A stretch of 64,000 nt of DNA from Planctomycetota bacterium (GTDB lineage Bacteria > Planctomycetota > Planctomycetia > Planctomycetales > Planctomycetaceae): assembly GCA_039045975.1 (NCBI GenBank), contig JBCCJA010000005.1, positions 15,009-79,008 on the forward strand. The letters are read 5' to 3'. Position numbers and translations under genes: made by a program. Below are positions 1 through 64,000 of the stretch, in pieces. The notes beneath the pieces are model-generated. The model did not search any database, was not told the origin of the DNA, and saw only the letters and a program-made list of their open reading frames with translations. How positions within the stretch are numbered: position 1 is the first letter of the stretch; each line of letters begins with the position of its first letter.

Positions 1-2766
1 GAACGGCGGCACGATCTCGCCCGACACGCCCTGTTCCGCCAACGACACGCCCGCCATCACTTTCGCAGCGATCCGCGCCAACGGCCGGGCGGTCGCCTTA
101 CTCACGAACGGCACCGTCCGCGACGCCCGCGGATTCACCTCGAGCACATAGACGTCCCCCGACCCGCCGCCGTCCTGCACCGCGAACTGAATATTCATCA
201 GTCCGCGTACATTTAACTCCGCCGCCAGCTTCCGGGCCGCCGCACGGATTTCGTCGAGCACCGCGTCCGACAGCGAGTGTGCCGGCAGCGAACACGCCGA
301 ATCGCCCGAGTGCACGCCGGCCTCTTCGATGTGCTCCATCACCCCACCGACGATCGTCGTCTCGCCGTCCGAGATCGCATCGACGTCGACCTCGATCGCG
401 TCCCGCAAAAACTTGTCGATCAGCACCGGCCTGTCGGGCGAGGCCCGCACCGCGTCCGACATATAACGAACGACCTCGTCCTCGGCGTAGCAGATCTCCA
501 TCGCCCGCCCGCCCAACACATAGCTCGGCCGCACGAGCACCGGATAACCGATCCGCTCGGCCGCCGCCCGGGCCCCCTCCGTGTCGACCGCGATCGCGTT
601 CGGCGGCTGACGCAGGCCCAGCTTCGCCAGCATCGCCTGGAACCGCTCGCGGTCTTCGGCCGCGTCGATCATGTCCGGCGACGTGCCGATAATGTTAATC
701 CCGGCCTGTTCCAGGCCGCGGGCCAAATTAAGAGGCGTCTGCCCGCCGAACTGCACGATCACGCCGTCCGGCTCGACGCGGTCGCAGATATCGAGCACGT
801 CTTCGAGCGTCAACGGCTCGAAAAACAACATGTCGGACGTGTCGTAGTCGGTCGAGACCGTCTCCGGGTTCGAGTTGACCATGATCGACTCGACGCCCAG
901 CTCCTTCAGCGCGAAGCTCGCCTGACAGCAGCAATAATCGAACTCGATCCCCTGACCGATCCGGTTCGGACCGCCCCCCAAGATCATCACACGCGACCGC
1001 GCGTCCGCGGCCAATTTCGCGTAGTGCGCCGTCTCGGTCGCGCCCGGAATCTTCTCGACCGCGATCGACCCCGCGCCCCGCGCCACGCGGGCCCGCGTCT
1101 CGTCTTCGTCTTCGTACGTTGAATAGAAGTAAGGCGTATACGCCTCGAACTCCGCCGCGCACGTGTCGACCGACTTAAACGTCGGTGCGACGCCGAGCGA
1201 CAACCGGGCCCGCCGTACCGCCAGTTCCGACTCGTCCCACCACGCCGCCATCTGGGCGTCCGAGAAGCCCGCCCGTTTCGCCCGACGCATCAGCCGCTCG
1301 TCGGCGTCCCCAAGACGGCCGCACGCACGCAACTCCTCTTCCAAATCGACGATCGACACCATGTGCCGCAGGAACCACGGATCGATCTGTGTCAGCTCCC
1401 ACACCTCGTCGACCGACATCCCGTCCTTGAACGCATACCGGATGTAAGACATCCGCTCCGCGTTCGGCGTCGACAGCTTCCGACGGATTTCGGGACGGTC
1501 CGGCCGCTCCGGCGTGTCCCACAGGTCGGCCTTGCCCCCGCCGAAACCGCACAGCCCCGTCTCCAGCCCGCGGAGTGCCTTCTGCAGCGACTCCTGAAAC
1601 GTCCGCCCGATCGCCATCGTCTCACCGACCGACTTCATCTGAACGGTCAGCGTCTCGTCCGCGTCCGGGAACTTCTCGAAAGTCCACCGCGGCACCTTCG
1701 TCACGACGTAATCGATCGACGGCTCGAAACACGCCAGCGTCTCCCGCGTGATGTCGTTCGGGATCTCGTCGAGCGTGTAGCCGACCGCCAACTTCGCCGC
1801 GATCTTCGCGATCGGGAACCCGGTCGCCTTCGACGCCAACGCGCTCGACCGCGATACTCGCGGGTTCATCTCGATCACGACCATCCGCCCGCTCTTCGGG
1901 TCGACCGCGAACTGCACGTTCGAGCCGCCCGTCTCGACGCCGATCTCACGCATCACCGCGAACGTCGCGTCCCGCATCCGCTGATACTCTTTGTCGCTCA
2001 GCGTCTGGGCCGGCGCGACCGTGATCGAGTCGCCCGTGTGCACCCCCATCGGATCGATGTTCTCGATCGCACAGATAATCACACAGTTGTCGGCCCGGTC
2101 CCGCATCACCTCCATCTCGTACTCTTTCCACCCGAGAATCGACTCCTCGAGCAGCACCTCCGACACCGGCGAGAGCTTCAGCCCCCGCCGCACCATGTCA
2201 TCGAACTCCTCCTTGTTGTACGCGATCCCGCCGCCCGCCCCGCCCAGCGTGTAACTCGCCCGACAAATCAACGGCAGGCCCAACTCCTTGAGCGCCTCCC
2301 GCCCCTCTTCCAACGAACGGATCGTCCGAGACCGCGGCACGTCCAGTCCGATGCCGACCATCGCCTTCTTGAAGTCTTCCCGGCTCTCGGCCTTGTTGAT
2401 GACCTCCTCTTTCGCCCCCAGCAGCTCGACCCCGAGCTGATCGAGGATCCCCCGCCGCGCCAGATCCATCGACGTGTTCAGCCCCGTCTGCCCGCCCAGC
2501 GTCGACAGCACCGCGCACGGCCGCTCGACCTCCAGAATCTTCTGCACGTACCGCCAAGTGATCGGCTCGACGTACGTCCGGTCGGCCGTCGCCGGGTCGG
2601 TCATGATCGTCGCCGGGTTCGAGTTCACGAGGACGACCTCGTAACCCTCCTCCTTCAGCGACTTGCACGCCTGCACGCCCGAGTAGTCGAACTCACAGGC
2701 CTGCCCGATCACGATCGGGCCCGAGCCGATAATCAGAATCTTCTTCAGGTCGTCGCGGCGGGGCAT
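1..2766 (-). CDS. carB: Carbamoyl-phosphate synthase large subunit (partial; C-terminus lies left of the window)
   Basis: Absent from the supplied track because it runs off the edge. Manual minus-strand translation from ATG 2766..2764 reads [58 protein letters not shown] ... [34 protein letters not shown], the canonical CarB N-terminal ATP-grasp. It stays open for 922 codons to position 1. Track ORF 1363..2889(+) is its antisense shadow. Confidence 0.93.
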
Positions 2767-2895
2767 CGGCGGGGCAGGGCGGCTGGCGTACGGCTACAAA
2801 AACACCCCGCATCCCGGCCGACTGGCGGAGATCGGGGCAAACGATCGCAGCCTACGATGGACACGACTGTTTGCAACCGACGCGCCTGAAAGACG

Positions 2896-3267
2896 CTAGG
2901 CCTCGACCGGACGGATCGATTCACTAAGGCGTTTTCGCCAATGATCCGGAGATAGTCGAATCTCATCCAATAGTCGAACAGCCATCTTCGACGGCTTATT
3001 TATACCTTGCTCCCACGCCTGCACAGTTTTTACGTCCACGCCCAAGAACTCGGCAAAAACAGCCTGGCTGACATCTAGAACCGCACGAACGTCACGCACA
3101 TCGTCCGGTGTCTGGACCGTCGGTTGAAGGTCGAGAATGATCTTCCGGCAAGTGTATTTTGCAGAAACATTCCCACCGTTAGATCGCAAATCATCTCGAA
3201 ACTCTCGGAGAGCTTCGACGATTTCGTTTCCGAGATCACTTTCCCTAGGAATTCTATTTTTACTCAT
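2896..3267 (-). CDS. HTH (XRE-type) antitoxin, HigA-like
   Basis: Internal ATG at 3267 (MSKNRIPRESDL...) is preceded by GGAGA. The C-terminal part, VSQAVFAEFLGVDVKTVQAWEQGINKPSKMAVRLL, is a typical XRE helix-turn-helix. It lies 28 nt downstream of a RelE/HigB-like ORF. GC content is visibly lower than in the flanks. Confidence 0.7.
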   Translation of the reverse strand: MSKNRIPRESDLGNEIVEALREFRDDLRSNGGNVSAKYTCRKIILDLQPTVQTPDDVRDVRAVLDVSQAVFAEFLGVDVKTVQAWEQGINKPSKMAVRLLDEIRLSPDHWRKRLSESIRPVEA

Positions 3268-3295
3268 TTCTATCTCCGGCTGCAGGTAGTGCTCG

Positions 3296-3709
3296 CTAAG
3301 ACCAAGTCCGAGACGAAAGGTCGCTCTCGACCTCCTCAAGATACTTGGCAATATCGCGACGCTGAGCGGCTGTCAGATCACTTTTCTGACTCTTGCCGTA
3401 AGCTGTCACCAACAGCACAGCCCCCCATTTCGAGTAGTACACATAGCAAGCCCGGACACCACCCGACTTACCCGCATCACTCGCCTCCGATCGAAACCGA
3501 ACTTTCCGCAGTCCTCCGGTGCCGCGGATTACTTTCCCGCCTTCCGGCGATGACATGATCGCGACTTGCAACGCGAACAGGTCGTCATCAGTCATGCCCA
3601 AACGATTCCACGCCCTTTCGAAGGCGGGAAGCTCGATAAATGTCAGTGTGTCACTCAGATCCACCTTATCGGCAGGGTAAACGAACGTGGCAACAGACTT
3701 GAGTAGCAT
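3296..3709 (-). CDS. RelE/HigB-superfamily toxin (toxin-upstream arrangement)
   Basis: The motif block GGLRKVRFRSEASDAGKSGGVRACYVYYSKWGAVLLVTAYGKSQKSDLTAAQ matches the HigB-2/RelE-like pattern (GG.RK.R...GKSGG.R.iY......i.LL..Y.K....dL). The true start may be internal. Low-GC islet. Confidence 0.7.
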   Translation of the reverse strand: MLLKSVATFVYPADKVDLSDTLTFIELPAFERAWNRLGMTDDDLFALQVAIMSSPEGGKVIRGTGGLRKVRFRSEASDAGKSGGVRACYVYYSKWGAVLLVTAYGKSQKSDLTAAQRRDIAKYLEEVESDLSSRTWS

Positions 3710-3793
3710 CGTGCATCTCGCTTCACGAGCATGAGCAAACGCGCTCCCTCGCGTTACATCCTGCCGAAAAATGTATCCGATTGAATCGGATAG

Positions 3794-5221
3794 TCAAGCC
3801 GGGTTGTTACGCAACTCCTTCACCCGCCCCGCTTCCTCACGCCCTTTGTAAAACGGGTCGAGCGGGAAACAGCCCGAGACCATCCCGTTCCGCGGGGCCG
3901 ACGTGCAATCGCTGAACGTCCGGCACACCTTCTTCCGCTTCGGGAACGTCCCGGCAAACACGTCGGCCGGCAGCTCCGGGTACGACAGCACCATTCGCCC
4001 CAACCCGACGCTGTCGACCATGCCGGACCCGACCGCCGCGTCCGCCACGTTTGGCAGCCACTCCTGAAGATAGGAGTAGCCCGACCCGACGAGAGTCAGC
4101 TCCGGGAAATCACGCTTCAGTTCCGCCGTCACCGACACCTGCCGTGCGACCCCGACAAGCGGGTCTTCCGGCGGCAGATAGCCGTCCGACGGCGGAAAGA
4201 GCGCCGGCCGCGTCACGTGAGGCACGTAATACGGGCTCCCGGCCGTAGCGCAAATGAGCCGCACGCCGAGTGATTCGCACTGCCGCAAAAACTCCCGCGG
4301 CTCGGCCAGATCGATCCCGGTCCCCGAACCGTCGCCGCCGAACGCATAGCGGTAAGGCTCATCGACTCCCATCGGCCCACCGACATCGCCCTCACCCTTC
4401 GCGAACGGCACGAAGTCGAACACGCTGACCCTCACCCCGATCTCCAGGCCCGGCGCCTCGGCGCGGATCCCGTCGACGACTTCCCTGAGGAAGCGGGTGC
4501 GATTCTCGATCGTCCCGCCATATCGGCCCGGCCTGTCGTAGCCCGACAACAACTCGTGGCCCAGGTAACCGTGGCAGTGTTTTACGTCGACGAAGTCGAA
4601 CCCGGCCGACGCCGCCCGCCCCGCCGCGACGACGAAATCATCCCGCAGGGCTTGAAGCTCGTCGTCACTTAAAACCGCCTCGTCGCCACGGACGTCGAAC
4701 TTCGGATCGAGCAGAGGATGCCGATACGCCACGCGTGGCCGCGGGCCGTCGTCCGGCCGTGCGAACCGCCCCGAATGAGTCAGCTGCAGGCCGACGACCA
4801 AGTCGTCCTCGGCGCCGATCCCGAAAGCATCACGGTGTGCCGCAACCAGCGACTCGCGGAGTCCCGCGATATCGGCAGCATTCGCGTCCGTCATCACCAG
4901 TTGGTTGGGGTTGGCCCGACCGTCCTGACGGACCGCGACGGCCTCGCCCCCCCAAATCAATTTCGCCCCGCTCCGACCGAAGTTCCGCCAACGTCTTTCG
5001 GTCAACTCCGACGGCCGGCCGTCGGCCGTGCCGTCCCAGCCCTCCATAGGCAATACGCAGAATCGATTCCCGACCCGGCCGGCCGACGTCTCGAGCGATT
5101 CCGCCAACGGCCCGTTCGCGGCGACCGATTCGGAGAACGGCAGCGAAACACCGACCTCATCGAGCCGTACCGCAAACGCCTCGGCGGTCTTTAGGGACGC
5201 GACACGTGGATACGCCATCAC
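3794..5221 (-). CDS. NADH:flavin oxidoreductase (Old Yellow Enzyme family)
   Basis: [16 protein letters not shown] and [20 protein letters not shown] are OYE/TIM-barrel flavoprotein signatures. A Cys-rich C-terminal extension is present. Confidence 0.8.
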
Positions 5222-5269
5222 ACCGGCCTCTTATTAAGTTCGCAACGAGACTTCGGACACGGATCGAGG

Positions 5270-6250
5270 TCAAAGCCATCTCTTCAGCCGCTCATAAATT
5301 TCCGCCAGCACCTCTCGGTCGTAAGCGGGACGCGGCGGCGACGACGCGTGCGTGCGGTCATCACCGATCCATCCCCGCAATTTCAGAAACATGGCGGCGT
5401 CATGCTTATAAGCCGGCACCGGATCGCGGAACGCGAAACAGCCCAAGTACTGCAACAGATCATTCAGTTCATAAAAGCCTGCATCGCCCGCCGCCCACAT
5501 CGCGTCCCGCTTCGCGAAAGACTCCGGGGCGAACGTGCTCAACCCCAGCAAGTAATCACTGCCCCATCGCACCATGTCGATCGCCAGGTCATTACCCGTC
5601 AACACCATGAAGTCGGGCCGCACACGGTCCCGCAACGCCAGTCGCTCCCACTCCGGATCACGCCGTAAAGACGAGTGCTTCGCCCCGACACAACTCTCGA
5701 TTTTTAATATCTCCTCAAAAGTCGGCAGGTCATAAATCGCCCCGAACGGCACAAAAGCCTGCCCCAGTTCGAACGCCAAGAACCGTCCGCAGCGACCGCC
5801 GACCGCCCGGTAGCGATCGACCACATCCGCCCCTTCCCCGGCAGTCAGGCCGTACGACTGAAATAAGATCGGCAAGCCCCCGCGCGAAACGACCGCATCC
5901 GCGGCGGCCACGTAACCGTCGAGATCGAACGCCGCCCCCGGCGTGTCGCGGACGAACACCCCTCCGACGAACTCGCCGCCGACGATCGCCCGCGTGCGAT
6001 CGAGCACCTCGATTCCCGTCGCGTCGTCCAACGACGGTCCGAAACCCGTGTCCATATTCACGGCGGGAGTCAGGCCCGCCGCCGCGGTCCGGTCGACATG
6101 CGCCTCGAACCCCCGCCAATCGACACCCCCGCCCGCATCGAACGGCAGCAACACCGCCGACATGCCACGGATCGTGCGACGCGGCCGCTCGCACGGAATT
6201 TCTGCGACCTCGACGTCGCCCGACATCGCCTCACCCGAAAAGCGTTTCAT
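5270..6250 (-). CDS. DapA-like (dihydrodipicolinate synthase family) aldolase-fold protein
   Basis: VGAKHSS resembles the Schiff-base lysine block (G.K.sS), and TGNDLAIDMV resembles the sG.D block of the DHDPS/NAL family. Coding-like GC3. The family call is tentative. Confidence 0.5.
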   Translation of the reverse strand: MKRFSGEAMSGDVEVAEIPCERPRRTIRGMSAVLLPFDAGGGVDWRGFEAHVDRTAAAGLTPAVNMDTGFGPSLDDATGIEVLDRTRAIVGGEFVGGVFVRDTPGAAFDLDGYVAAADAVVSRGGLPILFQSYGLTAGEGADVVDRYRAVGGRCGRFLAFELGQAFVPFGAIYDLPTFEEILKIESCVGAKHSSLRRDPEWERLALRDRVRPDFMVLTGNDLAIDMVRWGSDYLLGLSTFAPESFAKRDAMWAAGDAGFYELNDLLQYLGCFAFRDPVPAYKHDAAMFLKLRGWIGDDRTHASSPPRPAYDREVLAEIYERLKRWL

Positions 6251-6357
6251 TCACGACGAACGCTAGACGCGGCATACCCAGAAGACCTCGCAGTTTGCGT
6301 GCAAAAAACTCGCAGATCGGGCAATACTACCTAATACGGCTCTTCAGCCTGCGATGA

Positions 6358-7221
6358 ATGCGGCCTCGAATGTCCGAGACTTCGATTCCCCCGCCGAGAA
6401 TCGGGCCCGTCCCGTCTCAGATCGGACCTTCGGGGATTCAAGTCTTTGAAAGCCGACATGCCGACTCTTTCCGGATGCCGGTCGAGTCGCACCGTTACCC
6501 GGAGTTACTCTATGTCCGGTCCGGGGCGGGAACGGCGACCATCGAACCGGCCGACGGGGCCACCATGACCGAGCGTTGCGAATCGGGCGACGGCCTCCTA
6601 TTCCCGACCCGCTCCCGACACGTCGTCACCGACGTCCCCGGACAACCGCTCTGGGTCTACGGGCTCGCCGTCGACCCGAGATCGATGGCCCCGTTCGCCG
6701 ACCTCGAGCCCTTCCTCCCGAACGGCCGCCTCCCGCGGATACGGGCCGTACTCCCCGACATCGAAGCCCGCTTCAGAAGACTCCTCTTCCTCGACGCCTC
6801 CGGCGATATCCCCGACCGTCTCGCCGCGACCGCCGCCGCCCTCGACATCTTCGTGACGCTCGCGCGGACCGTCCCGACAACCGCACGGCCCGCAGGCGGG
6901 ACCGACCCGCTCGACGAATACCTGCGGTGGCTGTCACGAAACTTTTACGAACGGCTCACGGTCGCCGACGGGGCCGACCGCTGCGGGCTCTCCCGCCGCA
7001 CATTCACCGCAAAAATGAAGGAGCGGACCGGTCAGACGTGGCTCGCCCACGTCCACGGACGAAGGATCGACTACGCCGTCCGACTCCTACGATCGACCGA
7101 CGAACCCGTCACGTCCATCGCCTTCCGCGCCGGCTTCGAAGAACTCTCGACGTTTTACCGGGCGTTCAAGCGACACACCGGCCGCAAACCGCTCGACTAC
7201 CGCGGGCCCGAATCTTCATAA
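6358..7221 (+). CDS. AraC-family transcriptional regulator (cupin sensor domain plus AraC HTH)
   Basis: The C-terminus, CGLSRRTFTAKMKERTGQTWLAHVHGRRIDYAVRLLRSTDEPVTSIAFRAGFEELSTFYRAFKRHTGRKPLDYR, is a canonical double AraC HTH. Confidence 0.85.
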   Translation: MRPRMSETSIPPPRIGPVPSQIGPSGIQVFESRHADSFRMPVESHRYPELLYVRSGAGTATIEPADGATMTERCESGDGLLFPTRSRHVVTDVPGQPLWVYGLAVDPRSMAPFADLEPFLPNGRLPRIRAVLPDIEARFRRLLFLDASGDIPDRLAATAAALDIFVTLARTVPTTARPAGGTDPLDEYLRWLSRNFYERLTVADGADRCGLSRRTFTAKMKERTGQTWLAHVHGRRIDYAVRLLRSTDEPVTSIAFRAGFEELSTFYRAFKRHTGRKPLDYRGPESS

Positions 7222-7339
7222 CGCCGCAGCCGAAGGCACGGCCCAAGGGTACGGCCTACAAAAACCTGACCGACACTAAGCCCATTCAGATCGCCGGCGA
7301 CCGGCGGTGTCACGCGGTTCGGTACCGATCGCGTCCGGT

Positions 7340-7381
7340 AAAAATAAAAACCGCGGACAGGGACCCAACCCCTGCCCGCGG
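7340..7381 (-). terminator. Intrinsic terminator downstream of the MarR gene
   Basis: CCGCGGACAGGG (7351-7362) pairs with CCCTGCCCGCGG (7370-7381) with one mismatch and a 7-nt loop. On the minus strand it is followed by TTTTTATTTTT (7340-7350). It lies 31 nt after the MarR stop. Confidence 0.55.
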
Positions 7382-7411
7382 CAACCCCGCGATCACGTAT
7401 TGAGGTTCCGC

Positions 7412-8158
7412 TCAGGCGGCCCGACGCACCGTATCGACCCCGTCGTCCGCCCGGTCCAACCCGGTCGAGAGGGCTTCGAGCAGCTCCGCGAACGTCATCC
7501 TGCGGTCGACCTCGATGTGGCCCAGCACCCGCTCGGCTTCCTGGTCGTACACAACCGTCGCCTCCTCGAGCAGCCGACGGCCTTCCTCGGTGAGCATCAA
7601 CACCCGCTTCCGACGGTCCGACTTCGACCGTAGGCGATACAGCAACTGCGACGCCCGCATCCGCTCGACGAGCGTGCTGATCGACGATTCGCACTGCCCG
7701 AGCTTGTTCGCCAGATGGGCCTGCGTGCAGCCGTGCGGGGCCGAGTCGCGGATCACCTTGAGCGCCACGAACCGGGCGTCCGATAACTTCAGGCCGGCAA
7801 ACTTCGAATCCAACGCCCCACGCAGGCGATGACCGGCGTGCAGCAGGGCCTCGACGAGAGCGCCCGGCGACGCCGGCGACTGCTCGTCGGCGTCGGCGGG
7901 AACTTCGGGCTCGATACGGCCCGCGATCGAAGGACCGGCCTGATGGGCCGCTGGAGAAGGCACCGGCTCCGGCCGGACCTCTTCGAATGTGTGTTGCGAA
8001 ACGACAGGCGACGGCGTCGGCAAGACCGGGCCGAAGGCCGAGGACAAGCCCAGCCCGCCGATAGTCCCGGCCGACAGCGGATAAGACTCGACCCCCTTCG
8101 GATCGGTCTCGGGTGACGACACCTGACGGTTCAGATCGGGTCGATTCGGCTCGGTCAT
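7412..8158 (-). CDS. MarR-family transcriptional regulator with a ~100-aa low-complexity N-terminal extension
   Basis: The winged-helix block LSDARFVALKVIRDSAPHGCTQAHLANKLGQCESSISTLVERMRASQLLYRLRSKSDRRKRVLMLTEEGRRLL is present. The N-terminal P/S-rich third has weaker GC3, so the real start could be internal. Confidence 0.8.
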   Translation of the reverse strand: MTEPNRPDLNRQVSSPETDPKGVESYPLSAGTIGGLGLSSAFGPVLPTPSPVVSQHTFEEVRPEPVPSPAAHQAGPSIAGRIEPEVPADADEQSPASPGALVEALLHAGHRLRGALDSKFAGLKLSDARFVALKVIRDSAPHGCTQAHLANKLGQCESSISTLVERMRASQLLYRLRSKSDRRKRVLMLTEEGRRLLEEATVVYDQEAERVLGHIEVDRRMTFAELLEALSTGLDRADDGVDTVRRAA

Positions 8159-8305
8159 CTGGAGAATCCCATCCAGCGGCGGAAGCGCTGGCCCGGCTCA
8201 CGGGCCTGTCGTTACCCCCTACTTCGTCCGCGAACCGCGTCAAGCTGTAACGATTCTCCTGTTTTTTCCGCGAAACGACCGGCACGACCGTAATCACCGT
8301 CACAT

Positions 8306-8339
8306 AAAAAACCGCGAGCGGCTCACAGGCCCCACGCGG
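8306..8339 (-). terminator. Probable intrinsic terminator after the YegP-like gene
   Basis: An imperfect GC stem (CCGCG...CGCGG with internal pairs) is followed on the minus strand by TTTTTT. It lies 29 nt after the stop at 8368. Confidence 0.45.
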
Positions 8340-8367
8340 CGACGACTCTCGACAGTTCCAAGGAAAT

Positions 8368-8634
8368 CTATGCCTTTTTCTTCGCCGCCTTCTTCTTTAC
8401 CGTCTTCTTCACGGCCGCCTTTTTCGCGGCTTTCTTCTTCACGGGGGCGGCCGGCGCTTCTTCGATAATTTTCGCCCCGGGCGCGTTCTTCTGCAGCGAC
8501 GCGATGCCCTTCAGGCAGTCCTTCTTGTCTTTGTACCCCTCGCCCGAACTGGCGATCTGACGCCCGTTCGACGCTTTAAGCCGCCAACGAAACTCGCCCC
8601 GTTTGTCGGAATAGACTTCGAATTTACCCGCCAT
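8368..8634 (-). CDS. YegP/DUF1508-domain protein with a lysine/alanine-rich histone-H1-like tail
   Basis: An internal ATG at 8634 gives the 88-aa protein MAGKFEVYSDKRGEFRWRLKASNGRQIASSGEGYKDKKDCLKGIASLQKN, which matches the DUF1508 pattern. It is followed by PAAPVKKKAAKKAAVKKTVKKKAAKKKA. The upstream part of the 197-aa track ORF is R/G-rich shadow. Confidence 0.75.
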   Translation of the reverse strand: MAGKFEVYSDKRGEFRWRLKASNGRQIASSGEGYKDKKDCLKGIASLQKNAPGAKIIEEAPAAPVKKKAAKKAAVKKTVKKKAAKKKA

Positions 8635-8783
8635 CTTGTACACCCCCTCAGGAACCTTCCTTGGAACGGGCGGCACACCGTCACCGCCCTCTCGGCCACT
8701 TACGCTAACGGACCACGCCGGAACCGCCAACAGTGCTTCGGGTTGGGGCTTCCCCACCGACCGCATCCCTCCGACCCCGGCGC

Positions 8784-9503
8784 TCACACGCCGCGGCGGT
8801 CCCCCCACAACGCCACATGCAGACGCGGCGAAACCCGGACCCCGAGCCCCTCGGCCGCCCGGTCGACCCAGTCTTCGCGTTCCGCCAACGCGTCGAGGTC
8901 CGTCGCCTGCGGCATCAGATAAACCGACTCCCCCGCGACCTCCGGAAACCTGTCGAGCCACTCCCCGACCGCCGCCACGTCCGCCGGGGTGTCGACGACG
9001 AATTTCACCTGATACTCGCGTCCCGCCGAGACCTGACGCCGCAACAGCGACCTCACCACCTCGGGCCGATCACGCCGCCGCTCGTGCCGCTCCGCCCACC
9101 GCGCGTCGGCCCGCGGCCGTCCCTCCCACGGCGTCGAGTTCGCCAGCTTCGGGCTCAGCGACAAGAGGTCGATGTCGAGATCGCGCTCGACCGTCCCGGC
9201 CGTCTCCGCCGTGACGTGCCAACCGGCCTCCCGCCAACGCCGCGTCAGCCCGACCGAGTCCGCTTCCAGATAAGGCTCGCCGCCGGTCAACACGACGTGC
9301 CGACAGCCCCGTCCGATACGGTCCGACTCCGCCACCACGTCATCGACCGACAGCCGACGCCCCGCCTCCGGCTCCCAAGACGCGTAAGGCGTGTCGCAAA
9401 ACCAGCACCGCAGATTGCAGCCGACCGTCCGCACGAAGACCGACTCGACCCCCGCCAACGAACCCTCGCCCTGCAGCGAGTGAAAGATCTCCGAGACCCT
9501 CAC
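8784..9503 (-). CDS. queE: 7-carboxy-7-deazaguanine synthase (radical SAM)
   Basis: GTG at 9503 gives [40 protein letters not shown], the QueE radical-SAM cluster motif. The start overlaps the queC stop by 4 nt (GTGA). Confidence 0.85.
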
Positions 9504-10192
9504 GACGCATCGGCCTCCGCGAACCCCCGCGCCCGCAACACACAACTGTCGCACCGCCCACACGGCTCGCCCGTGGGCGTCGGATCGTAACACGACCACG
9601 TCAGGTCGTAATCGACCCCCAACCGACGCCCTTCGCGGATGATCTCCGCCTTCGACATCTCGACGAGCGGCGCGTGAATCCGCCACGGCCCGTCGTCGCC
9701 GACCGACCCCTCGACGCCCGCCTTCGTCGCCAGGTTCGCGGTCCGCCGGAACGCTTCCAGAAACTCAGGCCGACAGTCGGGGTAGCCGCTGTAGTCGACC
9801 GCGTTTACGCCCACGAACAGATCACTCGCACCGATCGCCTCGGCCCACGCCATCGCGACCGACAGGAACACCGTGTTCCGCGCCGGCACGTAGGTCACCG
9901 GGATCTCGGCCGACATCGCCGACTCGTCGCGGTCCTTCGGCACCTCGATCGCCCCGTCCGTCAACGCCGAGCCCCCGAACCGCGACAACGCCAACGGAAA
10001 AACCACGTGTTCCGCCGCCCCGAGCGACGCCGCGACCCGCCCCGCCGCCTGCAACTCCAACCGATGCCGCTGCCCGTAGTCGAACGAAAGCGCGTGACAG
10101 ACGAAGCCCCGCGCCCGCGCGATCGCCAACACCGTGGCCGAGTCCAACCCGCCACTCAGCAACACGACGGCCTTCCGCGAATCATCCGCCAA
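9500..10192 (-). CDS. queC: 7-cyano-7-deazaguanine synthase
   Basis: [16 protein letters not shown] (PP-loop) and the C-terminal zinc cysteines CGRCDSC are present. TTG start, verified codon by codon against the sequence. Confidence 0.92.
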
Positions 10193-10323
10193 GTCCCACC
10201 TCCGCCGAAATGTTGTACCCGTTTAGCCGGTCCCGGTAGGGAGCGCGTCGACAAACGGCCCACATCCCCGTTCCGTCGGACCGGCCCGCGCGACTATCAA
10301 CCGGCCCCGCGACCCGCCGAACA

Positions 10324-10974
10324 ATGCCGCCCCTCCGCCCGATCGTCCGCCGACTCGTTCCGCTCGCGACGGCCGCGTCATGCGCCGTCGTAGTCGTCGG
10401 CTGTCATCACATCGCGGCCCGGACCGCCGGCGAAGACGGCCGACACGCCTACCGGACCGGTCACTTCGACGCCGCCCGGGCCGAGTTCCGCCGCGCGCTG
10501 CTCGAAGACCCGGCCGACGCGACGCACGCCCACAACCTCGCCTCGGCCGAACGCAAGCTCGGGAATCTGGCAGAGGCCGAGCGCCTCTACCGGACCGCGC
10601 TCGCCAACGACCCCGACCACCAACCGGCCCGACACGCACTCGCCGAACTCCTGACCGACACCGGCCGCGGGCAACAGGCGCTCGACGACCTCGCCGCCCA
10701 CGCCGCCGCCCGACCCGGCGAAGTCGGCCCCCGCATCGAGCTCGCCTGGCTGCACGAAAAGCTCGGCGACCCGGCCGGCGCCGAAACGGCCCTCCGCGAC
10801 GCACTCGCCACGCGGCCGAATCACCCCGTCGCGATCGCCCGCCTCGGCCAGCTCTACGAAGCGACCGGCCGCCCGACCGATGCCGCCGCCCTCTACCGCC
10901 GCAGCCTCACCTACGACTGGGACCAACCGACGGTCCGCGACCGCCTGGCCGCCCTCACCGGCACCCGCCACTAA
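10324..10974 (+). CDS. TPR-repeat lipoprotein
   Basis: N-terminal signal with a lipobox-like VVVVGC, then repeated A..Y/L..AL...P TPR-like helices (LAEAERLYRTALANDPDH, PTDAAALYRRSLTYD). Confidence 0.75.
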   Translation: MPPLRPIVRRLVPLATAASCAVVVVGCHHIAARTAGEDGRHAYRTGHFDAARAEFRRALLEDPADATHAHNLASAERKLGNLAEAERLYRTALANDPDHQPARHALAELLTDTGRGQQALDDLAAHAAARPGEVGPRIELAWLHEKLGDPAGAETALRDALATRPNHPVAIARLGQLYEATGRPTDAAALYRRSLTYDWDQPTVRDRLAALTGTRH

Positions 10975-11023
10975 CCCTTCTCCCCTCGGGGAGAAGGTGC
11001 CGCGGAGCGGTCGGATGAGGGGG
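10975..11023. repeat. REP-like hairpin element, copy A (type 1)
   Basis: CCTTCTCCCC-TC-GGGGAGAAGG (10976-10997, 10-bp stem) is followed by ...GGATGAGGGGG. It starts immediately after the stop codon at 10974. It is related to the copies at 26912, 53237 and 53381. Confidence 0.7.
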
Positions 11024-11143
11024 ACTCAGCCGCACTCGAGAAGAAAGCGGCGTCTCCGGTCACGGCAATAACTCCCGCCCCCACGTTTGCCCCCCGCAAA
11101 CCTCCCCCGCTCCAATACCGGCGACTCCGACCGAGCGCCGATC

Positions 11144-12547
11144 ATGCCCGACACGAACCCCGACACCCCGAAAAAAGCCTGGGGCGGCCGCTTCTCCGGC
11201 ACCTCCGACCCCCGCGTCGAAGCCTTCACCGAGTCGATCTCGTTCGACGCCCGCCTCGCCCCCTACGACGTCGCAGGATCGAAAGCCCACGCGACGATGC
11301 TCGCCGAAGTCGGCCTGCTCACCGCCGACGAGAAGGAGACGATCTGCGCGACACTCGATGAGATCTTGGGCGAGATCGAACGCGGCGAGCTGCCCTTCTC
11401 GCACGCGCTCGAAGACATCCACATGCACATCGAGAGCCGGCTCATCGAAAAGACCGGCGACGTCGGCCGCAAGCTGCACACCGCCCGCAGCCGCAACGAC
11501 CAGATCGCCACCGACACCAAACTCTTCCTCCGAGACGCCGTCGACCGCCTCGACCGACTCCTCAAAGATGTCCAACTCGCGTTCTTAAATCGCTGCGACA
11601 GCGATCTCGATGTTGTCATCCCCGCCTACACCCACCTGCAGCGGGCCATGCCGGTCAGTGCGAGTCACTACTGGCTCGCCTACATCGAAAAATTCCAACG
11701 CGACCGCGACCGCCTCGCCGACTGCCGTAAACGAATTAACATCTCCCCCCTCGGCTGCGCCGCGCTGGCTGGCAGCAGCCTGCCGATCGACCGCGACCGC
11801 ACCGCCGATCTATTGGGCTTCGATCGCCCCGCCGCCAATAGCCTCGACGTCTCATCCGACCGCGACCACCTGATCGAGTTCTGCGGAACGCTCGCGATCG
11901 TCGCGACCCACCTCTCCGGCTGGGCCGAGGAATGGATCCTCTGGTTCAGCACCGAGTTCGGCTTCATCAGCCTGCCCGAGGCCTACACCACCGGCAGCAG
12001 CATCATGCCGCAGAAGCGGAACCCTGACGTCCCGGAATTAATCCGCGGCAAAAGCGCCCGCGTCATCACCAGCGCGAACCAACTGCTCGTCCTCTGCAAA
12101 GGCCTCCCCATGGCCTACAACCGCGACCTCCAGGAAGACAAACCCCCCGTCTTCGACGCGTTCGACACGACCGCCGCCTGCCTCGAACTTCTGCCGAATT
12201 TAATCACCCACACCGAACTCAACCGCGACACCATCGCAGCCCGCCTTGAAGAAGGTTTTTTAGACGCCACCGCGCTCATGGAATACCTCATCAAAAAAGG
12301 CACCCCGATGCGGACCGCCCACCACACCGTCGGGGCGTTGGTGGCGGAAGCGGAGAAACGCCGCTGCACCCTCTCCGACCTCTCGCTCGATGACCTCAAG
12401 GCCGCCAATGGACTCATCGAGGCCGACGTCGCCGAAGTCCTCGGCACGACCAACGCCTGTGAAGCTCTGGTCAGCTACGGTTCAGGCGGCAGACAAATGG
12501 TAGCCAGTCGAATCGCCGCGTGGTCATCGCTGCTTGGCGAACCGTGA
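11144..12547 (+). CDS. argH: Argininosuccinate lyase
   Basis: [50 protein letters not shown] and [20 protein letters not shown] (fumarate-lyase signature) are present. The likely start is the second ATG at 11144. Confidence 0.93.
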
Positions 12548-12571
12548 GATTCTTGGCAGTGTACAAAAAAA

Positions 12572-12612
12572 GGCGCCCCGGGGGGCGCCGTCCCGGGAGG
12601 ACTAGTCCCGGG
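12572..12612 (+). terminator. Tandem GC-rich hairpins downstream of argH (possible terminator or boundary element)
   Basis: GGCGCCCC-GG-GGGGCGCC (12572-12589) and CCCGGGA-GGACTAG-TCCCGGG (12592-12612). There is no U-tract on the plus strand; an A-run precedes the hairpins. The segment is flanked by GTGTACA direct repeats at 12559-12565 and 12616-12622. Confidence 0.4.
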
Positions 12613-12662
12613 GTGGTGTACACGACACTTCGGAAGCATCACTCACAGCAGCTTTCTCGTCA

Positions 12663-13403
12663 ATGGCACGAAACAAGGGTTCGAAAAAACGCGTTACTGG
12701 CCACCGCGACAAGCACCGTTCTGTCGCAATCCCCACAAAACGCACTTTCGTTTACATCGACGGATTCAACCTCTACTACGGCATTCGCGACGCTGAACTC
12801 AGACGCTTTCTCTGGCTTGATGTTCTGAAACTCGCAAATTCGTTCATGCAGAAGGATCGCGTCCTCAGCAGGACGAAATACTTCACCGCAAGAATTCGAG
12901 GCGTGAATCGCCGCGATACGCCTGACGAAGCAAAAGCACGCGAGTCAAGCAGACTCCGGCAAAAGACGTATCTCGAAGCTGTACAATCACTTCCGGCAAC
13001 CGATGTGATCGAAGGTCATTTTCTGTGGAAGAACGCTAAGTGCGGCTCCTGCAATTCCCCGAATGTCTCAGCAGAAGAGAAGCTTACAGACGTAAACATC
13101 GCATCAGAAATGCTTTGCGATGCATTCTTGGGGCGGTTTGATCTGGCGATCGTCGTTTCTGGTGACAGCGACTTGAGCCCACCGATCGAACGCATCCGAC
13201 AGCATTTCCCTGCGAAGCCCGTTTTTGTGGCTTTTCCACCCAAGAGGCAGTCAGAACAACTCAAGGCAGTTGCGACAAGCCACTTTGACATCGCGGAAGA
13301 CCGACTGCGGAAGTGTCAGTTCCCAGATCAGCTGACCCTGCCATCCGGAGTGATTTTGAACCGGCCGAAGAAGTGGGCACCTCAGCCACCCGGTGCTGCT
13401 TGA
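12663..13403 (+). CDS. NYN (LabA-like, PIN-fold) domain protein with a Cys-containing insert
   Basis: FVYIDGFNLYYG, TDVNIASEMLCDA and LAIVVSGDSDLSPPIE are the acidic NYN/PIN catalytic blocks. CGSCNSP lies in the insert. GC content is clearly lower than in neighbouring genes. Confidence 0.75.
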   Translation: MARNKGSKKRVTGHRDKHRSVAIPTKRTFVYIDGFNLYYGIRDAELRRFLWLDVLKLANSFMQKDRVLSRTKYFTARIRGVNRRDTPDEAKARESSRLRQKTYLEAVQSLPATDVIEGHFLWKNAKCGSCNSPNVSAEEKLTDVNIASEMLCDAFLGRFDLAIVVSGDSDLSPPIERIRQHFPAKPVFVAFPPKRQSEQLKAVATSHFDIAEDRLRKCQFPDQLTLPSGVILNRPKKWAPQPPGAA

Positions 13404-14266
13404 TTGCCCAAAACACCAAACTCACCCTCGCTTACGATGGCACCAATTACGCCGGTTGGCAGATCCAGCCCGACGAACCGACCGTGCAGGCCGTTCTCCA
13501 AGACGCCCTCAAAGAACTCTTCGGCACGAAGCTATCCGTCCTTAGCGCCGGCCGCACCGACGCCGGTGTCCACGCCGCAGGGCAGGTCGCCAACTTCCGT
13601 CATGACCACACGATCCCGCACGACGGCGTCCTCCTCGGCCTCAACACGCACCTGCCGCCCGACGTCGCAGTGCTCGCCGTCGAAGACGTCCCGCACGACT
13701 TCCACGCGACGCACGACGCGACCACGAAAACCTACCGCTACGTCTTCCACGACGGCACCGCCCGCGACCCCCTCTCCGCCCGCTTCACCGGACGGGCCAA
13801 ACGGCCGCTCGACGCCGACCTAATGGGCGAGGCCGCGAAACACATCGTCGGCCGCCACGACTTCGCCTGCTTCGAGACCCAGGGCTCACCCCGCCCCGAC
13901 ACCGTCCGCACCGTCTTCGACTGCACCGTCCGTCGCGTCGCCGCCTGGAACCCGTTCCGGCCAGATAAAAGCCCGAGCGGTCACGCGAAGGGCATGCGGC
14001 CCGACGACTCGTCCGACCCTTCGCGTGACCGCTCGGGCTTCGATACCCAAGGCGTCCAACCCTTCGTCGTCATCGAGGTCGCCGGCGACGGCTTCCTCTA
14101 CAACATGGTCCGGGCGATCGCGGGCACGCTCGCCGACGTCGGCGGCGGGAAGCGACCGCCGGAAAGCGTCCGGGCGTTAATCGCCTCGACCGATCGGACC
14201 CTCGCGGGCCCGACGGCACCGGCCTCCGGCCTTTGCCTTGTTGCCGTCCGTTACGACGACGCCTGA
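13400..14266 (+). CDS. truA: tRNA pseudouridine(38-40) synthase
   Basis: LTLAYDGTNYAGWQIQ, SAGRTDAGVHAAGQVANF (catalytic Asp) and GDGFLYNMVRAIAG are present. I place the start at the in-frame TTG at 13400, overlapping the NYN stop (TTGA). The track start at 13313 would overlap the NYN gene by 91 nt. Confidence 0.88.
   Translation: MIAQNTKLTLAYDGTNYAGWQIQPDEPTVQAVLQDALKELFGTKLSVLSAGRTDAGVHAAGQVANFRHDHTIPHDGVLLGLNTHLPPDVAVLAVEDVPHDFHATHDATTKTYRYVFHDGTARDPLSARFTGRAKRPLDADLMGEAAKHIVGRHDFACFETQGSPRPDTVRTVFDCTVRRVAAWNPFRPDKSPSGHAKGMRPDDSSDPSRDRSGFDTQGVQPFVVIEVAGDGFLYNMVRAIAGTLADVGGGKRPPESVRALIASTDRTLAGPTAPASGLCLVAVRYDDA
13969..14040. repeat. Perfect 24-bp inverted repeat with a 24-nt spacer, embedded in frame within truA
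   Basis: AAGCCCGAGCGGTCACGCGAAGGG (13969-13992) is the exact reverse complement of CCCTTCGCGTGACCGCTCGGGCTT (14017-14040). I checked this base by base and anchored it to the truA reading frame. Confidence 0.9.
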
Positions 14267-14279
14267 CGCCATCCCGTCG

Positions 14280-15416
14280 TCAGAACGACACCTGGTTGCC
14301 GTCGTTCATCCGCAAGATGTTCAGCCAGACCTGCCGATCGATCGTCACCGCAATAGACCGGACCGAGGCGTCGCAGAGGGCCGCGTTCATCGCGCCGTCG
14401 TGCCACGTGCCGAAGCCACGCGGCGACGGCACGGGCGCCTGGGTCGCCTCGTCACTGCCGCTGTCGACGCCGCCTTGCACCGTGTCGGTGTCCAACGCAC
14501 CGTCCGGTTCGGAGCCGCCGACACCGGCACCCTCGTAATCGAACTCGAGTGTCCCGAGTAACGACCGGTTGTACGTCGAGGCTTCCACGCCGCGGTAAAT
14601 GTGACCGATACCCGGCTTGAACGCGCCGATGTTCCGTCGGCCGTCGGACCACAAGCCGATCAGCGACTCGCCGGCCAGCAGCGTGTTCGTCTCGCCGTCG
14701 ACGATGTCACGGAACCGCGTCGAGGAGTTCTCGCCGAACACCCCGTCGGAGAACCGCTCCAACGCCGTGTCGGCTTCGCCGTCCCCGTCGGTGTCGGCCG
14801 CGAAAAACTCGCGGACGCCGCCGTTGCCGATGTAATTCGTCCACTTCACGCCCGAGTTACCCGCACCGCGTTCCGGTAACGCCGCGCTCGGGCAGATGTA
14901 GCTCGGGATCGGATACGTCATCGCCGCGATGTTGTCGGCCGTAAAACGGCTTTCGAAGTACGGGATGTCGTCGTCGATCAGGTCGAGCGTGTTCCGCTCG
15001 CCGACCTCCGACAAGATCGACATATGCCAGCCCCAGAAGTTCGAAATCGACATCGCCGTCACGGTCCGGTACGGGCTGACCGTCGCCGCCGACGCCTGAT
15101 TGTCGAGCGTCACGGGCGGACTGACCGACAGCGCGCTGCTCTGGAACGCGGGCAGAATCGTCACGCTGTCGGGGTCGTCGTCGGTATCGAACCGGCCCTC
15201 GACCCAACCCGGCGGGAACGTGTTCCAGGTGTTGAAGTAGTTGTGCAGCGCCAGCGCGACCTGCTTCATGTTGTTCGCACACTGCGTCCGCCGGGCCGAC
15301 TCACGGGCCTGCTGCACGGCCGGGAGCAGCAACGCGATCAGCAGCACGATGATCGCCATCACCACGAGCAACTCGACGAGTGTGAAGCCGCGTCGCACGT
15401 CACGCCGTTGTCGCAT
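14280..15416 (-). CDS. DUF1559-family protein with a prepilin-type N-terminal cleavage/methylation domain
   Basis: [53 protein letters not shown] is the hallmark planctomycete DUF1559 / type II pseudopilin-like N-terminus. Confidence 0.88.
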
Positions 15417-15580
15417 CTTCGTTCACCCCGGCCGGGTCACCGGCTCGCTATCGCCTGTGTGGAACCACGCCATCCCGTGCGCACGGGCCGGCGGCTACGG
15501 AACTCCCTAACACCGGATCAGCCTAACCGGATCGCCCGGGATCAGCGATGACCGATTTTTTCCGACGATCTGATTCCCGC

Positions 15581-17221
15581 TCACGCGGTCACGCCCGCGA
15601 TCGCCTCGCCTTTTCCGGGCAGCTTGACGACGTCGACGCCGGTGACATGGGGCAGGGCCGCGACCTCCGCGACGACCTCGGCCGTGGGCTCACTGTCGAG
15701 GTGCAAGACCGCGACACTCGACCCGCCCGCGCTGTCGCCCGACCGGCCCAACGCCATATCCGCGATGTTGATCTCGTGCTTGCCGAGCACCGAGCCGATC
15801 GCCCCGATCACGCCCGGCCGGTCCTCGTGCCGGTAAATCAACAGCGTCCCGTCGAGCAGCGATTCCAGGTGGAACCCGTCGAGCCCGATCAGCCGCAGGT
15901 ACTGGTTGCCGAACACCGTGCCGTCGACCTCGACCGAGCCCGACTCGGTCTCGACCTTCACGCCGACCCGCGTCGAAAAATCGCCCGCCGACTCGTTGAC
16001 CGTCTCGACGAGTTCGATCCCGCGGTCCTTCGCGAGGCTCGTCGCGTTGATCATGTTCGCCCCGCCTTCGATCGCGGCGTCGAGCAGGCCCTTCGTGAAC
16101 GCACTCGTAACGAGCCCGTACTTCTTCGTCGCGACTTCGCCGCGATAAGTCAGCGTCGCCCGCTTCACGCCGGCCCCGCCGCACAGCTGCGACGCCAGTG
16201 ACCCGAGCCGATACCCAAGATCGAGATAGATCCGCGTCGACGCCGCCTCCGCCTGCGAGACCGACGCCGTGTTGACCGCGATCTTGATTTCGCCCCGCGT
16301 CAGGTAGCCGATCATCAACTCGGCCGCCTCGACCGCGACGAGTTCTTGGGCCTCGTCGGTCGACGCCCCGAGGTGCGGGGCACACAACGCCGACGGGATC
16401 GTCCGCAGGCGGAAGTCCTCGGGCGGCGGCTCCTGCGTGTAAACGTCGAACGCCGCCCCGGCGATCGTCCCCGCCTCGAGCGCGTCCGCGACCGCCTCCT
16501 CGTCGTAGATCCCGCCCCGGGCGCAGTTCACGATCCGGGCCGACGGCTTCATCTTCTTAAGCATCTCGGCATCGATCAGGTTCCGCGTCGCGTCGGTCAG
16601 CGGCGTGTGGGCCGTCAGGTAATCGACCTTCGGGACGAGTTCCTCGACCGTCGCGGCGTAGCCGAGGCCGTGCTCGGCGGCCTTCTCGGCGGTGAAGAAC
16701 GGGTCGTAACCGATCACGTCCATCTCGAACGCCAAGCCCCGCTTCGCGACCGCCAGGCCGATACGCCCCAGGCCGATCACGCCGAGCGTCTTCCCGGCCA
16801 GTTGGGCCCCAGTGAATTTCTTGCGGTCCCACCCGCCGGCCTTCATCGCCGCCGCCGCCGGGGCAATGTTCCGCGACATCGCCAGCATCAGCGCGAACGT
16901 CTGCTCCGCCGTGCTGATCGTGTTCCCCGCCGGCGTGTTCATTACGACGATGCCCTGCTTCGTCGCGGTCGGCAGGTCGACGTTGTCGACGCCGACGCCG
17001 GCCCGCGCGACCGCCTTCAGCCGCGTCTGGCCTTCTAGGATCTCCGGCTTCAGCTTCGTACCGGAGCGGATGATGATCCCGTCGAAGTCGGCCAACGCCG
17101 CCTTCAACGCGGCCGGATCCTTCGCCAGATCGGTGTTGACGACGACCTCGATCCCCTCGGCCTCTTCGAGCAACTTCACGCCGTGCGACGACAGGTTGTC
17201 ACTGACCAATACGCGATACAT
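15581..17221 (-). CDS. serA: D-3-phosphoglycerate dehydrogenase (long form with C-terminal ACT domain)
   Basis: MYRVLVSDNLS...GVGVDNVDLPTATKQGIVVMNTP, the NAD fold GKTLGVIGLGRIGLAVAKR, and a C-terminal ACT-like tail. 546 aa. Confidence 0.93.
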   Translation of the reverse strand: MYRVLVSDNLSSHGVKLLEEAEGIEVVVNTDLAKDPAALKAALADFDGIIIRSGTKLKPEILEGQTRLKAVARAGVGVDNVDLPTATKQGIVVMNTPAGNTISTAEQTFALMLAMSRNIAPAAAAMKAGGWDRKKFTGAQLAGKTLGVIGLGRIGLAVAKRGLAFEMDVIGYDPFFTAEKAAEHGLGYAATVEELVPKVDYLTAHTPLTDATRNLIDAEMLKKMKPSARIVNCARGGIYDEEAVADALEAGTIAGAAFDVYTQEPPPEDFRLRTIPSALCAPHLGASTDEAQELVAVEAAELMIGYLTRGEIKIAVNTASVSQAEAASTRIYLDLGYRLGSLASQLCGGAGVKRATLTYRGEVATKKYGLVTSAFTKGLLDAAIEGGANMINATSLAKDRGIELVETVNESAGDFSTRVGVKVETESGSVEVDGTVFGNQYLRLIGLDGFHLESLLDGTLLIYRHEDRPGVIGAIGSVLGKHEINIADMALGRSGDSAGGSSVAVLHLDSEPTAEVVAEVAALPHVTGVDVVKLPGKGEAIAGVTA

Positions 17222-17583
17222 CTCGAACCTCGGCCGGGCCGGCGATTGGCGCCCGTTTCAGGAATTTGCTCGGAGACGGGGCCCGAACCGCCGGACCCCG
17301 CCCGGCCGATCGGGCCGGGACGCGACACCATAAGCCGACCGCAAGGTCCGGCCCAGTCACGCCGCGACGCGACGCCCGGCCCGGCCTCTCGGCCCGACCG
17401 GCAACCACGACCGATCCTGCCGCCGCCCCCCAAAATACCGAACCGATTCGGCCCCCGGCCGACCGCCGCCGATCACATCGATCCCCCCGACCACGCGTTG
17501 ACCGTCGCGCGCGAAGCGAGATAAATTCCGCCCCGACGGCCGGACGACGCGGCACGAATCTGCCGCGTAAACCACTGGAAATA

Positions 17584-18132
17584 ATGGATTTACGGCACGT
17601 GCTCGGTTACCCGGTCCCGCTGACACTCGTAGTCGCCGTCTGCCTCACGGCCGCGGCCGACGCCCGCGAGTGGACCGCGGTCGTACTCCACCACACCGCG
17701 ACCGAAACGGGCTCCGTCGCCTCGATCGATGCCGCCCACCGACAGCGACGCGACGCCGACGGCAAGCCGTGGCTCGGCATCGGCTACCACTTCCTGATCG
17801 GCAACGGGAACGGCATGCCGGACGGCGCGGTCGAACCGACATTCCGCTGGGACCGTCAGCTGGCCGGCGCCCACGCGGGCGACTCCGCGATGAACCAACA
17901 CGCGATCGGCGTCGCGTTAGTCGGCAACTTCGAATCACGACCGCCGACCGCGCGACAGACCGAAGCCCTCGTCGCCCTCCTCAAAACCCTGGCGACGGAG
18001 CACGGCCTCGGTCCGGGCGACCTAATCGCCCACGCCGACGTCCGCCCGACTCTCTGCCCGGGCCGGCATTTCCCCCTCGCAGCGATCCGCGATGCGGTCG
18101 CGTCAGGCGAAACCACGGAGTCCCCCCGATGA
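17584..18132 (+). CDS. N-acetylmuramoyl-L-alanine amidase (Amidase_2/PGRP fold), secreted
   Basis: The internal ATG at 17584 gives a signal-like MDLRHVLGYPVPLTLVVAVCLTAAADA, followed by VVLHHTAT...GYHFLIGNGNG...AGAHAG...HADVRPTLCPG. Confidence 0.8.
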   Translation: MDLRHVLGYPVPLTLVVAVCLTAAADAREWTAVVLHHTATETGSVASIDAAHRQRRDADGKPWLGIGYHFLIGNGNGMPDGAVEPTFRWDRQLAGAHAGDSAMNQHAIGVALVGNFESRPPTARQTEALVALLKTLATEHGLGPGDLIAHADVRPTLCPGRHFPLAAIRDAVASGETTESPR

Positions 18133-18869
18133 GCCGTTCCCGACTCGACCCCGTCGAAACACCCGGCGCCGCCATCCCGTCGCTTTTCCGTCAGGGGATC
18201 GTCCTCCCGGCGGCGGCGACCCGCACGCGTCCGCCCAGGCTCTGGGTGCCGGAAGGCTACGAGGGTAATTACCCCTACCCGCTCCTGATGTGGCTGCACG
18301 ACGACGGCCAATCCGACGCCGTCCTCGACGACGTCATGCCCCGGCTCAGCGACCGCAACTTCATCGGCGCGGCCGTCCGCGCCGAGTTTTTTGCGAATGG
18401 GCAAGACGACCGCGACGGCTTCCGTTGGTCGTCCGACGCGGCCGACCGGAGCGATTTCGTCGGCCGGACCCACGCCGCCGCCTGCGAGGTCCGCCGCTGC
18501 TACCACGTACACAGCGAGCGGGCCTTCTTGGTCGGTATCGGCCGCGGAGCCGCGGTCGCGGCCGAGGTCTTTACCGAGCACCCGGAGTGGTTCGGCGGAC
18601 TGATCGCGATCGACCCGCCGGCCGAACTCGCCGCCGGCACGCTGCCGGCCCGGTCGCTCGAGGAAACGCGCGTCCTGGTCGCCCGCGAAGGGGTCGCCGG
18701 CATGCCGGCCGTCGCCCGACTCGCCGAAACGGCACGCCCCTTCTCCGACGCTGGCGCCGACGTCGACATCGAGATCACCGCGACGGCGCATCACACCGGC
18801 ACGCCTTCGGACGCCTTGCTCCGGAAGATCAACGCCTGGGTCGTCGCCGGGCTCTACGCCCCGGTCTGA
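18129..18869 (+). CDS. Alpha/beta-hydrolase (phospholipase/carboxylesterase-like) protein
   Basis: ATG at 18129 overlaps the amidase stop (ATGA). PLLMWLHDDGQSD and AFLVGIGRGAAVA resemble esterase blocks, but the nucleophile motif is degenerate. Coding-like GC3. Confidence 0.55.
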   Translation: MSRSRLDPVETPGAAIPSLFRQGIVLPAAATRTRPPRLWVPEGYEGNYPYPLLMWLHDDGQSDAVLDDVMPRLSDRNFIGAAVRAEFFANGQDDRDGFRWSSDAADRSDFVGRTHAAACEVRRCYHVHSERAFLVGIGRGAAVAAEVFTEHPEWFGGLIAIDPPAELAAGTLPARSLEETRVLVAREGVAGMPAVARLAETARPFSDAGADVDIEITATAHHTGTPSDALLRKINAWVVAGLYAPV

Positions 18870-19003
18870 CCTGCGCCCAACGCATCACTGAGGCACCGCG
18901 GCATCGCTCGCGTGGTCGAGTCTTCAAAGCGATCTCGGGGACGCTTAAAGTCTGGCATCGCCCGAACGGGTGACGTTCTCGACCAAGACTCCCGGTGATC
19001 GCG

Positions 19004-19594
19004 ATGTCCCGAACTCTCCTTGCTGCTTTCATGGCGTGCGGTCTCAGTCTGCATGCCCACGCCGGAGACGGTGAAAGCACCGTCCCTCCCGACTCCGCCG
19101 ACTTCCAAAAGGCATGGGAGGCTTACGGCGCCCCGGGACCCGCACACGAAGAAATGACTAAACGGGTCGGTGACTGGGCCGTAGAAGCTTCGAGCTGGGT
19201 CCCCGGGAACGACGAGCCCGTCGTATCCGCCGCCACCGCCGACATCGAGATGATCCTCGGCGGGCGTTTCTTGCGACAAAAATATGTCGGCTCGTTCGAC
19301 GGAACCCCTTACGCCGGTGAGGGCACGCTCGCCTACGACAACAAGCTCAAAGTCTATAAGGGCACGTGGATCGACACGGTCAGCACCGGGATCATGCTCA
19401 CCGAAGGCACTTACGACGCCGAATCAAAAACGCTTACGGAGACCGGCAAGAGCATCGGCCCGTTCCCGGGTGCGAACACGAAGTTCATTACGCACTATAT
19501 CAGTGACGACCACTTCGTGATGACGGTGTATTGCGATGAGACGGGACAGATGAGAAAGAGCATGCAACTCATTTACACCCGCGTCACCGAGTAA
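19004..19594 (+). CDS. DUF1579-like secreted protein
   Basis: Signal peptide MSRTLLAAFMACGLSLHAHA. ILGGRFLRQKYVGSFDGTPYAGEGTLAYDNKLKVYKGTWIDTVSTGIM matches my recollection of the DUF1579 family. Confidence 0.65.
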   Translation: MSRTLLAAFMACGLSLHAHAGDGESTVPPDSADFQKAWEAYGAPGPAHEEMTKRVGDWAVEASSWVPGNDEPVVSAATADIEMILGGRFLRQKYVGSFDGTPYAGEGTLAYDNKLKVYKGTWIDTVSTGIMLTEGTYDAESKTLTETGKSIGPFPGANTKFITHYISDDHFVMTVYCDETGQMRKSMQLIYTRVTE

Positions 19595-19619
19595 ATTTTC
19601 CCGGCGGTGCGAACCGCCC

Positions 19620-21974
19620 TCAGTCGGCCGCCTGCTGCGGATAAACGAGCAGGCGGTCATGAATTAAGAGCACGAGATCGGCTAAGCCGTCCCCCGTCAC
19701 GTCGGCGATCGCAGACTCCCGCGGTTCCATACCGCGGCCGCCCTCACGCGAAAAACTCTTCTCCTCGAAGAGTCTCCAACTGACGGCGGCCCGCGCCCCG
19801 GCCCGCGGGTCGACGTCGAGCACGCGGACCTCATTATCACGCCCGTCGAACAACGCGACGTCGATATAGCCGTCGCCGTTCAAATCGCCCGCGACCGAGT
19901 CGAAGTAAAAGACGTCCTCGTCGGCCGGGTCGTACCCGGTGACCGGTGTGAGCGTCGGCCCGCCCCGGCCGCTGTAGAGCACCGCGAGGCTCCCTTCGCC
20001 GATCAACAGCACATCGTCGCACGCGTCCCCGTCGAGATCGACCGCCGCCGAGCCGACGACCGAAAACCCGCCCAGCTCGATGTCCCGCCATACCTCGTAG
20101 CTGTCCGCGCCCCGACGCTGCAACGACACACGGCCCGAGCCGCGGTCGACGACCGCCACCTCAGGCGGGCCGCCCGCCCCGTCGAAGTCGCCAGGCACGA
20201 TCACGCGGTAATCGGTGCCCGAACGCCCGTTGATCTGCTCCGCGACCTCCCAACCTTCGGCCGTCAGTTGCAGCACCCGCGCGAACGCCCCGCCGGCGAT
20301 GTAAACCGGCGACGACGCATACGAAGCCCCGAGCAACGCGACCGCCTCGGGATCGACCGTCCCCGGGCCGATCCCCCGCGACATCACTTCGAACACCGAT
20401 TTGGCGGCGTCGCCGCCGTCCGGTTCTCCGGAGACGATCGTCACGATCTCCCGGCCGCGGCCGGCGATCGCCAACAGGTCGTCGTCGCCGTCGCCGTCCA
20501 GATCGCGGACCAGCAACCGTCGCGGGTCGGTCTCCAGCGGCAGGTCCTCGGTCAGCCGCACGACGTCCCACGCGTCGCCGTCGTCCCGATAACTTTTGAC
20601 GTCGTACTTGCGGCTCCGGCCGGAGCCGAACGCGGTCAACACGACCAGCCGGCCCTCCGCCGTCGCCAGGGAAATCGGCGACAGCCGCTCGTCCGGCATG
20701 CCCGGCAGCGGCTGCGGGAACTCGAGCCAATCGCCTGCCAAGCGGCTGATCCCAACGACCCGCTCCTTCCCGCTCAGCACCGCGAGCTCGTCGACGCCGT
20801 CCCCGTCGACATCACACGCCGCGAGCCCTTCGACGCCGAGCAGACTCGGAAAACTCTCCGCCGGCCCGAGCCCGCCACCTGCCCCGGGCCCGCGTTGCCG
20901 GAACAGCGTCACCTTCGCCCCTTCGCCGTCCCCGATCGCGACGTCGGCACGCCCGTCGCCGTCGAAATCGCCGACCGCCCACCCGACCTTCTTCGAGGCC
21001 CCGCCCGAAAATCCGTACCGCACGAACCGCGGCTCGGCGGAGTCGTCTTTTGCCGACGGCTTTTCGGACGCGAACGTCACCCGATCGGCCGACCAACGGC
21101 CCGACCTCGACGCGATCGTCAGCACTTCGGCCCCATCACCGCCGCCGATATCGGCGATCGTCAGCGACCGCGGCGACCGTACCGCGAACCGGCGTTCCGG
21201 ACCGAGACGCCCTTCGCCGTCGGCCCGCCGCACGCAGAACGCGTAATCCTCGTCCGCGTCGTCGAGGTAACACAGCTCGTCACGGCCGTCCCCGTCGAGG
21301 TCGCCGCCGGTCATCAGCCCGACGTCGGCGACACCGATCGGCACTTCCGCCGCGACCGCCAACGTCCGGTCGTCGGCACAGGCCACGACGAGAAAGTTCG
21401 ACTCGCCCCGCACGACGAGTTCCGCCGCCCCGTCGCCGTCGAGGTCGGCCGCGGCCAACGCCCCGGCCGAGTCGCCCGCCCCGTCCAGGCGGACCCGACG
21501 CGTCCAACGGAACGTCGCCGTGTCCCGCTTCCGGGCGAACGGGCCGCCCGACACGACGAGCGAACCGCCGTCGTCGAGCCGGGCCAGATCGGCCACGCCG
21601 TCACCGTCGAAATCGCCCGTCGCCGTCGCCCGCACGCGGCGGTCGACCGACAGGCCCGCCCGTCGGAAGCGACCCAGCGATTCCGCCTCGTTCACGTCGC
21701 GGTCGGCATCTTGTTCCGACGCGGCGGCCCGGACGTAGATCTCGATCCGGCTCTTGCCGTTCTCGGTCACCGCGATCTCGGACACGCCGTCGCCGTCCAG
21801 ATCGACGACCCGCAGATCGGCCGCACGCCGTGACAGCTTCAGCACCTCGATCGGGTCGAAGCCGTAATAGCCCGATAACTCTTCGTCAGCCCCGAGAGAC
21901 GACCCGTCGCAAACCGCCGTCGCCACACACAGACACGCCAGCGACGAACGGAAAACAAACCTCGGTCGTGACAT
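19620..21974 (-). CDS. FG-GAP/VCBS repeat protein, secreted
   Basis: Many DLDGDG/GDFDGDG calcium-binding repeat cores are present (VVDLDGDGVSEI, TGDFDGDGVADL, AADLDGDGAAEL, and others). Signal-like MSRPRFVFRSSLACLCVATAVC at the internal ATG 21974. Confidence 0.8.
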   Translation of the reverse strand: MSRPRFVFRSSLACLCVATAVCDGSSLGADEELSGYYGFDPIEVLKLSRRAADLRVVDLDGDGVSEIAVTENGKSRIEIYVRAAASEQDADRDVNEAESLGRFRRAGLSVDRRVRATATGDFDGDGVADLARLDDGGSLVVSGGPFARKRDTATFRWTRRVRLDGAGDSAGALAAADLDGDGAAELVVRGESNFLVVACADDRTLAVAAEVPIGVADVGLMTGGDLDGDGRDELCYLDDADEDYAFCVRRADGEGRLGPERRFAVRSPRSLTIADIGGGDGAEVLTIASRSGRWSADRVTFASEKPSAKDDSAEPRFVRYGFSGGASKKVGWAVGDFDGDGRADVAIGDGEGAKVTLFRQRGPGAGGGLGPAESFPSLLGVEGLAACDVDGDGVDELAVLSGKERVVGISRLAGDWLEFPQPLPGMPDERLSPISLATAEGRLVVLTAFGSGRSRKYDVKSYRDDGDAWDVVRLTEDLPLETDPRRLLVRDLDGDGDDDLLAIAGRGREIVTIVSGEPDGGDAAKSVFEVMSRGIGPGTVDPEAVALLGASYASSPVYIAGGAFARVLQLTAEGWEVAEQINGRSGTDYRVIVPGDFDGAGGPPEVAVVDRGSGRVSLQRRGADSYEVWRDIELGGFSVVGSAAVDLDGDACDDVLLIGEGSLAVLYSGRGGPTLTPVTGYDPADEDVFYFDSVAGDLNGDGYIDVALFDGRDNEVRVLDVDPRAGARAAVSWRLFEEKSFSREGGRGMEPRESAIADVTGDGLADLVLLIHDRLLVYPQQAAD

Positions 21975-23466
21975 CGTCGCTCTCGCTAACGCCGAACTTA
22001 TCCAAACGCATGGTAACGCCGCCGTCCCCGACGGCCGAAACCGCCGCTTGAGTTTCGCCCTCCGGAGACGCCGGCGGCTCAAGTTCGGGGAACAGACCGG
22101 TCTGAAACAGGATCAGCACGTACAACGCGATCTCGATCATCTGCACGAGCAGGATCGTCCCCCCGAGCTTCAAGAACTCCGGCCAGCCGACCGACACCCC
22201 GGCCTCTTTCTTCAGCGTGTAGAGCGCGATCACGCAGCTGATCGACCCGATCGGCGTCCCGTTGCCGCCGAGGTTGCACGCCAACACCAGCGTCCACCAC
22301 AACGGCTCGTCGGGCACGCCCGAGGCGATCAGGTCTTTCGTGATCGGGATCAGCGTCGCGGCGACGGGGATGTTGTCGACGATCGCCGACGCGACCGCGC
22401 TGAAGACCGTCAACAACGGCACGAGCACGACGACGTTCCCGGCCGACAGCGCCGCGACCTGCTCCGCCAACCACGCGAGCGCCCCCGTCGCCTGCACACA
22501 GCCGATGATCAGGAACAGGCCGAGGAAGAACAGGATCACCGTCCAGTTCACCTTCGCGATCGCGTCCTCGACGCCCTTCGACGTGAACGGCTCCCGTCCC
22601 GCGACGAGCAACGCCAGCGTCCCGCCCGCCATCGCCACGAAGTCGACCCCGACGCCGAGCGAATTCGCCGCCGCGAAACCGGTCACCGTCAGGCCCAGCA
22701 CGACCGCCGAGCGGACCAGCATCGACCGGCTCTCGATGACCGACCACGGGTCGAACGCGTCGACCTTCGCCGCCAACTCGGCCCGCACCTCCGCCGGCTG
22801 CGACCACGCGATGTCGTTCGCGAACTGCCACCGCAACAACGCGATCGCCGTCACCGCGGACAGCACCGCGAACGGCAGTGAGACTTCCAAGAACTGGACG
22901 TACGGGATCTCCGCCGCCGTCCCGATCATGATGTTCGGCAGGCCGCTGGCGAACGTCGCGATCGCCCCGCTGTTCGCACAGATCGCGACCGACAGCATGT
23001 ACGGCTTCGGGTCGTAATCGAGCGTCTTGCAGATCACGAGCGTCAGCGAGCCGAGGATCAGCATCGCCGGGACGATCGTCAGCACGGCCACGAACAAGAA
23101 CGTCAGCCCGCACAGCGCGAAGTACAGCGTCGAAGCCCGCCCCCGCGTCGCCCGTACGATCGACAAGCCGAGGAAATGAAACAGCCCGCTCCGGCCCGTC
23201 ACGTCGACGAGGATCCCGGTGCCGATGATGACCCCGAAGATGTTCAGATCGTGTTCGATGATCCGGTAGACCTGTCCGTACTCGAACAGGCCGAGCCCGA
23301 GCGCAGTCGTCACGAGCACGACCGCCCCGCACAACGCCGCGACCGTCTTATGGAAGCGGTCGGCCGCCACGCCGACGAATGTCAGCAGCATCCCGACCGC
23401 GAACACGGTCATGACCCAAGCCGGTGACTCCCCGGCGGCTTCCGCGGCGGCCAAACACGGCGACAT
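21886..23466 (-). CDS. ArsB/NhaD (SLC13/CitMHS-like) permease family transporter
   Basis: Polytopic hydrophobic protein. FGVIIGTGILVD, ICANSGAIATFASGLPNIMIG and ACNLGGNGTPIGS are hairpin-loop motifs typical of this ion-transporter superfamily. Confidence 0.8.
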   Translation of the reverse strand: MSPCLAAAEAAGESPAWVMTVFAVGMLLTFVGVAADRFHKTVAALCGAVVLVTTALGLGLFEYGQVYRIIEHDLNIFGVIIGTGILVDVTGRSGLFHFLGLSIVRATRGRASTLYFALCGLTFLFVAVLTIVPAMLILGSLTLVICKTLDYDPKPYMLSVAICANSGAIATFASGLPNIMIGTAAEIPYVQFLEVSLPFAVLSAVTAIALLRWQFANDIAWSQPAEVRAELAAKVDAFDPWSVIESRSMLVRSAVVLGLTVTGFAAANSLGVGVDFVAMAGGTLALLVAGREPFTSKGVEDAIAKVNWTVILFFLGLFLIIGCVQATGALAWLAEQVAALSAGNVVVLVPLLTVFSAVASAIVDNIPVAATLIPITKDLIASGVPDEPLWWTLVLACNLGGNGTPIGSISCVIALYTLKKEAGVSVGWPEFLKLGGTILLVQMIEIALYVLILFQTGLFPELEPPASPEGETQAAVSAVGDGGVTMRLDKFGVSESDDVTTEVCFPFVAGVSVCGDGGLRRVVSRG

Positions 23467-23708
23467 CGACGACCTCTGTCGGAGACTGCACTCCCGCGAA
23501 CGCTAGCGGCTCGCGGTCGGACCGACAAAGCCCGCATGACCCGGAAAATCAGATTTCCGTAGCCCGGCCGATCGACGCGACGCGGCGAGCCAACAAAGAC
23601 GCCCGATCAGGGAAAACCCTGGCTTTCTTAAATGATGAGGGTTCGACTTCGGCCCGCGTCGACGGCCGGCTACCCTCGCAGTAATCGAATTTGTCAAAGG
23701 CCGTTCAG

Positions 23709-24356
23709 ATGACACGTCGCATCATGATCGTCGACGATCATCCGGTCGTCCGCGAGGGGCTCTGCCAGCTCATCACGCAGCAACCCGATCTCGAAGTCTG
23801 CTCCGAAGCCGAGTCGGTCGCCGGGGCCTTCCGGGCCTACATGAACTCGACGCCCGACCTCGTGATCATCGATCTGTCGCTCAGCGACGGCAGCGGCATC
23901 GAACTGATCAAAGAGATCAAGGCACGCAACGAGCACGCCCGCATGCTGGTCACCAGCATGCACGACGAGACGCTCTTCGCCGAACGCGTCCTCCGGGCCG
24001 GTGCGAAGGGCTATGTCAGTAAGCAGGAGCCGACGACCAATCTGCTCGACGCGATCCGCCAGGTCCTCGAAGGCCGCGTCTACCTCAGTTCCACAATGTC
24101 GGACCAGATGCTGCACCGCATGGTCGCCGGGGCCGACATCTCCGAGCAGTCGCCGATCGACAGCCTGTCGGACCGCGAGCTCGAAGTCTTCGAAATGATC
24201 GGCCAGGGCCTCACGACACGGGAGATCGCGACGAAGCTCGACCTCAGCCCGAAGACGGTCGAGACCTACCGCGAGAACATCAAAGCGAAGCTCAACCTTG
24301 CCAACGGCACCGCCCTGACGCGGCACGCCGTCCAGTGGCTACTCGAGAGCACCTGA
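23709..24356 (+). CDS. NarL/FixJ-type response regulator (canonical receiver plus LuxR HTH)
   Basis: Receiver residues are intact: IVDDHP, DLVIIDLSLSDGSG, LVTSMHD, GYVSKQE. HTH: LSDRELEVFEMIGQGLTTREIATKLDLSPKTVETYRENIKAKL. Confidence 0.9.
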   Translation: MTRRIMIVDDHPVVREGLCQLITQQPDLEVCSEAESVAGAFRAYMNSTPDLVIIDLSLSDGSGIELIKEIKARNEHARMLVTSMHDETLFAERVLRAGAKGYVSKQEPTTNLLDAIRQVLEGRVYLSSTMSDQMLHRMVAGADISEQSPIDSLSDRELEVFEMIGQGLTTREIATKLDLSPKTVETYRENIKAKLNLANGTALTRHAVQWLLEST

Positions 24357-24385
24357 TCTGTCCGCGTGAGGATCTGCGTCCGACA

Positions 24386-24565
24386 CTAGGCGCTTGCGGC
24401 CTCTTCGGACCGTTTACGGGCGGAACATTCGGCACGATCGATCGGGACGCTCCGTGGGGCGTCGAAACCGAGAACGACGCGTCCCCCTTCTATTCGGACG
24501 ACTTTCACCGAAATCGCGTCGTCAACTAGCACCGCCTCACCCCGCTTCCGTGACAATACAAGCAT
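24386..24565 (-). CDS. csrA: Carbon storage regulator / translational repressor CsrA (59 aa)
   Basis: Below the 60-aa track threshold. Manual translation gives MLVLSRKRGEAVLVDDAISVKVVRIEGGRVVLGFDAPRSVPIDRAECSARKRSEEAASA, which fits the CsrA consensus (MLvLsRK.gE.i.I.d.I.v.V..i.g..VrlGi.AP..v.i.R.E). AAGGA lies 8 nt upstream of the ATG. Confidence 0.85.
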   Translation of the reverse strand: MLVLSRKRGEAVLVDDAISVKVVRIEGGRVVLGFDAPRSVPIDRAECSARKRSEEAASA

Positions 24566-24773
24566 CGGTCCGTCCTTAACCTTGGGTCGGCCGGCGGCCG
24601 ACGCGCCGAAACTGCATCGACATGCCTCGCCGTACCACGAGCAGGCGCTTTACGCCCGATCTCGCGATTTCAGTACATGTCGGGCGGGCGTCCGCACCTA
24701 GGGGGCTAACCTTGGGCTGGCCTATGGGGCTTTCACCGCGCCGCGTGTTTTGTCGCGAAGACCGGGCGCACTC

Positions 24774-25820
24774 TTAAGAACCGACGAACTCGGCGTGCAG
24801 CGACCGCGCCCGGGCCACGTCTTCGGTCCCGTGCACGATCGTCCGGCCGTCACGAAAGACCGTAAATTCGTAGCGGGCAGGGCCGACGTCACGGGCGAAA
24901 CGGACCCAGTGACGGGTCGCCGTCACGCCGTCCGGTCCCGAGATCCGCTGCGTAAAAATCGGGAACGAGAACGGCATCTCCGCGTCGGCGGCGACCTGCA
25001 CCGCGTTCCGCCCGCATAGCACGGTCGAAGACGATCCCCGGCGTTCTTCGAGCCAGTCACGCCGCCCGCGGCACGCCGGGCAGTCAGGGTCGGGCCCGCC
25101 GACATCGATCAGGTTCACCCGCGGCTGCCAGCAGTCGACGACCGCCAGCGTCGGCGTGACCGCAAGACGACCCGCCGCGAGCACCTTGAGGGCCTGTGCC
25201 GCCGCGAGCGACGCGATCACACCCACCGCCGGCCCGATCACCCCCGCCGTGTCACAGGTCGGCCCGTCACCGGCCGCGGGCGGCTCCGGCATCAGGCACC
25301 GCAGGCACGCCGTCCGGCCGGGATCGATCGCGAGCACCTGCCCCTCGGCCCCGAGCACGCCGGCGAAGACCCACGGCAAGTCGAACTCGTGGGCGGCGTC
25401 ATTCAATAAGTAACGCGTCTCGAAATTGTCGGTCCCGTCGAGGATCAGGTCGACGTCAGCGGCCAAATCGCGGACCACTGACGCCGTCACGTCGACGACG
25501 TGCGGCTCGACCCGGCAGGCCGAATTGATCGCCGACAGCCGCTCCGCGGCCGCGACCGCTTTCGGAATCGATGCCGTCGCGTCGGCCTCCGTGAACAACG
25601 TCTGCCGCGGCAGGTTCGACGCCTCGACGATGTCCCGGTCGGCCAGCCGCAACGTCCCGACGCCGGCCCGCACGAGCGATTCCGCCAGGACCGAACCGAG
25701 CGCCCCGCAACCACACAGAAAAACCCGAGCGCCGGCGATCCGACGTTGACCGTCGACACCGACCGGTCCGAACCGGGTCTGCTTCAAATAGCGGGCGGCG
25801 TCGAACGGAGTTTCTGACAT
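24774..25820 (-). CDS. ThiF/MoeB/HesA-family adenylyltransferase (E1-like) with a ~90-aa C-terminal domain
   Basis: RVFLCGCGALGSVLAESLVRAGVGTLRLADRDIVEASNLPRQTLF (Rossmann/ATP motif), the CLRC...CPAC zinc cysteines, and the C-terminal FRDGRTIVHGTEDVARARSLH as in long MoeB-type proteins. Confidence 0.85.
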   Translation of the reverse strand: MSETPFDAARYLKQTRFGPVGVDGQRRIAGARVFLCGCGALGSVLAESLVRAGVGTLRLADRDIVEASNLPRQTLFTEADATASIPKAVAAAERLSAINSACRVEPHVVDVTASVVRDLAADVDLILDGTDNFETRYLLNDAAHEFDLPWVFAGVLGAEGQVLAIDPGRTACLRCLMPEPPAAGDGPTCDTAGVIGPAVGVIASLAAAQALKVLAAGRLAVTPTLAVVDCWQPRVNLIDVGGPDPDCPACRGRRDWLEERRGSSSTVLCGRNAVQVAADAEMPFSFPIFTQRISGPDGVTATRHWVRFARDVGPARYEFTVFRDGRTIVHGTEDVARARSLHAEFVGS

Positions 25821-25952
25821 ATCGGCGATGATTTCTCGAACGCAGTCTCAAACAGTCCGCGGGCAAGATCAAACAGTCACCCTCGGCACTTTTGAGACAC
25901 CACGCCGACGGCCATCGTCCGGGGCATTCTTGTGTCCGGCGAAGGCCCATCC

Positions 25953-26336
25953 ATGTCGACCGTCGACAAAGACCGCGTGAAGATCGTCCTGCCCCGCAGC
26001 GGCAGCGACAGCTTCTGGGCGACCGTCCACGACCACTACGCCGGCGAAGACAAGCTGCTGTGGAAACGGCTCGCGATGCTCGCGCTGCGGGAGAACGCAG
26101 GCTGGCCGCTCGACCGCATCGGCGACGTATTCGGCCACCACAAAGGCCACGTCCAACGCTCGATCGAGAAGACGAAGGCCGACATGCGGGACCGCTTCAA
26201 AGCGTCGCCCGAATTCCTCGACCTCGACGGCCCAGACACGCCCATGCCCGACACGCCGACGCACGAAGGCCCGCGAAACGGACCGCCGCGTGACGACGTC
26301 CGCTCGTCCGACCCCCGCCGCGGGGGCCGCCGATGA
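25953..26336 (+). CDS. Small hypothetical protein with a sigma-70 region-4-like HTH
   Basis: GWPLDRIGDVFGHHKGHVQRSIEKTKADMRDRF looks like an HTH. Good GC3. The stop overlaps the ParB-like start (ATGA). The function is not established. Confidence 0.45.
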   Translation: MSTVDKDRVKIVLPRSGSDSFWATVHDHYAGEDKLLWKRLAMLALRENAGWPLDRIGDVFGHHKGHVQRSIEKTKADMRDRFKASPEFLDLDGPDTPMPDTPTHEGPRNGPPRDDVRSSDPRRGGRR

Positions 26337-26905
26337 ACCTGCGAGACATCCCGCTCGAACGCCTCAAGCCGGCCCCATACAACCCCCGCGTGTCGCTGAG
26401 GCCGGGCGACCCCGGCTACGAGCGACTCGCCCGCTCACTCGCCGAGTTCGACCTCGTCGAACCCCTCGTCTGGAACGAACGGACGGGTCACGTCGTCGGG
26501 GGCCACCAGCGGCTCGCGATCTTAAAAAACGACGGCGCGACGTCGGCCCCCTGTGTCGTCGTCGACCTCGACGACGAACGGGAGCGGGCGCTCAACGTCG
26601 CGCTCAATAACGAACGCGTCGGCGGCGACTGGGACCCGGTCAGACTCGTCGACCTGCTCGCCGAACTGGGCGACGTCCCCGACTTCGACGCGACGCTGAC
26701 CGGCTTCGACGCCGACGAACTCGCCGACCTCGTCCTCGCCCCACCGCCCGAATCGTTACCGGACCAGACGGACGAAGAAGTCGCCGACGTCGTCCGCGTC
26801 GCACTCCAAATCTCCCCGACCGCCTGGGAGGCCGTCCGGGCCGACCTCGACGCGCTCGTCGCGAGGCACCGGCTGACCCCGCGGATCACTCTCCCGGATC
26901 ATTAA
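26333..26905 (+). CDS. ParB-like nuclease (ParB/Srx N-terminal) domain protein
   Basis: IPLERLKPAPYNPR...LARSLAEFDLVEPLVWNERTGHVVGGHQRLAIL matches the ParBc pattern (i....l.p...NPR ... dG.HRl.A). There is no C-terminal ParB dimerisation or HTH region. Confidence 0.75.
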   Translation: MNLRDIPLERLKPAPYNPRVSLRPGDPGYERLARSLAEFDLVEPLVWNERTGHVVGGHQRLAILKNDGATSAPCVVVDLDDERERALNVALNNERVGGDWDPVRLVDLLAELGDVPDFDATLTGFDADELADLVLAPPPESLPDQTDEEVADVVRVALQISPTAWEAVRADLDALVARHRLTPRITLPDH

Positions 26906-26911
26906 TTGAGA

Positions 26912-26954
26912 CCCCCTCTCCCCCGCCCCGGGGGAGAGGGCCGGGGTGAGGGGG
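26912..26954. repeat. REP-like hairpin element, copy B (type 2)
   Basis: CCCTCTCCCCC-GCCCC-GGGGGAGAGGG (26914-26940, 11-bp stem) is followed by CCGGGGTGAGGGGG. It is nearly the reverse complement of the copy at 53381. Confidence 0.7.
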
Positions 26955-27051
26955 CCACAACGGCGCTCCCAGACACGGCCGCCGGTCCATCCGACTTCAG
27001 GACGACCGATCGCCTCCCGCAACGACCAATTAAATTCCCGAAAGACAGCCG

Positions 27052-28380
27052 GTGAGCATCACTCTCGATTTATCAGTCCGCTACCGCTTCCGACCCGCCA
27101 CGCCGTCCTCACACGTCGCGTTGCTCACCGATCACTTCGGAGTCGGTGAAGACACCGCCGAACACGTCATCGCCGACAACCTCCGGCTCGACCTCGACGC
27201 GACCGACGTCGTCTTCTTCAGCGGCCCCAGCGGCTCAGGCAAGTCGAGCCTGCTGCGGGCCGCCGTCGGAGAACTCGGCCGGCGGGACGCGACCATCGTC
27301 GCGGCCGAAGACGTCGTCTTGCCCGAATGTCCGCTCATCGACGGGCTCGGCCTGCCGTTCGACGACGCCCTCGCGCTGCTCACGTCGTGCGGGCTCGCCG
27401 AGCCGCAGGTCCTGCTCCGCACGCCGCGTGAACTCTCCGACGGCCAGCGGTTCCGCTACCGACTGGCGGTCGCCGTAGCCGGGCTGCGGTCGTTGCCGGC
27501 CGGAACAATCCGATTCGTATCGGTCGACGAATTCACCGCGACCCTCGACCGCACACTCGCGCGGGTCGTCGCCTTCAACCTCGGCCGACTCGCCCGCCGC
27601 GAGGGCTTCGGCGTCCTCGCCGCGACGACGCACGAAGACGTCGCCGACGACCTCGCCCCGTCGGTCCGCGTCCGCTGCGACCTCGACGGGACGCCCGTCG
27701 TCGACCGGCAAGACGTAAAAAAAAAACGCGCCGTCGGCTTCCTCTGCGACCTCGAAGTCACGACCGGCTCGCGACGCGACTGGCCGTATTTCGCTCGGTG
27801 GCATTACCGCGGACACGACATCGGGCTCAGCCGCTTCGTGACGGTCCTTTGGCACGCCGACCGCCCGGTCGGGGTCTGCGTCTTCACCGTCCCGCCGCTG
27901 TCGTTGGCGCAACGGAACCGGTTTTTCCGGAGGACCGGGCGGTGGTCGCGGGTCTCGATCCGGGCGATGAACGCCCAGCTCGCGCACCTGTCACGCGTCG
28001 TCCTGCACCCCGCTTATCGCGGGGCCGGCATCGCCGCACGGTTCGTCCGCGTCTCCTGCCGGGCCGCCCCGTACCCGTGGATCGAGTCACTCGCCGCGAT
28101 GGGCCGGCTGCATCCGTTCCTCGAACGGGCCGGCTTCGTCCGCGTCGGACCGTCGCGGGCGTGGCGGAAAGACCGGGCCGGCCATTCCGCGATCTACGGC
28201 GTCCCGCAGAAACGAACCGATGCCCCGCAAGTCACCCGACCCGACGAAATCCGACGCCGCCCGCGAAAGCGGCTCGTCTCGGCCGAAACGTTCGCCAAAA
28301 GCCTCCACGCCCGCCCGGTCTACTTCGTCTTCGACAACCGCGAGTCGTTCCGGTCCCGACGCGAACGCCCGCCGACGTGA
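27052..28380 (+). CDS. Soluble ABC-type ATPase fused to a GNAT-like acetyltransferase domain
   Basis: Walker A FFSGPSGSGKSSLL, ABC signature LSDGQRFRYRLA, Walker B IRFVSVDEFTATLD, H-loop LAATTHED. C-terminal half: LSRVVLHPAYRGAGIAARFV, resembling the GNAT acetyl-CoA-binding block (Q/R-x-x-G-x-G/A). GTG start. Confidence 0.7.
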   Translation: MSITLDLSVRYRFRPATPSSHVALLTDHFGVGEDTAEHVIADNLRLDLDATDVVFFSGPSGSGKSSLLRAAVGELGRRDATIVAAEDVVLPECPLIDGLGLPFDDALALLTSCGLAEPQVLLRTPRELSDGQRFRYRLAVAVAGLRSLPAGTIRFVSVDEFTATLDRTLARVVAFNLGRLARREGFGVLAATTHEDVADDLAPSVRVRCDLDGTPVVDRQDVKKKRAVGFLCDLEVTTGSRRDWPYFARWHYRGHDIGLSRFVTVLWHADRPVGVCVFTVPPLSLAQRNRFFRRTGRWSRVSIRAMNAQLAHLSRVVLHPAYRGAGIAARFVRVSCRAAPYPWIESLAAMGRLHPFLERAGFVRVGPSRAWRKDRAGHSAIYGVPQKRTDAPQVTRPDEIRRRPRKRLVSAETFAKSLHARPVYFVFDNRESFRSRRERPPT

Positions 28381-28792
28381 CCCAAAGTCGGGCCGCTTCA
28401 AGAAGTTCCTCCCCTTCAACGACGAAGCCAAAGACGAAACCCTCGACCTGATCGCCCACGGCGCGAGCCCCGCCGCCGTCTGCCGCAAACTCGACGTATC
28501 ACCGCAGGCCCTCTATCGGGCCGAGCAGGACGACGCAGACTTCGCCGAACGCCTCGCCGCCGTCCGCCGCTCGCTGACGGAAAACATCGAGGCGGCCCTC
28601 TACCGCTCGGCGATGGAGGGCTCCGTCCCGGCCCAGACGCAGTGGCTGAAGCAGCGTCTCGTCGACCGCGACGGCGAGGACCGCGACGACCCCGACCTCG
28701 CCCGGCTCGAAGCACTCTCCGACGAAGAACTCGCCGCGATGGCCCGAGCCTACGGCGTCACGCTGCCCGAGCCCGAAGAACGGCCCCAGTGA
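28220..28792 (+). CDS. HTH DNA-binding protein, terminase-small-subunit-like
   Basis: DETLDLIAHGASPAAVCRKLDVSPQALYRAEQDDADFAERLAAVRR is an HTH typical of small terminase or excisionase-like proteins. It lies immediately upstream of TerL with an overlap. The only canonical start (ATG 28220) lies 161 nt inside the preceding ORF, so the start is uncertain. Confidence 0.45.
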   Translation: MPRKSPDPTKSDAARESGSSRPKRSPKASTPARSTSSSTTASRSGPDANARRRDPKSGRFKKFLPFNDEAKDETLDLIAHGASPAAVCRKLDVSPQALYRAEQDDADFAERLAAVRRSLTENIEAALYRSAMEGSVPAQTQWLKQRLVDRDGEDRDDPDLARLEALSDEELAAMARAYGVTLPEPEERPQ

Positions 28793-30342
28793 GCAGCCAC
28801 GGCCACGGCGTCGCCGACCTCGTCCGCCGCCTGCCGCGCGGCTGGCGACGCCCGGCGATCCAGAAGCTCCGCATCGTCTTCGAGCGGATCCGCCGGCTCT
28901 CCGCGAAGACGCCCGCCGAGTTCCGCCGACGGCTCCGCCTCACGCCGCTCGACCAAGTCACCCTCGGCGACCGTCTGACCGACTGGCAGAAACGCGACTT
29001 CGCCGCCCTCGACGACGCCTGGACGCGTCTGGCAAAGATCGGCCCGACCGACGACCGCCCGGTCGTCCGCCGGGCCTACCTCGAACGCCCGCGGGGGCAC
29101 TCGAAGACGACCGACCTCGCCGTCCAACTGGCCTGGCTGCTCCGCTTCTCGCCGGTCCGGCTCCGCGGCGTCGTCGCCGCCGCCGACCGCGAGCAGGCGA
29201 AGCTGCTCAAGGACGCCCTCGCCGGCATCGCCGCCGCCAACCCGCAATGGCTCGGACAGCTCAAGTTCCGGGCCGACTCGGTCGGCAATCCGATCACAGG
29301 CTCCGAGGCGACGTTTCTCGCCTCGCACGTCGCCAGTTCGTACGGACTGACGCCCGATTTCGTCGTCTGCGACGAACTCTGCCATTGGACGAAAGAGGAA
29401 TTCTGGCAGTCGCTCGTCTCCGCCGCGGGGAAGCGGCCCGACTGCGTCCTCGTCGTCCTCAGCAATGCCGGCAGCGGGCACGACTGGCGCTGGGACGCAC
29501 GGGAAGCGGCACGCCTCGGCGCGACGGCCGACACGCAATCACCGACCTGGCATTTTTCGACGCTCGACGGCCCGCAGGCCCCGTGGGTCACGGAAGAATC
29601 ACTCGCCGAACAACGCCGCCTGCTCCCGACGGCCGTCTTCGAGCGGCTGTGGCTCAACCGCTGGCAACAGGCCGAGGGGAGCCTGTTCACGCCGACCGAG
29701 GTCGAAGCCTGCGTCGACGACTCGCTCGCCGAGCGCGACGTAGGAACACCCGGAGTCCGTTACGTCGCCGCCGCCGACTACGCAGAAAAACACGACCTGA
29801 CCGCCTGCGTCGTCCTGCACCAAGAACCGACCGAGGACGGCGGCGACCGCATCGTCATCGACCGGCTCGACGTGTTCGTGCCGACGCCCGAAAAACCGAC
29901 GCCCGTCCGGGTCGTCCGCGATTGGATCGTCCGCACCGCCGCCGCCTTCGGCGACGTCCGCTTCGTCGTCGACGAGTTCCAACTCGCCGGCATGGTCCAA
30001 GAGCTCGAGCCGTCGCTCGACGTATCGCGGTTCGAGTTCGCGTCGGGACGCGGCAACCACGAACTCGCGCTCCGCCTCCGCCGCGCGGTCGCCGAGACGC
30101 GTCTCATCTGGCCCCCAGGCTGCGGCGCGAGACCCGACCGGCCCGACGACGACCTGGCGGCGGAGCTGATCGCGTTGAAAATGATCGAACGGCCGAACGG
30201 CCGCGTGCGGATCGATCACGACCGGCTCGGCCACGACGACCGCGCTTTCGCCGTCGGGGCGGCGCTCGTCGAACTCGGACGCACGGACACGACGTCCGCT
30301 CCGGAAACGCTCGAGATCGAACAGGGACGCCTGCTCGACTGA
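28789..30342 (+). CDS. Phage terminase large subunit-like protein
   Basis: GTG at 28789 overlaps the preceding stop. Walker-A-like PRGHSKTTD, Walker-B-like FVVCDELCHW, and nuclease-half acidic blocks YVAAADYAEKHD, FVVDEFQ, GHDDRAFA. The upstream part of the 566-aa track ORF is R-rich shadow. Confidence 0.8.
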   Translation: MSSHGHGVADLVRRLPRGWRRPAIQKLRIVFERIRRLSAKTPAEFRRRLRLTPLDQVTLGDRLTDWQKRDFAALDDAWTRLAKIGPTDDRPVVRRAYLERPRGHSKTTDLAVQLAWLLRFSPVRLRGVVAAADREQAKLLKDALAGIAAANPQWLGQLKFRADSVGNPITGSEATFLASHVASSYGLTPDFVVCDELCHWTKEEFWQSLVSAAGKRPDCVLVVLSNAGSGHDWRWDAREAARLGATADTQSPTWHFSTLDGPQAPWVTEESLAEQRRLLPTAVFERLWLNRWQQAEGSLFTPTEVEACVDDSLAERDVGTPGVRYVAAADYAEKHDLTACVVLHQEPTEDGGDRIVIDRLDVFVPTPEKPTPVRVVRDWIVRTAAAFGDVRFVVDEFQLAGMVQELEPSLDVSRFEFASGRGNHELALRLRRAVAETRLIWPPGCGARPDRPDDDLAAELIALKMIERPNGRVRIDHDRLGHDDRAFAVGAALVELGRTDTTSAPETLEIEQGRLLD

Positions 30343-30388
30343 ATCCCGTCGGGAGTCCGGGTTCTGTCGGAAAAACGTCCGCAACGCT

Positions 30389-30469
30389 GTAGGGCCCCCG
30401 CCTGCCGCATTTCGAGCATACGTGACGCCTGAGATCACCGGAAATTCGGCAGGCGGGGGCCTGCCCTAC
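30389..30469. repeat. Long imperfect palindrome between convergent TerL and rfbD (bidirectional terminator or boundary element)
   Basis: GGCCCCCGCCTGCCG (30393-30407) is the exact reverse complement of CGGCAGGCGGGGGCC (30447-30461). Pairing extends inward (ATTTC/GAAAT after one mismatch) and outward (GTAG/CTAC across a 4-nt bulge). Confidence 0.6.
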
Positions 30470-30486
30470 GACTTTTCCGACGCGGG

Positions 30487-31362
30487 CTAAGAGCTTTCCC
30501 GGATGACCTTCATGTGACGGCCCAGCGCGTCTTCCCAAGAGGGCATCTGACGCCCGATCACGCCCGCGAGCTTCGACGTATCGAGCACCGAATAGGGCGG
30601 ACGGGCCGCCGGGGCACCGAACTCGGCCGAGGTGATCGCCCGCACTTCGGTCGGCAGGCCGGCCTCGGCGAAAATCTTCCGGGCGAACCGGCACCACGTC
30701 GTCGTGCCGCCGTTCACGGCGTGATACAGACCGTACGCATCGGTTCCGCAGAGCTCGATCAGCGCCGCCGCGAGATCGACCGTCGAGGTCGGCGTGCAGT
30801 ACTGGTCATCGACGACCGTCAAGACGGGACGACTCTCCGCGAGCCGGAGCATCGTCTTCACGAAACTACCTTTATCAGGCGCCGCAGACCCATACAGACC
30901 GCAGGTTCTCACGACGAAATGCCGGCGGCAGGCCTGGCGGACGAAGTACTCGCCCGCGAGCTTGCTGACCGCGTAGGCGCTCAGCGGGCCGGGGGCCGCG
31001 TCCTCGCGATACGGTTCGCCCCGCATCCCCGCCGACCCGAACACGAAGTCGGTGCTCACGTGCACGAGAACGAGCCCGAGCTCGTCGCAGACCTTCGCCA
31101 AGTTTCGCGGACCTTCGGCGTTCACACGGAACGCGGCCGCAGGTTCCGACTCGGCCTTATCGACCGCGTTGTACGCCGCGCAGTTAATCACGACGCCGAC
31201 GCCCGCGGCCGCGATCGTCTCCTCGGCCCTCGGATCGGTGATATCGAGCCGGTCTCGGGACAGCCCGACGGCCCGCTCGTCCAACATGCCGCACAGCTCG
31301 GCACCCAACTGGCCCTCGGCGCCGGTAATAAGAATCCGCGGGCCGTCCCCCGTCACACTCAT
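30487..31362 (-). CDS. rfbD: dTDP-4-dehydrorhamnose reductase
   Basis: RILITGAEGQLGAEL (NAD fold), VHVSTDFVF and YAVSKLAGE (YxxxK) are present. Confidence 0.88.
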   Translation of the reverse strand: MSVTGDGPRILITGAEGQLGAELCGMLDERAVGLSRDRLDITDPRAEETIAAAGVGVVINCAAYNAVDKAESEPAAAFRVNAEGPRNLAKVCDELGLVLVHVSTDFVFGSAGMRGEPYREDAAPGPLSAYAVSKLAGEYFVRQACRRHFVVRTCGLYGSAAPDKGSFVKTMLRLAESRPVLTVVDDQYCTPTSTVDLAAALIELCGTDAYGLYHAVNGGTTTWCRFARKIFAEAGLPTEVRAITSAEFGAPAARPPYSVLDTSKLAGVIGRQMPSWEDALGRHMKVIRESS

Positions 31363-31901
31363 GAGTCCGCCACGATTTCGTCGTAAGTCAGACCCTGCTT
31401 GTCTTTCGCAGACAGAGTCGGCTCACCTTCGAGAGGCCAATCGATGCCGAGCTTCGGATCGTTCCAGAGCAATGTCTTTTCGCTCGACGCGTCATAGAAG
31501 TCGGAGCATTTATAAAAGAAATGCGCCCGCTCGCTGAGGACGTAAAAGCCGTGGGCACAGCCGGGCGGTAAATAAAATTGGCGAGGCTCGGCGGCGTCCA
31601 GCGTGACGGTCACGACCTGCCCGCGGGTCGGGGAGTCGGGCCGGATATCGACACAGACGTCGAAGACACGGCCGTGCAGCACCTGCACCAGCTTCCCCTG
31701 GGCGTGCCGCGTCTGGAAATGCAGTCCCCGCAAGATCCCGCGTGAAGACGTCGAGAAATTATCTTGAACGTACGAATTCGGCACGCCTTCGTCGGCATAA
31801 CGTCCCGCGTGAAACAACTCCTGAAAGGACCCACGGGCGTCACCGAACACGTCCGGCGTGACGAGTAAGCACCCTTCGATGGCGGTCTGCGCAACCTTCA
31901 C
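31359..31901 (-). CDS. rfbC: dTDP-4-dehydrorhamnose 3,5-epimerase
   Basis: GCLLVTPDVFGDARGSFQELF...RGLHFQ...QGKLVQVLHGRVFDVCVDIR...GCAHGFYVLSE. The stop overlaps the rfbD start (ATGA). Confidence 0.92.
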   Translation of the reverse strand: MKVAQTAIEGCLLVTPDVFGDARGSFQELFHAGRYADEGVPNSYVQDNFSTSSRGILRGLHFQTRHAQGKLVQVLHGRVFDVCVDIRPDSPTRGQVVTVTLDAAEPRQFYLPPGCAHGFYVLSERAHFFYKCSDFYDASSEKTLLWNDPKLGIDWPLEGEPTLSAKDKQGLTYDEIVADS

Positions 31902-32039
31902 GACGGCCTCGGTGTGTGGTGAATCGGGCGGCGAGAAACACTTACGTTCGACCGACGGAGACTAGCCGTCGCCATGAGCCTCCGACAGCTTCAGGGCCCG
32001 AAAATCAGCCGACGTGACGCATCTTAATTGCTGATATTT

Positions 32040-33125
32040 ATGCGTCCGACGCGCCGGTCCGACACGTCGGCGTCAGCGGTTGCGTCAAAGCGGGCCGGTC
32101 CGGAAACTGAGTTGAAAGAATACGAAACCCGGCCGAAACCCGTGACAGCATCCGCGACTCATCCCGCCGCGGAACGGACCGGCTCGGCGACCACGCCGCC
32201 CGCGGTCAGCATCCTCATCGTCTCCTATAAGTCGTGCGATCTGGTCCTCGAAGCTCTTCGGGGCCTTTTCCGCCACACGCGGCGGGACGACTTCGAGATC
32301 TTGCTCACCGACTGCTCCCGGGACGGGACCGAACGCGCCGTCGCGGAAGCGTTCCCGGACGTGCGGGTCATCCCGGCGACGGGCAACCTCGGCTTTGCCG
32401 GCGGTAACAATTTTTTGGCCCGGCACGCCCGCGGAAGGCTGCTGCTGTTGCTCAATCCCGACGTGATCGTCGCCGACGACGCGATCGGCGAACTCGTCGC
32501 CTGTGCCGAAGCACGGCCCGACGCCGGGGCATGGGGCGGGGTGACCGTGCTGCCGGACGGCCGGACCGACCCGAGTTGCCGGCAGTCGCTGCCGACGCTC
32601 GGCCGGCTCGCGATGGGGGCCGTCGGTTTCGCCGCGCGGGCGGCCGGCGGGCTCGCCGACGACGAAACCGAGGCCCGCGAAGTCGAAGCCCTCAGTGGCG
32701 CCTTCATGCTCGTCGACCGGGCCGTCTGGGAACGGCTCGGCGGCTTCGACCTTTCGTTCTTCATGTACGCCGAGGAACTCGACCTCTGTTATCGCATCGC
32801 GCGGTCCGGGCGACCGGTCGTGATGACGCCTAAGGCGCGGATCACGCACCTGGTCGGCTCCGGCTCGGCCCTCAGCCCGCAGCGACAGACGGCGATCCAC
32901 CGCGCGAAGATGCACTTCTTGCGGAAACACCGCGGCGTCCTGTTCGCCGCGATCGGCGGGGCGGCCCTGTGGCTGGCGGCGTTCAACAGGTGGGCCGGCG
33001 GGTCGGTGATGACTTTCGTGCGGAAGTCATCGCGGTTCCGCGACCTGCGGGACGGGTACGGCCCGGTCGTCTTTCAGCCGTTCGCCTGGTGGGGCGGCTA
33101 CGGCGGGACGGCCGACGCGTCGTGA
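32040..33125 (+). CDS. Family-2 glycosyltransferase
   Basis: VSILIVSYKS...LLTDCSRDGT...GFAGGNN...LLLLNPDV (DxD-like)...SGAFMLVDR are GT-A/GT2 blocks. About 60 aa of N-terminal extension; the start is uncertain. Confidence 0.8.
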   Translation: MRPTRRSDTSASAVASKRAGPETELKEYETRPKPVTASATHPAAERTGSATTPPAVSILIVSYKSCDLVLEALRGLFRHTRRDDFEILLTDCSRDGTERAVAEAFPDVRVIPATGNLGFAGGNNFLARHARGRLLLLLNPDVIVADDAIGELVACAEARPDAGAWGGVTVLPDGRTDPSCRQSLPTLGRLAMGAVGFAARAAGGLADDETEAREVEALSGAFMLVDRAVWERLGGFDLSFFMYAEELDLCYRIARSGRPVVMTPKARITHLVGSGSALSPQRQTAIHRAKMHFLRKHRGVLFAAIGGAALWLAAFNRWAGGSVMTFVRKSSRFRDLRDGYGPVVFQPFAWWGGYGGTADAS

Positions 33126-33985
33126 TTTCGGTCGTCATCCCCGCCTACAACGAAGAGGCGGTCATCGCCCGCACGCTCGACAGCGTGCTCGCCGCGCTCG
33201 AACACGAGCCGGGCGAAATCGTCGTCGCCTGCAACGGCTGTCGCGACAGGACCTACGAGATCGCTTCCTCGTTCGGCGACCCCGTCCGGGTGATCCAGAC
33301 CGAGACCGGTTCGAAGCCTCTCGCATGGAATCTCGGCGACGAGGCCGCGTCGCACTTCCCGCGGTTCTATCTCGACGCCGATATCGAACTCGCCCCCGAC
33401 GCGTTGAGCCTGACGGCCGATCTCCTCCGCGGCGGAGAAGTGCTCGCCGCCGCCCCCGCGATGCGGACCGACCTCACGCGTAGTTCGTGGCCCGTGCGGG
33501 CCTTTTACGACGTCTGGTCGGTCGTGCCGTACCACGCCGCGGGGCACCTCGGGAGTGGGTTCTTCGCGCTCAGCGAGGCGGGCCGGGCACGGTTCGGCCC
33601 CTTCCCGGACCTCGTCGCCGACGACGAGTTCGTCCGCCGTCAGTTCGCCCCTCACGAACGAAAGATCGTCGAAGACACCTGGTTTTCGATCTGCCCGCCC
33701 GCCGACTTCACGAACCTGCTCGCGGTGAAGACCCGTTCGCGTTTCGGCACCTTCCAGCTCGCCTCGAAACATCCGGAACTGACCTCGGGCGACCACGCCG
33801 GAGGGTGGGGCCGGACGCTGAGGACGATCGCGGGCCGGCCGTCGCTGTGGCCGAAGCTGCCCGTCTACATGGCCGTCAACACGATCGTCCGCCGCCGTGC
33901 CGCGTCCCGCATGCGGGCCGCGGCCGAGCCCGCCTGGGACCGTGACGAGACGTCGCGTCTGACGACCGACGCCGCCGCACGCTGA
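33122..33985 (+). CDS. Family-2 glycosyltransferase
   Basis: GTG at 33122 overlaps the previous stop and gives VISVVIPAYNEEAVIARTLDSVLAAL...VVACNGCRDRT...YLDADIEL (DxD). Confidence 0.8.
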   Translation: MISVVIPAYNEEAVIARTLDSVLAALEHEPGEIVVACNGCRDRTYEIASSFGDPVRVIQTETGSKPLAWNLGDEAASHFPRFYLDADIELAPDALSLTADLLRGGEVLAAAPAMRTDLTRSSWPVRAFYDVWSVVPYHAAGHLGSGFFALSEAGRARFGPFPDLVADDEFVRRQFAPHERKIVEDTWFSICPPADFTNLLAVKTRSRFGTFQLASKHPELTSGDHAGGWGRTLRTIAGRPSLWPKLPVYMAVNTIVRRRAASRMRAAAEPAWDRDETSRLTTDAAAR

Positions 33986-34158
33986 CCCGGCCGCCGAGAA
34001 CGTTCGCGCGCGGGCCTTCTCACCGCGAAGCATTTTCTAACGACTGCGGGGACTTTGACGCCCGGATCGGTCATGCCGGTCCTGCCGCCCGTCGATGTCT
34101 GTGATGACCGTCGGGAACACCGGGCGGAGAAACGCGCGTGCCACGGAAAGTGCGGACG

Positions 34159-35265
34159 ATGGGTTTGACGCGGACCGCGATCATCTTGGCCGGCATGACG
34201 CCGCTCGCCCTGTCGGCAGGCTGCGCGAGCGTGCCGACCGGGACGGTGTTGCTCGACACGCCGACCGAACTGAACAAGGTCACGCTGCCGACCTACCGGA
34301 TCGAGCCGCCCGACGTGCTGCAGATCGAATCGACGCGCAACGTCCGGCGGCCCGACGACCTCCTACGGCCCGGCGACGACCTCATCATCGAAGCGGCCAA
34401 CTCCCTGCCGCTCGAAACCGACATCGACCCCGACCTCTATCCGGCCGAATATCGGGCCGCGATCGACCGCGAGGCGACGTTCAAGTTCATCAACGGTCCC
34501 TACAGGATCGGCCCGGACGGGACCGTCGACCTCGGCCCGTATTACGGCAAGGTCGCGCTTGCCGGGCTGACGCTCGCCCAAGCCCGCGACGCGGTCGACG
34601 CTCACCTCGTCGACGGCACGGGGCTCCGCGACCCGCTCGTGACGGTCAACTACGGGTCGGTCAACGTGGAACAACTCGTGACCGGCGAGCACCTCGTCCG
34701 CCCCGACGGCACGGTCGACCTCGGCACGTTCGGGCAGGTCAACGTCGCCGGGCTGACGTTGGAGCAGGCCGAGCAGGTCGTCGCGACCGCCATGTCGGCC
34801 TTCGTCGTCGAGCCGGAGGTCGAGATCGACGTCCTCGCCTTCAACAGCAAATCGTTTTACGTGATCACCGACGGCGGCGGCTTCGGCGAGCAGGTCGTCA
34901 AGCTCCCGATCGTCGGCAACGAGACGGTCCTCGACGCGATCAGCGAGACCCAGGGCCTGTCCCAGGTCTCGAGCAAAAACATCTGGGTCGCCCGGCCCGC
35001 GCCGGCCGGCACCGGCGTCGCCCAGATCTTGCCGGTCCACTGGGAAGAGATCGCCCAGGAGGGCATCACCGACACGAACTACCAGCTCTTCCCCGGCGAC
35101 CGCGTCTACGTGAAGGCCGACCGCCTGATCAAGCTCGACAACTTCCTCGTCAAGGTGACCGCGCCGATCGAACGCGTCTTCGGCGTCATCATCCTCGGCG
35201 ACGACGCGGTCGAATCGCTGCAGTTCGTTCAGACCGGCGCCGGCCTCGGCGGCCTCGGCCCGTAA
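34159..35265 (+). CDS. Polysaccharide export protein (Wza-like; Poly_export plus SLBB domains), lipoprotein
   Basis: Lipobox LALSAGC. LRPGDDLIIEA, YRIGPDGTVDLGPYYGKVALAGLTLAQARDAV and a second copy VRPDGTVDLGTFGQVNVAGLTLEQAEQVV. Confidence 0.82.
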   Translation: MGLTRTAIILAGMTPLALSAGCASVPTGTVLLDTPTELNKVTLPTYRIEPPDVLQIESTRNVRRPDDLLRPGDDLIIEAANSLPLETDIDPDLYPAEYRAAIDREATFKFINGPYRIGPDGTVDLGPYYGKVALAGLTLAQARDAVDAHLVDGTGLRDPLVTVNYGSVNVEQLVTGEHLVRPDGTVDLGTFGQVNVAGLTLEQAEQVVATAMSAFVVEPEVEIDVLAFNSKSFYVITDGGGFGEQVVKLPIVGNETVLDAISETQGLSQVSSKNIWVARPAPAGTGVAQILPVHWEEIAQEGITDTNYQLFPGDRVYVKADRLIKLDNFLVKVTAPIERVFGVIILGDDAVESLQFVQTGAGLGGLGP

Positions 35266-35338
35266 CCGACGCACGGCCGGGCCGCATGGACGCGTCCGCA
35301 CGAAATTCACCGTCGACCCGAGATCGGAAGTCTCCTCG

Positions 35339-36049
35339 ATGCGATATTCAGTCCTGATTCTGGTCGCGACGATCGCCGCCGGCCGGCCGGCGGCGGCCGC
35401 GGACAACGCGACCCCCGTCGACTTCTCTCTCGAATCGCTGCCCTGGGACGATTTCGAGCACGCGTCGGGTAACGGGGCGGGGACGCTGGCGACCGCCGAC
35501 GGCATCAATCCCGTCAATGCGTCTGTCACGCAAACCGAGACGTCCGCGTCTCCGCGAGCACCACGTCTTATGCCGGTGTCAGAGGCCATCGTCCCGGTCG
35601 CCCTGCCGTCTCACGACCCGCGGACCGATATGTCCGCCGCCGACTCGGACGCGACACCCGCCGTTTTCTCCCGGCCCGTCACGGCGCCCGCCGGGGCCGT
35701 CACTCTGACGGCCGGACACGCTCCTCTCGCCTGCGACGTTGACGCCTCGTGCATACCCGAAGATGCGTCTTACCTGTCGAAGATCTCCCGCGTCTTCCGG
35801 GACAAAGCCAGCCTCTTCCTCGGCAAGAAGCGAGAGCAGGAACGGAAGATCGAATACGTCTTCGAGTTCCCCACCGTTCTGCCGTCGGGCTGCCCCTACG
35901 GCTACTACGAACCGAACTGGCAGCCGTTCTGCGATCCGGCCTGCCCGCCGTCGGACGTCGGCGTCCGCATCTTCGACCGGGCCCACGTCCCGGCACCGGC
36001 CCGACCCGCGTCGCTGCCGGCCCCCGCGCCGGTTCTGCCCGCCGAATGA
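35339..36049 (+). CDS. Hypothetical secreted protein
   Basis: Signal-like MRYSVLILVATIAAGRPAAAA. Acceptable GC3. No recognisable domain. Confidence 0.5.
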   Translation: MRYSVLILVATIAAGRPAAAADNATPVDFSLESLPWDDFEHASGNGAGTLATADGINPVNASVTQTETSASPRAPRLMPVSEAIVPVALPSHDPRTDMSAADSDATPAVFSRPVTAPAGAVTLTAGHAPLACDVDASCIPEDASYLSKISRVFRDKASLFLGKKREQERKIEYVFEFPTVLPSGCPYGYYEPNWQPFCDPACPPSDVGVRIFDRAHVPAPARPASLPAPAPVLPAE

Positions 36050-36114
36050 TCACACCTCCGCACGCGTCGGTCCGATAAGATCAGACGCACGAGGCCCTTC
36101 TTGAAACCGACGCG

Positions 36115-36567
36115 ATGCGAACACACCGAACGGTTTTGACCGCCGCGATACTTCTGGCGGTCCCGGTGACGGCCGGAGCCCAGACGTTCATCGCGCCGCC
36201 GCCGCTGCGTCCGTCGCAGCGTCCGACCGTCAGCCCGTTTCTGGCGTTAAACGAAACGCGTCAGCTGACCGGCTCGCTGAACCTGTTCCGCAACGTCCGC
36301 CCCCGGCAGCTGCTGCTGCGAGAGACGCAACGGACGAACCGTGAACTCCGAGAGCTTTCCGACGCGGCCGATACGGCCCGACGCGAACGGTTCCGTCTCG
36401 AGCAGCGGCTCGATCAAGACGTGCTCGCCGACAACCGCGACGAGCAACGACTCCGGACCGGCAACCGGACCCGCTTTTTCCAAACCGCCTCACCCGGCCG
36501 CCCGCGCTTCTCCGACACCGGCAACTACTTCCCGCCGCGTTCGGCAGGCCGTTCCCGCACCCGTTAG
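36115..36567 (+). CDS. Hypothetical secreted protein (R/E-rich coiled segment)
   Basis: Signal peptide MRTHRTVLTAAILLAVPVTAGAQ. No recognisable domain. Confidence 0.5.
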   Translation: MRTHRTVLTAAILLAVPVTAGAQTFIAPPPLRPSQRPTVSPFLALNETRQLTGSLNLFRNVRPRQLLLRETQRTNRELRELSDAADTARRERFRLEQRLDQDVLADNRDEQRLRTGNRTRFFQTASPGRPRFSDTGNYFPPRSAGRSRTR

Positions 36568-36584
36568 GCGGCCGAGCCTGCTGC

Positions 36585-37940
36585 TCAGACCTCCACGGGC
36601 TCCCCGAAGGCCTCTTCGGCCACGACGTCGGTAACGTCGCACGGCAAAGGGCCGAGCAGGCGACGCCAAAAGTCGAGATACACGACTTCGCTCGCGTCCC
36701 AGCTCAGGCCCTGCTCGAACCGGTCCCGCCCGACGCGTCCCATTTCGGCCCGACGGTCGGGATTCTCGAGCAGACTTTTGATCTGCCGCCCCATCTCGGC
36801 CTCGTCATTGTCCGCGACATAGACGGCCGCGTCGGCCGCACTGAAGCGGCTCTCGTTCAGAGCGAAACTGACGATCGGCAACGACATCGCCATGTATTCG
36901 ACGATCTTGTTCATCGTGCAGTGCGTGTTGAAGTCGTCCTCCGGGTCGGGCGCGATCGCGATGTCGGCCGTCGAGAGATGCCGGATCAACTCCTCGTCGG
37001 AGACCCGGCCCGTGAACCGGACGTAGTCGTCGAGCTTCAGCTCGGTCGCCAGACGCACCAGCTCGTCGAACGCTTCGCCCTTGCCGATGAACGTGAACGA
37101 GCAAGACGTCAGTCCCGCGTCGACCGCGTGGCGGATCGCCCGCAGGGCGTAATCGACGCCGTCCTGCCGGCCCATCACGCCGAGATAGACGCCGAGGAAT
37201 TCCCGCCCCCTCTTGAGCGACTCGTCGGGCGTGACCGGTTCGAACATCGACAGCCGCGGCCCGCTGCGGACGACCGTCACGTCGGCGTCGCGTTTGCCGC
37301 CCCGTCCGGTCGCGATCCGCTTGTAACTCTCGTTCGTGGCGATGCAGGCGTCGGCCGCCCGGAAAGTCTTCCGCTCGAACCAGCGGGTCACGTGATACAG
37401 CAGATCCTTACGTCCGAACTTCGCGACGTAGAGTTCCGGGCACAGGTCGTGATGGTCGAAGACGTATTTGACGCCGAATCGTTTCTTGTACGGCTCGGCG
37501 AGGGCCCAGAAGAAATCGGGCGGATTACAGCCCTGAATCGCATCGAACGGGCACTCACGCCACACGCGGGCCAGCAGGCTCTTCGTGTGCGTGTACGAGT
37601 GCCAATACTCGGAAAAATATCCGAACAGGCCGGCCGCTTCCTTCGGCGGCGGGTAGCGATAGACGTGAACGCCGTCGATCACCCGGACAGGTTCGGCCGG
37701 CTCGTCGGGCCGGTCCGGATCGGGCTTCGTCGGACACGGCGAGATCACGCTGACACGCACACCGGCGTCGGCGAGAGCCGTCGCCTCCATCCACACCCGC
37801 CTGTCGAAAGGGACAGGCAGATTCTGGACCAGAATCACAACATGCGGGGAACTCAAAGCACATCTCCGAGTAACGATCAGTTCGGAGCGGCTGGCTGAGA
37901 ACCGTGTAATGTCAGACAGCATAGGCTTCCTGCCGGCCAT
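36585..37940 (-). CDS. Family-4 glycosyltransferase
   Basis: VVILVQNLPVPFDRRVWMEATALADAGVRVSVISP is a GT4 N-domain. The C-domain with NKIVEYMAMSLPIVSF is E-x7-E-like. The start is uncertain (a GTG near VVILV is possible). Confidence 0.8.
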   Translation of the reverse strand: MAGRKPMLSDITRFSASRSELIVTRRCALSSPHVVILVQNLPVPFDRRVWMEATALADAGVRVSVISPCPTKPDPDRPDEPAEPVRVIDGVHVYRYPPPKEAAGLFGYFSEYWHSYTHTKSLLARVWRECPFDAIQGCNPPDFFWALAEPYKKRFGVKYVFDHHDLCPELYVAKFGRKDLLYHVTRWFERKTFRAADACIATNESYKRIATGRGGKRDADVTVVRSGPRLSMFEPVTPDESLKRGREFLGVYLGVMGRQDGVDYALRAIRHAVDAGLTSCSFTFIGKGEAFDELVRLATELKLDDYVRFTGRVSDEELIRHLSTADIAIAPDPEDDFNTHCTMNKIVEYMAMSLPIVSFALNESRFSAADAAVYVADNDEAEMGRQIKSLLENPDRRAEMGRVGRDRFEQGLSWDASEVVYLDFWRRLLGPLPCDVTDVVAEEAFGEPVEV

Positions 37941-37945
37941 TCACA

Positions 37946-39253
37946 CTACCAGTAGAGACCTTCGACCTGCGCCGCCGTCCCGGCCGGGTCGAGCCCGCCG
38001 TCGAGGTCGATGACCACCTGATCAAAACGCAGCGAACCGAGCAGGTCGCCGAGCCCCGCGACCTTGTGCCCGTAGACGAACACCTCGCCGTGGGCCGCCG
38101 CCTGGCTCGGCGTGCAGAGTGACCGTTTCAGATGCGGCAGACGGCGGTCGATGAACTCTTTGTTCGCCCCGTGCAGGGACGCATAGGTCACGTCCGGGCA
38201 ATAGATTTTGAGATCGAAGCCCTTGCCGATCAGGTACTCCGCCAGCGACACGAGCGGGCTTTCCCGGAGATCGTCCGTCCCCTCCTTAAAAGACAGCCCG
38301 ATCAGCGTGATGTTTCGCCGGTCGAGCGACACGACCCGCTCTCCAAGCCTCTCGACCTGTGCCCTGTTCGACTGCAGCATCGACTCGAGCATCGGACTCG
38401 GCACGTAATTCTGCCGTCCCAGCGACAGCAGCCCGCGCAAATCTTTCGGCAGGCAGGAACCGCCGAACGCGAACCCGGGCCGCATGTATTTCGGCGAGAT
38501 GTTCAGCTTCGTATCGCGGCAGACGATGTCCATCACGTCGCGTGAATCGACGCCGACCGACTTCGCGAGCATCCCGATCTCGTTCGCGAACGTGATCTTT
38601 GCGGCGTGGAACAGGTTGCACGAGTACTTAATCATCTCCGCCGTCGGGACGGCGCAGCGGACCGCCTCGCCACAGGCCTCGCCGTACAGCTCGACGAGCT
38701 GCCCGAAGACTTTGTCGTCCTCGGTCCCGACGACCGTGAACGGCGGGTCGTAGAAATCCTTGAGGCTCGTCCCCTCACGCAGAAATTCCGGGTTCATCGC
38801 GAGGCCCAAATCCTCCCCCGCGACCCGGCCTTTCGCAGTGAGGATTTCCTTGACGAGCCCTTCCGTCGTGCCCGGGAGCACCGTCGAGCGGATCACGACC
38901 GTGTGGTGGCCTTCACGAGATTCGAGCGCCTCGGCGATCTCGCCGCAGACCTTTTCGATGTACCGCGTCTCGAAACTGCCGTCGGGCTTCGACGGCGTGC
39001 CGACGCAGACGATCGACAATTCGGTCTCGGCGATCGCGGCGGCCGGCGAATCGGTCACCGTCAGCCGGCCCGAGGCAACACCGTCGGCGAGCAGTTCGTC
39101 GAGCCCCGCTTCGACGAACGGCGCCCGACCGGAACTCAGGCTGTCGAGCTTCAACGTGTTCGGGTCGACCCCGATGACCCGATGACCCAGCTTCGCCAGA
39201 CACGCCGAAGTCACAGCGCCGACGTAACCCATCCCGAAAATCGAAACACGCAT
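37946..39253 (-). CDS. Nucleotide-sugar 6-dehydrogenase (UDP-glucose/GDP-mannose dehydrogenase family)
   Basis: The internal ATG gives MRVSIFGMGYVGAVTSACLAKLGHRVIGVD (AlgD/Ugd-type N-terminus). The catalytic block is GFAFGGSCLPKD. Confidence 0.9.
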   Translation of the reverse strand: MRVSIFGMGYVGAVTSACLAKLGHRVIGVDPNTLKLDSLSSGRAPFVEAGLDELLADGVASGRLTVTDSPAAAIAETELSIVCVGTPSKPDGSFETRYIEKVCGEIAEALESREGHHTVVIRSTVLPGTTEGLVKEILTAKGRVAGEDLGLAMNPEFLREGTSLKDFYDPPFTVVGTEDDKVFGQLVELYGEACGEAVRCAVPTAEMIKYSCNLFHAAKITFANEIGMLAKSVGVDSRDVMDIVCRDTKLNISPKYMRPGFAFGGSCLPKDLRGLLSLGRQNYVPSPMLESMLQSNRAQVERLGERVVSLDRRNITLIGLSFKEGTDDLRESPLVSLAEYLIGKGFDLKIYCPDVTYASLHGANKEFIDRRLPHLKRSLCTPSQAAAHGEVFVYGHKVAGLGDLLGSLRFDQVVIDLDGGLDPAGTAAQVEGLYW

Positions 39254-39288
39254 GGCAAGTCGTCCCGAAAAACACTCACTACGCCGTG

Positions 39289-40173
39289 TCACGCGTCACG
39301 CGGCTCACGGAGCAATCGCAGCAGATACTGACCGTATTCGTTCTTGCTCATGGACCCGCCGATCTCCTCGACGCGGGCGTCGTCGATCCATCCCTGTCGC
39401 CAAGCGATCTCTTCCGGACAGGCGATCTTCAAACCCTGTCGTTCTTCGACGGCCCGGACGAAATCGGACGCATCGTTCAGCGACGCGTGCGTGCCCGAGT
39501 CGAGCCACGCCGTGCCCCGGCCCAAAATCTCGACGCCCAACTTCCCGCGATCCAGGTATTCGCGGTTCACGTCGGTGATCTCCAGCTCGCCCCGCGGCGA
39601 AGGCTTCAAACCCTTCGCGACGTCGACCACGTCGCCGTCGTAGTAGTACAGGCCCGTGACGGCCAAATTCGATTTCGGCACCGAAGGCTTCTCGACCAAT
39701 TCGACCGGCCTGCCGGCCTTATCGAGCGTCACGACGCCATACCGCTCGGGGTCTTGGACACGGTAGGCGAAAACGGTCGCCCCGGCCTCGTTCGCGGCCG
39801 CCCGCTGCAGCTGCCCGCTCAACCCCTGGCCGAAAAAGATGTTGTCGCCGAGGACCAGACAAGACGGCCCGCCCGCGACGAAGTCCGCACCGATCAAGTA
39901 CGCCTGCGCCAGCCCGCCCGGATCGGGCTGCACGGCATAACGGATCGACACACCGAAGGCAGAGCCTTCGCCGAGCAGCCGTTCGAACATCGGCACGTCA
40001 TGGGGCGTGCTGATCACGAGCACGTCGCGGATTCCCGACAGCATCAGCGTCGAGAGCGGATAATAGATCATCGGCTTGTCGTAGACGGGGAGCAGCTGCT
40101 TGCTCACCGCCCGGGTCGCGGGATACAGCCGCGTTCCGGAACCGCCGGCCAGAATGATCCCTTTACGCGTCAC
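39289..40173 (-). CDS. rfbA: Glucose-1-phosphate thymidylyltransferase
   Basis: [55 protein letters not shown] prefer the GTG at 40173 ([11 protein letters not shown]) over the track ATG at 40266. Confidence 0.92.
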
Positions 40174-40455
40174 CGTCCCGCCCCGCTCGAACGCCGCATT
40201 TAACAATTCGGGGGCGAGGATGTGCTCCGACGTGCGACAACGCAACACGCCCAAAACCACACTCACAGCATCAAAATATGTCGCTCCTTCGGACGTTACG
40301 GCTCACCTTCATCAAGCGCGAGAAGGCATGGCATTTTCCACAAGTAGGAATTTGCCCTGACCGCCGCCCACGCGCAAACTTGTAAAATCTGTTGCCGCAG
40401 CCAGACGCCACCGGCTCGATATCGACCCCACCGAGCCCGTAGGTCGGCAATACCT

Positions 40456-41391
40456 GTGAACGAAGCCGTCGCGATTCAGAGGGGCGAGCCGACAGCCGGT
40501 CCGCCTGCGGCCTTGCCGGCGATCTGCTGCGTCGTGCTCGCGTCGGCGGCCGTCGTCAGCCACGCCGATGTCGTCGCAGATCTCGTCGCGATCTGGAACA
40601 AGTCGCAAGACTTCTCCCACGGCTACGTCGTCCCGGTCTTTTCGATCTACCTGATCTGGCGTCAGCGGGCCGCCATCGCCGAGTGCCTGAAGAAGCCGAC
40701 GTCGCTGTTCGGACTGATCGCGGGCGTCAACTGCGGCATCGTCGCGATCGCGTTGCGGATCAGCGGCGTCGTGTATCAAGTCGTCGGACTCGAAGCCATC
40801 GGCCTGATGGTGGCCCTCTACGCCGTGGCGCTGATTTGCCTCGGTCGCCGCGGCGCGTGGTTGGTCACGCCCGCGATCGGCTTCTTGATCTTCGCCCTGC
40901 CGATGCCCGGCTTCATCATCGTGCCGCTCAGGCTGTGGCTGCAGAAGCTCGCGACGATCGGCAGCACGTTCGTGCTCCAGACACTCGGCCTGCCGGCAGT
41001 CATTCAAGGCAACACGATCCGCCTGCCCGACGCGGTCCTCGGCGTCGCCGAGGCGTGCAGCGGGATGCGGATGCTGATCACGTTCGCGGCGATCGTGTGC
41101 GGCTCGGTCCTCGTCAGCCGACAGCCCCTGTACGAGAAGGCGCTGACGCTGCTCGCGATCGTCCCGATCACGCTCGGCGTGAATATCGCCCGGATCGTGA
41201 CGACCGGCATCGTTTACAACACCTACGGCGAAGAGCAGGGCGACGCCGTGCACGACTGGGCCGGCTTCGGCATGATCCTGCTCGGGGTCGGCCTCCTGAG
41301 TGTGTGGACGGGGACCATCTCCAAGATTTTCGACAGCCCCGGTGACCCGGCCGCGGGCCCCCGCGACCCGGCGACCGCGCCGCCCGCGTAA
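40456..41391 (+). CDS. Exosortase (EpsH/Xrt family transpeptidase)
   Basis: Polytopic membrane protein with DFSHGYVVP, the catalytic-Cys block AEACSGMRML, and NIARIV (Arg block). These are the diagnostic exosortase motifs. Confidence 0.85.
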   Translation: MNEAVAIQRGEPTAGPPAALPAICCVVLASAAVVSHADVVADLVAIWNKSQDFSHGYVVPVFSIYLIWRQRAAIAECLKKPTSLFGLIAGVNCGIVAIALRISGVVYQVVGLEAIGLMVALYAVALICLGRRGAWLVTPAIGFLIFALPMPGFIIVPLRLWLQKLATIGSTFVLQTLGLPAVIQGNTIRLPDAVLGVAEACSGMRMLITFAAIVCGSVLVSRQPLYEKALTLLAIVPITLGVNIARIVTTGIVYNTYGEEQGDAVHDWAGFGMILLGVGLLSVWTGTISKIFDSPGDPAAGPRDPATAPPA

Positions 41392-41487
41392 GATCTCAAG
41401 CAGCGGCAGGAAGCCGGACACGGGTGGCCGGACCGAAGGCCCGCACAGCCGACGTCCCCGCCCCACCGAGCCTGCCGACACTGACTC

Positions 41488-44052
41488 ATGGCCGACACAT
41501 CGAGCACCGCCCCCGCCGTCCGCCCGACGCCGCCCGAGGCCCGTCCGCCCGTCAACGGCTTGATACGGCAGACCGCGGCGGTGCCGACGTTGCGTCCGGC
41601 CGTGCAACGGCCGGAAGTCGATGAAGCCGGGATCAGCCCCTCGGTCATCGCCAACGCGGTCCGCCGCTGTTGGCCGACGGCGTTACTGCTCGGCTTGCTG
41701 CTCGGACCGCCCGGCGCGGTCGGCGCCTGGATGTCGTTGACGCCGCAATTTACGGCAGCCCGGTTTCTGCGGATCGACGCCGCGACCGACAAGGTCGTCT
41801 TCGACACCGCCGACACGGGGACCGATTCACTCCGCACGTTCAAGCTCTTCAAAGATACGCAGCTCAGCCTGATCAGTTCTCCACTCGTGCTCGCCGCAGC
41901 GATCGGGACCGAAGGCGTGGCGGAACTCCCGCTCGTCATCGAAAACGAAGCCTCTCTCGAATGGCTCGAAGAGTGCCTCAGCGCGAGGTTCCCCAACGAC
42001 GCCGAGATCTTGAACGTCAGCGTCAAAACGCCCGACCCGGGCACATCGCTGAAACTCGTCGACGCCGTCGTCGACGCCTACATGAGCGAGGTCGTCCTCG
42101 CCGAACGCAACAGACGTCTGCAAGGACTCGAGACCTTGGAGCGGACCCGGGCCGAGACGGTCAACCGGGTCCGCGCCCGGCGGTCCGAGTTGAAGGTGCT
42201 CGCCGAGACACTCGGCACGGGCGACCCGGAGTCGCTCAGCATCCGCCAGCAGGCCGCGATGCAGGAAGGCACGATGCTCCGCCGGCAACTCGGCGAAGTG
42301 AAATACCGCGTGCTCACCCTCGAAGGCCGACTCGAAATGGCCCGGAGCATTTTGAGCGAAAAGAAAGCGGAGAAGTCCGACGCGGTCGAGGGGACAGACG
42401 ACAGTCCGAACGAAGCCGAGGAAGCATCACAGCCCGAAGCCATCGCCCGGACCGAGGCCGACGACTCACCCGTTGTCCCTGAAGGCGGAACCGTCGACGT
42501 CGAAGACGCGACCGTCGCGGCGTCGACTGCGGCCACCGGCCCCGTCGGACAACCCGCCGATGCCGATCCGATCACGACCGACCCCGGCACCGACTCGTAC
42601 ACGGCCGCGGAAATCGTCATCCCGGAATTCCGCATCGACCAACTCGTCCAAGCCGATCCGACCGCGGCCGGACTGAACCGGCAGCGTTCCCGACTCGAAA
42701 ACCTCATCATCCGTGCCGAGGCGAAGATGACCGCGTCCGCCGCCGACGCGATGCTCGATCGTCACCGCGAGAGCCTGAAAGAGGTCGACGCCGAGCTGGC
42801 CGCCCGTCGTGAAGAACTCGCCGACGGGCTGCGGGCCGAATTGCTGGCCGGCAAAGCCACCCCGGACGGACTCCCCTTCGACCCGATGCAGGGAATCAAA
42901 CAGCTGGAAATGGAACTGGGCATCCTCGCACAGCAGAAGAAGCTGCTCGAAAGCGACCTCGCCCAGTTCGAAACCGACATCAAGGCCCTCAGCCGGTCGT
43001 CGATCGACGTCGAGATGATGCGGGAAGACATCGCCGCCCAGGAATCGATCCTCGCCGGTCTGAACACCGAGATCGAGAAGACCCGCGTCGAGCTCAAGGC
43101 CGACTCGCGCGTCGAGCCGATCACCGAGGCCCGGCTGGTCGACAACCTCGACCTGACGAAACGGATCGCCGCGGCGGCCGGTGCCGGACTGGGAGGGCTC
43201 TGCCTGCCGCTCGCCGCGTTGCTTCTGTTCGACCTGCGTCGCGGCCCCGTAAACGGCTCGCAGTCGTTGGCGGACCGGCTCGGCGTCCCGATCCTCGGCA
43301 CGACGCCGAAGGTGAAGAATCCGACCGTGATCGCCCGCAACGAGCCATTGAGGAGCCGCGCCGACCGCGAAATGGCCGAATCGATCGACGCGATCGCCTC
43401 GATGCTGTTGAGCCAAACACGCCTCGACGGACGGCGGGTGCTACTCGTCACCAGCGCCGTACCGGACGAAGGAAAAACGACGCTGGCGTGCAATCTGTCG
43501 GCGGCACTCGCGGCTGCCGGCAAGCGGGTCGTCCTCGTCGACGTCGACCTGCGACGGCCCTCGGTCCATATCGAGCTCGGTCTGGACGAGGCCCCGGGCG
43601 TCAGCGACCTCCTCGACGGCAGCACGGAAATCGCCGACGCCGTCCGCAGCCTCAGCGATACCCGCGACGTACTCACCACCGGGTCGGGCGAAGGGCACGT
43701 GATGTCGGGCTCGACGCGAGAGGCGTTGCCGCGACTAATCGGAGAGCTCAGGTCGCGTTACGAGTTCGTCATCCTCGACGGCGCGCCGTTGATCCCGATC
43801 GCCGACAGCCGCGTGATTTCGCAGCACGCCGACGCAGCGATCCTTACGGCGATCCGTGACAAAAGCCGCGTCAACCAGGTCGTCGCGGCGAAGGAACTGC
43901 TCGACGCGTACGACACGCCGGTGCAGGGGATCGTCGTCGCCGGCTGCACCGATTCGGCGTGCGGGTACGGCGACGGCTATTACTACACGTACGCATACTC
44001 CGATGGCGGCGGCGACCGCATCTCGCGACGGGCCTCCGCCCCGTCGGTTTGA
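41488..44052 (+). CDS. Polysaccharide co-polymerase / BY-kinase (Wzc/GumC/EpsG-like chain-length determinant with tyrosine autokinase)
   Basis: N-terminal Wzz-like TM segment, then a long coiled coil and a second TM. Walker A LLVTSAVPDEGKTTLACNLSAALA, VVLVDVDLRRP, FVILDGAPL, and the C-terminal tyrosine cluster GYGDGYYYTYAYSDGG. Confidence 0.85.
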   Translation: MADTSSTAPAVRPTPPEARPPVNGLIRQTAAVPTLRPAVQRPEVDEAGISPSVIANAVRRCWPTALLLGLLLGPPGAVGAWMSLTPQFTAARFLRIDAATDKVVFDTADTGTDSLRTFKLFKDTQLSLISSPLVLAAAIGTEGVAELPLVIENEASLEWLEECLSARFPNDAEILNVSVKTPDPGTSLKLVDAVVDAYMSEVVLAERNRRLQGLETLERTRAETVNRVRARRSELKVLAETLGTGDPESLSIRQQAAMQEGTMLRRQLGEVKYRVLTLEGRLEMARSILSEKKAEKSDAVEGTDDSPNEAEEASQPEAIARTEADDSPVVPEGGTVDVEDATVAASTAATGPVGQPADADPITTDPGTDSYTAAEIVIPEFRIDQLVQADPTAAGLNRQRSRLENLIIRAEAKMTASAADAMLDRHRESLKEVDAELAARREELADGLRAELLAGKATPDGLPFDPMQGIKQLEMELGILAQQKKLLESDLAQFETDIKALSRSSIDVEMMREDIAAQESILAGLNTEIEKTRVELKADSRVEPITEARLVDNLDLTKRIAAAAGAGLGGLCLPLAALLLFDLRRGPVNGSQSLADRLGVPILGTTPKVKNPTVIARNEPLRSRADREMAESIDAIASMLLSQTRLDGRRVLLVTSAVPDEGKTTLACNLSAALAAAGKRVVLVDVDLRRPSVHIELGLDEAPGVSDLLDGSTEIADAVRSLSDTRDVLTTGSGEGHVMSGSTREALPRLIGELRSRYEFVILDGAPLIPIADSRVISQHADAAILTAIRDKSRVNQVVAAKELLDAYDTPVQGIVVAGCTDSACGYGDGYYYTYAYSDGGGDRISRRASAPSV

Positions 44053-44147
44053 GACTCCGACACGCCTCCGAGGGAACGAAGGCGAGGACAAGGAAACCGG
44101 CACCGCCGCGACCGCGACAGACAGCCCTCAACGACCGATCGAACACG

Positions 44148-44858
44148 ATGCCGATTTTGACCCGTGTGGCCGTCGCCGCCTTGATCCTGATCGGCGGACA
44201 TTTCGCGACCGTGGCGGCCAAAGCCCGCTTCGAGTTCGACGTCACCCAGCCGACGTTCGACCTCGCCGAATTTCCCGAAGAGGTCGGAGACTACGTCGGC
44301 AAAGACACCGAAATGGACGACGGCGTCCGCGGCGTCCTGAAGGCGAAAACCAGCATCAACCGCGTCTACCGCGAGCGGTTCCGTCCCGAAGTGCGGATCC
44401 ACGGCGCCGTCTGGTCCGACATGAGTCACGTCAGCGACGGCTGCCCGCACCACCCCGACGTCTGCTACCCGGCCCAGGGCTGGTCGACCGAGTCGATCAA
44501 AACGCTGACGGTCGAAACGGCCGCGGGCCGTTCCGTCCCGGTGAGGCTCGCGTTGATGAGCCGCGAGTTCGAACGCGTCGTCGTCGCCCACACGTATCGG
44601 CTCGGCGCCGACAGCTTCACGAACATCGCGGAAGCACGGCCCGTGCTCGAAGGGCTCCGCGGCACGGGGGAGTGGCCTCACGTCATGAAGTTGATGATCC
44701 AGATCGGCACGGCCGACCTGGACGCGGCCCGGCCGTCGGCCGAGTTCTTCGTTAAAGAGGTCTTCGACTGGCTCGACGCCGTCGAACCGATCGGCGAAGT
44801 CCCGGACGAGACCGCACCGGCCGACACCTCCGGCGAAGCTCCTGCCGTCGACGCCTGA
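44148..44858 (+). CDS. EpsI-family (exosortase-associated) protein
   Basis: Internal ATG 44148. An N-terminal TM (MPILTRVAVAALILIGGHF), then FPEEVGDYVGKD...INRVY...HHPDVCYPAQGW, the conserved EpsI core (H.P..C.p..GW). Confidence 0.7.
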   Translation: MPILTRVAVAALILIGGHFATVAAKARFEFDVTQPTFDLAEFPEEVGDYVGKDTEMDDGVRGVLKAKTSINRVYRERFRPEVRIHGAVWSDMSHVSDGCPHHPDVCYPAQGWSTESIKTLTVETAAGRSVPVRLALMSREFERVVVAHTYRLGADSFTNIAEARPVLEGLRGTGEWPHVMKLMIQIGTADLDAARPSAEFFVKEVFDWLDAVEPIGEVPDETAPADTSGEAPAVDA

Positions 44859-44891
44859 CGGATCGGGCCGGCGACATCGTCCCGCCCCGGC

Positions 44892-47800
44892 ATGGCCGCA
44901 TCCTCCCACACCCCCGCCACCGAATTCCTCGAGATGCCCAAAGTCAACGGCCGCTTTCTCGGCATCCTCGTCGTGACGTTCGCCGTGCTCGCCGGCGGCG
45001 TCTACGCGACGCACACCTATCAGGTCGGCAGGCAGACGCGGCTGCTCCGCGAGCAGGCCGTCGCGGCCGCCGAACGTGACGACGCGGAAGACGCGATCGC
45101 GACGTACCGCCAGTACCTCGGCCTGGCGAAAGACGACCATGTCACCCGCGAAGAGTTCGGCGACTACATGCGTCGGATCGGGCAAATAAGAGAAGCCTAT
45201 CGGCTCTACGACCGCGCGGCGGCCGCCCGCGGCGACGATCTGGAGCTCGCGAAGAAGCTGACCGAGGTCGCCCTCGACTTGCAGCGGTTCGACGACGCAC
45301 TCCGCGTCTCGCAGACGACGCTGCTCGCCGCCGAACCGGCCGACCCCGAGTCCCTCACGCTCGCCGCTCGCGCCCATCTCGGCCTGCGCGAGTTTGACGA
45401 AGCGGCCGAAAAGCTCCGGCAGGCCGTCGAATCGGGTCGGGCCGATGTCACAGCGAGCACGATCTACGCCCGCCTCACCGCCGCACGCGACGCCGACATC
45501 CCCGCCGGTCTGACGACCCTCGACCGCCTCGTCGAAAGCTCGCCCGACGACGCGGAAGCACTCATCGCCCGCGGCCGCTACTCGCTCGACGTCGCCAGAG
45601 GCCGCATCGCGACCTTCCTCGGGAACGATGACACCGCAAACGAGGACGACTCCGCGGAGACGGTCGTCGACGGCAGCGAAGACGCCGGCCCCGTCACCGA
45701 ACGTGACGAGCCGATCCCCGTCGACCGCCGACAGGCCCTTGCCGCCGCGACCGCCGACGCGTTCCGGGCGATCTCGCTCGCCCCCGAGAACACCGACGCC
45801 ATCCGGCTCGGCATCGAAACGACGTTCCTGTCCGGCGACTACGCAAAGCTCCTCGAACTCACGACCCGGGCGATCGAGGCGTTCCCCGAAGACGTGATGT
45901 TCTACGAGTCACGCGCCGAAGCGCTGCTCCGCACGGGTAAGACCGAAGAGGCCATCGCGACCCTCCGCAGCGGCATCGAGGCGACGTCCTCAACTTGGCG
46001 ACTCCGCTGGACCCTGACCACGTTGCTGATCGACGCCGGCCGGTTCGACGACGCCGAGCAGGAACTGCCCGAACTCGAACAAGCCGAGCCGCCCGACGCT
46101 TTGCTCGGCTACGCCCGCGGCCGGATCGCGGCGAGCCGTGGAGAATGGCAGCGAGCGATCGACCTGCTCCAAGGCTGCCGCGACGGACTGATCAGGAACC
46201 GCCGCTACGCCGAATTGGCCGACTATCAGCTCGCCATCTGCTTTCGCGAACTCGGCGACGACGACAGGCGTATCGCGTCGCTCCGCCGCGTGTTGACGAA
46301 CAACCCACTGGCGGTCTCCGCCCGTAAGGAGCTCGCGATCGCGTTCGTCGACGTCGGCCGGGCCGATCTGGCGTCCGACGAACTGACACTGGCGCTCGCG
46401 CTCGGCGGGAACGACGCCCGGTCGTTATTGACGCTCGCGGCGTTCGAAATCGTCGACAACCTGCGACAAGACGAAGACGCCCGCCGCTGGGAGCGGGTCG
46501 ATCAAATACTCACCCAACTCGACCGCCTCGTGCGCGAAGGGATCCGTGCTGCCACGGAAGAAGGCCCGGACGCCGCCGGCGCCGTACCTGACGTCACGGC
46601 GGCCCGCAGGCTGCTCGCCGACGCGACGGTCCTCCGGGCCGAGGCCGTCTCGGCCAGGGGCCAGATCGAGGAAGCGCTCACATTGCTCGCGACAGCGACC
46701 GACGAGTGGCCCGAATCAGAAGAGCTCGCGATCCTCCGAGCGCTCTTCGAGAGCCGTGCCGGCAATCACGGAACGGCCGAAACGCTACTCACCGACATCG
46801 AAGCGAACTTCGAGGGCTCCGTCAGACTCCGTCATGCCCGAGCCGTCTGTCTGACCGAGCGGGCCGAACAAGACCGGGGGACTTTCCCGACGGCCGAAAT
46901 CGTCGCGTTCGCCCGGCCGCCCGCGGAAGGAAACGAAACAACCGCCGCGGAGTCCGCCGCGGTCTTCTACCGCATTCTGTCTCGGGCAGGGGCGGCGGAA
47001 GCGGCCGTGGACGCCGCCCGACGTGTCGCCGACGCGCGGCCGACCGACCTCACACCGCGGATGTTTCTGCTCGACCGTGCCGCGGAAGCGAACGACGCCG
47101 AGACACTCCACGCCCTCGCCGAGGAGATCCGCGAAATCAACGGCGACGGCGGCGAATACGAGTACGCCGCCGCCCTCGCCGACGTCGTCACGGCCCGACA
47201 GACCGCCGCGAGCGGCCGCCTGCCGGCAGAGGTCATGTCAGACGCCCAGGACCGCCTCGGCAGGGCGGCCCTGAAACGACCGCACTGGCACGCTATCCCC
47301 TCACTTTCGGCCCGACTGCATCAGGAAGCGGGCGACGCCGAGGCCGCCCTCGGCAGATTCGCCGAAGCGTTCGAACTCGGCGAGCGTGACCCGGAAGTCG
47401 TCGCCGAACTGCTCGTCATGCTCGAAGACCGCGGCCGCTATGCCGAGGCCGACGCCGTCGTCCGACGCCTCCGTTCGGACCGCGTGCCCGTCTCCGACGC
47501 GCTCAAACGCGTCGCGATCGAACGCAGCCCCCAACGGTCCGACTACGACCGGGCCGGGCGTCTGACCGGTCTCGGGGCCGTCGACACGGACGACGTCGGC
47601 GACCTCCTCTGGCTCGGGCACGTCCACGCGATCCTCGGCGACACCGTCGCCGCCGACGAAGCGTTCGCCGAGGCGCTGACGCGCGCCCCCGGCGACCGAC
47701 GGACGCGGATCGGTCGGCTCCGCTTTTTGGCGGCCGCAGGCCGCACCGAAGAGGCCGAAGCCGCGCTCGAAGCCTGGGCCGCTCCGGGCGACGAGATCTT

Positions 47801-49358
47801 CACCGCCGAGGGACATGCCGTCCTCGGACGGCCCGACCGCGCCGTCGAACTCGTCCTCAACACCGAACCGGACGGGCCCGATGACGTCACGCACGCCCTG
47901 CGGGTCTTGCGGGCCGCCGGGCGTACCGACGTCGTCGAGACATACCTGGTGAGACGGCTCAACGACGCCGTTCGACCGGCAATGCGGCGGAAGCTCCGAC
48001 GCGAACTCGCGCTCAAAATCACGGAAGACGGAGACCCGACACGCGTCGTCCGCGCCCAGGGGCTGATCGAGGAGAACCAGATACCCGACGCCGACGGCGG
48101 CGTCCCACGCGAAGACATCCGCGCGAAGGCGATCGTCCTCGCCGGGTCGCCGGAAACCGGGGCCGAGGCCCTCCGGCTGATGAAACAGCTCATCGCGGAC
48201 GGCTACGACCCGTCGGCGTCCGACCGGACGCTGATCGCGAGACTCGAACTCAAATACGGCGAGCGCGTAGAGGGCATCGACAAGACCCGCGGCCTGTTCG
48301 CCGCGGGCGTCCGGATCGATCCCGACGACGCGTTGGCCTACACCCGCGGGCTCGTCGACGGCGGCGAAATCGACGAGGCCCGACTCTGGATCGACCGCCT
48401 GTGGGAGGGCCCGGTCTCCGCGTCAAAACTCGCGAGGCTAGCCGCCGAGATCGAGTTCTACCTCGGCCGCCACGCGCCGCTGTGCACCGAGTTGGACACC
48501 GGCCTCGGCACCATCGGTGAGCGACTCGAGCCCGACGCCCGTCTCGCCCTCTTGGCACGCTTCTCGGAAGCCTTAGAGCGGGACGACCGCAAAGAGATCG
48601 CCGGGTTTTACAAACAGGCCGGGCTGCGGGTCGGGGCGCGCCTGTGGACACGAGGCGGTGAATTCACGCCCGCGCAGGCCGAGATGCTGATCCGTGCCGG
48701 GCGACCGACCGACGCCATCGACCAACTCGAACAGTCCGCCGAGAAGGTCGCGCCGACCGCCCTGCTGATCATCGTCGAGCGGATCCTGAACGCCCCCGGC
48801 GTTAGCGAAGACGAGTTCGATCGGCTCGACCGGCTCATCGGCCGACTCGCCGAGAACCTCCCGCAAGGCGTGCAGGTCCCGCAGCTGTTCATCGCACGCG
48901 CGCAGATCGCCGACCGGGCCGGCCGTTTCGACCGTGCGATCGAGTTTTACGAGGAGGCCGCCGTCCTCGACCCGGAGAACCCGGTCGTCGCCAACAACAG
49001 CGCCGTTCTCCTGGCCCTGTCGGGACGAAACCCCGGCCTCGCCAGCGTGCGGGCCGATAAAGCGATCTCGCTCGCCGGCCCGATCCCGGCCCTCCTCGAC
49101 ACGAAGGGCGTCGCGCTCATCGCCGCCGGGCGGCCGAAGGACGCGTTCCCCTACCTGCAACAGGTCGTCTCGACCGGCCAACTCCCGATCGGGGCCTTCC
49201 ACCTCGCCTGGGCGTTGACCGACCTCAACGCGACGTCCGAGGCCCGGAAAGTCTTTGTCAAAGCGATCGAGGACGGCCTGACCGTCGACGACGCCCACAT
49301 GCTCGAGCGGGACAAGTTCGAAGAGCTCCGGAGCCTGCTCATCGAGGAGGAGCTGTAG
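44892..49358 (+). CDS. Giant TPR-repeat protein (1488 aa) with an N-terminal TM anchor
   Basis: FLGILVVTFAVLAGGVYA is followed by dozens of TPR-like helix pairs (DAEDAIATYRQYLGL..., RFDRAIEFYEEAAVLDPENPVVANNSAVLLA...). Its position after exosortase, Wzc and EpsI parallels PrsT-type TPR proteins of PEP-CTERM loci. Confidence 0.8.
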   Translation: MAASSHTPATEFLEMPKVNGRFLGILVVTFAVLAGGVYATHTYQVGRQTRLLREQAVAAAERDDAEDAIATYRQYLGLAKDDHVTREEFGDYMRRIGQIREAYRLYDRAAAARGDDLELAKKLTEVALDLQRFDDALRVSQTTLLAAEPADPESLTLAARAHLGLREFDEAAEKLRQAVESGRADVTASTIYARLTAARDADIPAGLTTLDRLVESSPDDAEALIARGRYSLDVARGRIATFLGNDDTANEDDSAETVVDGSEDAGPVTERDEPIPVDRRQALAAATADAFRAISLAPENTDAIRLGIETTFLSGDYAKLLELTTRAIEAFPEDVMFYESRAEALLRTGKTEEAIATLRSGIEATSSTWRLRWTLTTLLIDAGRFDDAEQELPELEQAEPPDALLGYARGRIAASRGEWQRAIDLLQGCRDGLIRNRRYAELADYQLAICFRELGDDDRRIASLRRVLTNNPLAVSARKELAIAFVDVGRADLASDELTLALALGGNDARSLLTLAAFEIVDNLRQDEDARRWERVDQILTQLDRLVREGIRAATEEGPDAAGAVPDVTAARRLLADATVLRAEAVSARGQIEEALTLLATATDEWPESEELAILRALFESRAGNHGTAETLLTDIEANFEGSVRLRHARAVCLTERAEQDRGTFPTAEIVAFARPPAEGNETTAAESAAVFYRILSRAGAAEAAVDAARRVADARPTDLTPRMFLLDRAAEANDAETLHALAEEIREINGDGGEYEYAAALADVVTARQTAASGRLPAEVMSDAQDRLGRAALKRPHWHAIPSLSARLHQEAGDAEAALGRFAEAFELGERDPEVVAELLVMLEDRGRYAEADAVVRRLRSDRVPVSDALKRVAIERSPQRSDYDRAGRLTGLGAVDTDDVGDLLWLGHVHAILGDTVAADEAFAEALTRAPGDRRTRIGRLRFLAAAGRTEEAEAALEAWAAPGDEIFTAEGHAVLGRPDRAVELVLNTEPDGPDDVTHALRVLRAAGRTDVVETYLVRRLNDAVRPAMRRKLRRELALKITEDGDPTRVVRAQGLIEENQIPDADGGVPREDIRAKAIVLAGSPETGAEALRLMKQLIADGYDPSASDRTLIARLELKYGERVEGIDKTRGLFAAGVRIDPDDALAYTRGLVDGGEIDEARLWIDRLWEGPVSASKLARLAAEIEFYLGRHAPLCTELDTGLGTIGERLEPDARLALLARFSEALERDDRKEIAGFYKQAGLRVGARLWTRGGEFTPAQAEMLIRAGRPTDAIDQLEQSAEKVAPTALLIIVERILNAPGVSEDEFDRLDRLIGRLAENLPQGVQVPQLFIARAQIADRAGRFDRAIEFYEEAAVLDPENPVVANNSAVLLALSGRNPGLASVRADKAISLAGPIPALLDTKGVALIAAGRPKDAFPYLQQVVSTGQLPIGAFHLAWALTDLNATSEARKVFVKAIEDGLTVDDAHMLERDKFEELRSLLIEEEL

Positions 49359-49383
49359 CAGGCCGCCTTGATCGAAGCGGCCC

Positions 49384-51585
49384 TTACGCCTCGCCGTTCC
49401 GCCGACAGGCGAGGACGATCTTGATCGACTCGTAATCGACCGTGCCGTTCAGGCGGTCGAAGATCGGCCGCAGCCGGCCCGCCCCGACCTCCGCGACAGC
49501 CTCGTCGACGAGGCCGACCGTCGTCGCGTCGACCCACGTCGTCGGGTCGTCGACGCGTTCCTCCGCGATGAACGCGTCGAGGTATTTCGACACCGTCCCC
49601 GGCTTCTTGCCGACCCGCCGGCAGACCTCCTCCAGCGGCAGCCCCTCGCGGAACAGCGGGAACGCCGCGACCGCACCCGCCGACGGGCCGCGGGCGGAAC
49701 TTAGACTTTCGGCCTCCTCGGGCGAGACGACCGCTTCGGTCGGCCCGAGGTCGGTCGACAGTTCCCGTTCGGCGCAGACCTCACGAATCAATTCGCGGAA
49801 CGCGTCGCCGTGGTCGGCCAGTTTCTTCGGCCCGACGCCTTTGACGGCGATCATGCCCTCCGGCGTCGTCGGCCGCAGGCGGGAAAATTCGCGGAGCGTC
49901 ACGTCGCCGAAGACGACGTAAGGCGGCACGCCCCGTTCCTTCGCGATCCCGGCCCGCAGGTCACGCAGCTTCTCGAACAGGCCGCGGTCGACGCCCTCCC
50001 AGCTCTCGACGGCGGCGGCCGAGCGGGTCGCGGCCGTCTCTTTATCCGCCGGCTTCAGCAGCTTCGGCGTCGCCTCGCCCTTGAGCAGCATCCGCCCCGC
50101 GTCGGTGACGTGCAGCACGTTGTACTCGCCCGTCCGGCCGAGATAGCCCTGGCCGACCAACTGCTCGACCCAGCCCCGCACGACCTTTTGCGAGAACTCA
50201 TCGAGCAGCCCGTACGTCGACAGGTTGTCGTGCCCCGCGTCGAGCAGCTTCTGCTCCTTCGAACCCGTCAGCACCGACACGGCCACGCCCGCCCCGTACC
50301 GGCCCTGACCGAGCCGGGCGACGCAGCTGACGATCTTCTGCCCGAGCACGAGCGGCTCGTCGACGAGTTCGACCTCGTCGAGGCAGACGTCGCACGCGTC
50401 GCAAGAGTCCTGATCGAGCGTCTGCCCGAAGTAATTCACCAGCGCCTGATGCCGGCATGTCGCCGAGGCACAAAAGTCGGCCATCGCGTCGAGCGAGTTC
50501 TCCGCCCCCGCGGCCGCCTCCTCCGACCCCATCAGACGCTTCCACTGCGTCACGTCGCCCGGCGAATAGAGCAGCACGCACTCGGCCTCGAGCCCGTCGC
50601 GGCCGGCCCGGCCCGACTCTTGCTGATAGTGCTCGAGTGACTTCGGCATCCCGGCGTGGACGACGAACCGCACGTCAGGCTTGTCGATCCCCATCCCGAA
50701 CGCGACCGTCGCGACGATCACATCGACGTCGTCTTTTAAGAACCGTTCTTGATGGACGGCCCGTTCTTCGGCCGACATCCCGGCGTGGTAGGGCAGGGCC
50801 TTAACGCCGACCGCGGCGAGCGCCGCGGCCGTCTCGTCGACCTTCTTACGGCTGATGCAGTAGACGATGCCCGACTCGTGGGCGTGGCGATTGATCACCT
50901 CGCGGATCTGACTCAACCCGCCGCCCGCTCCGCGTCTTAAAACCCGATAACTCAAATTCGGTCGGTCGAAGTTCCCGACCAACAATTCCGGCTCGACGAG
51001 CCCCAACTGGTCGGCGATGTCGTTCCGCACGAGCTCCGTCGCCGTCGCCGTGAAGGCGTGCACGCCGACGCCGGGTAGCTTCTCCTTGAGCACGCGTAGT
51101 TGGCGGTACTCGGGCCGGAAGTCGTGGCCCCACTGGCTGACGCAGTGCGCCTCGTCGATCGCGAACAGGCTCGGCGGCTCCTTCAGGAACCGCGTCAGCA
51201 GCGACGTCCCGAGCAGCCGCTCCGGCGCGACGTACAACAACTTCAGCGTCCCGTCGTCCATCGCCCGCAGCGTCTGGTCCCGCTCGGCCGGGTCGACCGC
51301 CGAGTTCAGACACCCCGCCTCGACCCCGCCCGCCTGCAGCGTGTCGACCTGGTCCTTCATCAGCGAGATCAACGGCGAAACGACGACCGCCATCCCGTCC
51401 TTACAGACCGCCGGCACCTGATAACACAGCGACTTCCCGCCCCCGGTCGGCAAGATCGTGACCGAATCGCGGTCGGCGAGCACGTGCGACATCGCCTCCC
51501 GCTGCAGCGGCCGGAAACCGTCGTAGCCCCAGTATTTCTGCAGGGCGTCGAGCAGCGGGTCGGCGGCGGGCGGGGCGGCAGTCAT
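49384..51585 (-). CDS. recQ: ATP-dependent DNA helicase RecQ
   Basis: The internal ATG 51585 gives [63 protein letters not shown] box [19 protein letters not shown], a zinc-binding CRH...CDACDVC region, and HRDC-like and C-terminal HTH regions. Confidence 0.93.
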
Positions 51586-51727
51586 AGGGGCATCCTTGGC
51601 GGACCGGAGCAGAACCGCCAGAGAGTTCCCGCACGGGGCACACCCCCTTTCCGGACGATCGCGCTGACGCCGGCCGGGCCGATGAACTACCGAACGCCGG
51701 CCCGCGTCCCGGCGAACCGCATCGGTC

Positions 51728-53215
51728 ATGAAATTCTCGTCGTTTCTGTTCGTGCTGACCGCCGCCGCCGCGGCTTCCGCTCAAAGCGAGGAACGCACTC
51801 ACCCGGTCACAAGCCGGCTCGAGCGTGCGGTCAAACGCGTCGCCACGGCCATCGACCCGCGGACTGACGACCGCACCAACGGCACGATCGGCCTCGAAGC
51901 GATCTACGGCCGGGCCGCCCGGTTCGACGACGGGAGCCGTAACCCGGTGATCGTCATCCCGGGTATCCTCGGGTCGAAGCTCGTCGACGGCGACGGCGGA
52001 CGGGTCGTGTGGGGGGCGGTCGGGTGGGACGCGGTCGACCCGCAAGACCCCGCCGGGGCCCGGCTGATCGGGCACCCGCTCGGGCCCGGCGTGCCGCTGT
52101 CGCGGCTGCGAGACCGGGTCGTCGCGGCGGCACCGCTGGAGCGGGTCGACGTGAACCTGCTCGGCGTGCCTTTCCACGTCCACGCCTACGGCATGATCCT
52201 GCAGACGCTCGGCACGGGCGGGTACCGCGACGAGAGCATCCCGACGCAGGTCGACTACGGCGACGAACACTTCAGCTGCTTCACGTTTTTCTACGACTGG
52301 CGCCGCGACAACGCGGAGACGGCCGCCGGCCTCGCCCGCTTCATTGAGAGCCGGGCCGCGTACGTCCGTCGCATCCGCCGCGCACGCTTCGGCGTCGACA
52401 CGCCGGTGCGGTTCGACGTCGTCGCCCATTCGATGGGCGGCCTCGTCGCGCGGCAGTACCTGCGGTACGGCGGCGGGCAGGCGATTCCTGGCGAGCCCGT
52501 GCCGTTCGCCGGGGCGGGGCGGATCGAACGGCTGATCCTCGTCGCGCCGCCGAACGCCGGGTCGACACTCGCGGTCGACCAACTCGTCAACGGCTACCGG
52601 GCCGCGCCCCTGTTCCCGAAATATGAGGCCGGCCTGCTCGCGACGATGCCGTCGATCTATCAGCTTCTCCCGCGGCCGCGGCACGAGGCCGTCATCGACG
52701 CCGACGGTAGATCGCTCGACCTGTACAACGTTGGAACCTGGGACCGCCTCGGCTGGGGTCTGCTCGACCCGCAGCAGACCGGCACGCTGGCGAAGCTGCT
52801 GCCGGGTCACCCGCCGGCCGACCGACGCGTCCTCGCGCGGGAGCATCTGGCGAAATGCCTCGGGGCGGCGAAGCGGTTCCACGACGGGCTCGACGTCCCC
52901 GCGTCGCCGCCCGACGGCACGTCGATCCATCTGATCGTCGGTGACAACATCCCGACCGTCGGGAAGCTCGCCGTCGACCGGCGGACCGGACGGCCGGGGC
53001 CGGTCCGCATGGACCCGGGCGACAACACCGTCACGCGGCCGAGTGCCCTGCTCGACGAGAGGGCCGACCCGTCGGTGCCGTGGCGGCCGACGTACGTCAG
53101 CCCGGTCCGCTTCGACGGCGTGACGTTCCTTGCGGGCGACCACCTCGGCATCACGTCGTCGCCGGCCTTCTCGAACAACGTCCTGCACCTGCTGCTGGAA
53201 CGGCCGCGGGACTGA
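51728..53215 (+). CDS. Secreted alpha/beta-hydrolase, LCAT/PGAP1-like lipase/acyltransferase
   Basis: Signal peptide [30 protein letters not shown] and the nucleophile elbow [15 protein letters not shown]. Confidence 0.7.
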
Positions 53216-53236
53216 TTCGTCCGAGCTCGACACCCG

Positions 53237-53285
53237 TCCTTCTCTCCGCGGGGAGAAGGTGGCCCGTGAGGGCCGGATGAGGGGG
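53237..53285. repeat. REP-like hairpin element, copy C (type 1)
   Basis: CCTTCTCTCC-GC-GGGGAGAAGG (53238-53259, one G-T pair) followed by ...GGCCGGATGAGGGGG. Same architecture as copy A. Confidence 0.7.
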
Positions 53286-53380
53286 CTCTCGGCCGCACCA
53301 CGAGCGACCGCGGTGGTCACGATCACGCGAGAAACAGCCGCAAAAAGTCATCCCGGCTGTCGCTCCGGACGCCGCCACGG

Positions 53381-53423
53381 CCCCCTCACCCCGGCCCTCT
53401 CCACCGACGCGGGGGAGAGGGGG
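53381..53423. repeat. REP-like hairpin element, copy D (type 2, inverted)
   Basis: CCCCCTCACCCCGGCCCTCTCC-(loop)-GGAGAGGGGG. This is the reverse complement of copy B except in the loop. Confidence 0.7.
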
Positions 53424-53436
53424 ATCGAACAGGACG

Positions 53437-53976
53437 TCACACGATCCCTTCTCGGACCGCCTTCGCGACGGCGCCGACCCAGCCGCTCGCGCCGAGTTTC
53501 TGACAGATCGTCTCGCGATGCGTCGCGACGGCGGCGACGGAGATTTTAATCGCGGCGGCGATTTCGGCGTCGGTCTTGTCGTCGGCCGCGAGGGCCAAGA
53601 TTTTGACCTCCCGCGAGGTCAGCCGCGGGGAGGCCTCGTCCGCGTCGTCGTCGACCTCGGTCGAGAGGACGACCGCGCTGACCTGCGTCGGCGGGAAGCG
53701 GAACAGGTCGACGTGCAGCGTCGTCCCGCCGTAGGCGTTCGAGCGGTACACGACCTCTTCGCGGCGGCCACTGACCAACGCACGGGCGTACGCGGCGATC
53801 AGCTTCCGGCGGTCGTCGTCGCTGACGGCCGAGAACCCGAGCGGCTTCCCGGTCATGTACTGGTAGCGGTCGTCGGTCGCCTCGAACGGGAGGATGTGGG
53901 CGAGCGTGCCGTCCTCGCCGATCAGCGTGATCGAATGCCGCGACAGGTCGGGCGTTCCGGACGGGCGAGCCGACAT
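53437..53976 (-). CDS. LuxR-family regulator with a ~110-aa N-terminal sensor-like domain (paralog 1 of 3)
   Basis: HTH: LTSREVKILALAADDKTDAEIAAAIKISVAAVATHRETICQKL. The N-terminal domain shares the pattern L(I/V)G(R/E)DG...H(I/V)LP...DR..L..AY..A.V.G......Y(R/K)(S/T)...GG.T....(I/L).RF.P with the two downstream genes. Confidence 0.8.
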   Translation of the reverse strand: MSARPSGTPDLSRHSITLIGEDGTLAHILPFEATDDRYQYMTGKPLGFSAVSDDDRRKLIAAYARALVSGRREEVVYRSNAYGGTTLHVDLFRFPPTQVSAVVLSTEVDDDADEASPRLTSREVKILALAADDKTDAEIAAAIKISVAAVATHRETICQKLGASGWVGAVAKAVREGIV

Positions 53977-53998
53977 CGTGTCCGTCCCTCGTTCTATC

Positions 53999-54535
53999 TC
54001 AGACCCAGCCGGCGCGGACGGCGACGGCGACGGCCGCCGGCCAGTGGCCGACGCCGAGTTTGCTGCGGACGTTCTGCTTGTGTCGCGCGACGGTGCCCTT
54101 CGCGATGTCGAGCTGTTCCGCGATCTCGGCGTCGGCGGCGTCGGCGGCGGAGAGCCGCAGGACGCGGAGTTCCTGCTCCGTCAGCGGGCAGCGGTCGCGC
54201 TGTTTCAGTTCGGTCACAAGCGTCATCGCCGCGATCTCGGCGGGCGGGAACCGCAGGATCTCGATCCACAACGTCCCGCCGCCGCCCGCCTTGGTTTTGT
54301 AATGGCAGCCGGTCCGCCCGCCGGTGACGAGCGCGTCGCCGTAGGCGATCATCAGGCGGTCACGGTCGGCGTCGGTGGCGGCCATTTCGCCGAGCGAGAT
54401 CCCGACGGCCTCGTCGGCCCGGTGGTCGGCGGGGTCGACGGGGAAGATCGCGGCCGTCTTGCCGTCACGGCCGACGAGCCCGACCCAGTCGACGGTCGGC
54501 CCGCCCGCTTCGCGTCGCTGCGGTTCGGTCGACAT
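53999..54535 (-). CDS. LuxR-family regulator with N-terminal sensor-like domain (paralog 2 of 3)
   Basis: The internal ATG 54535 (residue 178 of the 355-aa track ORF) gives a 178-aa protein. HTH: LTEQELRVLRLSAADAADAEIAEQLDIAKGTVARHKQNVRSKL. The upstream part of the ORF is an R-rich shadow overlapping paralog 3. Confidence 0.8.
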   Translation of the reverse strand: MSTEPQRREAGGPTVDWVGLVGRDGKTAAIFPVDPADHRADEAVGISLGEMAATDADRDRLMIAYGDALVTGGRTGCHYKTKAGGGGTLWIEILRFPPAEIAAMTLVTELKQRDRCPLTEQELRVLRLSAADAADAEIAEQLDIAKGTVARHKQNVRSKLGVGHWPAAVAVAVRAGWV

Positions 54536-54549
54536 GACGCAGCCGCCTT

Positions 54550-55107
54550 TCACAGCAGGCCGGCGCGGTCGGCCCGGACGACGGCCGCGGCCCACTCGCG
54601 GACGCCGAGTTTGGCCCGGATGTTCTGCTTGTGCCGTGACACGGTCGGCTTCGCGATCCCGAGTCGGGTCGCGATCTCCTCGTCGGTCGCGTCTTCGGCG
54701 GCGAGCCGGAGGACGTCGAGCTCGCGGGACGACAGCGAGTCTTCGCCGGCCGGGATCTCGGCCGTCAGCACCAGCGCCGCGACGTCCGACGGCGTGAAGC
54801 GGTGAATGTGGAACAGGAACGTCCGCCCGCCGCCGGCCGACGAACGGTACCGGCAAGAGACCCGCTCGCCGGTCACCTGCGCCTCGCCGTAGGCCCGCAG
54901 CAGCCGGTCGCGGTCTTCCGGCGACGCCGCCGTCGAGCCGAGCTCGATGCCGACGTACTGCTTGTACCGCTCGTCGCGTTCGTCGTACGGCAAGACGTGC
55001 GAAAAAGCGCCGTCGCGGCCGACGAGCGCGATCGCCCGGGTCGGCAGCGGGAGGCCGCCGGAACACTCGCGTGCGGACGGGGCGGCGGTCGGTTCGGACG
55101 CGTGCAT
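54550..55107 (-). CDS. LuxR-family regulator with N-terminal sensor-like domain (paralog 3 of 3)
   Basis: LSSRELDVLRLAAEDATDEEIATRLGIAKPTVSRHKQNIRAKL. The N-terminal domain aligns with paralogs 1 and 2 (ALVGRDGAFSHVLPY...DRDRLLRAYGEAQVTG...CRYRSSAGGGRTFLFHIHRFTP). Confidence 0.8.
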   Translation of the reverse strand: MHASEPTAAPSARECSGGLPLPTRAIALVGRDGAFSHVLPYDERDERYKQYVGIELGSTAASPEDRDRLLRAYGEAQVTGERVSCRYRSSAGGGRTFLFHIHRFTPSDVAALVLTAEIPAGEDSLSSRELDVLRLAAEDATDEEIATRLGIAKPTVSRHKQNIRAKLGVREWAAAVVRADRAGLL

Positions 55108-55500
55108 GTCACATCGTGGCCCATGGTGACCGGGCGACGACCTCCCGTTCGCCGGGATCCGTCGCGTCCCGGGTCACGCTACAGCCGTCCGTGTGGCGGT
55201 TGCCACAAAAATCCAACAGCAAGTCGCCTTACGTAAAACCGAGAGTCGGCGCCCCCATCGGGCCTAAGCGAACGCAGTCGCATCCGCACACCGGCGTACG
55301 AAATCAGCCGAACGCACGGACAGCTCCGCAGCCGTCCGGATTGATTCACCGATCATTTCCAAGTGAAAAATCCCACAAATATGTGAAAACTCTTGCACTG
55401 ACGTGGGCGATCGCGGGGGCCACAGTTACGCATCATTGATGATTCGATGGCCGCGGCCGCAACCCGATGACGTTTTTTCTTCGCCTGACGTGTGTGTCCG

Positions 55501-56235
55501 ATGATGTTTTCCGAACTCGCTCATAAATCGACGGCCGTTGCCGCATCCCCGACGGTCGTGCTCGCGCAGCCGAATTTGACTTGCGCCAGCTATCTGTCCG
55601 GGGCACTCACCCAGCGGGGCGTCCGTTTCGCCGGGTCTTGGCCCGACACCGCCACCGCCTTCGACGCGGCCCGCGACAAAGAGGCGATCGTCCTGGCCGA
55701 CGTCGTGACGGCCGACGGGCGACTCGCCGACCTGCTCGAGGCCGACGACCGCCCGCGACCGCGGATCGTCGTTTACGCCGCGAAGCTGCCCTACAGCGTG
55801 CTCGACAAGCTCGCCCCGCACGCGTCGGGGTTCGTTCTGCACCACGAACCGCTCGACGAATTGGTCTCGGTGCTGCAAAGGGTCGCGGCCGGGCGCCGCC
55901 AAGACTCGGTCGCCGCGTCGGCATTGATCGAACGCCCCACCGGAGAGCACGCACGGCCGGTCATTCCGCCAGAGGTCGCCCGGCTGAGCAAGGTCCAGAT
56001 CGAGATCCTGATGCTCCTCGCGACCGGGGCCGCGGTGAAAAAAGTCGCGCAGCTCACGTCCCGCTCGCCGAAGTCGATCGACGGTCACAAGTACCGGATC
56101 ATGCGGACCCTCGGCCTGAACGACCGCGTCGAGTTGGCCCACTTCGCGATCGCCGTCGGCCTGATCGAACCGCGGTATGACCTCGTCCAGGCCAACGCCA
56201 GGACGGCAGCCTCGGAAGAGACGACGATCACCTGA
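55501..56235 (+). CDS. LuxR-HTH regulator with a degenerate (pseudo-)receiver domain
   Basis: HTH: LSKVQIEILMLLATGAAVKKVAQLTSRSPKSIDGHKYRIMRTL. The receiver-like N-terminus lacks the acidic pair (AQPN instead of DD), the Thr/Ser (VVYAA) and the Lys (VLHHEP). Confidence 0.75.
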   Translation: MMFSELAHKSTAVAASPTVVLAQPNLTCASYLSGALTQRGVRFAGSWPDTATAFDAARDKEAIVLADVVTADGRLADLLEADDRPRPRIVVYAAKLPYSVLDKLAPHASGFVLHHEPLDELVSVLQRVAAGRRQDSVAASALIERPTGEHARPVIPPEVARLSKVQIEILMLLATGAAVKKVAQLTSRSPKSIDGHKYRIMRTLGLNDRVELAHFAIAVGLIEPRYDLVQANARTAASEETTIT

Positions 56236-56422
56236 AACCGTCGGCACCCGCCATTGCCGGCGGCGGCTGACGTCATCGGCGGCAGAGAATCGGACGGAAA
56301 TCGGCCCCGATCGCCTCAAACCGTTTCGGCAGGGTCGCGGACGCCCATAATCGGTCAGAGTAAACCGGCGGGGCGACGGTGTACGCCCGGCGGAAGCAGG
56401 CGCGAAAATCGGGCGGACAGCG

Positions 56423-56800
56423 ATGGTCGAAATTGCCGATGCGGCCGCGACGGTCATCGAGCCCGACGTGGTCACGCCCGAGTCGGGTGAGACCGGCCGG
56501 GTCCGACGCCGACGCCGGAAGAAAGACCCCAAAGCCGCGGCGATCGAGCACAGGGTTTCGATCGTCGTCACCGCGATCCGCGCCCCGTTCGGCGTGCTCG
56601 CGACGTTGGTCCTTATCGTCTGCTTCGTGCCGGAAACGCTCTACCTGGGCCTCTACGTCGGCGCGAAGTTCTCATTCTTGCTGCTCGTCGCCGAGCGCGG
56701 CCGGATCGCCCGCGCGTGGCGCCGGGACCGACTGATCCGCGCCTACCCGGCCACCGTGAAGGCGATCGAGGCCGTCTGGCAGTGGGTCGCGAAACGGTAA
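56423..56800 (+). CDS. Small hypothetical membrane protein
   Basis: High GC3. Two hydrophobic helices (FGVLATLVLIVCFV, LYLGLYVGAKFSFLLLV). No recognisable domain. Confidence 0.5.
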   Translation: MVEIADAAATVIEPDVVTPESGETGRVRRRRRKKDPKAAAIEHRVSIVVTAIRAPFGVLATLVLIVCFVPETLYLGLYVGAKFSFLLLVAERGRIARAWRRDRLIRAYPATVKAIEAVWQWVAKR

Positions 56801-56860
56801 GGGTCAGACGCGGACTGCGGGGCAGCGGTCAGACGCGAACGTCTTGCACGGCTTTCGCCG

Positions 56861-58468
56861 TCACTCGGCGTCCCAGTACCAGCGGTCGCCGGCGGCGGAG
56901 ATGGCCTGCTCGGCCGTGACCGCGACGCGGTCACTGACGACGGCCGGGGTCGCCGCCAACACGTTGCCCATCCGCCCGTCGACGCCGCCGGCCGCCTGCA
57001 CCACGACGTTCCCGCCCGAATAGACGCGGTAGTTGACGACCGAGTCGACCTCGCGGGCCGGGGCATAGATCGCCGGCATGTAGAGGCCGTCGGCCGCGAA
57101 GCAGCCGCGGTCCCAACCGGCCCGGACGTCGAGTCGGTCGCGACGGATGACCGCCGCCGCCAACGCGATATCGAACACGTTGCGGAGGTCGGCGAACGCC
57201 GGCTCCTCTTCGCACAGCCGCTCGTAAGCGGCGGTGAAGCCGTTCGCGAACGCCCGGTTCGCGCCGGTCGACTTGTTCGTGTGGATCTGCGACCCGTCGG
57301 CGGCAAGGAACTCGTCCTCGCTGCGGCACAGCACCGCCGGGCCGGAGAACGCGAACGCCGTCCGCGACTCGTCGTGGGTCACGGCGTCATACCGCACGCT
57401 CAGCCACCACCGCAGGGCCTGCGTCGCGACCGGCGTCGAGCCGTCGAGCAGGTCGAAATAGCTCGCCACGCCGGGGTACTGCTCGCGGTCGACGCCGACG
57501 AGCTTCATCAGATAGTCGGCCTCGACGATGACCCGCGCGACCCGCGAGTGGGCCGGCACGCCGTTGACTTCGACGTCCTGGCGACCGAGCCGGGCCTCGA
57601 TCTCGCGGGCGAACCGTTTCGTCGCGCCCCGGCCGCGGAGCGGACCGCGTGCTGCCGATTCGGCGGCGAACTGCTGCACCGCGACCACGCCGCTCGACCG
57701 CGGCACGATCAGGCAGTTGAACGCGTCGGCCCCGCCGTCGCTGAAGACCCTCAGGATCGTCACGAGGTCATCGAGGTGCAGGACCGGGCGGCCGCTCGTC
57801 GTGCCGACGACTTGGCCCTCACGCGTCATCGCGAACCGCTCGGCCGGTCCGGCGATCAGCAGGTCGCCGCCCGCCTCGTCGAGGAACACGTGCGACACGC
57901 CGGTCAGCCCGGCCATGTACCGCATGTCGGCCGGGACCGGCTCGCCGGCATCGACGAACGTCGCGACGGCCCGCTCGAGCTTCGTCAACGAGACGACCCG
58001 CAGGCCGGCGACGTCGACCGAAGTCACGTCGGCCGCGGCTTCGCGGATCATGCGGGCCTTCACGGCCAGTTCGCCGCTGCGGTCGACCTCGGCGATCCGG
58101 CTCAGCCGACCGAGCGGGTCGACGTCGATACCGTTCACGTACTGCCGCACGACGCCGCCCTGGCCGTCGATGTCCTGCCAGCCCACCGACTCGCCCGTGT
58201 TGAACTGGATCAGCTCGATCAGTTCGGTGAAGTCGGCCCCCGAACCGCCGGGTCGGCCGAGCCGATCGGCGGCGGCCCGCATCAGGTCGGCCCGGTCGGT
58301 CCGCTCCATGCCTCGGGCCGCTTCGAGCACGGCCTCGACGTCGCCGTTCGCCTCGAACCCGTCGAGGATCGCGTCGGAGTCGGCCGCGAGGGCCGGGCCG
58401 GCGGCAAGAAACAAGGCGGCCACACCGCGAACGACGTGACCGAAACGACAAGCGGCGGCGACTGACAC
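56861..58468 (-). CDS. Secreted hypothetical protein (resembles the planctomycete DUF1598 family)
   Basis: Signal-like VRGVAALFLAAGPALAA. Good GC3 throughout. The family assignment is from memory of DUF1598-like sequences and is not verified. Confidence 0.5.
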   Translation of the reverse strand: MSVAAACRFGHVVRGVAALFLAAGPALAADSDAILDGFEANGDVEAVLEAARGMERTDRADLMRAAADRLGRPGGSGADFTELIELIQFNTGESVGWQDIDGQGGVVRQYVNGIDVDPLGRLSRIAEVDRSGELAVKARMIREAAADVTSVDVAGLRVVSLTKLERAVATFVDAGEPVPADMRYMAGLTGVSHVFLDEAGGDLLIAGPAERFAMTREGQVVGTTSGRPVLHLDDLVTILRVFSDGGADAFNCLIVPRSSGVVAVQQFAAESAARGPLRGRGATKRFAREIEARLGRQDVEVNGVPAHSRVARVIVEADYLMKLVGVDREQYPGVASYFDLLDGSTPVATQALRWWLSVRYDAVTHDESRTAFAFSGPAVLCRSEDEFLAADGSQIHTNKSTGANRAFANGFTAAYERLCEEEPAFADLRNVFDIALAAAVIRRDRLDVRAGWDRGCFAADGLYMPAIYAPAREVDSVVNYRVYSGGNVVVQAAGGVDGRMGNVLAATPAVVSDRVAVTAEQAISAAGDRWYWDAE

Positions 58469-58680
58469 GGGTGGGACTCCCGGGGCGAACGGCGGCCGCG
58501 ACGTCCGAACGAAAACGCGGCCCGACCAATGAGATGCAAGCCCGATCAGAATCGACCGGGGTCAGGGAATCGTCAAGCAGATTCACTGCGTTCCCGGGCC
58601 CGCCCACGTTCCGGGCGCGAAGCGGCCGATCGACACGATTCTGACGGAGCCGAAAGGACCCCTCGACCGCCGCGACCGCG

Positions 58681-59478
58681 TCAGTCCCGACTGTCGCAGA
58701 CGATCCGCGGCCTGCCCGAACGGCCCGCCTCGCGAGAAAGGCGAAACGACCGATTCAAGACCGACGACCGTCGCCACCCGTCCGCGTCGGCGGCCGCTTG
58801 GGTGAATCCGTCCCCGTCGTGGACGAGCAGCTCGAACTCGATCCTCGCGCCCCGGGCGTCGACGAGCCAATACTCCGCAACACCCGCGGCTTCGTAAGCA
58901 TCTCGCAAGCGGCTCTTGTCTTTCGTGACCGACGATTTACTCACGACTTCGACGACGATGTCGGGCGGCCCGGCGAGCACGAGCGCGTCTTCGCCCTCCT
59001 CGGCCGGCTCGTTCCGATGATCACGCAGCGAGACACGGCCCGAATCGAGCGACTCGTGGCTGACAAAGACGACGTCCGGCTCGACCGCGAAATCACAGCC
59101 GGGAAGGACCACCAGCGTCTGATGAGTCTGCAATACGCCGAGATCATTGTGATCGACGATGTTGCCGATCGCCCGGGCCAACACTTCAACGAAGCGTCCG
59201 TGCGAAAAGATCTTCGGAGGCGACATGTCGCACTCCACCACGCCGTCGACGTACGAGATCTTTCCACGGGACGGAAACGCATCCGAACAGGCCCAACGCA
59301 CGAAGCCGTCGAGCGTGTCGATCGGCGGAATGACGAAGTCGGTCCCGGCCCACGGGTCGTAATACCGCACGGCCGCAGGTCGGGAGGTCTTGCCGTTCTC
59401 ACCCTTTGCGGCTGCTGTCACGGTCGCCATCGCGTCGGCCTCTACAGTCCCGGACCGTTTCATGTCCGGTGTCGTCAT
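58681..59478 (-). CDS. Uma2-family (DUF820) PD-(D/E)xK endonuclease-like protein
   Basis: AVEPDVVFV ... PDIVVEVVSKSSVTKDKSRLRDAYEAAGVAEYWLVD is the typical Uma2 D...(D/E)xK core and C-terminal block. The N-terminal ~50 aa may not be translated. Confidence 0.75.
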   Translation of the reverse strand: MTTPDMKRSGTVEADAMATVTAAAKGENGKTSRPAAVRYYDPWAGTDFVIPPIDTLDGFVRWACSDAFPSRGKISYVDGVVECDMSPPKIFSHGRFVEVLARAIGNIVDHNDLGVLQTHQTLVVLPGCDFAVEPDVVFVSHESLDSGRVSLRDHRNEPAEEGEDALVLAGPPDIVVEVVSKSSVTKDKSRLRDAYEAAGVAEYWLVDARGARIEFELLVHDGDGFTQAAADADGWRRSSVLNRSFRLSREAGRSGRPRIVCDSRD

Positions 59479-59525
59479 CGTATCACCGGGCCGGAGTCAC
59501 CGGACGACCGTTTTCTGACCGCCCC

Positions 59526-60353
59526 ATGCCCGAACTGCCCGAGGTCGAGACGATGGTCCGCGGCGTCCGCGACGCCGTCGTCGGGCGCCAGGTCACAGCC
59601 GTCCGCCGCTGCCGCTGCCGGTTCAAGCCGCTCAAAGTCGGCCCGACGTTCGCCACGCTCGCCAAGCGAACCCGTGGCTGTCGCGTCGAAGCGGTGACGC
59701 GGTTCGCGAAGCGGTTCGTGCTCGAACTCTCCGGCGAACTCCGCGTCGCCGTCGAGCCGCGGATGACCGGGCTGATGCTCCTCGCCGACCCGCCCGACCG
59801 GTCGCACTTGCGGTTCGAGTGGCGGTTCGCCGACGGCGGGCCGTCCCTGTGGCATTGGGACCGCCGCGGGCTCGGCACGATGACGCTGTACGACGCGGCC
59901 GGCTGGGCCGCCCTCCGCCGCAGCCTCGGACCCGACGCCCTCGAAATGACGCCCGCCCTGTGGCGGGAACGGCTCGCCAAGACGTCCCGGGCCGTCAAAG
60001 TCGCGCTCCTCGACCCGAAGGTCGTCGCCGGCATCGGCAACATCTACGCCAGCGAGTCGCTGCACGTCGCCGGCATCGACCCGGCCCGCCCGGCGTCGGG
60101 CCTCAGCCATAATGAGACTGACCGCCTCGCCGACGCCGCCCGCGACGTGCTCACGACCGCGATCGCCCACGAAGGCTCGACCCTCGCCGACGGCACGTAC
60201 CGCAACGCGTTGAACCGGGAAGGTAAGTATCAGAACTCACACCGCGTCTACGCCCGGGCGGGGGAGACTTGCCCGACCTGTCGCCGCGGCGAGGTCGTCC
60301 GTCTCGTCCAGGCCCAGCGGTCGACCTTTTTCTGCCCCGCCTGCCAGGCCTGA
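59526..60353 (+). CDS. mutM: Formamidopyrimidine-DNA glycosylase
   Basis: The internal ATG gives MPELPEVETMVRGV (catalytic Pro2/Glu3). H2TH block GIGNIYASESLHVAGIDP and the C-terminal zinc finger CPTCRRGEVVRLVQAQRSTFFCPACQ. Confidence 0.92.
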   Translation: MPELPEVETMVRGVRDAVVGRQVTAVRRCRCRFKPLKVGPTFATLAKRTRGCRVEAVTRFAKRFVLELSGELRVAVEPRMTGLMLLADPPDRSHLRFEWRFADGGPSLWHWDRRGLGTMTLYDAAGWAALRRSLGPDALEMTPALWRERLAKTSRAVKVALLDPKVVAGIGNIYASESLHVAGIDPARPASGLSHNETDRLADAARDVLTTAIAHEGSTLADGTYRNALNREGKYQNSHRVYARAGETCPTCRRGEVVRLVQAQRSTFFCPACQA

Positions 60354-60410
60354 CGCCCGCCGCCGCCCGCCTCCTATACTTTCCGACTTACGCGTTTCGA
60401 TCGCGACGAC

Positions 60411-61061
60411 ATGACCACACCGGCTGAGAAACCGTCACCGCCTCTCTATCGGCGGTTCACCTTCACCGCGATCGCGGTCGCGATCGTCGGCGTGATGGCG
60501 TGGCAAGACGACGCCGAACGCCCGGCCGAAGCCCGCGCCCAGACCGCCGCAACCGACCCCGCGAACCTCACCGACCCAGGAGCCGCCGTGAACGACCCCG
60601 CCGCGACCCTCGCCGCAGACACCGGCGGGCTCAAGAAAGTCATCAAATCCGACGCCGAGTGGAAAGCACTGCTGACCGCTGAGCAGTACAAGGTCACCCG
60701 CAAGCACGGCACGGAGCGGGCCTTCACCGGCGAGTTCTGGAACGAAAAACGGAAGGGCGTTTACACCTGCGTCTGCTGCGACCTGCCGCTGTTCGCCTCC
60801 GAGACCAAGTTCGATTCCGGCACCGGCTGGCCGAGCTATTACCAGCCGATCGACCCGGCCAACGTCGGCGAGCAAGAAGACAACTCGCTGTTCATGCGAC
60901 GCGTCGAAGTCCACTGCGCCCGCTGCGACGCACACCTCGGCCACGTCTTCCCCGACGGCCCGCGACCGACGGGCCTTCGGTACTGCATCAATTCGGCGTC
61001 GCTGAAATTCGAAGAGGCGGGGCAGGCGAAACTTGGCGACCCGTCCCCGTCCGCCGGTTAA
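60411..61061 (+). CDS. msrB: Peptide-methionine (R)-S-oxide reductase with an N-terminal membrane/signal anchor
   Basis: [20 protein letters not shown]...[11 protein letters not shown]...GTGWPSY...[29 protein letters not shown] (SelR domain, CxxC pairs, catalytic Cys). Confidence 0.92.
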
Positions 61062-61100
61062 CATCGGGCCCGGAAATGACGCGTCGATCGAGGCGACCCT

Positions 61101-61304
61101 TTGACGATCACCGCGACCCGCGACGGCAACCAGACCTGGACCGCCTCGGCCGACATCGAACCGGCCAAGGCGGCCGTCGGCCTCAGCCCCGACCACGCCT
61201 TTAGCCAGTTGGTCATGCTGCTCGAGGTCGACTTCGCGTTCCGGCAGGCCCTACGCCGCACCGCGGTGATGCCCGGGCGGGTCGTCTGGCAATTTAACGC
61301 TTAA
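61101..61304 (+). CDS. Small hypothetical protein (67 aa)
   Basis: TTG start. Nearly every third codon position is G/C. The TAA stop overlaps the truD ATG (TAATG). No recognisable domain. Confidence 0.4.
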   Translation: MTITATRDGNQTWTASADIEPAKAAVGLSPDHAFSQLVMLLEVDFAFRQALRRTAVMPGRVVWQFNA

Positions 61305-62416
61305 TGCCGGCGGCCCGGTACGACGCCCCGGCGGATCAGGAGCGACTCGGCATCGCGGCCCGAGTCCCGCGGCTCACCGACGCGACGCGTCCGCAGGCGT
61401 CTTTAAAATCGACGCCCGAAGACTTCCGCGTCACCGAGATCCCCGCCTACGAGACCTGCGGGCACGGCGAGCACCTGTTTCTCAACATCGAGAAACGTGA
61501 CCTGTCGCACGAGCGGGCGATCGACCTCCTCGCCCGCACGCTCGGCGTCAAAAAGGCCGACGTCGGCACCGCCGGCATGAAAGACCGCCGGGCCGTCACA
61601 CGACAATTCGTATCGATACCGGCCGAGACCGAGGACCAACTCGAACGGCTCACCGGACTCGAATTCGACGACGGCTCATACGTCCGCCTGCTCGGCAAAG
61701 ACCGGCACACGAACAAGCTCAAGACCGGGCACCTCCGCGGCAACCGCTTCGAGATCGTCGCCCGCACCGAAGTGCCGGTCGACGTCGACGCCTTCGGCCC
61801 GACGGCCGAGGCCGTCCGCCGAGTCGGCTTCCCGAACGCGTTCGGGGCCCAACGCTTCGGCGACCGCGGCTCGACCCTCGCTCTCGGGCTGAACCTGCTC
61901 ACAGGTGAAGCCGACGTCCGCGACATCCCGCCACGGCGTCGCAAGTTTCTGAGCCGGCTCGCCCTCTCGGCGGCCCAATCGGCGGTCTTCAATCACGTGC
62001 TCGCCGCCCGGGTCCGCGGCGACGCCGTCGCGACCGTCCTGCCGGGCGACGTCCTCCGCAAGCGGCCGTCGGGCGGCGTATTCGTCGCGGCCGACGTCGC
62101 AGCCGAACAGGCCCGCGTCGACGCAGGCGAGACCGCCGTCACCGGCCCGCTGCCCGGACCGTCGATGACCTCACCGACCGGCCCCGCCGCCGATCTCGAA
62201 AGCGAGGCCCTCGACGCCTTCGGCCTCGCGCCCGAGATGTTCGGCAAGTTCCCGAAGCTCGCCCCCGGCGCCCGCCGCCCGCTGACGGTGATCCCGGGCG
62301 ACCTGGCGATCGGGCCCGTCGACGGCGGCGTACGCTTCTCCTTCACGTTGCCCGCGGGTGCCTACGCGACGACACTCCTGGACCAATTCGTTGCCGCCCC
62401 CGACGCCGCGAAATGA
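61304..62416 (+). CDS. truD: tRNA pseudouridine(13) synthase
   Basis: EDFRVTEIPAYETCGHGEHLFLNIEKRDLSHERAIDLLARTLGVKKADVGTAGMKDRRAVTRQFVSI (catalytic Asp in GMKD) and NAFGAQRFG. Confidence 0.9.
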   Translation: MPAARYDAPADQERLGIAARVPRLTDATRPQASLKSTPEDFRVTEIPAYETCGHGEHLFLNIEKRDLSHERAIDLLARTLGVKKADVGTAGMKDRRAVTRQFVSIPAETEDQLERLTGLEFDDGSYVRLLGKDRHTNKLKTGHLRGNRFEIVARTEVPVDVDAFGPTAEAVRRVGFPNAFGAQRFGDRGSTLALGLNLLTGEADVRDIPPRRRKFLSRLALSAAQSAVFNHVLAARVRGDAVATVLPGDVLRKRPSGGVFVAADVAAEQARVDAGETAVTGPLPGPSMTSPTGPAADLESEALDAFGLAPEMFGKFPKLAPGARRPLTVIPGDLAIGPVDGGVRFSFTLPAGAYATTLLDQFVAAPDAAK

Positions 62417-62423
62417 GGCCGCC

Positions 62424-63602
62424 GTGACGCGATCCCTGCTCATCGCCGTGTCGATCCTCGCGTCGGTTCTCGGTGACCGCTCGGCCGCCGACGATTGGAA
62501 CTCCTTCCGCGGCGACGCGGCACTCAGCGGCGTCGCGAAGCCCGGGACGCCGGTCGAACTCGACGAGCGTTGGTCGCTGCCGGCCCCCGACGGCGTCGAG
62601 TCGACCGCCGCGATCGCCGGCGGCCGCGTCTACGCCGCCACACTCGACGGACGCGTGCTCTGCGTCGACGCGGGGACGGGCGACGTCTTGTGGACCTATG
62701 TAACTGATGCCGACGGCGACGGCCCGAACGCGTTCCGGCCCGGCTTCCAATCGTCGCCCTGCGTCGATGCCGAGAGCGGGTCGCTGTTCGTCGGCGACGA
62801 GGACGGCTACCTGCACGTGATCGACTTAAAGACCGGCGATCGCCGCTGGCTGTTCGAGACGCTCGGCGAGATCATCTCGTCGCCGACGGTCGTCACCCGC
62901 GACGGCGGCCATACGGTGCTCTTCGGCTCGTACGACAACGTCCTGTACGCACTCGACGCCGCCGGCGGGGAAGAATTGTGGCAGGCCGAAACGCTCGGTT
63001 ACGTCCACTGCACGCCCGCCGTCGCGACCGACCCCGACGCCCCGTCCGGCCGCGTGACCTTCATCGCCGGCTGCGACGAAACGCTCCGCGTGCTCGACGT
63101 CGGCACGGGCGAGGAGAGGCTCGCCGTCCCGCTCGGGACGTATTTAATTTCATCGCCGGCCGTCTTTAAGAATTTCTTATATCTCGGCACCTATCAGGGC
63201 GAGACGCTCGCCGTCGATTGGAAGAGCGGCGAGATCGCGTGGCGGTCGAAGCCGGAGGGCGGCAAGTCGCTGCCGATGCACAGTTCCGCCGCCGTCACCG
63301 ACGACGTCGTCATCATCGGCGGACGCGACAAACTCGTCCGCTGCCACGACCGCCAGACCGGCAACATCCGTTGGACGGCGGAAACGCGGGGACGCGTCGA
63401 TTCCTCACCCGCCGTCGCCGGCGACCGCGTCTATGTCGGCTCGTCCGATCGCAAGCTCTACACGCTCGACCTCGCGTCCGGCGACGTCCTCGACGCGACC
63501 GACGTCGGCCGGCCGGTCACGGCCAGCCCGGCCGTCGCCGACGGCCTGCTCGTCATCGGCACGAGCGGCTCGAACGGCAAGGTGATCGCCTTCGGCAAAT
63601 GA
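62424..63602 (+). CDS. PQQ-like beta-propeller repeat protein (BamB-like fold), secreted
   Basis: GTG 62424 gives the signal VTRSLLIAVSILASVLG. Repeated blades follow: GRVYAATLDGRVLCVDAGTGDVLW, GYLHVIDLKTGDRRW, NVLYALDAAGGEELW, KLVRCHDRQTGNIRW, KLYTLDLASGDVL. Confidence 0.8.
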   Translation: MTRSLLIAVSILASVLGDRSAADDWNSFRGDAALSGVAKPGTPVELDERWSLPAPDGVESTAAIAGGRVYAATLDGRVLCVDAGTGDVLWTYVTDADGDGPNAFRPGFQSSPCVDAESGSLFVGDEDGYLHVIDLKTGDRRWLFETLGEIISSPTVVTRDGGHTVLFGSYDNVLYALDAAGGEELWQAETLGYVHCTPAVATDPDAPSGRVTFIAGCDETLRVLDVGTGEERLAVPLGTYLISSPAVFKNFLYLGTYQGETLAVDWKSGEIAWRSKPEGGKSLPMHSSAAVTDDVVIIGGRDKLVRCHDRQTGNIRWTAETRGRVDSSPAVAGDRVYVGSSDRKLYTLDLASGDVLDATDVGRPVTASPAVADGLLVIGTSGSNGKVIAFGK

Positions 63603-63669
63603 CGGGACGGCCTGAAGCAATCAAACCACCGTGTCGCCGCGTGACCGACACCTGCAGGCCTCTCAGCAA

Positions 63670-64000
63670 TTAAGCTCCGCGACGCCGGCGTAAGACGGCT
63701 ACGCCGGTCACGCCCGCCGCCAACAGCGCGAGACTCGCCGGCTCCGGGACGACTGACGACGCAGTCGCATTCGACAGTCGCACGAAGTCGAAATTCGCCG
63801 TTCCTGTCCCGCCTTCGGAGGTTTCGAACCCGACCCGAACGAGGCTTTCGCCCGGCCCCACGCCGACACCGATGAACGAGAAACCGGCCGGGATCGTGAA
63901 GTTCGCGTTGAAGTTCTGCTCGACCCCGTTGGAGAGAAAGTCGACCGTCAGCGTCAGTCCGATCGGCGGGTTGTTGTCGAAACCGAACGGGTCGAAATCG
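63670..64000 (-). CDS. PEP-CTERM sorting-domain protein (partial; N-terminus lies right of the window)
   Basis: The C-terminus VPEPASLALLAAGVTGVAVLRRRRGA is a PEP motif plus TM helix plus Arg cluster. Manual translation upstream of the track start shows the frame stays open to position 63999 (DFDPFGFDNNPPIGLTLTVDFLSNGVEQNFNANFTIPAGFSFIGVG...). Confidence 0.8.
   Translation of the reverse strand, partial: DFDPFGFDNNPPIGLTLTVDFLSNGVEQNFNANFTIPAGFSFIGVGVGPGESLVRVGFETSEGGTGTANFDFVRLSNATASSVVPEPASLALLAAGVTGVAVLRRRRGA

Follow-up and report, generated by a model that had tools for sequence, protein, structure and literature searches.

A perfect 24-bp inverted repeat in a planctomycete truA gene that probably arose by local template switching in the DNA of a hypervariable loop

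The window that we analyzed, a 64-kb stretch of DNA from a Planctomycetota bacterium, carries on its plus strand a truA gene for tRNA pseudouridine 38-40 synthase (positions 13400-14266; PF01416, E=2e-40). The product of 288 aa is a 100% match to NCBI protein MEM7810421.1 (288 aa) and contains the full set of family-invariant TruA residues, and its model superimposes on E. coli TruA (1dj0) with a TM score of 0.91 (target-normalized) and an rmsd of 1.2 Å. The annotated start is a TTG codon at 13400, and the start of the gene overlaps the stop of an upstream NYN-domain gene; a 317-aa open reading frame beginning at a GTG at 13313 was considered as truA and rejected as over-extended. Downstream, truA and a DUF1559 gene (stop at 14280) are convergent, with their stops 13 nt apart. 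The initial annotation had called truA an essential-type gene, a description that we do not retain: truA (hisT) is conserved and is non-essential in E. coli and Salmonella.

Inside truA, and on the same strand, lies an inverted repeat whose left arm, AAGCCCGAGCGGTCACGCGAAGGG (13969-13992, 24 nt), encodes KSPSGHAKG and whose right arm, CCCTTCGCGTGACCGCTCGGGCTT (14017-14040), is the reverse complement of the left at 24 of 24 positions. All 24 pairs are Watson-Crick, with zero G-U pairs, and the 24-nt spacer that forms the hairpin loop (13993-14016) is open in frame in both orientations, giving a 24/24/24 layout. The outer ends of the arms read GATAA/AAGCCC and GGGCTT/CGATAC and the inner ends GGG/CATG and TCCGA/CCC, where the slash marks the arm boundary. 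This hairpin is the top-ranking inverted repeat of the 64-kb window. The initial annotation had placed a perfect 24-bp repeat at exactly these coordinates and with this spacing, within a 72-nt unit (13969-14040) that lies inside truA and keeps its frame, and the translation of the unit, KSPSGHAKGMRPDDSSDPSRDRSGF, bears this out. It had also held that the stem is far beyond chance and that the mRNA hairpin should be very stable. The RNA fold that we computed has an energy of -60.5 kcal/mol, compared with -36.1 ± 3.6 kcal/mol for shuffled sequences (z = -6.7; 0/200 shuffles equaled it), in full agreement with both statements, and the corresponding DNA fold has an energy of -37.7 kcal/mol (z = -6.6). 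As side effects, the hairpin would give truA mRNA a very stable stem and the DNA a potential cruciform. The codon usage and GC content of the insert do not depart from those of truA (GC3 of 0.84 vs. 0.81) and are uninformative on its origin.

The repeat occupies a hypervariable loop of TruA that runs from a conserved W to the FVV strand (13949-14062, 38 codons, as delimited by alignment with relatives). This loop comprises 38 residues in the window and 16 in the nearest relatives; among 118 homologues, the distance between fixed anchors ranges from 18 to 118 aa, and E. coli TruA has a tight turn of 4-5 residues (...TRHGPYVVV...) at the same position. The placement of the insert between two conserved blocks and the shortness of the E. 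coli connector had both been described correctly from the outset, and the stretch of ~30 residues reported there is indeed extra relative to orthologues, although the actual W-to-FVV span is longer, at 38 residues. The initial annotation had also asked whether the insert is a surface loop. AF2 predicts a surface-placed, disordered coil with pLDDT values of 43-57 at residues ~211-250, between strands at residues 198-209 and 251-259, and we conclude from this model that the loop is the disordered tip of a beta-hairpin that tolerates insertions. It resembles ordinary surface-loop insertions in its location at a beta-hairpin tip, its hydrophilic character, its predicted disorder and its variable length among homologues, but ordinary loop expansions, unlike that in the window's truA, come without a perfect 24-bp inverted repeat. 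The nearest homologue of the window's TruA is 55-60% identical to it. Neither of two short-loop relatives from syntenic loci, L015 and L016, has a hairpin at the loop; L016 is a syntenic orthologue with the gene order truA, DUF1559, serA.

The initial annotation had likened the repeat to the palindromic elements that colonize Rickettsia genes (RPEs). Read in this way, the 72-nt unit would be an in-frame miniature palindromic element (a REP doublet or REPIN, a MITE, or an RPE-like element) belonging to a family that is low-copy, extinct or confined to the unsampled part of the genome. We regard such an origin as unlikely, yet part of the evidence is in line with it. The 24/24/24 geometry is like that of the REP doublets (23/28/23 and 23/23/23) that other planctomycetes carry at this loop, which are GTAG-tagged, equal in size and in frame, and REP dimers that lie within genes and encode 20-30 aa are on record, pseudouridine synthase genes included (PMC3733652). 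Excision of 13969-14040 leaves a plausible loop of 14 residues, WNPFRPDNDTQGVQPFVV. The self-fold of a single arm is slightly more stable than expected by chance, as that of a REP would be (-9.1 kcal/mol vs. -4.9 ± 2.1 kcal/mol for shuffles; p=0.035), with the pairing made up of two 3-bp blocks and no continuous stem. The tetranucleotide GATA is found on each flank (13964-13967 and 14042-14045), 1 nt out of step per side, an arrangement for which our own estimate of the chance frequency is ~3-4%. We judged this pair too weak to serve as evidence for a target-site duplication; it has only 4 bp and a 1-nt offset, and it can also be taken for a continuation of the stem with imperfect pairing.

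An element of this kind would be expected to have relatives, and no further copy was present in any data that could be searched. We found no second copy of the arm with up to three mismatches in the 64-kb window (chance expectation, 0.01), where blastn-short likewise returned none, and 18- to 20-mers of the arms identified no second copy in 185,579 reference genomes (GTDB representatives) or in the JGI metagenomes and IMG/VR, collections that do not contain the source MAG. The search for other copies that the initial annotation had proposed, covering the window, reference genomes, metagenomes and viral contigs but neither the other ~50 kb of this contig nor other parts of the source MAG, yielded nothing beyond chance single-arm matches in unrelated coding sequence. 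A six-frame query with the element peptide against 5.8 billion protein clusters matched only the window's own TruA. Because a control peptide query with a known dispersed REP returned TruA proteins only, the peptide search is powerless with respect to intergenic copies, which leaves some room for a dispersed family. The arm ends bear neither a GTAG nor a CGTC tag, a lone CGTC 3 nt off one arm having no mirror partner, and motifs that combine GTAG with a hairpin occur in the window at chance level (4 vs. 4.2 expected from shuffles). None of the ~50 open reading frames in the 64-kb window encodes a RAYT, transposase or integrase.

RPEs are ~100-150 bp long and form multi-copy families in Rickettsia with a conserved peptide (Ogata et al. 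2000 via PMC10969869). The truA unit shares with them the presence of palindromic DNA in frame in a conserved gene, as a fold-compatible surface insertion at a permissive site; it differs in being 72 nt long, single-copy where searched and hosted by a planctomycete, and its peptide occurs in no other protein. REP doublets and REPINs carry GTAG or CGTC tags, and some are intragenic (PMC3733652, PMC3337134). Like these, the truA hairpin consists of two inverted units of ~23-24 nt with a spacer of 20-30 nt (the REP range is 20-100 nt) that form one big hairpin, and it encodes ~24 aa in frame in a pseudouridine synthase gene. Unlike these, it is untagged and only weakly self-palindromic, one of its arms appears to be native coding sequence, no RAYT is nearby, and its arm pair occurs once in 64 kb, whereas REPs and REPINs number from tens to thousands per genome. 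Of the hallmarks of a MITE, inverted repeats are present, with GATA as the only flank repeat; in the data searched, further copies did not turn up, nor did a parent IS that shares the ends of the unit.

The left arm itself provides evidence against the insertion of a complete palindromic unit. When 15 residues covering the left arm were scored against a loop profile built from 25 short-loop relatives, L016 among them, they reached +6.6 bits, compared with -16.3 ± 7.0 bits for shuffles (P=0.002), and offset 0 was the sole positive register for the segment (P=0.033 when the highest score at any offset is taken). For the residues encoded by the arm alone, the score was +4.3 bits (P=0.016). We infer from this match in register that the left arm is native loop sequence and that it served as the template of the right arm, which would be the newly made copy. 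Deletion of 13994-14053 brings the loop back to a normal length, as W-NPFRPDKSPSGHAKG-VQ-PFVV, and the reconstructed loop DNA without this segment folds on a native stem, CGAAGGG/CCCTTCG. Because the left arm looks native, the extra DNA relative to relatives probably amounts to 60 nt, or 20 codons (13994-14053), which is less than the 72-nt unit; this placement comes from the reconstruction, with the loop profile in support. The ancestral state is reconstructed rather than observed, since no close relative is available (the best are 55-60% identical). The earlier proposal that the whole 72 nt had been inserted therefore holds insofar as extra DNA is present, but this DNA is best placed at 13994-14053, with a native-looking left arm outside it. 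As evidence against an insertion, the initial annotation had named a homologous peptide in orthologues without palindromic DNA; such counterparts exist for the left-arm peptide, and the right arm and spacer have none. We also considered a tandem duplication of the loop, in which the motif [FM]RPDxxPSxxxxG would occur twice. To fit the profile, the second unit needs a 2-residue gap (P=0.03), the direct self-similarity was marginal (P=0.065), and the DNA identity of the units is ~49% by hand count. Tandem duplication was rejected as the main model and is kept as a possible contributor.

The DNA that adjoins the right arm on both sides resembles neighboring truA sequence. At the start of the arm, the patch CGTCCGACCCTTCG (14010-14023) is a direct copy, at 13 of 14 positions, of the native downstream junction CGTCCAACCCTTCG (14053-14066), which encodes ..VQPFV. 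At its end, the patch GCTTCGATACCCAAGGC (14037-14053), encoding GFDTQG, is a direct in-frame copy, at 15 of 17 positions, of the segment GCTTCGAGACCCAGGGC (13869-13885) that encodes CFETQG within the conserved TruA motif DFACFETQGSPR. The first patch shares 7 nt (CCCTTCG) with the start of the right arm, forming a microhomology junction, and the second shares 4 nt (GCTT) with the end of the arm. The native DNA holds a 7-bp inverted repeat made up of CGAAGGG, with which the left arm ends (13986-13992), and CCCTTCG at 14060-14066. For the first piece of the insert, ATGCGGCCCGACGACT (13994-14009, 16 nt), the local template is at most 9 nt: the 16-17 nt with which the insert begins have no longer template within 13400-14700, and CGGCCCGAC (13997-14005) agrees with CGGCCAGAT (13958-13966) at 7 of 9 positions.

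In control segments, a direct copy straddled the left arm boundary in 4.2% of cases, the right in 5.8% and both in 0.2% (1/500), in a test that was devised after the patches had already been noticed. The number of patches alone was marginal and short of significance, with at least two direct patches in 5.7% of controls; what is significant is how they lie over the two arm boundaries. A foreign element would not be bordered by DNA that copies the neighboring truA sequence on both sides of the right-arm boundaries. Direct copies at the right arm that are joined by microhomologies are instead a signature of template switching and not of transposition. Each patch carries one or two mismatches (~7-10% divergence), in contrast to zero in the arms, suggesting events of unlike age, homogenization of the arms, or error-prone copying. 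With no further copies in the data searched, no tag, no transposase in the window, a left arm that appears native and a right arm amid local copies, we do not adopt the interpretation of the repeat as an RPE-like insertion. The analogy with palindromic elements was a reasonable one, as REP doublets do occur at the same loop elsewhere, but it does not describe the likely origin of this hairpin.

We consider it probable that the hairpin is the by-product of a local, multi-step episode of replication template switching in hypervariable loop DNA, with no mobile element involved. The ancestral loop, W-NPFRPDKSPSGHAKG-VQ-PFVV, would have held the 7-bp inverted repeat CGAAGGG-n7-CCCTTCG as a seed. 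In what was presumably the first step, a nascent strand that had passed CCCTTCG would have folded back on CGAAGGG and copied native sequence backwards, producing the 24-nt right arm. It would then have used the GCTT microhomology (4 nt) to jump to the segment that encodes CFETQG, which lies 168 nt upstream and where 13 more bases would have been copied, before regaining the native template at ...GGC/GTCCAA. The ancestral junction predicted by this scheme is ...GCGAAGGGC/GTCCAACCCTTCG.... The templated chain would amount to 43 nt (+1 frame), and 17 further nt with no identified template (+2 frame) would restore the frame, so that the loop gains 60 nt (20 codons) in all. Such a product could survive because only the floppy loop at the tip of the beta-hairpin was lengthened while the conserved FVVIEV strand was re-copied intact, and the change was presumably neutral. 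Further template switching from arm to arm may keep the arms perfect. A model for template-switch, or quasi-palindrome, correction was reportedly put forward by Ripley in 1982.

Several features of the truA hairpin are those of known template-switch mutations. Template switching makes perfect stems in one event and then maintains them (PMC8794818), inverted repeats in bacteria are perfected by it (PMC5941160), and it operates in coding DNA (PMC8604942). As in these mutations, the arm presumed to be new matches the reverse complement of adjacent, native-looking sequence exactly (24/24), a short pre-existing inverted repeat is available as a seed (7 bp, in the reconstructed ancestor), and neighboring templates are copied with microhomology junctions of 7 and 4 nt, 16-17 nt being untemplated. 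The result is single-copy where searched, for which one event can suffice, and coding DNA is affected in such a way that several residues are altered together. The usual cases are smaller and simpler; here the arm spans 24 bp, three or more jumps would be required, and the net insertion would come to 60 nt, 17 nt of which have no identified template. In the yeast coding cases, at most five neighboring residues are altered, and the short perfect inverted repeats of E. coli K-12 all have arms of <20 bp (PMC5941160).

Retention of the hairpin for a function, as a site of RNase III cleavage or of translational pausing in truA mRNA, as a terminator or 3'-end stabilizer of antisense transcripts that read through from the DUF1559 gene, or as a stem-loop bound by TruA, seems to us quite improbable, and most likely the hairpin has no present function. 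A perfect 24-bp duplex has the length that RNase III needs, and because the stops of the convergent truA and DUF1559 genes are 13 nt apart, each transcript must end within the other gene. The stem fits a rho-independent terminator, with only TTTTAT as its tail on the minus strand; the loop, however, at 24 nt, is far beyond the terminator norm (3-8 nt, with a U-tract as tail), and a terminator scan made no call. No Rfam 15 family reached its gathering score on either strand; the best was mir-m107-1, at 39.6 bits vs. 83, and we rejected such miRNA-precursor look-alikes as sub-threshold matches that reflect a generic long-hairpin resemblance. Selection could account for arms that are free of mismatches next to templated patches that have diverged by ~7-10%, for which our own rough Poisson estimate gives a probability of ~0.04. 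The perfection of the arms may equally come from a recent origin or from homogenization by template switching, and the absence of G-U pairs points to copying at the DNA level over selection at the RNA level. The syntenic relatives L015 and L016, moreover, do without a hairpin.

Hairpins at this loop do recur in several lineages. We counted at least four independent ones, comprising the presumably de novo hairpin of the window, two distinct REP doublets with GTAG tags, and further small hairpins. A further reading takes this recurrence to mean that the planctomycete TruA loop repeatedly gains and keeps hairpin DNA since it is useful in the mRNA, the window's hairpin being a convergent, home-made case; the stem-loop may then act as a decoy for TruA that mimics an anticodon stem-loop (autoregulation), as a programmed pause or as an RNase III site. 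We find this very hard to credit. In another clade, an inherited REP doublet at the site decays, indicating that hairpins there are not generally maintained.

The chance that the hairpin is an artefact of assembly, amplification or sequencing, for example an in vitro template-switch chimera in a single-assembly MAG contig, appears minimal. The protein cluster does have one member from one contig, with no independent assembly that contains it, and polymerases also generate inverted chimeras at microhomologies in vitro. Against this, the 60-nt change is open and exactly in frame, it falls in the one insertion-tolerant loop of truA, and the site is in mid-contig with colinear conserved sequence on either side. 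At 24 nt, the arms fall below the k-mer length at which assemblies usually finish and should not tangle the assembly graph. The patches differ from their sources by point changes, as would be expected of an old in vivo event, and equivalent hairpins at this loop are present in independent ENA and Logan assemblies.

If the hairpin arose as we propose, one bout of template switching can give a conserved bacterial enzyme 20 new residues and its gene a long perfect hairpin, and a perfect intragenic palindrome alone is no proof of a mobile element. The case illustrates how a loop can grow and opens no new question. The presence of REPs in TruA is of some value for REP/REPIN biology and for the study of protein-loop evolution, as it indicates that palindromes known as extragenic persist within coding DNA, in a phylum that has seen little study of them. 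Intragenic REP dimers are of a kind described previously (PMC3733652), and planctomycete TruA is a new instance. We observed GTAG-tagged REP doublets in frame at the TruA loop in planctomycete loci L002, L009, L010 and L014, with layouts of 23/28/23 in L002 and 23/23/23 in L014. These doublets are inherited in frame across TruA proteins that are 71-93% identical, and the one that decays in another clade goes from 20/21 to 18/21 paired positions and from -56 to -36 kcal/mol.

A window-wide scan ranked as the strongest inverted repeat a structure inside truA (13400-14266, plus strand), in which the arm AAGCCCGAGCGGTCACGCGAAGGG (13969-13992) and the segment at 14017-14040 are exact reverse complements spaced 24 nt apart. 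The initial annotation had described this perfect 24-bp repeat, and translation bore out its further statement that the 72-nt unit keeps the truA reading frame, encoding KSPSGHAKGMRPDDSSDPSRDRSGF. Within the 64 kb the arm has no second match with three or fewer mismatches (0.01 expected by chance). RNA folding of the hairpin region, proposed in the same annotation, gave -60.5 kcal/mol, compared to dinucleotide shuffles at -36.1 +/- 3.6 (z -6.7), consistent with a very stable hairpin, and the DNA fold was -37.7 kcal/mol (z -6.6); the arm by itself folded only slightly better than its shuffles (p=0.035). For comparison, no short perfect inverted repeat (spacer of at most 70 bp) in a survey of E. 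coli K-12 had arms of 20 bp or more (PMC5941160). The hairpin observation is confirmed.

The host gene encodes a TruA-type pseudouridine synthase (Pfam PF01416, E=2e-40) with all of the family's invariant residues, and its AlphaFold model matched E. coli TruA (1dj0) with a target-normalised TM of 0.91 and an rmsd of 1.2 A. The database entry (NCBI MEM7810421.1, 288 aa, on a 114,420-bp Planctomycetota MAG contig) takes TTG 13400 as its start; a mechanical ORF call beginning at GTG 13313 over-extends truA by 29 codons. At 13400-13403 (TTGA) this TTG shares bases with the TGA that terminates the upstream NYN-domain gene, an arrangement that suggests translational coupling. Upstream of truA are the NYN-domain gene and argH; its downstream neighbours are serA and a convergent DUF1559/N-methyl gene.

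The repeat falls in the segment linking two antiparallel strands (residues 198-209 and 251-259 in the numbering of the 317-aa ORF). At this point a tight turn is all that E. coli TruA has, in agreement with the short connector that the initial annotation had described. As the structure prediction suggested there now shows, the extra stretch is modelled as a low-confidence coil between the strands (pLDDT 43-57). In the 118 planctomycete homologues with both anchors identifiable, the anchor-to-anchor distance ranged from 18 to 118 residues with a mode of 35, compared to 57 in the window protein, and the stretch from the conserved W to FVV (13949-14062) comprises 38 residues vs. 16 in the 25 nearest short-loop relatives. 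We conclude that the loop holds real extra material at a position tolerated by the fold.

The left arm looks native to this loop, judging from comparison with relatives. A positional orthologue (L016), with truA, DUF1559 (minus strand) and serA in identical order, has the loop W-AVMSPDVEPSRSDAG-PFVV, and the window loop starts W-NPFRPDKSPSGHAKG, with P-D, P-S and G equally spaced in both. When a position-specific profile built from the 25 short-loop relatives was run along the 38-residue loop, its one positive placement was immediately after W (+6.6 bits, with shuffles at -16.3 +/- 7.0; P=0.002 for this offset and P=0.033 when the maximum across all offsets is taken), and the nine left-arm residues alone scored +4.3 bits (P=0.016). 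Neither L016 nor a second short-loop relative (L015) has an unusual hairpin in the loop.

Removal of a 60-nt block (13994-14053) leaves W-NPFRPDKSPSGHAKG-VQ-PFVV, and joins CGCGAAGGGC to GTCCAACCCTTCGTC in the DNA, with a 7-bp inverted repeat, CGAAGGG-n7-CCCTTCG. Much of the block is a patchwork of local copies: CGTCCGACCCTTCG (14010-14023) is a direct copy, 13/14, of the native junction at 14053-14066; the right arm (14017-14040) is an inverted copy, 24/24, of 13969-13992; and GCTTCGATACCCAAGGC (14037-14053) is a direct in-frame copy, 15/17, of 13869-13885, where conserved CFETQG became GFDTQG. Successive pieces share first 7 nt (CCCTTCG) and then 4 nt (GCTT). The templated chain accounts for 43 nt and an unexplained piece for 17 nt, making 60 nt, in frame; no local source was detected for the insert's initial 16-17 nt (ATGCGGCCCGACGACT). 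Among 500 control segments drawn from the window, local direct copies straddled the left boundary of an equivalent 24-nt block in 4.2%, the right in 5.8% and both in 0.2%, in a test chosen after the patches had been seen; at least two direct patches occurred in 5.7% of controls and are therefore not rare. Such straddling is a prediction of a template-switch model and not of a transposon model.

Multi-step replication template switching is the best-supported account of the insert, and we consider a local insertion of this kind the best explanation of the hairpin and a reasonably probable one. The nascent strand would have folded back upon the native 7-bp repeat, copied the left arm backwards, hopped to a nearby segment via the 4-nt microhomology, and returned to the native template, re-copying the conserved FVVIEV strand intact. 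Since the closest relative is only 55-60% identical, we infer both these steps and the ancestor. Template switching is known to produce perfect stems in one step and to preserve their perfection (PMC8794818), to perfect inverted repeats in bacteria (PMC5941160) and to rewrite coding DNA, including by spacer inversion (PMC8604942); the truA hairpin works like such quasi-palindrome mutations, at the large, complex end of the class. The insert is most likely neutral, persisting because its effect is limited to lengthening a disordered loop. That the repeat is an artefact is very improbable, since the reading frame is kept exactly, the site is permissive and the patches have diverged.

The initial annotation had interpreted the repeat as a mobile palindromic element inserted in frame, as in Rickettsia. 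The real in-frame hairpin in an extra stretch of loop stands, but the mobile element was not borne out: we found no copy in the collections searched, no tag, and no transposase in the window. A window search (three or fewer mismatches, plus blastn-short) returned no arm match above 13 nt. Beyond truA, the search for further copies yielded only single-arm chance matches: a 20-mer core matched once among 185,579 species-representative genomes, within a Nocardioides gene, and three times in JGI metagenomes, in unrelated coding sequence (partner arm in 0/3), and an 18-mer had no match in IMG/VR. Three of these four matches (L001, L006, L007) read CCGAGCGGTCACGCGAAGG as one peptide, PSGHAK; we took them as chance matches in GC-rich coding DNA, and none has a partner arm. 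Six-frame translations matched only the window's own TruA among 5.8 billion protein clusters. Because the same type of query from a dispersed REP (three copies on one IMG/VR contig) likewise returned TruA proteins only, this search rules out further copies in coding sequence but has no bearing on intergenic ones. The arms lack a GTAG/CGTC tag, GTAG-plus-hairpin motifs numbered 4 across the window vs. 4.2 by chance, and none of its ~50 ORFs encodes a transposase, RAYT or integrase. The hairpin is not a Rickettsia palindromic element (wrong size, no family, no common peptide), differs from tagged REP/REPINs in having no tag, no copies found and one native arm, and is not demonstrably a MITE. A mobile origin is thus unlikely, although the genome, metagenome and viral collections do not include the source MAG, so that the remainder of that genome lies beyond the searched sequence, and same-size REP doublets at the same TruA loop elsewhere favor it by analogy.

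In other planctomycetes this loop is a recurrent home of repeat DNA, which makes the element analogy a reasonable one and shows that the site filters any in-frame insertion, irrespective of source. Three truA loci (L002:3573-3646, L009:10544-10615 and L010:772-843) carry, in frame at this loop, a genuine GTAG-tagged REP doublet of two inverted GTAG-GGTGCGT-nnn-ACGCACC units (23/28/23 nt in L002, with its 23-nt arms 96% complementary). Their peptide, VGCV..GAFHAPY, occurs in six TruA clusters of 71-93% mutual identity (P0097, P0083, P0052, P0121-P0123); a seventh cluster, P0124, gave just a weak match to the peptide query and lacks the motif. Arm pairing erodes in this doublet, from 20/21 in two cases to 18/21. 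An unrelated GTAG REP doublet, GTAG-GCCGGGTCGCGACCCGGC, lies at the same loop in truA of ENA ERZ27254809 k141_863540 (L014:2084-2152), with perfect 23-nt arms (CGTAGGCCGGGTCGCGACCCGGC / GCCGGGTCGCGACCCGGCCTACG), a 23-nt spacer, an 80-nt MFE of -62.5 kcal/mol (z -6.1 vs. the remainder of the gene) and no further copy in IMG/VR. Published cases of REP dimers that lie within genes and code for 20-30 aa already include pseudouridine synthase genes (PMC3733652); the one truA case among them, S. maltophilia Smlt0945, lies at residues 15-22, the N-terminal edge, not in this loop.

One IMG/VR contig (L011, L012) carries three free single copies of the L002-type REP. Two further truA loops (L003:3514-3723 and L004:3514-3678) contain a tandem GGGATTR heptamer, translated GLGIGDWGL / GLGIRDRGL, and a CCCCGCGAC/GTCGCGGGG hairpin (NAPRLRSRGAC); L003 alone has a second, GGGGACTGTCCC..AATTTTCG (DCPNFRPT). 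As CCCTAAT, the heptamer flanks free REP copies on the IMG/VR contig (L012 near 4776 and 5804), so the building blocks of these loops are ordinary intergenic repeats of the genome. Another loop, of 59 residues (L013), has no hairpin.

A functional hairpin is quite improbable. Its arms are mismatch-free whereas the patches have diverged, and on the minus strand (13960-14045) TTTTAT follows the stem, ~240 nt beyond the stop of the convergent DUF1559 gene; however, every pair is Watson-Crick, the hairpin has a 24-nt loop, the relatives have no hairpin, and the inherited REP hairpin of another clade decays. The minus-strand structure looks terminator-like, but its loop is too long for one. Since the truA and DUF1559 stops are only 13 nt apart (14266-14280), each transcript must end within the opposite gene.

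The window's second-strongest hairpin (30389-30469; 21-nt arms, 95% complementary, 27-nt spacer) occurs once there and has no sequence relationship with the truA arm. It lies between convergent ORFs, one ending at 30342 and rmlD (minus strand) ending at 30487, with GTAG at its start and CTAC near its end; its right unit, GTAG-GGCAGGC-CCCC-GCCTGCC, is a REP-like stem-loop. A second tRNA pseudouridine synthase gene, for TruD (61304-62416; PF01142, E=2e-67), had no strong inverted repeat reported by the window-wide scan. Three long ORFs without a Pfam match, 22079-23332 (minus), 34095-35357 (plus) and 7197-8303 (minus), have third-position GC of 0.44-0.54 vs. ~0.8-0.9 in their neighbours; they could be shadows in the wrong frame, or genes that are foreign or evolve fast.

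Follow-up and report, generated by a model that had tools for sequence, protein, structure and literature searches.

Gene transfer agents (GTAs) are known from just a handful of lineages, and we know of none from the phylum Planctomycetes. In the RcGTA-type agents of the Alphaproteobacteria, which are viriforms, a head-tail cluster of about 15 kb opens with TerS and TerL and continues into portal, protease and capsid genes. The cluster has no integrase, replication or lysogeny genes, sits at a fixed chromosomal site, is vertically conserved across its clade with host-like composition and under purifying selection, and has some genes at other loci; the RcGTA head is of the HK97 type. GTA particles take up and transfer host DNA in pieces shorter than the cluster that codes for them. 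Capsid-forming PICIs and other satellites are likewise small elements with their own terminase, portal and capsid, short of a full phage genome. Phage satellites carry integrase, repressor and replication modules, vary between strains and are mobilised by helper phages. A third point of comparison is a set of genuine phages, about 100-120 kb in size (Salmonella phage SSU5 and other phage-plasmids, Stenotrophomonas phage BUCTxx99, Pseudomonas phage nickie, Xanthomonas JGB6 and Leptospira LE4), in which ParB/Srx, ABC-ATPase and GNAT genes lie upstream of terminase. In the linear record of SSU5 the ParB-ABC-GNAT part stands at the extreme end; in BUCTxx99 the module directly precedes terminase and portal.

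Here we describe a terminase cassette in a 64-kb window, that is, the whole stretch of DNA analysed, taken from a 114-kb MAG contig. We consider it probable (about 0.6) that the cassette represents the DNA-packaging module of an ancient phage-derived head(-tail) cluster, GTA-like in character, which the Planctomycetaceae inherit vertically at a fixed chromosomal site, and that the module has here been separated from its head genes. The window itself holds packaging genes only; the gene content of a GTA is found in relatives whose cluster is contiguous.

Results

The cassette comprises five intact ORFs on the + strand between 25953 and 30342 (Table 1). The domain calls made in the initial annotation (HTH, ParB/Srx, ABC-ATPase::GNAT, TerS-like, TerL) proved correct, with Pfam and phrog matches and, for g3, fold matches, and the host-like codon bias that it reported was also seen (GC3 of 0.81-0.87 for g1-g5). 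It had further described the genes as tightly coupled: the overlaps at 26333 (ATGA) and 28789 (GTGA) were both confirmed, but a 146-nt spacer with a perfect hairpin separates g2 from g3, so the coupling does not extend to all five.

Table 1. Features of the cassette and its immediate flanks (window coordinates).
Feature	Position	Strand	Basis and remarks
Host ThiF/MoeB-family adenylyltransferase	24774-25820	-	Pfam ThiF 1e-68; full-length NCBIfam NF009123 match
Divergent ThiF-g1 intergenic region	25821-25952		Two TCAAACAGTC copies, 25848-25857 and 25869-25878, 21 nt apart
g1, small HTH-like protein, 127 aa	25953-26336	+	Weak HTH_23 match; opens the conserved block
g2, ParB/Srx N-terminal-domain protein	26333-26905	+	ParB_N; phrog_620/498 at 1e-35; GGHQR motif
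Perfect 12-bp stem hairpin, g2-g3 spacer	26914-26940		Inverted-repeat search
g3, ABC-type ATPase (~residues 1-215) and GNAT-like domain (~226-442), 442 aa	27052-28380	+	Pfam ABC_tran, Acetyltransf_7/1
A10 homopolymer, ABC/GNAT junction of g3	27717-27726	+	Conserved slippery site; in-frame state here, rare
g4, TerS-like small terminase	28220-28792	+	phrog_4044 8e-9; weak Sf6_terminase match; start uncertain
g5, large terminase TerL (ATPase and nuclease), 517 aa	28789-30342	+	phrog_9 1.6e-33
21-nt inverted repeat between convergent TerL and rfbD	30393-30461		Terminator-like; point where the cluster is cut off
rfbD/RmlD	30487-31362	-	Pfam RmlD 6.9e-87; convergent to TerL

The start of g1 is that of NCBI record MEM7810432 (AAF532_03000), so that its exact product is on record, and orthologs 59-63% identical occupy the same position in three relatives (L002, L015, L047). 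Within the GGHQR motif of g2, G57, H58 and R60 are invariant, also in SSU5_126 and the BUCTxx99 ParB/Srx protein, and g2 thus has the invariant GH.R motif in common with the phage ParB/Srx proteins. The AlphaFold2 model of g3 (pLDDT 87) matched ABC nucleotide-binding domains at 1e-8 and, over its full length, the 'GNAT' protein of Leptospira phage LE4 (2.6e-21); across 38 homologs there is no variation in its Walker A, signature, Walker B, H-loop or RGAG motif. For g4 the ATG at 28220 is the sole canonical in-frame start; it overlaps g3 by 161 nt and gives a 190-aa product that differs from the one on record. The homologous part begins at about 28440, and g4 orthologs sit between g3 and TerL in every locus. 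The start of TerL agrees with NCBI record MEM7810436. Its phrog_9 match spans residues 96-490 of the 566-aa ORF that was submitted, and against PF03354 it scored 23.6 bits, just under the gathering threshold of 23.7. The terminase pair had been judged intact, and rightly so: GHSKT and CDELCHW are present, and G103, K106, T107, D195, E196, D330, D395, D483 and D484 are invariant in 37 sequences, giving an N-terminal ATPase with Walker A/B and a C-terminal RNase-H-like nuclease whose conserved acidic residues probably form the nuclease site.

Divergent to g1, the ThiF gene anchors the locus and holds the same position in five relatives (L008, L009, L015, L047, L048; 47-54% identity). The two TCAAACAGTC copies between the genes are the only ones in 64 kb, against a chance expectation of 0.05, and make a candidate operator or promoter; a search of this intergenic region for a sigma-70-like site found none. 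On the other side, the next gene is the convergent rfbD, as first annotated, its stop 144 nt from that of TerL. A host exopolysaccharide/exosortase locus begins with this gene, which takes the place that the portal gene has in relatives. The absence of virion and integration genes from the 64 kb also held: Pfam scans of about 47 ORFs returned only housekeeping, regulatory and exopolysaccharide genes, with neither virion genes nor an integrase, and tblastn with the relatives' cognate portal, protease, decoration and capsid proteins gave no match in the window. No integrase, att site, repressor, replication or lysis module of a prophage was found among these ORFs or in the flanks of relatives, and the one tRNA call in the window is dubious and 30 kb from the cassette.

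The block is not unique to this strain but recurs as a unit across the Planctomycetaceae. L002, L008, L009, L015, L047 and L048 have the complete set of five, the short contig L007 has g2-g5, and L003, L004, L005, L010, L011, L023, L024, L036 and L043 have g3-g5. In Stratiformator vulcanicus and Planctellipticum variicoloris the block adjoins the same ThiF gene and continues into portal, protease, decoration, capsid and neck/tail-like genes; S. vulcanicus also shares the window's flank from CitMHS to RR-GerE and ThiF, with flank identities of 66%, 78% and 54% against 42-59% for the cassette. Where contiguous, the cluster runs ThiF, HTH, ParB/Srx, ABC-ATPase/GNAT, TerS, TerL, portal, protease/scaffold, decoration, major capsid and about six small neck/tail-like genes, and ends with a short tape-measure-like gene and a distal protein of 570-600 aa. 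It measures about 15 kb and is free of integrase, replication and lysogeny genes (L047, L048, L002, L024/L038), and so has the organisation seen in gene transfer agents. Its head genes are lambda-like (portal PF05136, capsid PF25209, plus a decoration protein), and glycosyltransferase genes, without an integrase, come after it where its end could be reached. The portal family, too, shows family-wide conservation, with 56-65% identity in the top matches listed.

Blocks of this kind might have been followed by portal and capsid genes in every case, as in a truncated prophage, and such genes do follow in L002, L003, L023, L024, L036, L047 and L048, but not in about half of the sampled genomes (L004, L005, L006, L008, L010, L011, L012, L043). 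By count, 7 of the 18 loci from genomes or viruses have head genes after TerL, and a portal is present in three of the six metagenome loci whose sequence runs on for 2.5 kb or more past TerL. At the orphan loci TerL is followed by housekeeping genes, such as those for fumarase, DnaA, an ATP-synthase subunit, AP endonuclease or a NERD-domain protein. In GCA_006365075 a portal gene stands alone between RNase Y and ClpB, some 372 kb from an ABC-GNAT-TerS-TerL block on the same contig. Of 34 metagenomic ABC-GNAT genes whose downstream sequence is long enough, 23 are followed by neither TerS nor TerL, so g3 may serve a host role independent of packaging.

ThiF adjacency occurs in six genomes scattered over a star-like TerL tree, and there are no near-identical copies across genomes. 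TerL GC follows flank GC with r = 0.97 over the range 0.50-0.67, a resemblance to the host that phages can show as well. The degree of divergence is similar in cassette genes and flank genes. Among 739 TerL homologs, the best 120 listed are 46-55% identical and, where named, all from Planctomycetota; a search of 50,697 phage records gave a best match of 25% identity. Synteny, composition and the star-like tree together point to a cluster inherited vertically at a conserved chromosomal site. Compared with a 97.3%-identical relative (L044), the non-overlapping parts show 32 synonymous and 15 nonsynonymous changes, a dN/dS of about 0.17 (g3 0.17, g4 0, g5 0.30), so that purifying selection accompanies the host-like GC and GC3.

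The A10 tract at the ABC/GNAT junction is the only run of eight or more A in the window. Because both domains are in frame across it, the window's g3 needs no shift. In L044 the run is A9 and GNAT lies in the -1 frame, as it does in 75 of 109 metagenomic relatives (69%), 65 of which carry an A8-A10 run. Relatives thus have a slippery run that is in phase, a 0-frame stop soon after it and, in the -1 frame, a conserved domain that lacks a start codon of its own, and we regard the run as a candidate -1 frameshift or slippage site in these genomes.

Discussion

Taken together, many Planctomycetaceae keep a capsid gene cluster at fixed or scattered sites, which makes it a candidate for a new GTA-like system as opposed to random prophage scrap; no description of this cluster was found in the literature searched. 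In the window genome, the ancestral locus beside ThiF would have kept its packaging half only, the head genes having moved or been lost, and the exopolysaccharide locus now abuts TerL. We infer that the block is regulated by g1, which would bind the repeated operator, and that TerS, aided by the ParB/Srx and ABC-ATPase/GNAT proteins, selects and holds the DNA, which TerL would then cut and pump into capsids through a portal encoded elsewhere. In most relatives -1 slippage on the poly-A run may set a fixed ratio of ABC to ABC-GNAT product, whereas A10 would make the fusion the default product in the window. More tentatively, and at somewhat less than even odds, the Planctomycetaceae, perhaps the wider Planctomycetia, may possess an undescribed, independently domesticated GTA-like system of about 20 phage-derived genes under selection even as scattered singletons, with the window as its packaging locus and with a packaging module that includes ParB/Srx and an ABC-ATPase/GNAT protein in two isoforms set by a conserved programmed -1 frameshift.

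The analysis covered 64 kb of the 114-kb contig and located neither a portal nor a capsid gene there, so the cassette may be a remnant left behind: at ThiF, a domesticated cluster or an old prophage would have lost its head-tail half by deletion, leaving five idle genes to decay. The continuation of same-locus relatives into portal and capsid genes, the convergent host gene directly after TerL and the lack of head genes in the window all agree with this, and the change between A10 here and A9 in L044 suggests a locus that mutates readily. Yet none of the five ORFs is broken and their catalytic residues do not vary, neutrality predicts about 2.7:1 in the opposite direction to the substitutions counted, and many deeply diverged genomes preserve an intact block in the same orphan state, with a portal kept elsewhere in at least one; we therefore think decay unlikely.

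Less likely still is a stand-alone unit with a non-packaging function, either a defence system or a satellite-type hijacker, in which terminase nuclease/ATPase, ParB and ABC-GNAT would act against or on incoming phage DNA. Many genomes do keep the block without structural genes, ABC-GNAT is often solitary, and the ABC domain has weak matches to MADS ATPases, but the same genomes also have portal and capsid genes, which show equal conservation, and in an isolated phage, BUCTxx99, the same module directly precedes terminase and portal. Searches of PADLOC-DB returned generic domain matches only (ParB to the N-domain of MTase_II, the ABC P-loop weakly to the MADS ATPases mad3/mad8), with no match for TerL, TerS or g1, no PADLOC system and no defence-island context. 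The integrase, primase, repressor and replication genes of PICIs and satellites were not found either, and the cluster genes are dispersed in core-genome contexts. Among the options that the initial annotation had offered for a retained unit, which included these two, the GTA-type fits best. A temperate phage or capsid-forming satellite family still integrating beside ThiF is very improbable, for although three IMG/VR contigs (L023, L024, L027) carry TerL followed by portal and capsid and the head genes are lambda-like, ThiF and g1 are 132-445 nt apart in most loci with no att site or integrase between them, the cluster ends at host glycosyltransferases, near-identical copies are lacking, genes lie singly among housekeeping genes, and the 'virus' L024 derives from an isolate genome in which the remainder of the 56-kb stretch is host-like as far as read.

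The GTA-like cluster resembles RcGTA in size, gene order and gene content, in its site, inheritance, selection and composition, and in having some genes at other loci, while particles and gene transfer are predictions for it; we know of no particles, lysis genes or regulators for the planctomycete cluster. It differs in its portal and capsid families and decoration protein, apparently through an independent origin, in the added HTH, ParB/Srx and ABC-GNAT module, in a scattering that goes much further, down to single genes, and in phylum. Each independent domestication of a GTA shows how bacteria turn phages into gene-exchange organelles. Confirmation would add a further case, from a phylum in which we know of none, and the family-wide, vertically inherited capsid-packaging set would be the most fragmented, as its genes stay conserved as singletons; cultured strains with complete genomes would be available for testing in Stratiformator vulcanicus, Planctellipticum variicoloris and Symmachiella dynata.

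The ABC/GNAT junction, where slippage is predicted from sequence, recalls the recoding of dnaX tau/gamma, IS911 and the phage tail chaperone G/GT, with an in-phase A_AAA_AAN heptamer or A9 run, a 0-frame stop 32-37 codons beyond it, and two predicted products with a common N-terminus, GNAT lying in the -1 frame without a start codon. Unlike in those cases, the gene concerned is an ABC-ATPase/GNAT gene beside terminase genes, and the run toggles between A8, A9 and A10 among relatives, with the in-frame fusion in a minority that includes the window. The conserved site would offer a new example of programmed frameshifting that lends itself to direct testing.

The initial annotation knew of no described system with this composition, but BUCTxx99 has an annotated, uncharacterised order of ParB, ParB/Srx, ABC ATPase, GNAT-like, terminase and portal. 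Gene order and orientation in the SSU5/BUCTxx99-type module are those of the cassette, its ParB/Srx and ABC-ATPase/GNAT genes are homologous, and full-length phage matches to g3 reach 28-35% identity over 74-83% of its length (E down to 1e-37). Unlike in the cassette, ABC and GNAT are separate genes in these phages, and SSU5 has no poly-A junction. The function of the module is uncharacterised there as well, and the link points to a ParB/ABC-GNAT terminase accessory that is widespread in real phages.

The cassette and its surroundings

The five-gene cassette (g1-g5) is best supported as the packaging module of a capsid-packaging gene set that the Planctomycetaceae took from a phage long ago and have inherited vertically. 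The five open reading frames on the plus strand are real and coded in the style of the host, with a GC3 of 0.81-0.87 against ~0.85 in neighbouring genes, and the starts used for g1 and TerL are those recorded at NCBI, under locus tags beginning with AAF532_03000. The initial annotation had described the five genes as tightly coupled: the ATGA (26333) and GTGA (28789) overlaps are indeed present, but g2 and g3 lie 146 nt apart, with a perfect hairpin between them. The sole canonical in-frame start of g4 is an ATG lying 161 nt inside the 3' end of g3. GC3 in the overlap (28220-28380) is 0.80 in the g3 frame compared with 0.68 in the g4 frame, which favours g3, and the 190-aa product from this ATG differs from that recorded for the MAG; the TerS start is putative.

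Features of the cassette, by position in the window
Feature	Position	Strand	Description
g1	25953-26336	+	127 aa; weak HTH match, nothing else
g2	26333-26905	+	ParB/Srx N-domain protein; phrog_620/498, 1e-35
Hairpin	26914-26940		Perfect, 12 bp; directly after g2
g3	27052-28380	+	442 aa; ABC-type ATPase joined to GNAT-like domain
A10 run	27717-27726	+	ABC/GNAT junction of g3; single run of A>=8 in 64 kb
g4	28220-28792	+	TerS-like; phrog_4044, 8e-9
g5	28789-30342	+	517 aa; large terminase (TerL); phrog_9, 1.6e-33
Inverted repeat	30393-30461		21 nt, 95% complementary; between convergent TerL and rfbD

Upstream of the cassette lie CsrA, a LuxR-type response regulator, a CitMHS transporter and a full-length MoeB/ThiF-family gene divergent from g1; downstream, convergent with TerL, are rfbD and rfbC, followed by a ~12-kb exopolysaccharide/exosortase locus. 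ThiF was considered as a member of the element and rejected, as it is a full-length, housekeeping-type protein that is missing from the flanks of other loci. The exopolysaccharide locus was likewise compared as a possible ancestral neighbour of the cluster end, and right-flank synteny gave zero genes in common. In agreement with the initial annotation, none of ~47 ORFs from across the window that were scanned with Pfam proved to be an integrase or virion gene, and the cognate head proteins of relatives had no tblastn match within the 64 kb.

The ThiF/g1 divergent intergenic region contains TCAAACAGTC twice (25848-25857 and 25869-25878, spacing 21 nt), with no further copies in the 64 kb (0.05 expected), and the same region of Stratiformator vulcanicus carries CACAAACAGAAC; the repeat is a candidate operator. 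By eye, a GCGCAAC(A) motif was seen upstream of g1 at four relatives' loci (L002, L008, L015 and L048), inexactly in the window and L047, and as the variant GCGCAGCAAC at L009; it could serve as a promoter or regulator site common to these loci. A sigma-70 promoter and terminator scan was uninformative.

Elsewhere in the window, an Amidase_2 (N-acetylmuramoyl-L-alanine amidase) gene at 17266-18132 (+) lies ~8 kb ahead of the cassette; its product could be a normal cell-wall enzyme or a protein of the endolysin type. ARAGORN reported a 90-nt tRNA-His (anticodon ATG) at 60061-60150 (-), overlapping the Fpg/MutM ORF at 59406-60353 and probably a false positive. GC falls from ~0.67 overall to 0.55 at 3001-4000 and to 0.58 at 12001-13000, the latter around an NYN-domain gene (12663-13403), and both dips may be foreign insertions.

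Recurrence of the block among Planctomycetota

TerL has 739 homologs. The best 120 of these are 46-55% identical, and the named organisms among them are all Planctomycetota, mostly Planctomycetaceae (Maioricimonas, Alienimonas, Polystyrenella, Calycomorphotria); locus searches add Planctopirus, Planctomyces and Symmachiella as carriers. The closest TerL among 50,697 phage records is 25% identical. The single TerL protein found no match in genome contigs, and a TerL profile search of genome contigs found at least 20 loci. The order (HTH, ParB,) ABC-GNAT, TerS, TerL recurs in at least 20 genome loci, five IMG/VR loci and four looked-up records.

In the complete genomes of two cultured strains, S. 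vulcanicus (CP036268) and Planctellipticum variicoloris (CP130886), the block adjoins the same divergent ThiF and is followed by genes for a portal (PF05136), a protease/scaffold-like protein, a decoration-like protein and the major capsid protein (PF25209), and by a row of small genes. S. vulcanicus and the window have the CitMHS ... RR-GerE - ThiF flank in common (identities of 66%, 78% and 54%), and their cassette genes are 42-59% identical. The window is thus the same chromosomal site, truncated directly past TerL.

The cluster is seen further along in one isolate-derived contig (L024/L038), where the capsid gene is followed by Neck1/tail-completion-like, 252-aa tape-measure-like, 162-aa and 572-aa genes, with host glycosyltransferases directly past the last; another relative's locus, L002, ends in a similar way. 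The whole element is ~15 kb, and no integrase, replication, repressor or lysis genes are in view within it in these relatives.

Sequence past TerL is long enough at 18 genome or viral loci: a portal gene directly follows TerL at 7 of them and not at the other 11, the window included. Six metagenome loci that extend at least 2.5 kb beyond TerL are split evenly, three with a portal and three without. At L014 the portal lies 5 kb further downstream, and at L009 the capsid genes are beyond ThiF on the opposite strand. Where no portal is present, TerL is followed by ordinary core genes (fumarase, dnaA, an ATP-synthase subunit, AP endonuclease, NERD nuclease). Symmachiella dynata has a portal after TerL, then an unannotated 163-aa ORF and host genes, with no recognisable protease or capsid gene downstream of the portal. 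In GCA_006365075 a lone portal sits between RNase Y and ClpB, ~372 kb from an intact ABC-GNAT-TerS-TerL block on the same contig. The portal family is spread as widely as TerL (1266 matches, the top ones listed being 56-65% identical). In the window's genome the packaging module would have become separated from the head genes.

An orphan TerL in one Planctomycetaceae MAG (L006, 1519-2973, -) is convergent with and adjoins dnaA. Among metagenome loci, ABC-GNAT lacks TerS/TerL downstream in 23 of the 34 with at least 2.5 kb of downstream sequence (within L054-L167) and lacks a preceding ParB gene in 32 of 44. The frequent lone ABC-GNAT means either that the cluster is extremely scattered or that this gene has a host role of its own.

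Residence time and selection

TerL GC tracks that of the flanks over the range 0.50-0.67 (r = 0.97, n = 19), and the TerL tree is star-like, with linked, unlinked and ThiF-adjacent loci interspersed. A 2.2-kb contig of a sister MAG (L044) is 97.3% identical to the window over 27033-29205; in the non-overlapping parts there are 32 synonymous and 15 nonsynonymous changes, with dN/dS of 0.17 for g3, 0 for g4 and 0.30 for g5. Three proteins have motifs that are invariant among homologs: in TerL the Walker A/B and acidic nuclease residues, in g3 the complete set of ABC motifs and the RGAG of GNAT, and in g2 GH.R. The GC tracking, the shape of the tree, the low dN/dS and the invariant motifs are evidence for long residence and function. 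The main rival explanation, judged less likely, is that the cassette is a stranded leftover without function; both this purifying selection and the recurrence of equally intact cassettes across many lineages speak against it.

A candidate conserved poly-A recoding site in g3

At the ABC/GNAT junction the sister MAG has A9 where the window has A10, so that its GNAT domain is in the -1 frame. Among TerL-linked loci, nine combine A9 with a -1-frame GNAT, three have A8 and two have an in-frame A10. In the A9 loci the 0 frame is closed by a stop 32-37 codons past the run, and the GNAT frame codes for a conserved KK(K)xISF...DWPYFARWHY directly from the run; most of these loci offer no start codon in the GNAT frame until 98-120 nt further on, past the invariant DWPYFARWHY, and in L007, L011 and L036 a TAA closes the GNAT frame right at the run. 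We considered that the two halves of g3 might be independently initiated genes in A9 genomes, and rejected this given the position of DWPYFARWHY upstream of the first start codon in its frame.

A metagenome scan for this motif identified 109 loci in which an ABC domain lies upstream, and 75 of them (~69%) have GNAT in the -1 frame: 51 with A9, 12 with A8, two with A10 and 10 without a long A run (three with A5-6G, seven with no A run). Three more are +1; in the other 31 the two domains are in frame, for the most part joined by an Arg-rich linker that has no run. For the ~69% of family members in the -1 state, making ABC-GNAT therefore takes either a ribosomal shift of -1 or a single A added by RNA polymerase. 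Read in the 0 frame as GT(A/T) AAA AAA AAN, the run contains an in-phase heptamer of the canonical type A_AAA_AAN. The state found in the window, A10 in frame, is rare, with the fusion as predicted default product. Several of the seven run-less -1 loci (L059, L069, L108, L111, L158, L161 and L163) have T runs at the ISF codons (TCT TTT TTC, AGT TTT TTC, TCT TTT TTT), which may be alternative slippery sites. A literature search on this frameshift found nothing relevant.

Comparison with known systems

Readings of the cassette as a defence system, a satellite or an active prophage lack the genes that define them, and PADLOC gave zero defence-system matches for the cassette. The architecture of the capsid-packaging gene set parallels that of a gene transfer agent; that particles are produced, which DNA they would package and what g1-g3 would do is inferred. 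No such cluster in Planctomycetes is described in the literature searched, and searches on Planctomycete gene transfer agents and conserved prophage, as well as on COG2401, yielded nothing relevant.

The accessory genes are of phage origin. Homologs of g3 occur in isolated phages, among them the SSU5-like phage-plasmids of Salmonella, Escherichia and Klebsiella, Pseudomonas phage nickie and its relatives, and Stenotrophomonas, Xanthomonas, Rhizobium, Gordonia and Leptospira phages. In the PDB, the sole fold matches of an AlphaFold2 model of g3 (pLDDT 87) were nucleotide-binding domains of generic ABC transporters; the model also gave a full-length fold match to the 'GNAT' protein of Leptospira phage LE4 (E 2.6e-21). 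A likeness to phage Mom, a DNA-modifying GNAT, was judged insufficient (weak fold match, rank 46). The initial annotation knew of no described system of this composition; it is not new, because phages carry the same module. The annotated order in phage BUCTxx99 is ParB-like, ParB/Srx, ABC ATPase, a hypothetical (GNAT-like) protein, small ORFs, terminase and portal, and the SSU5 record, which is linear, closes with the same genes as far as the small ORFs.
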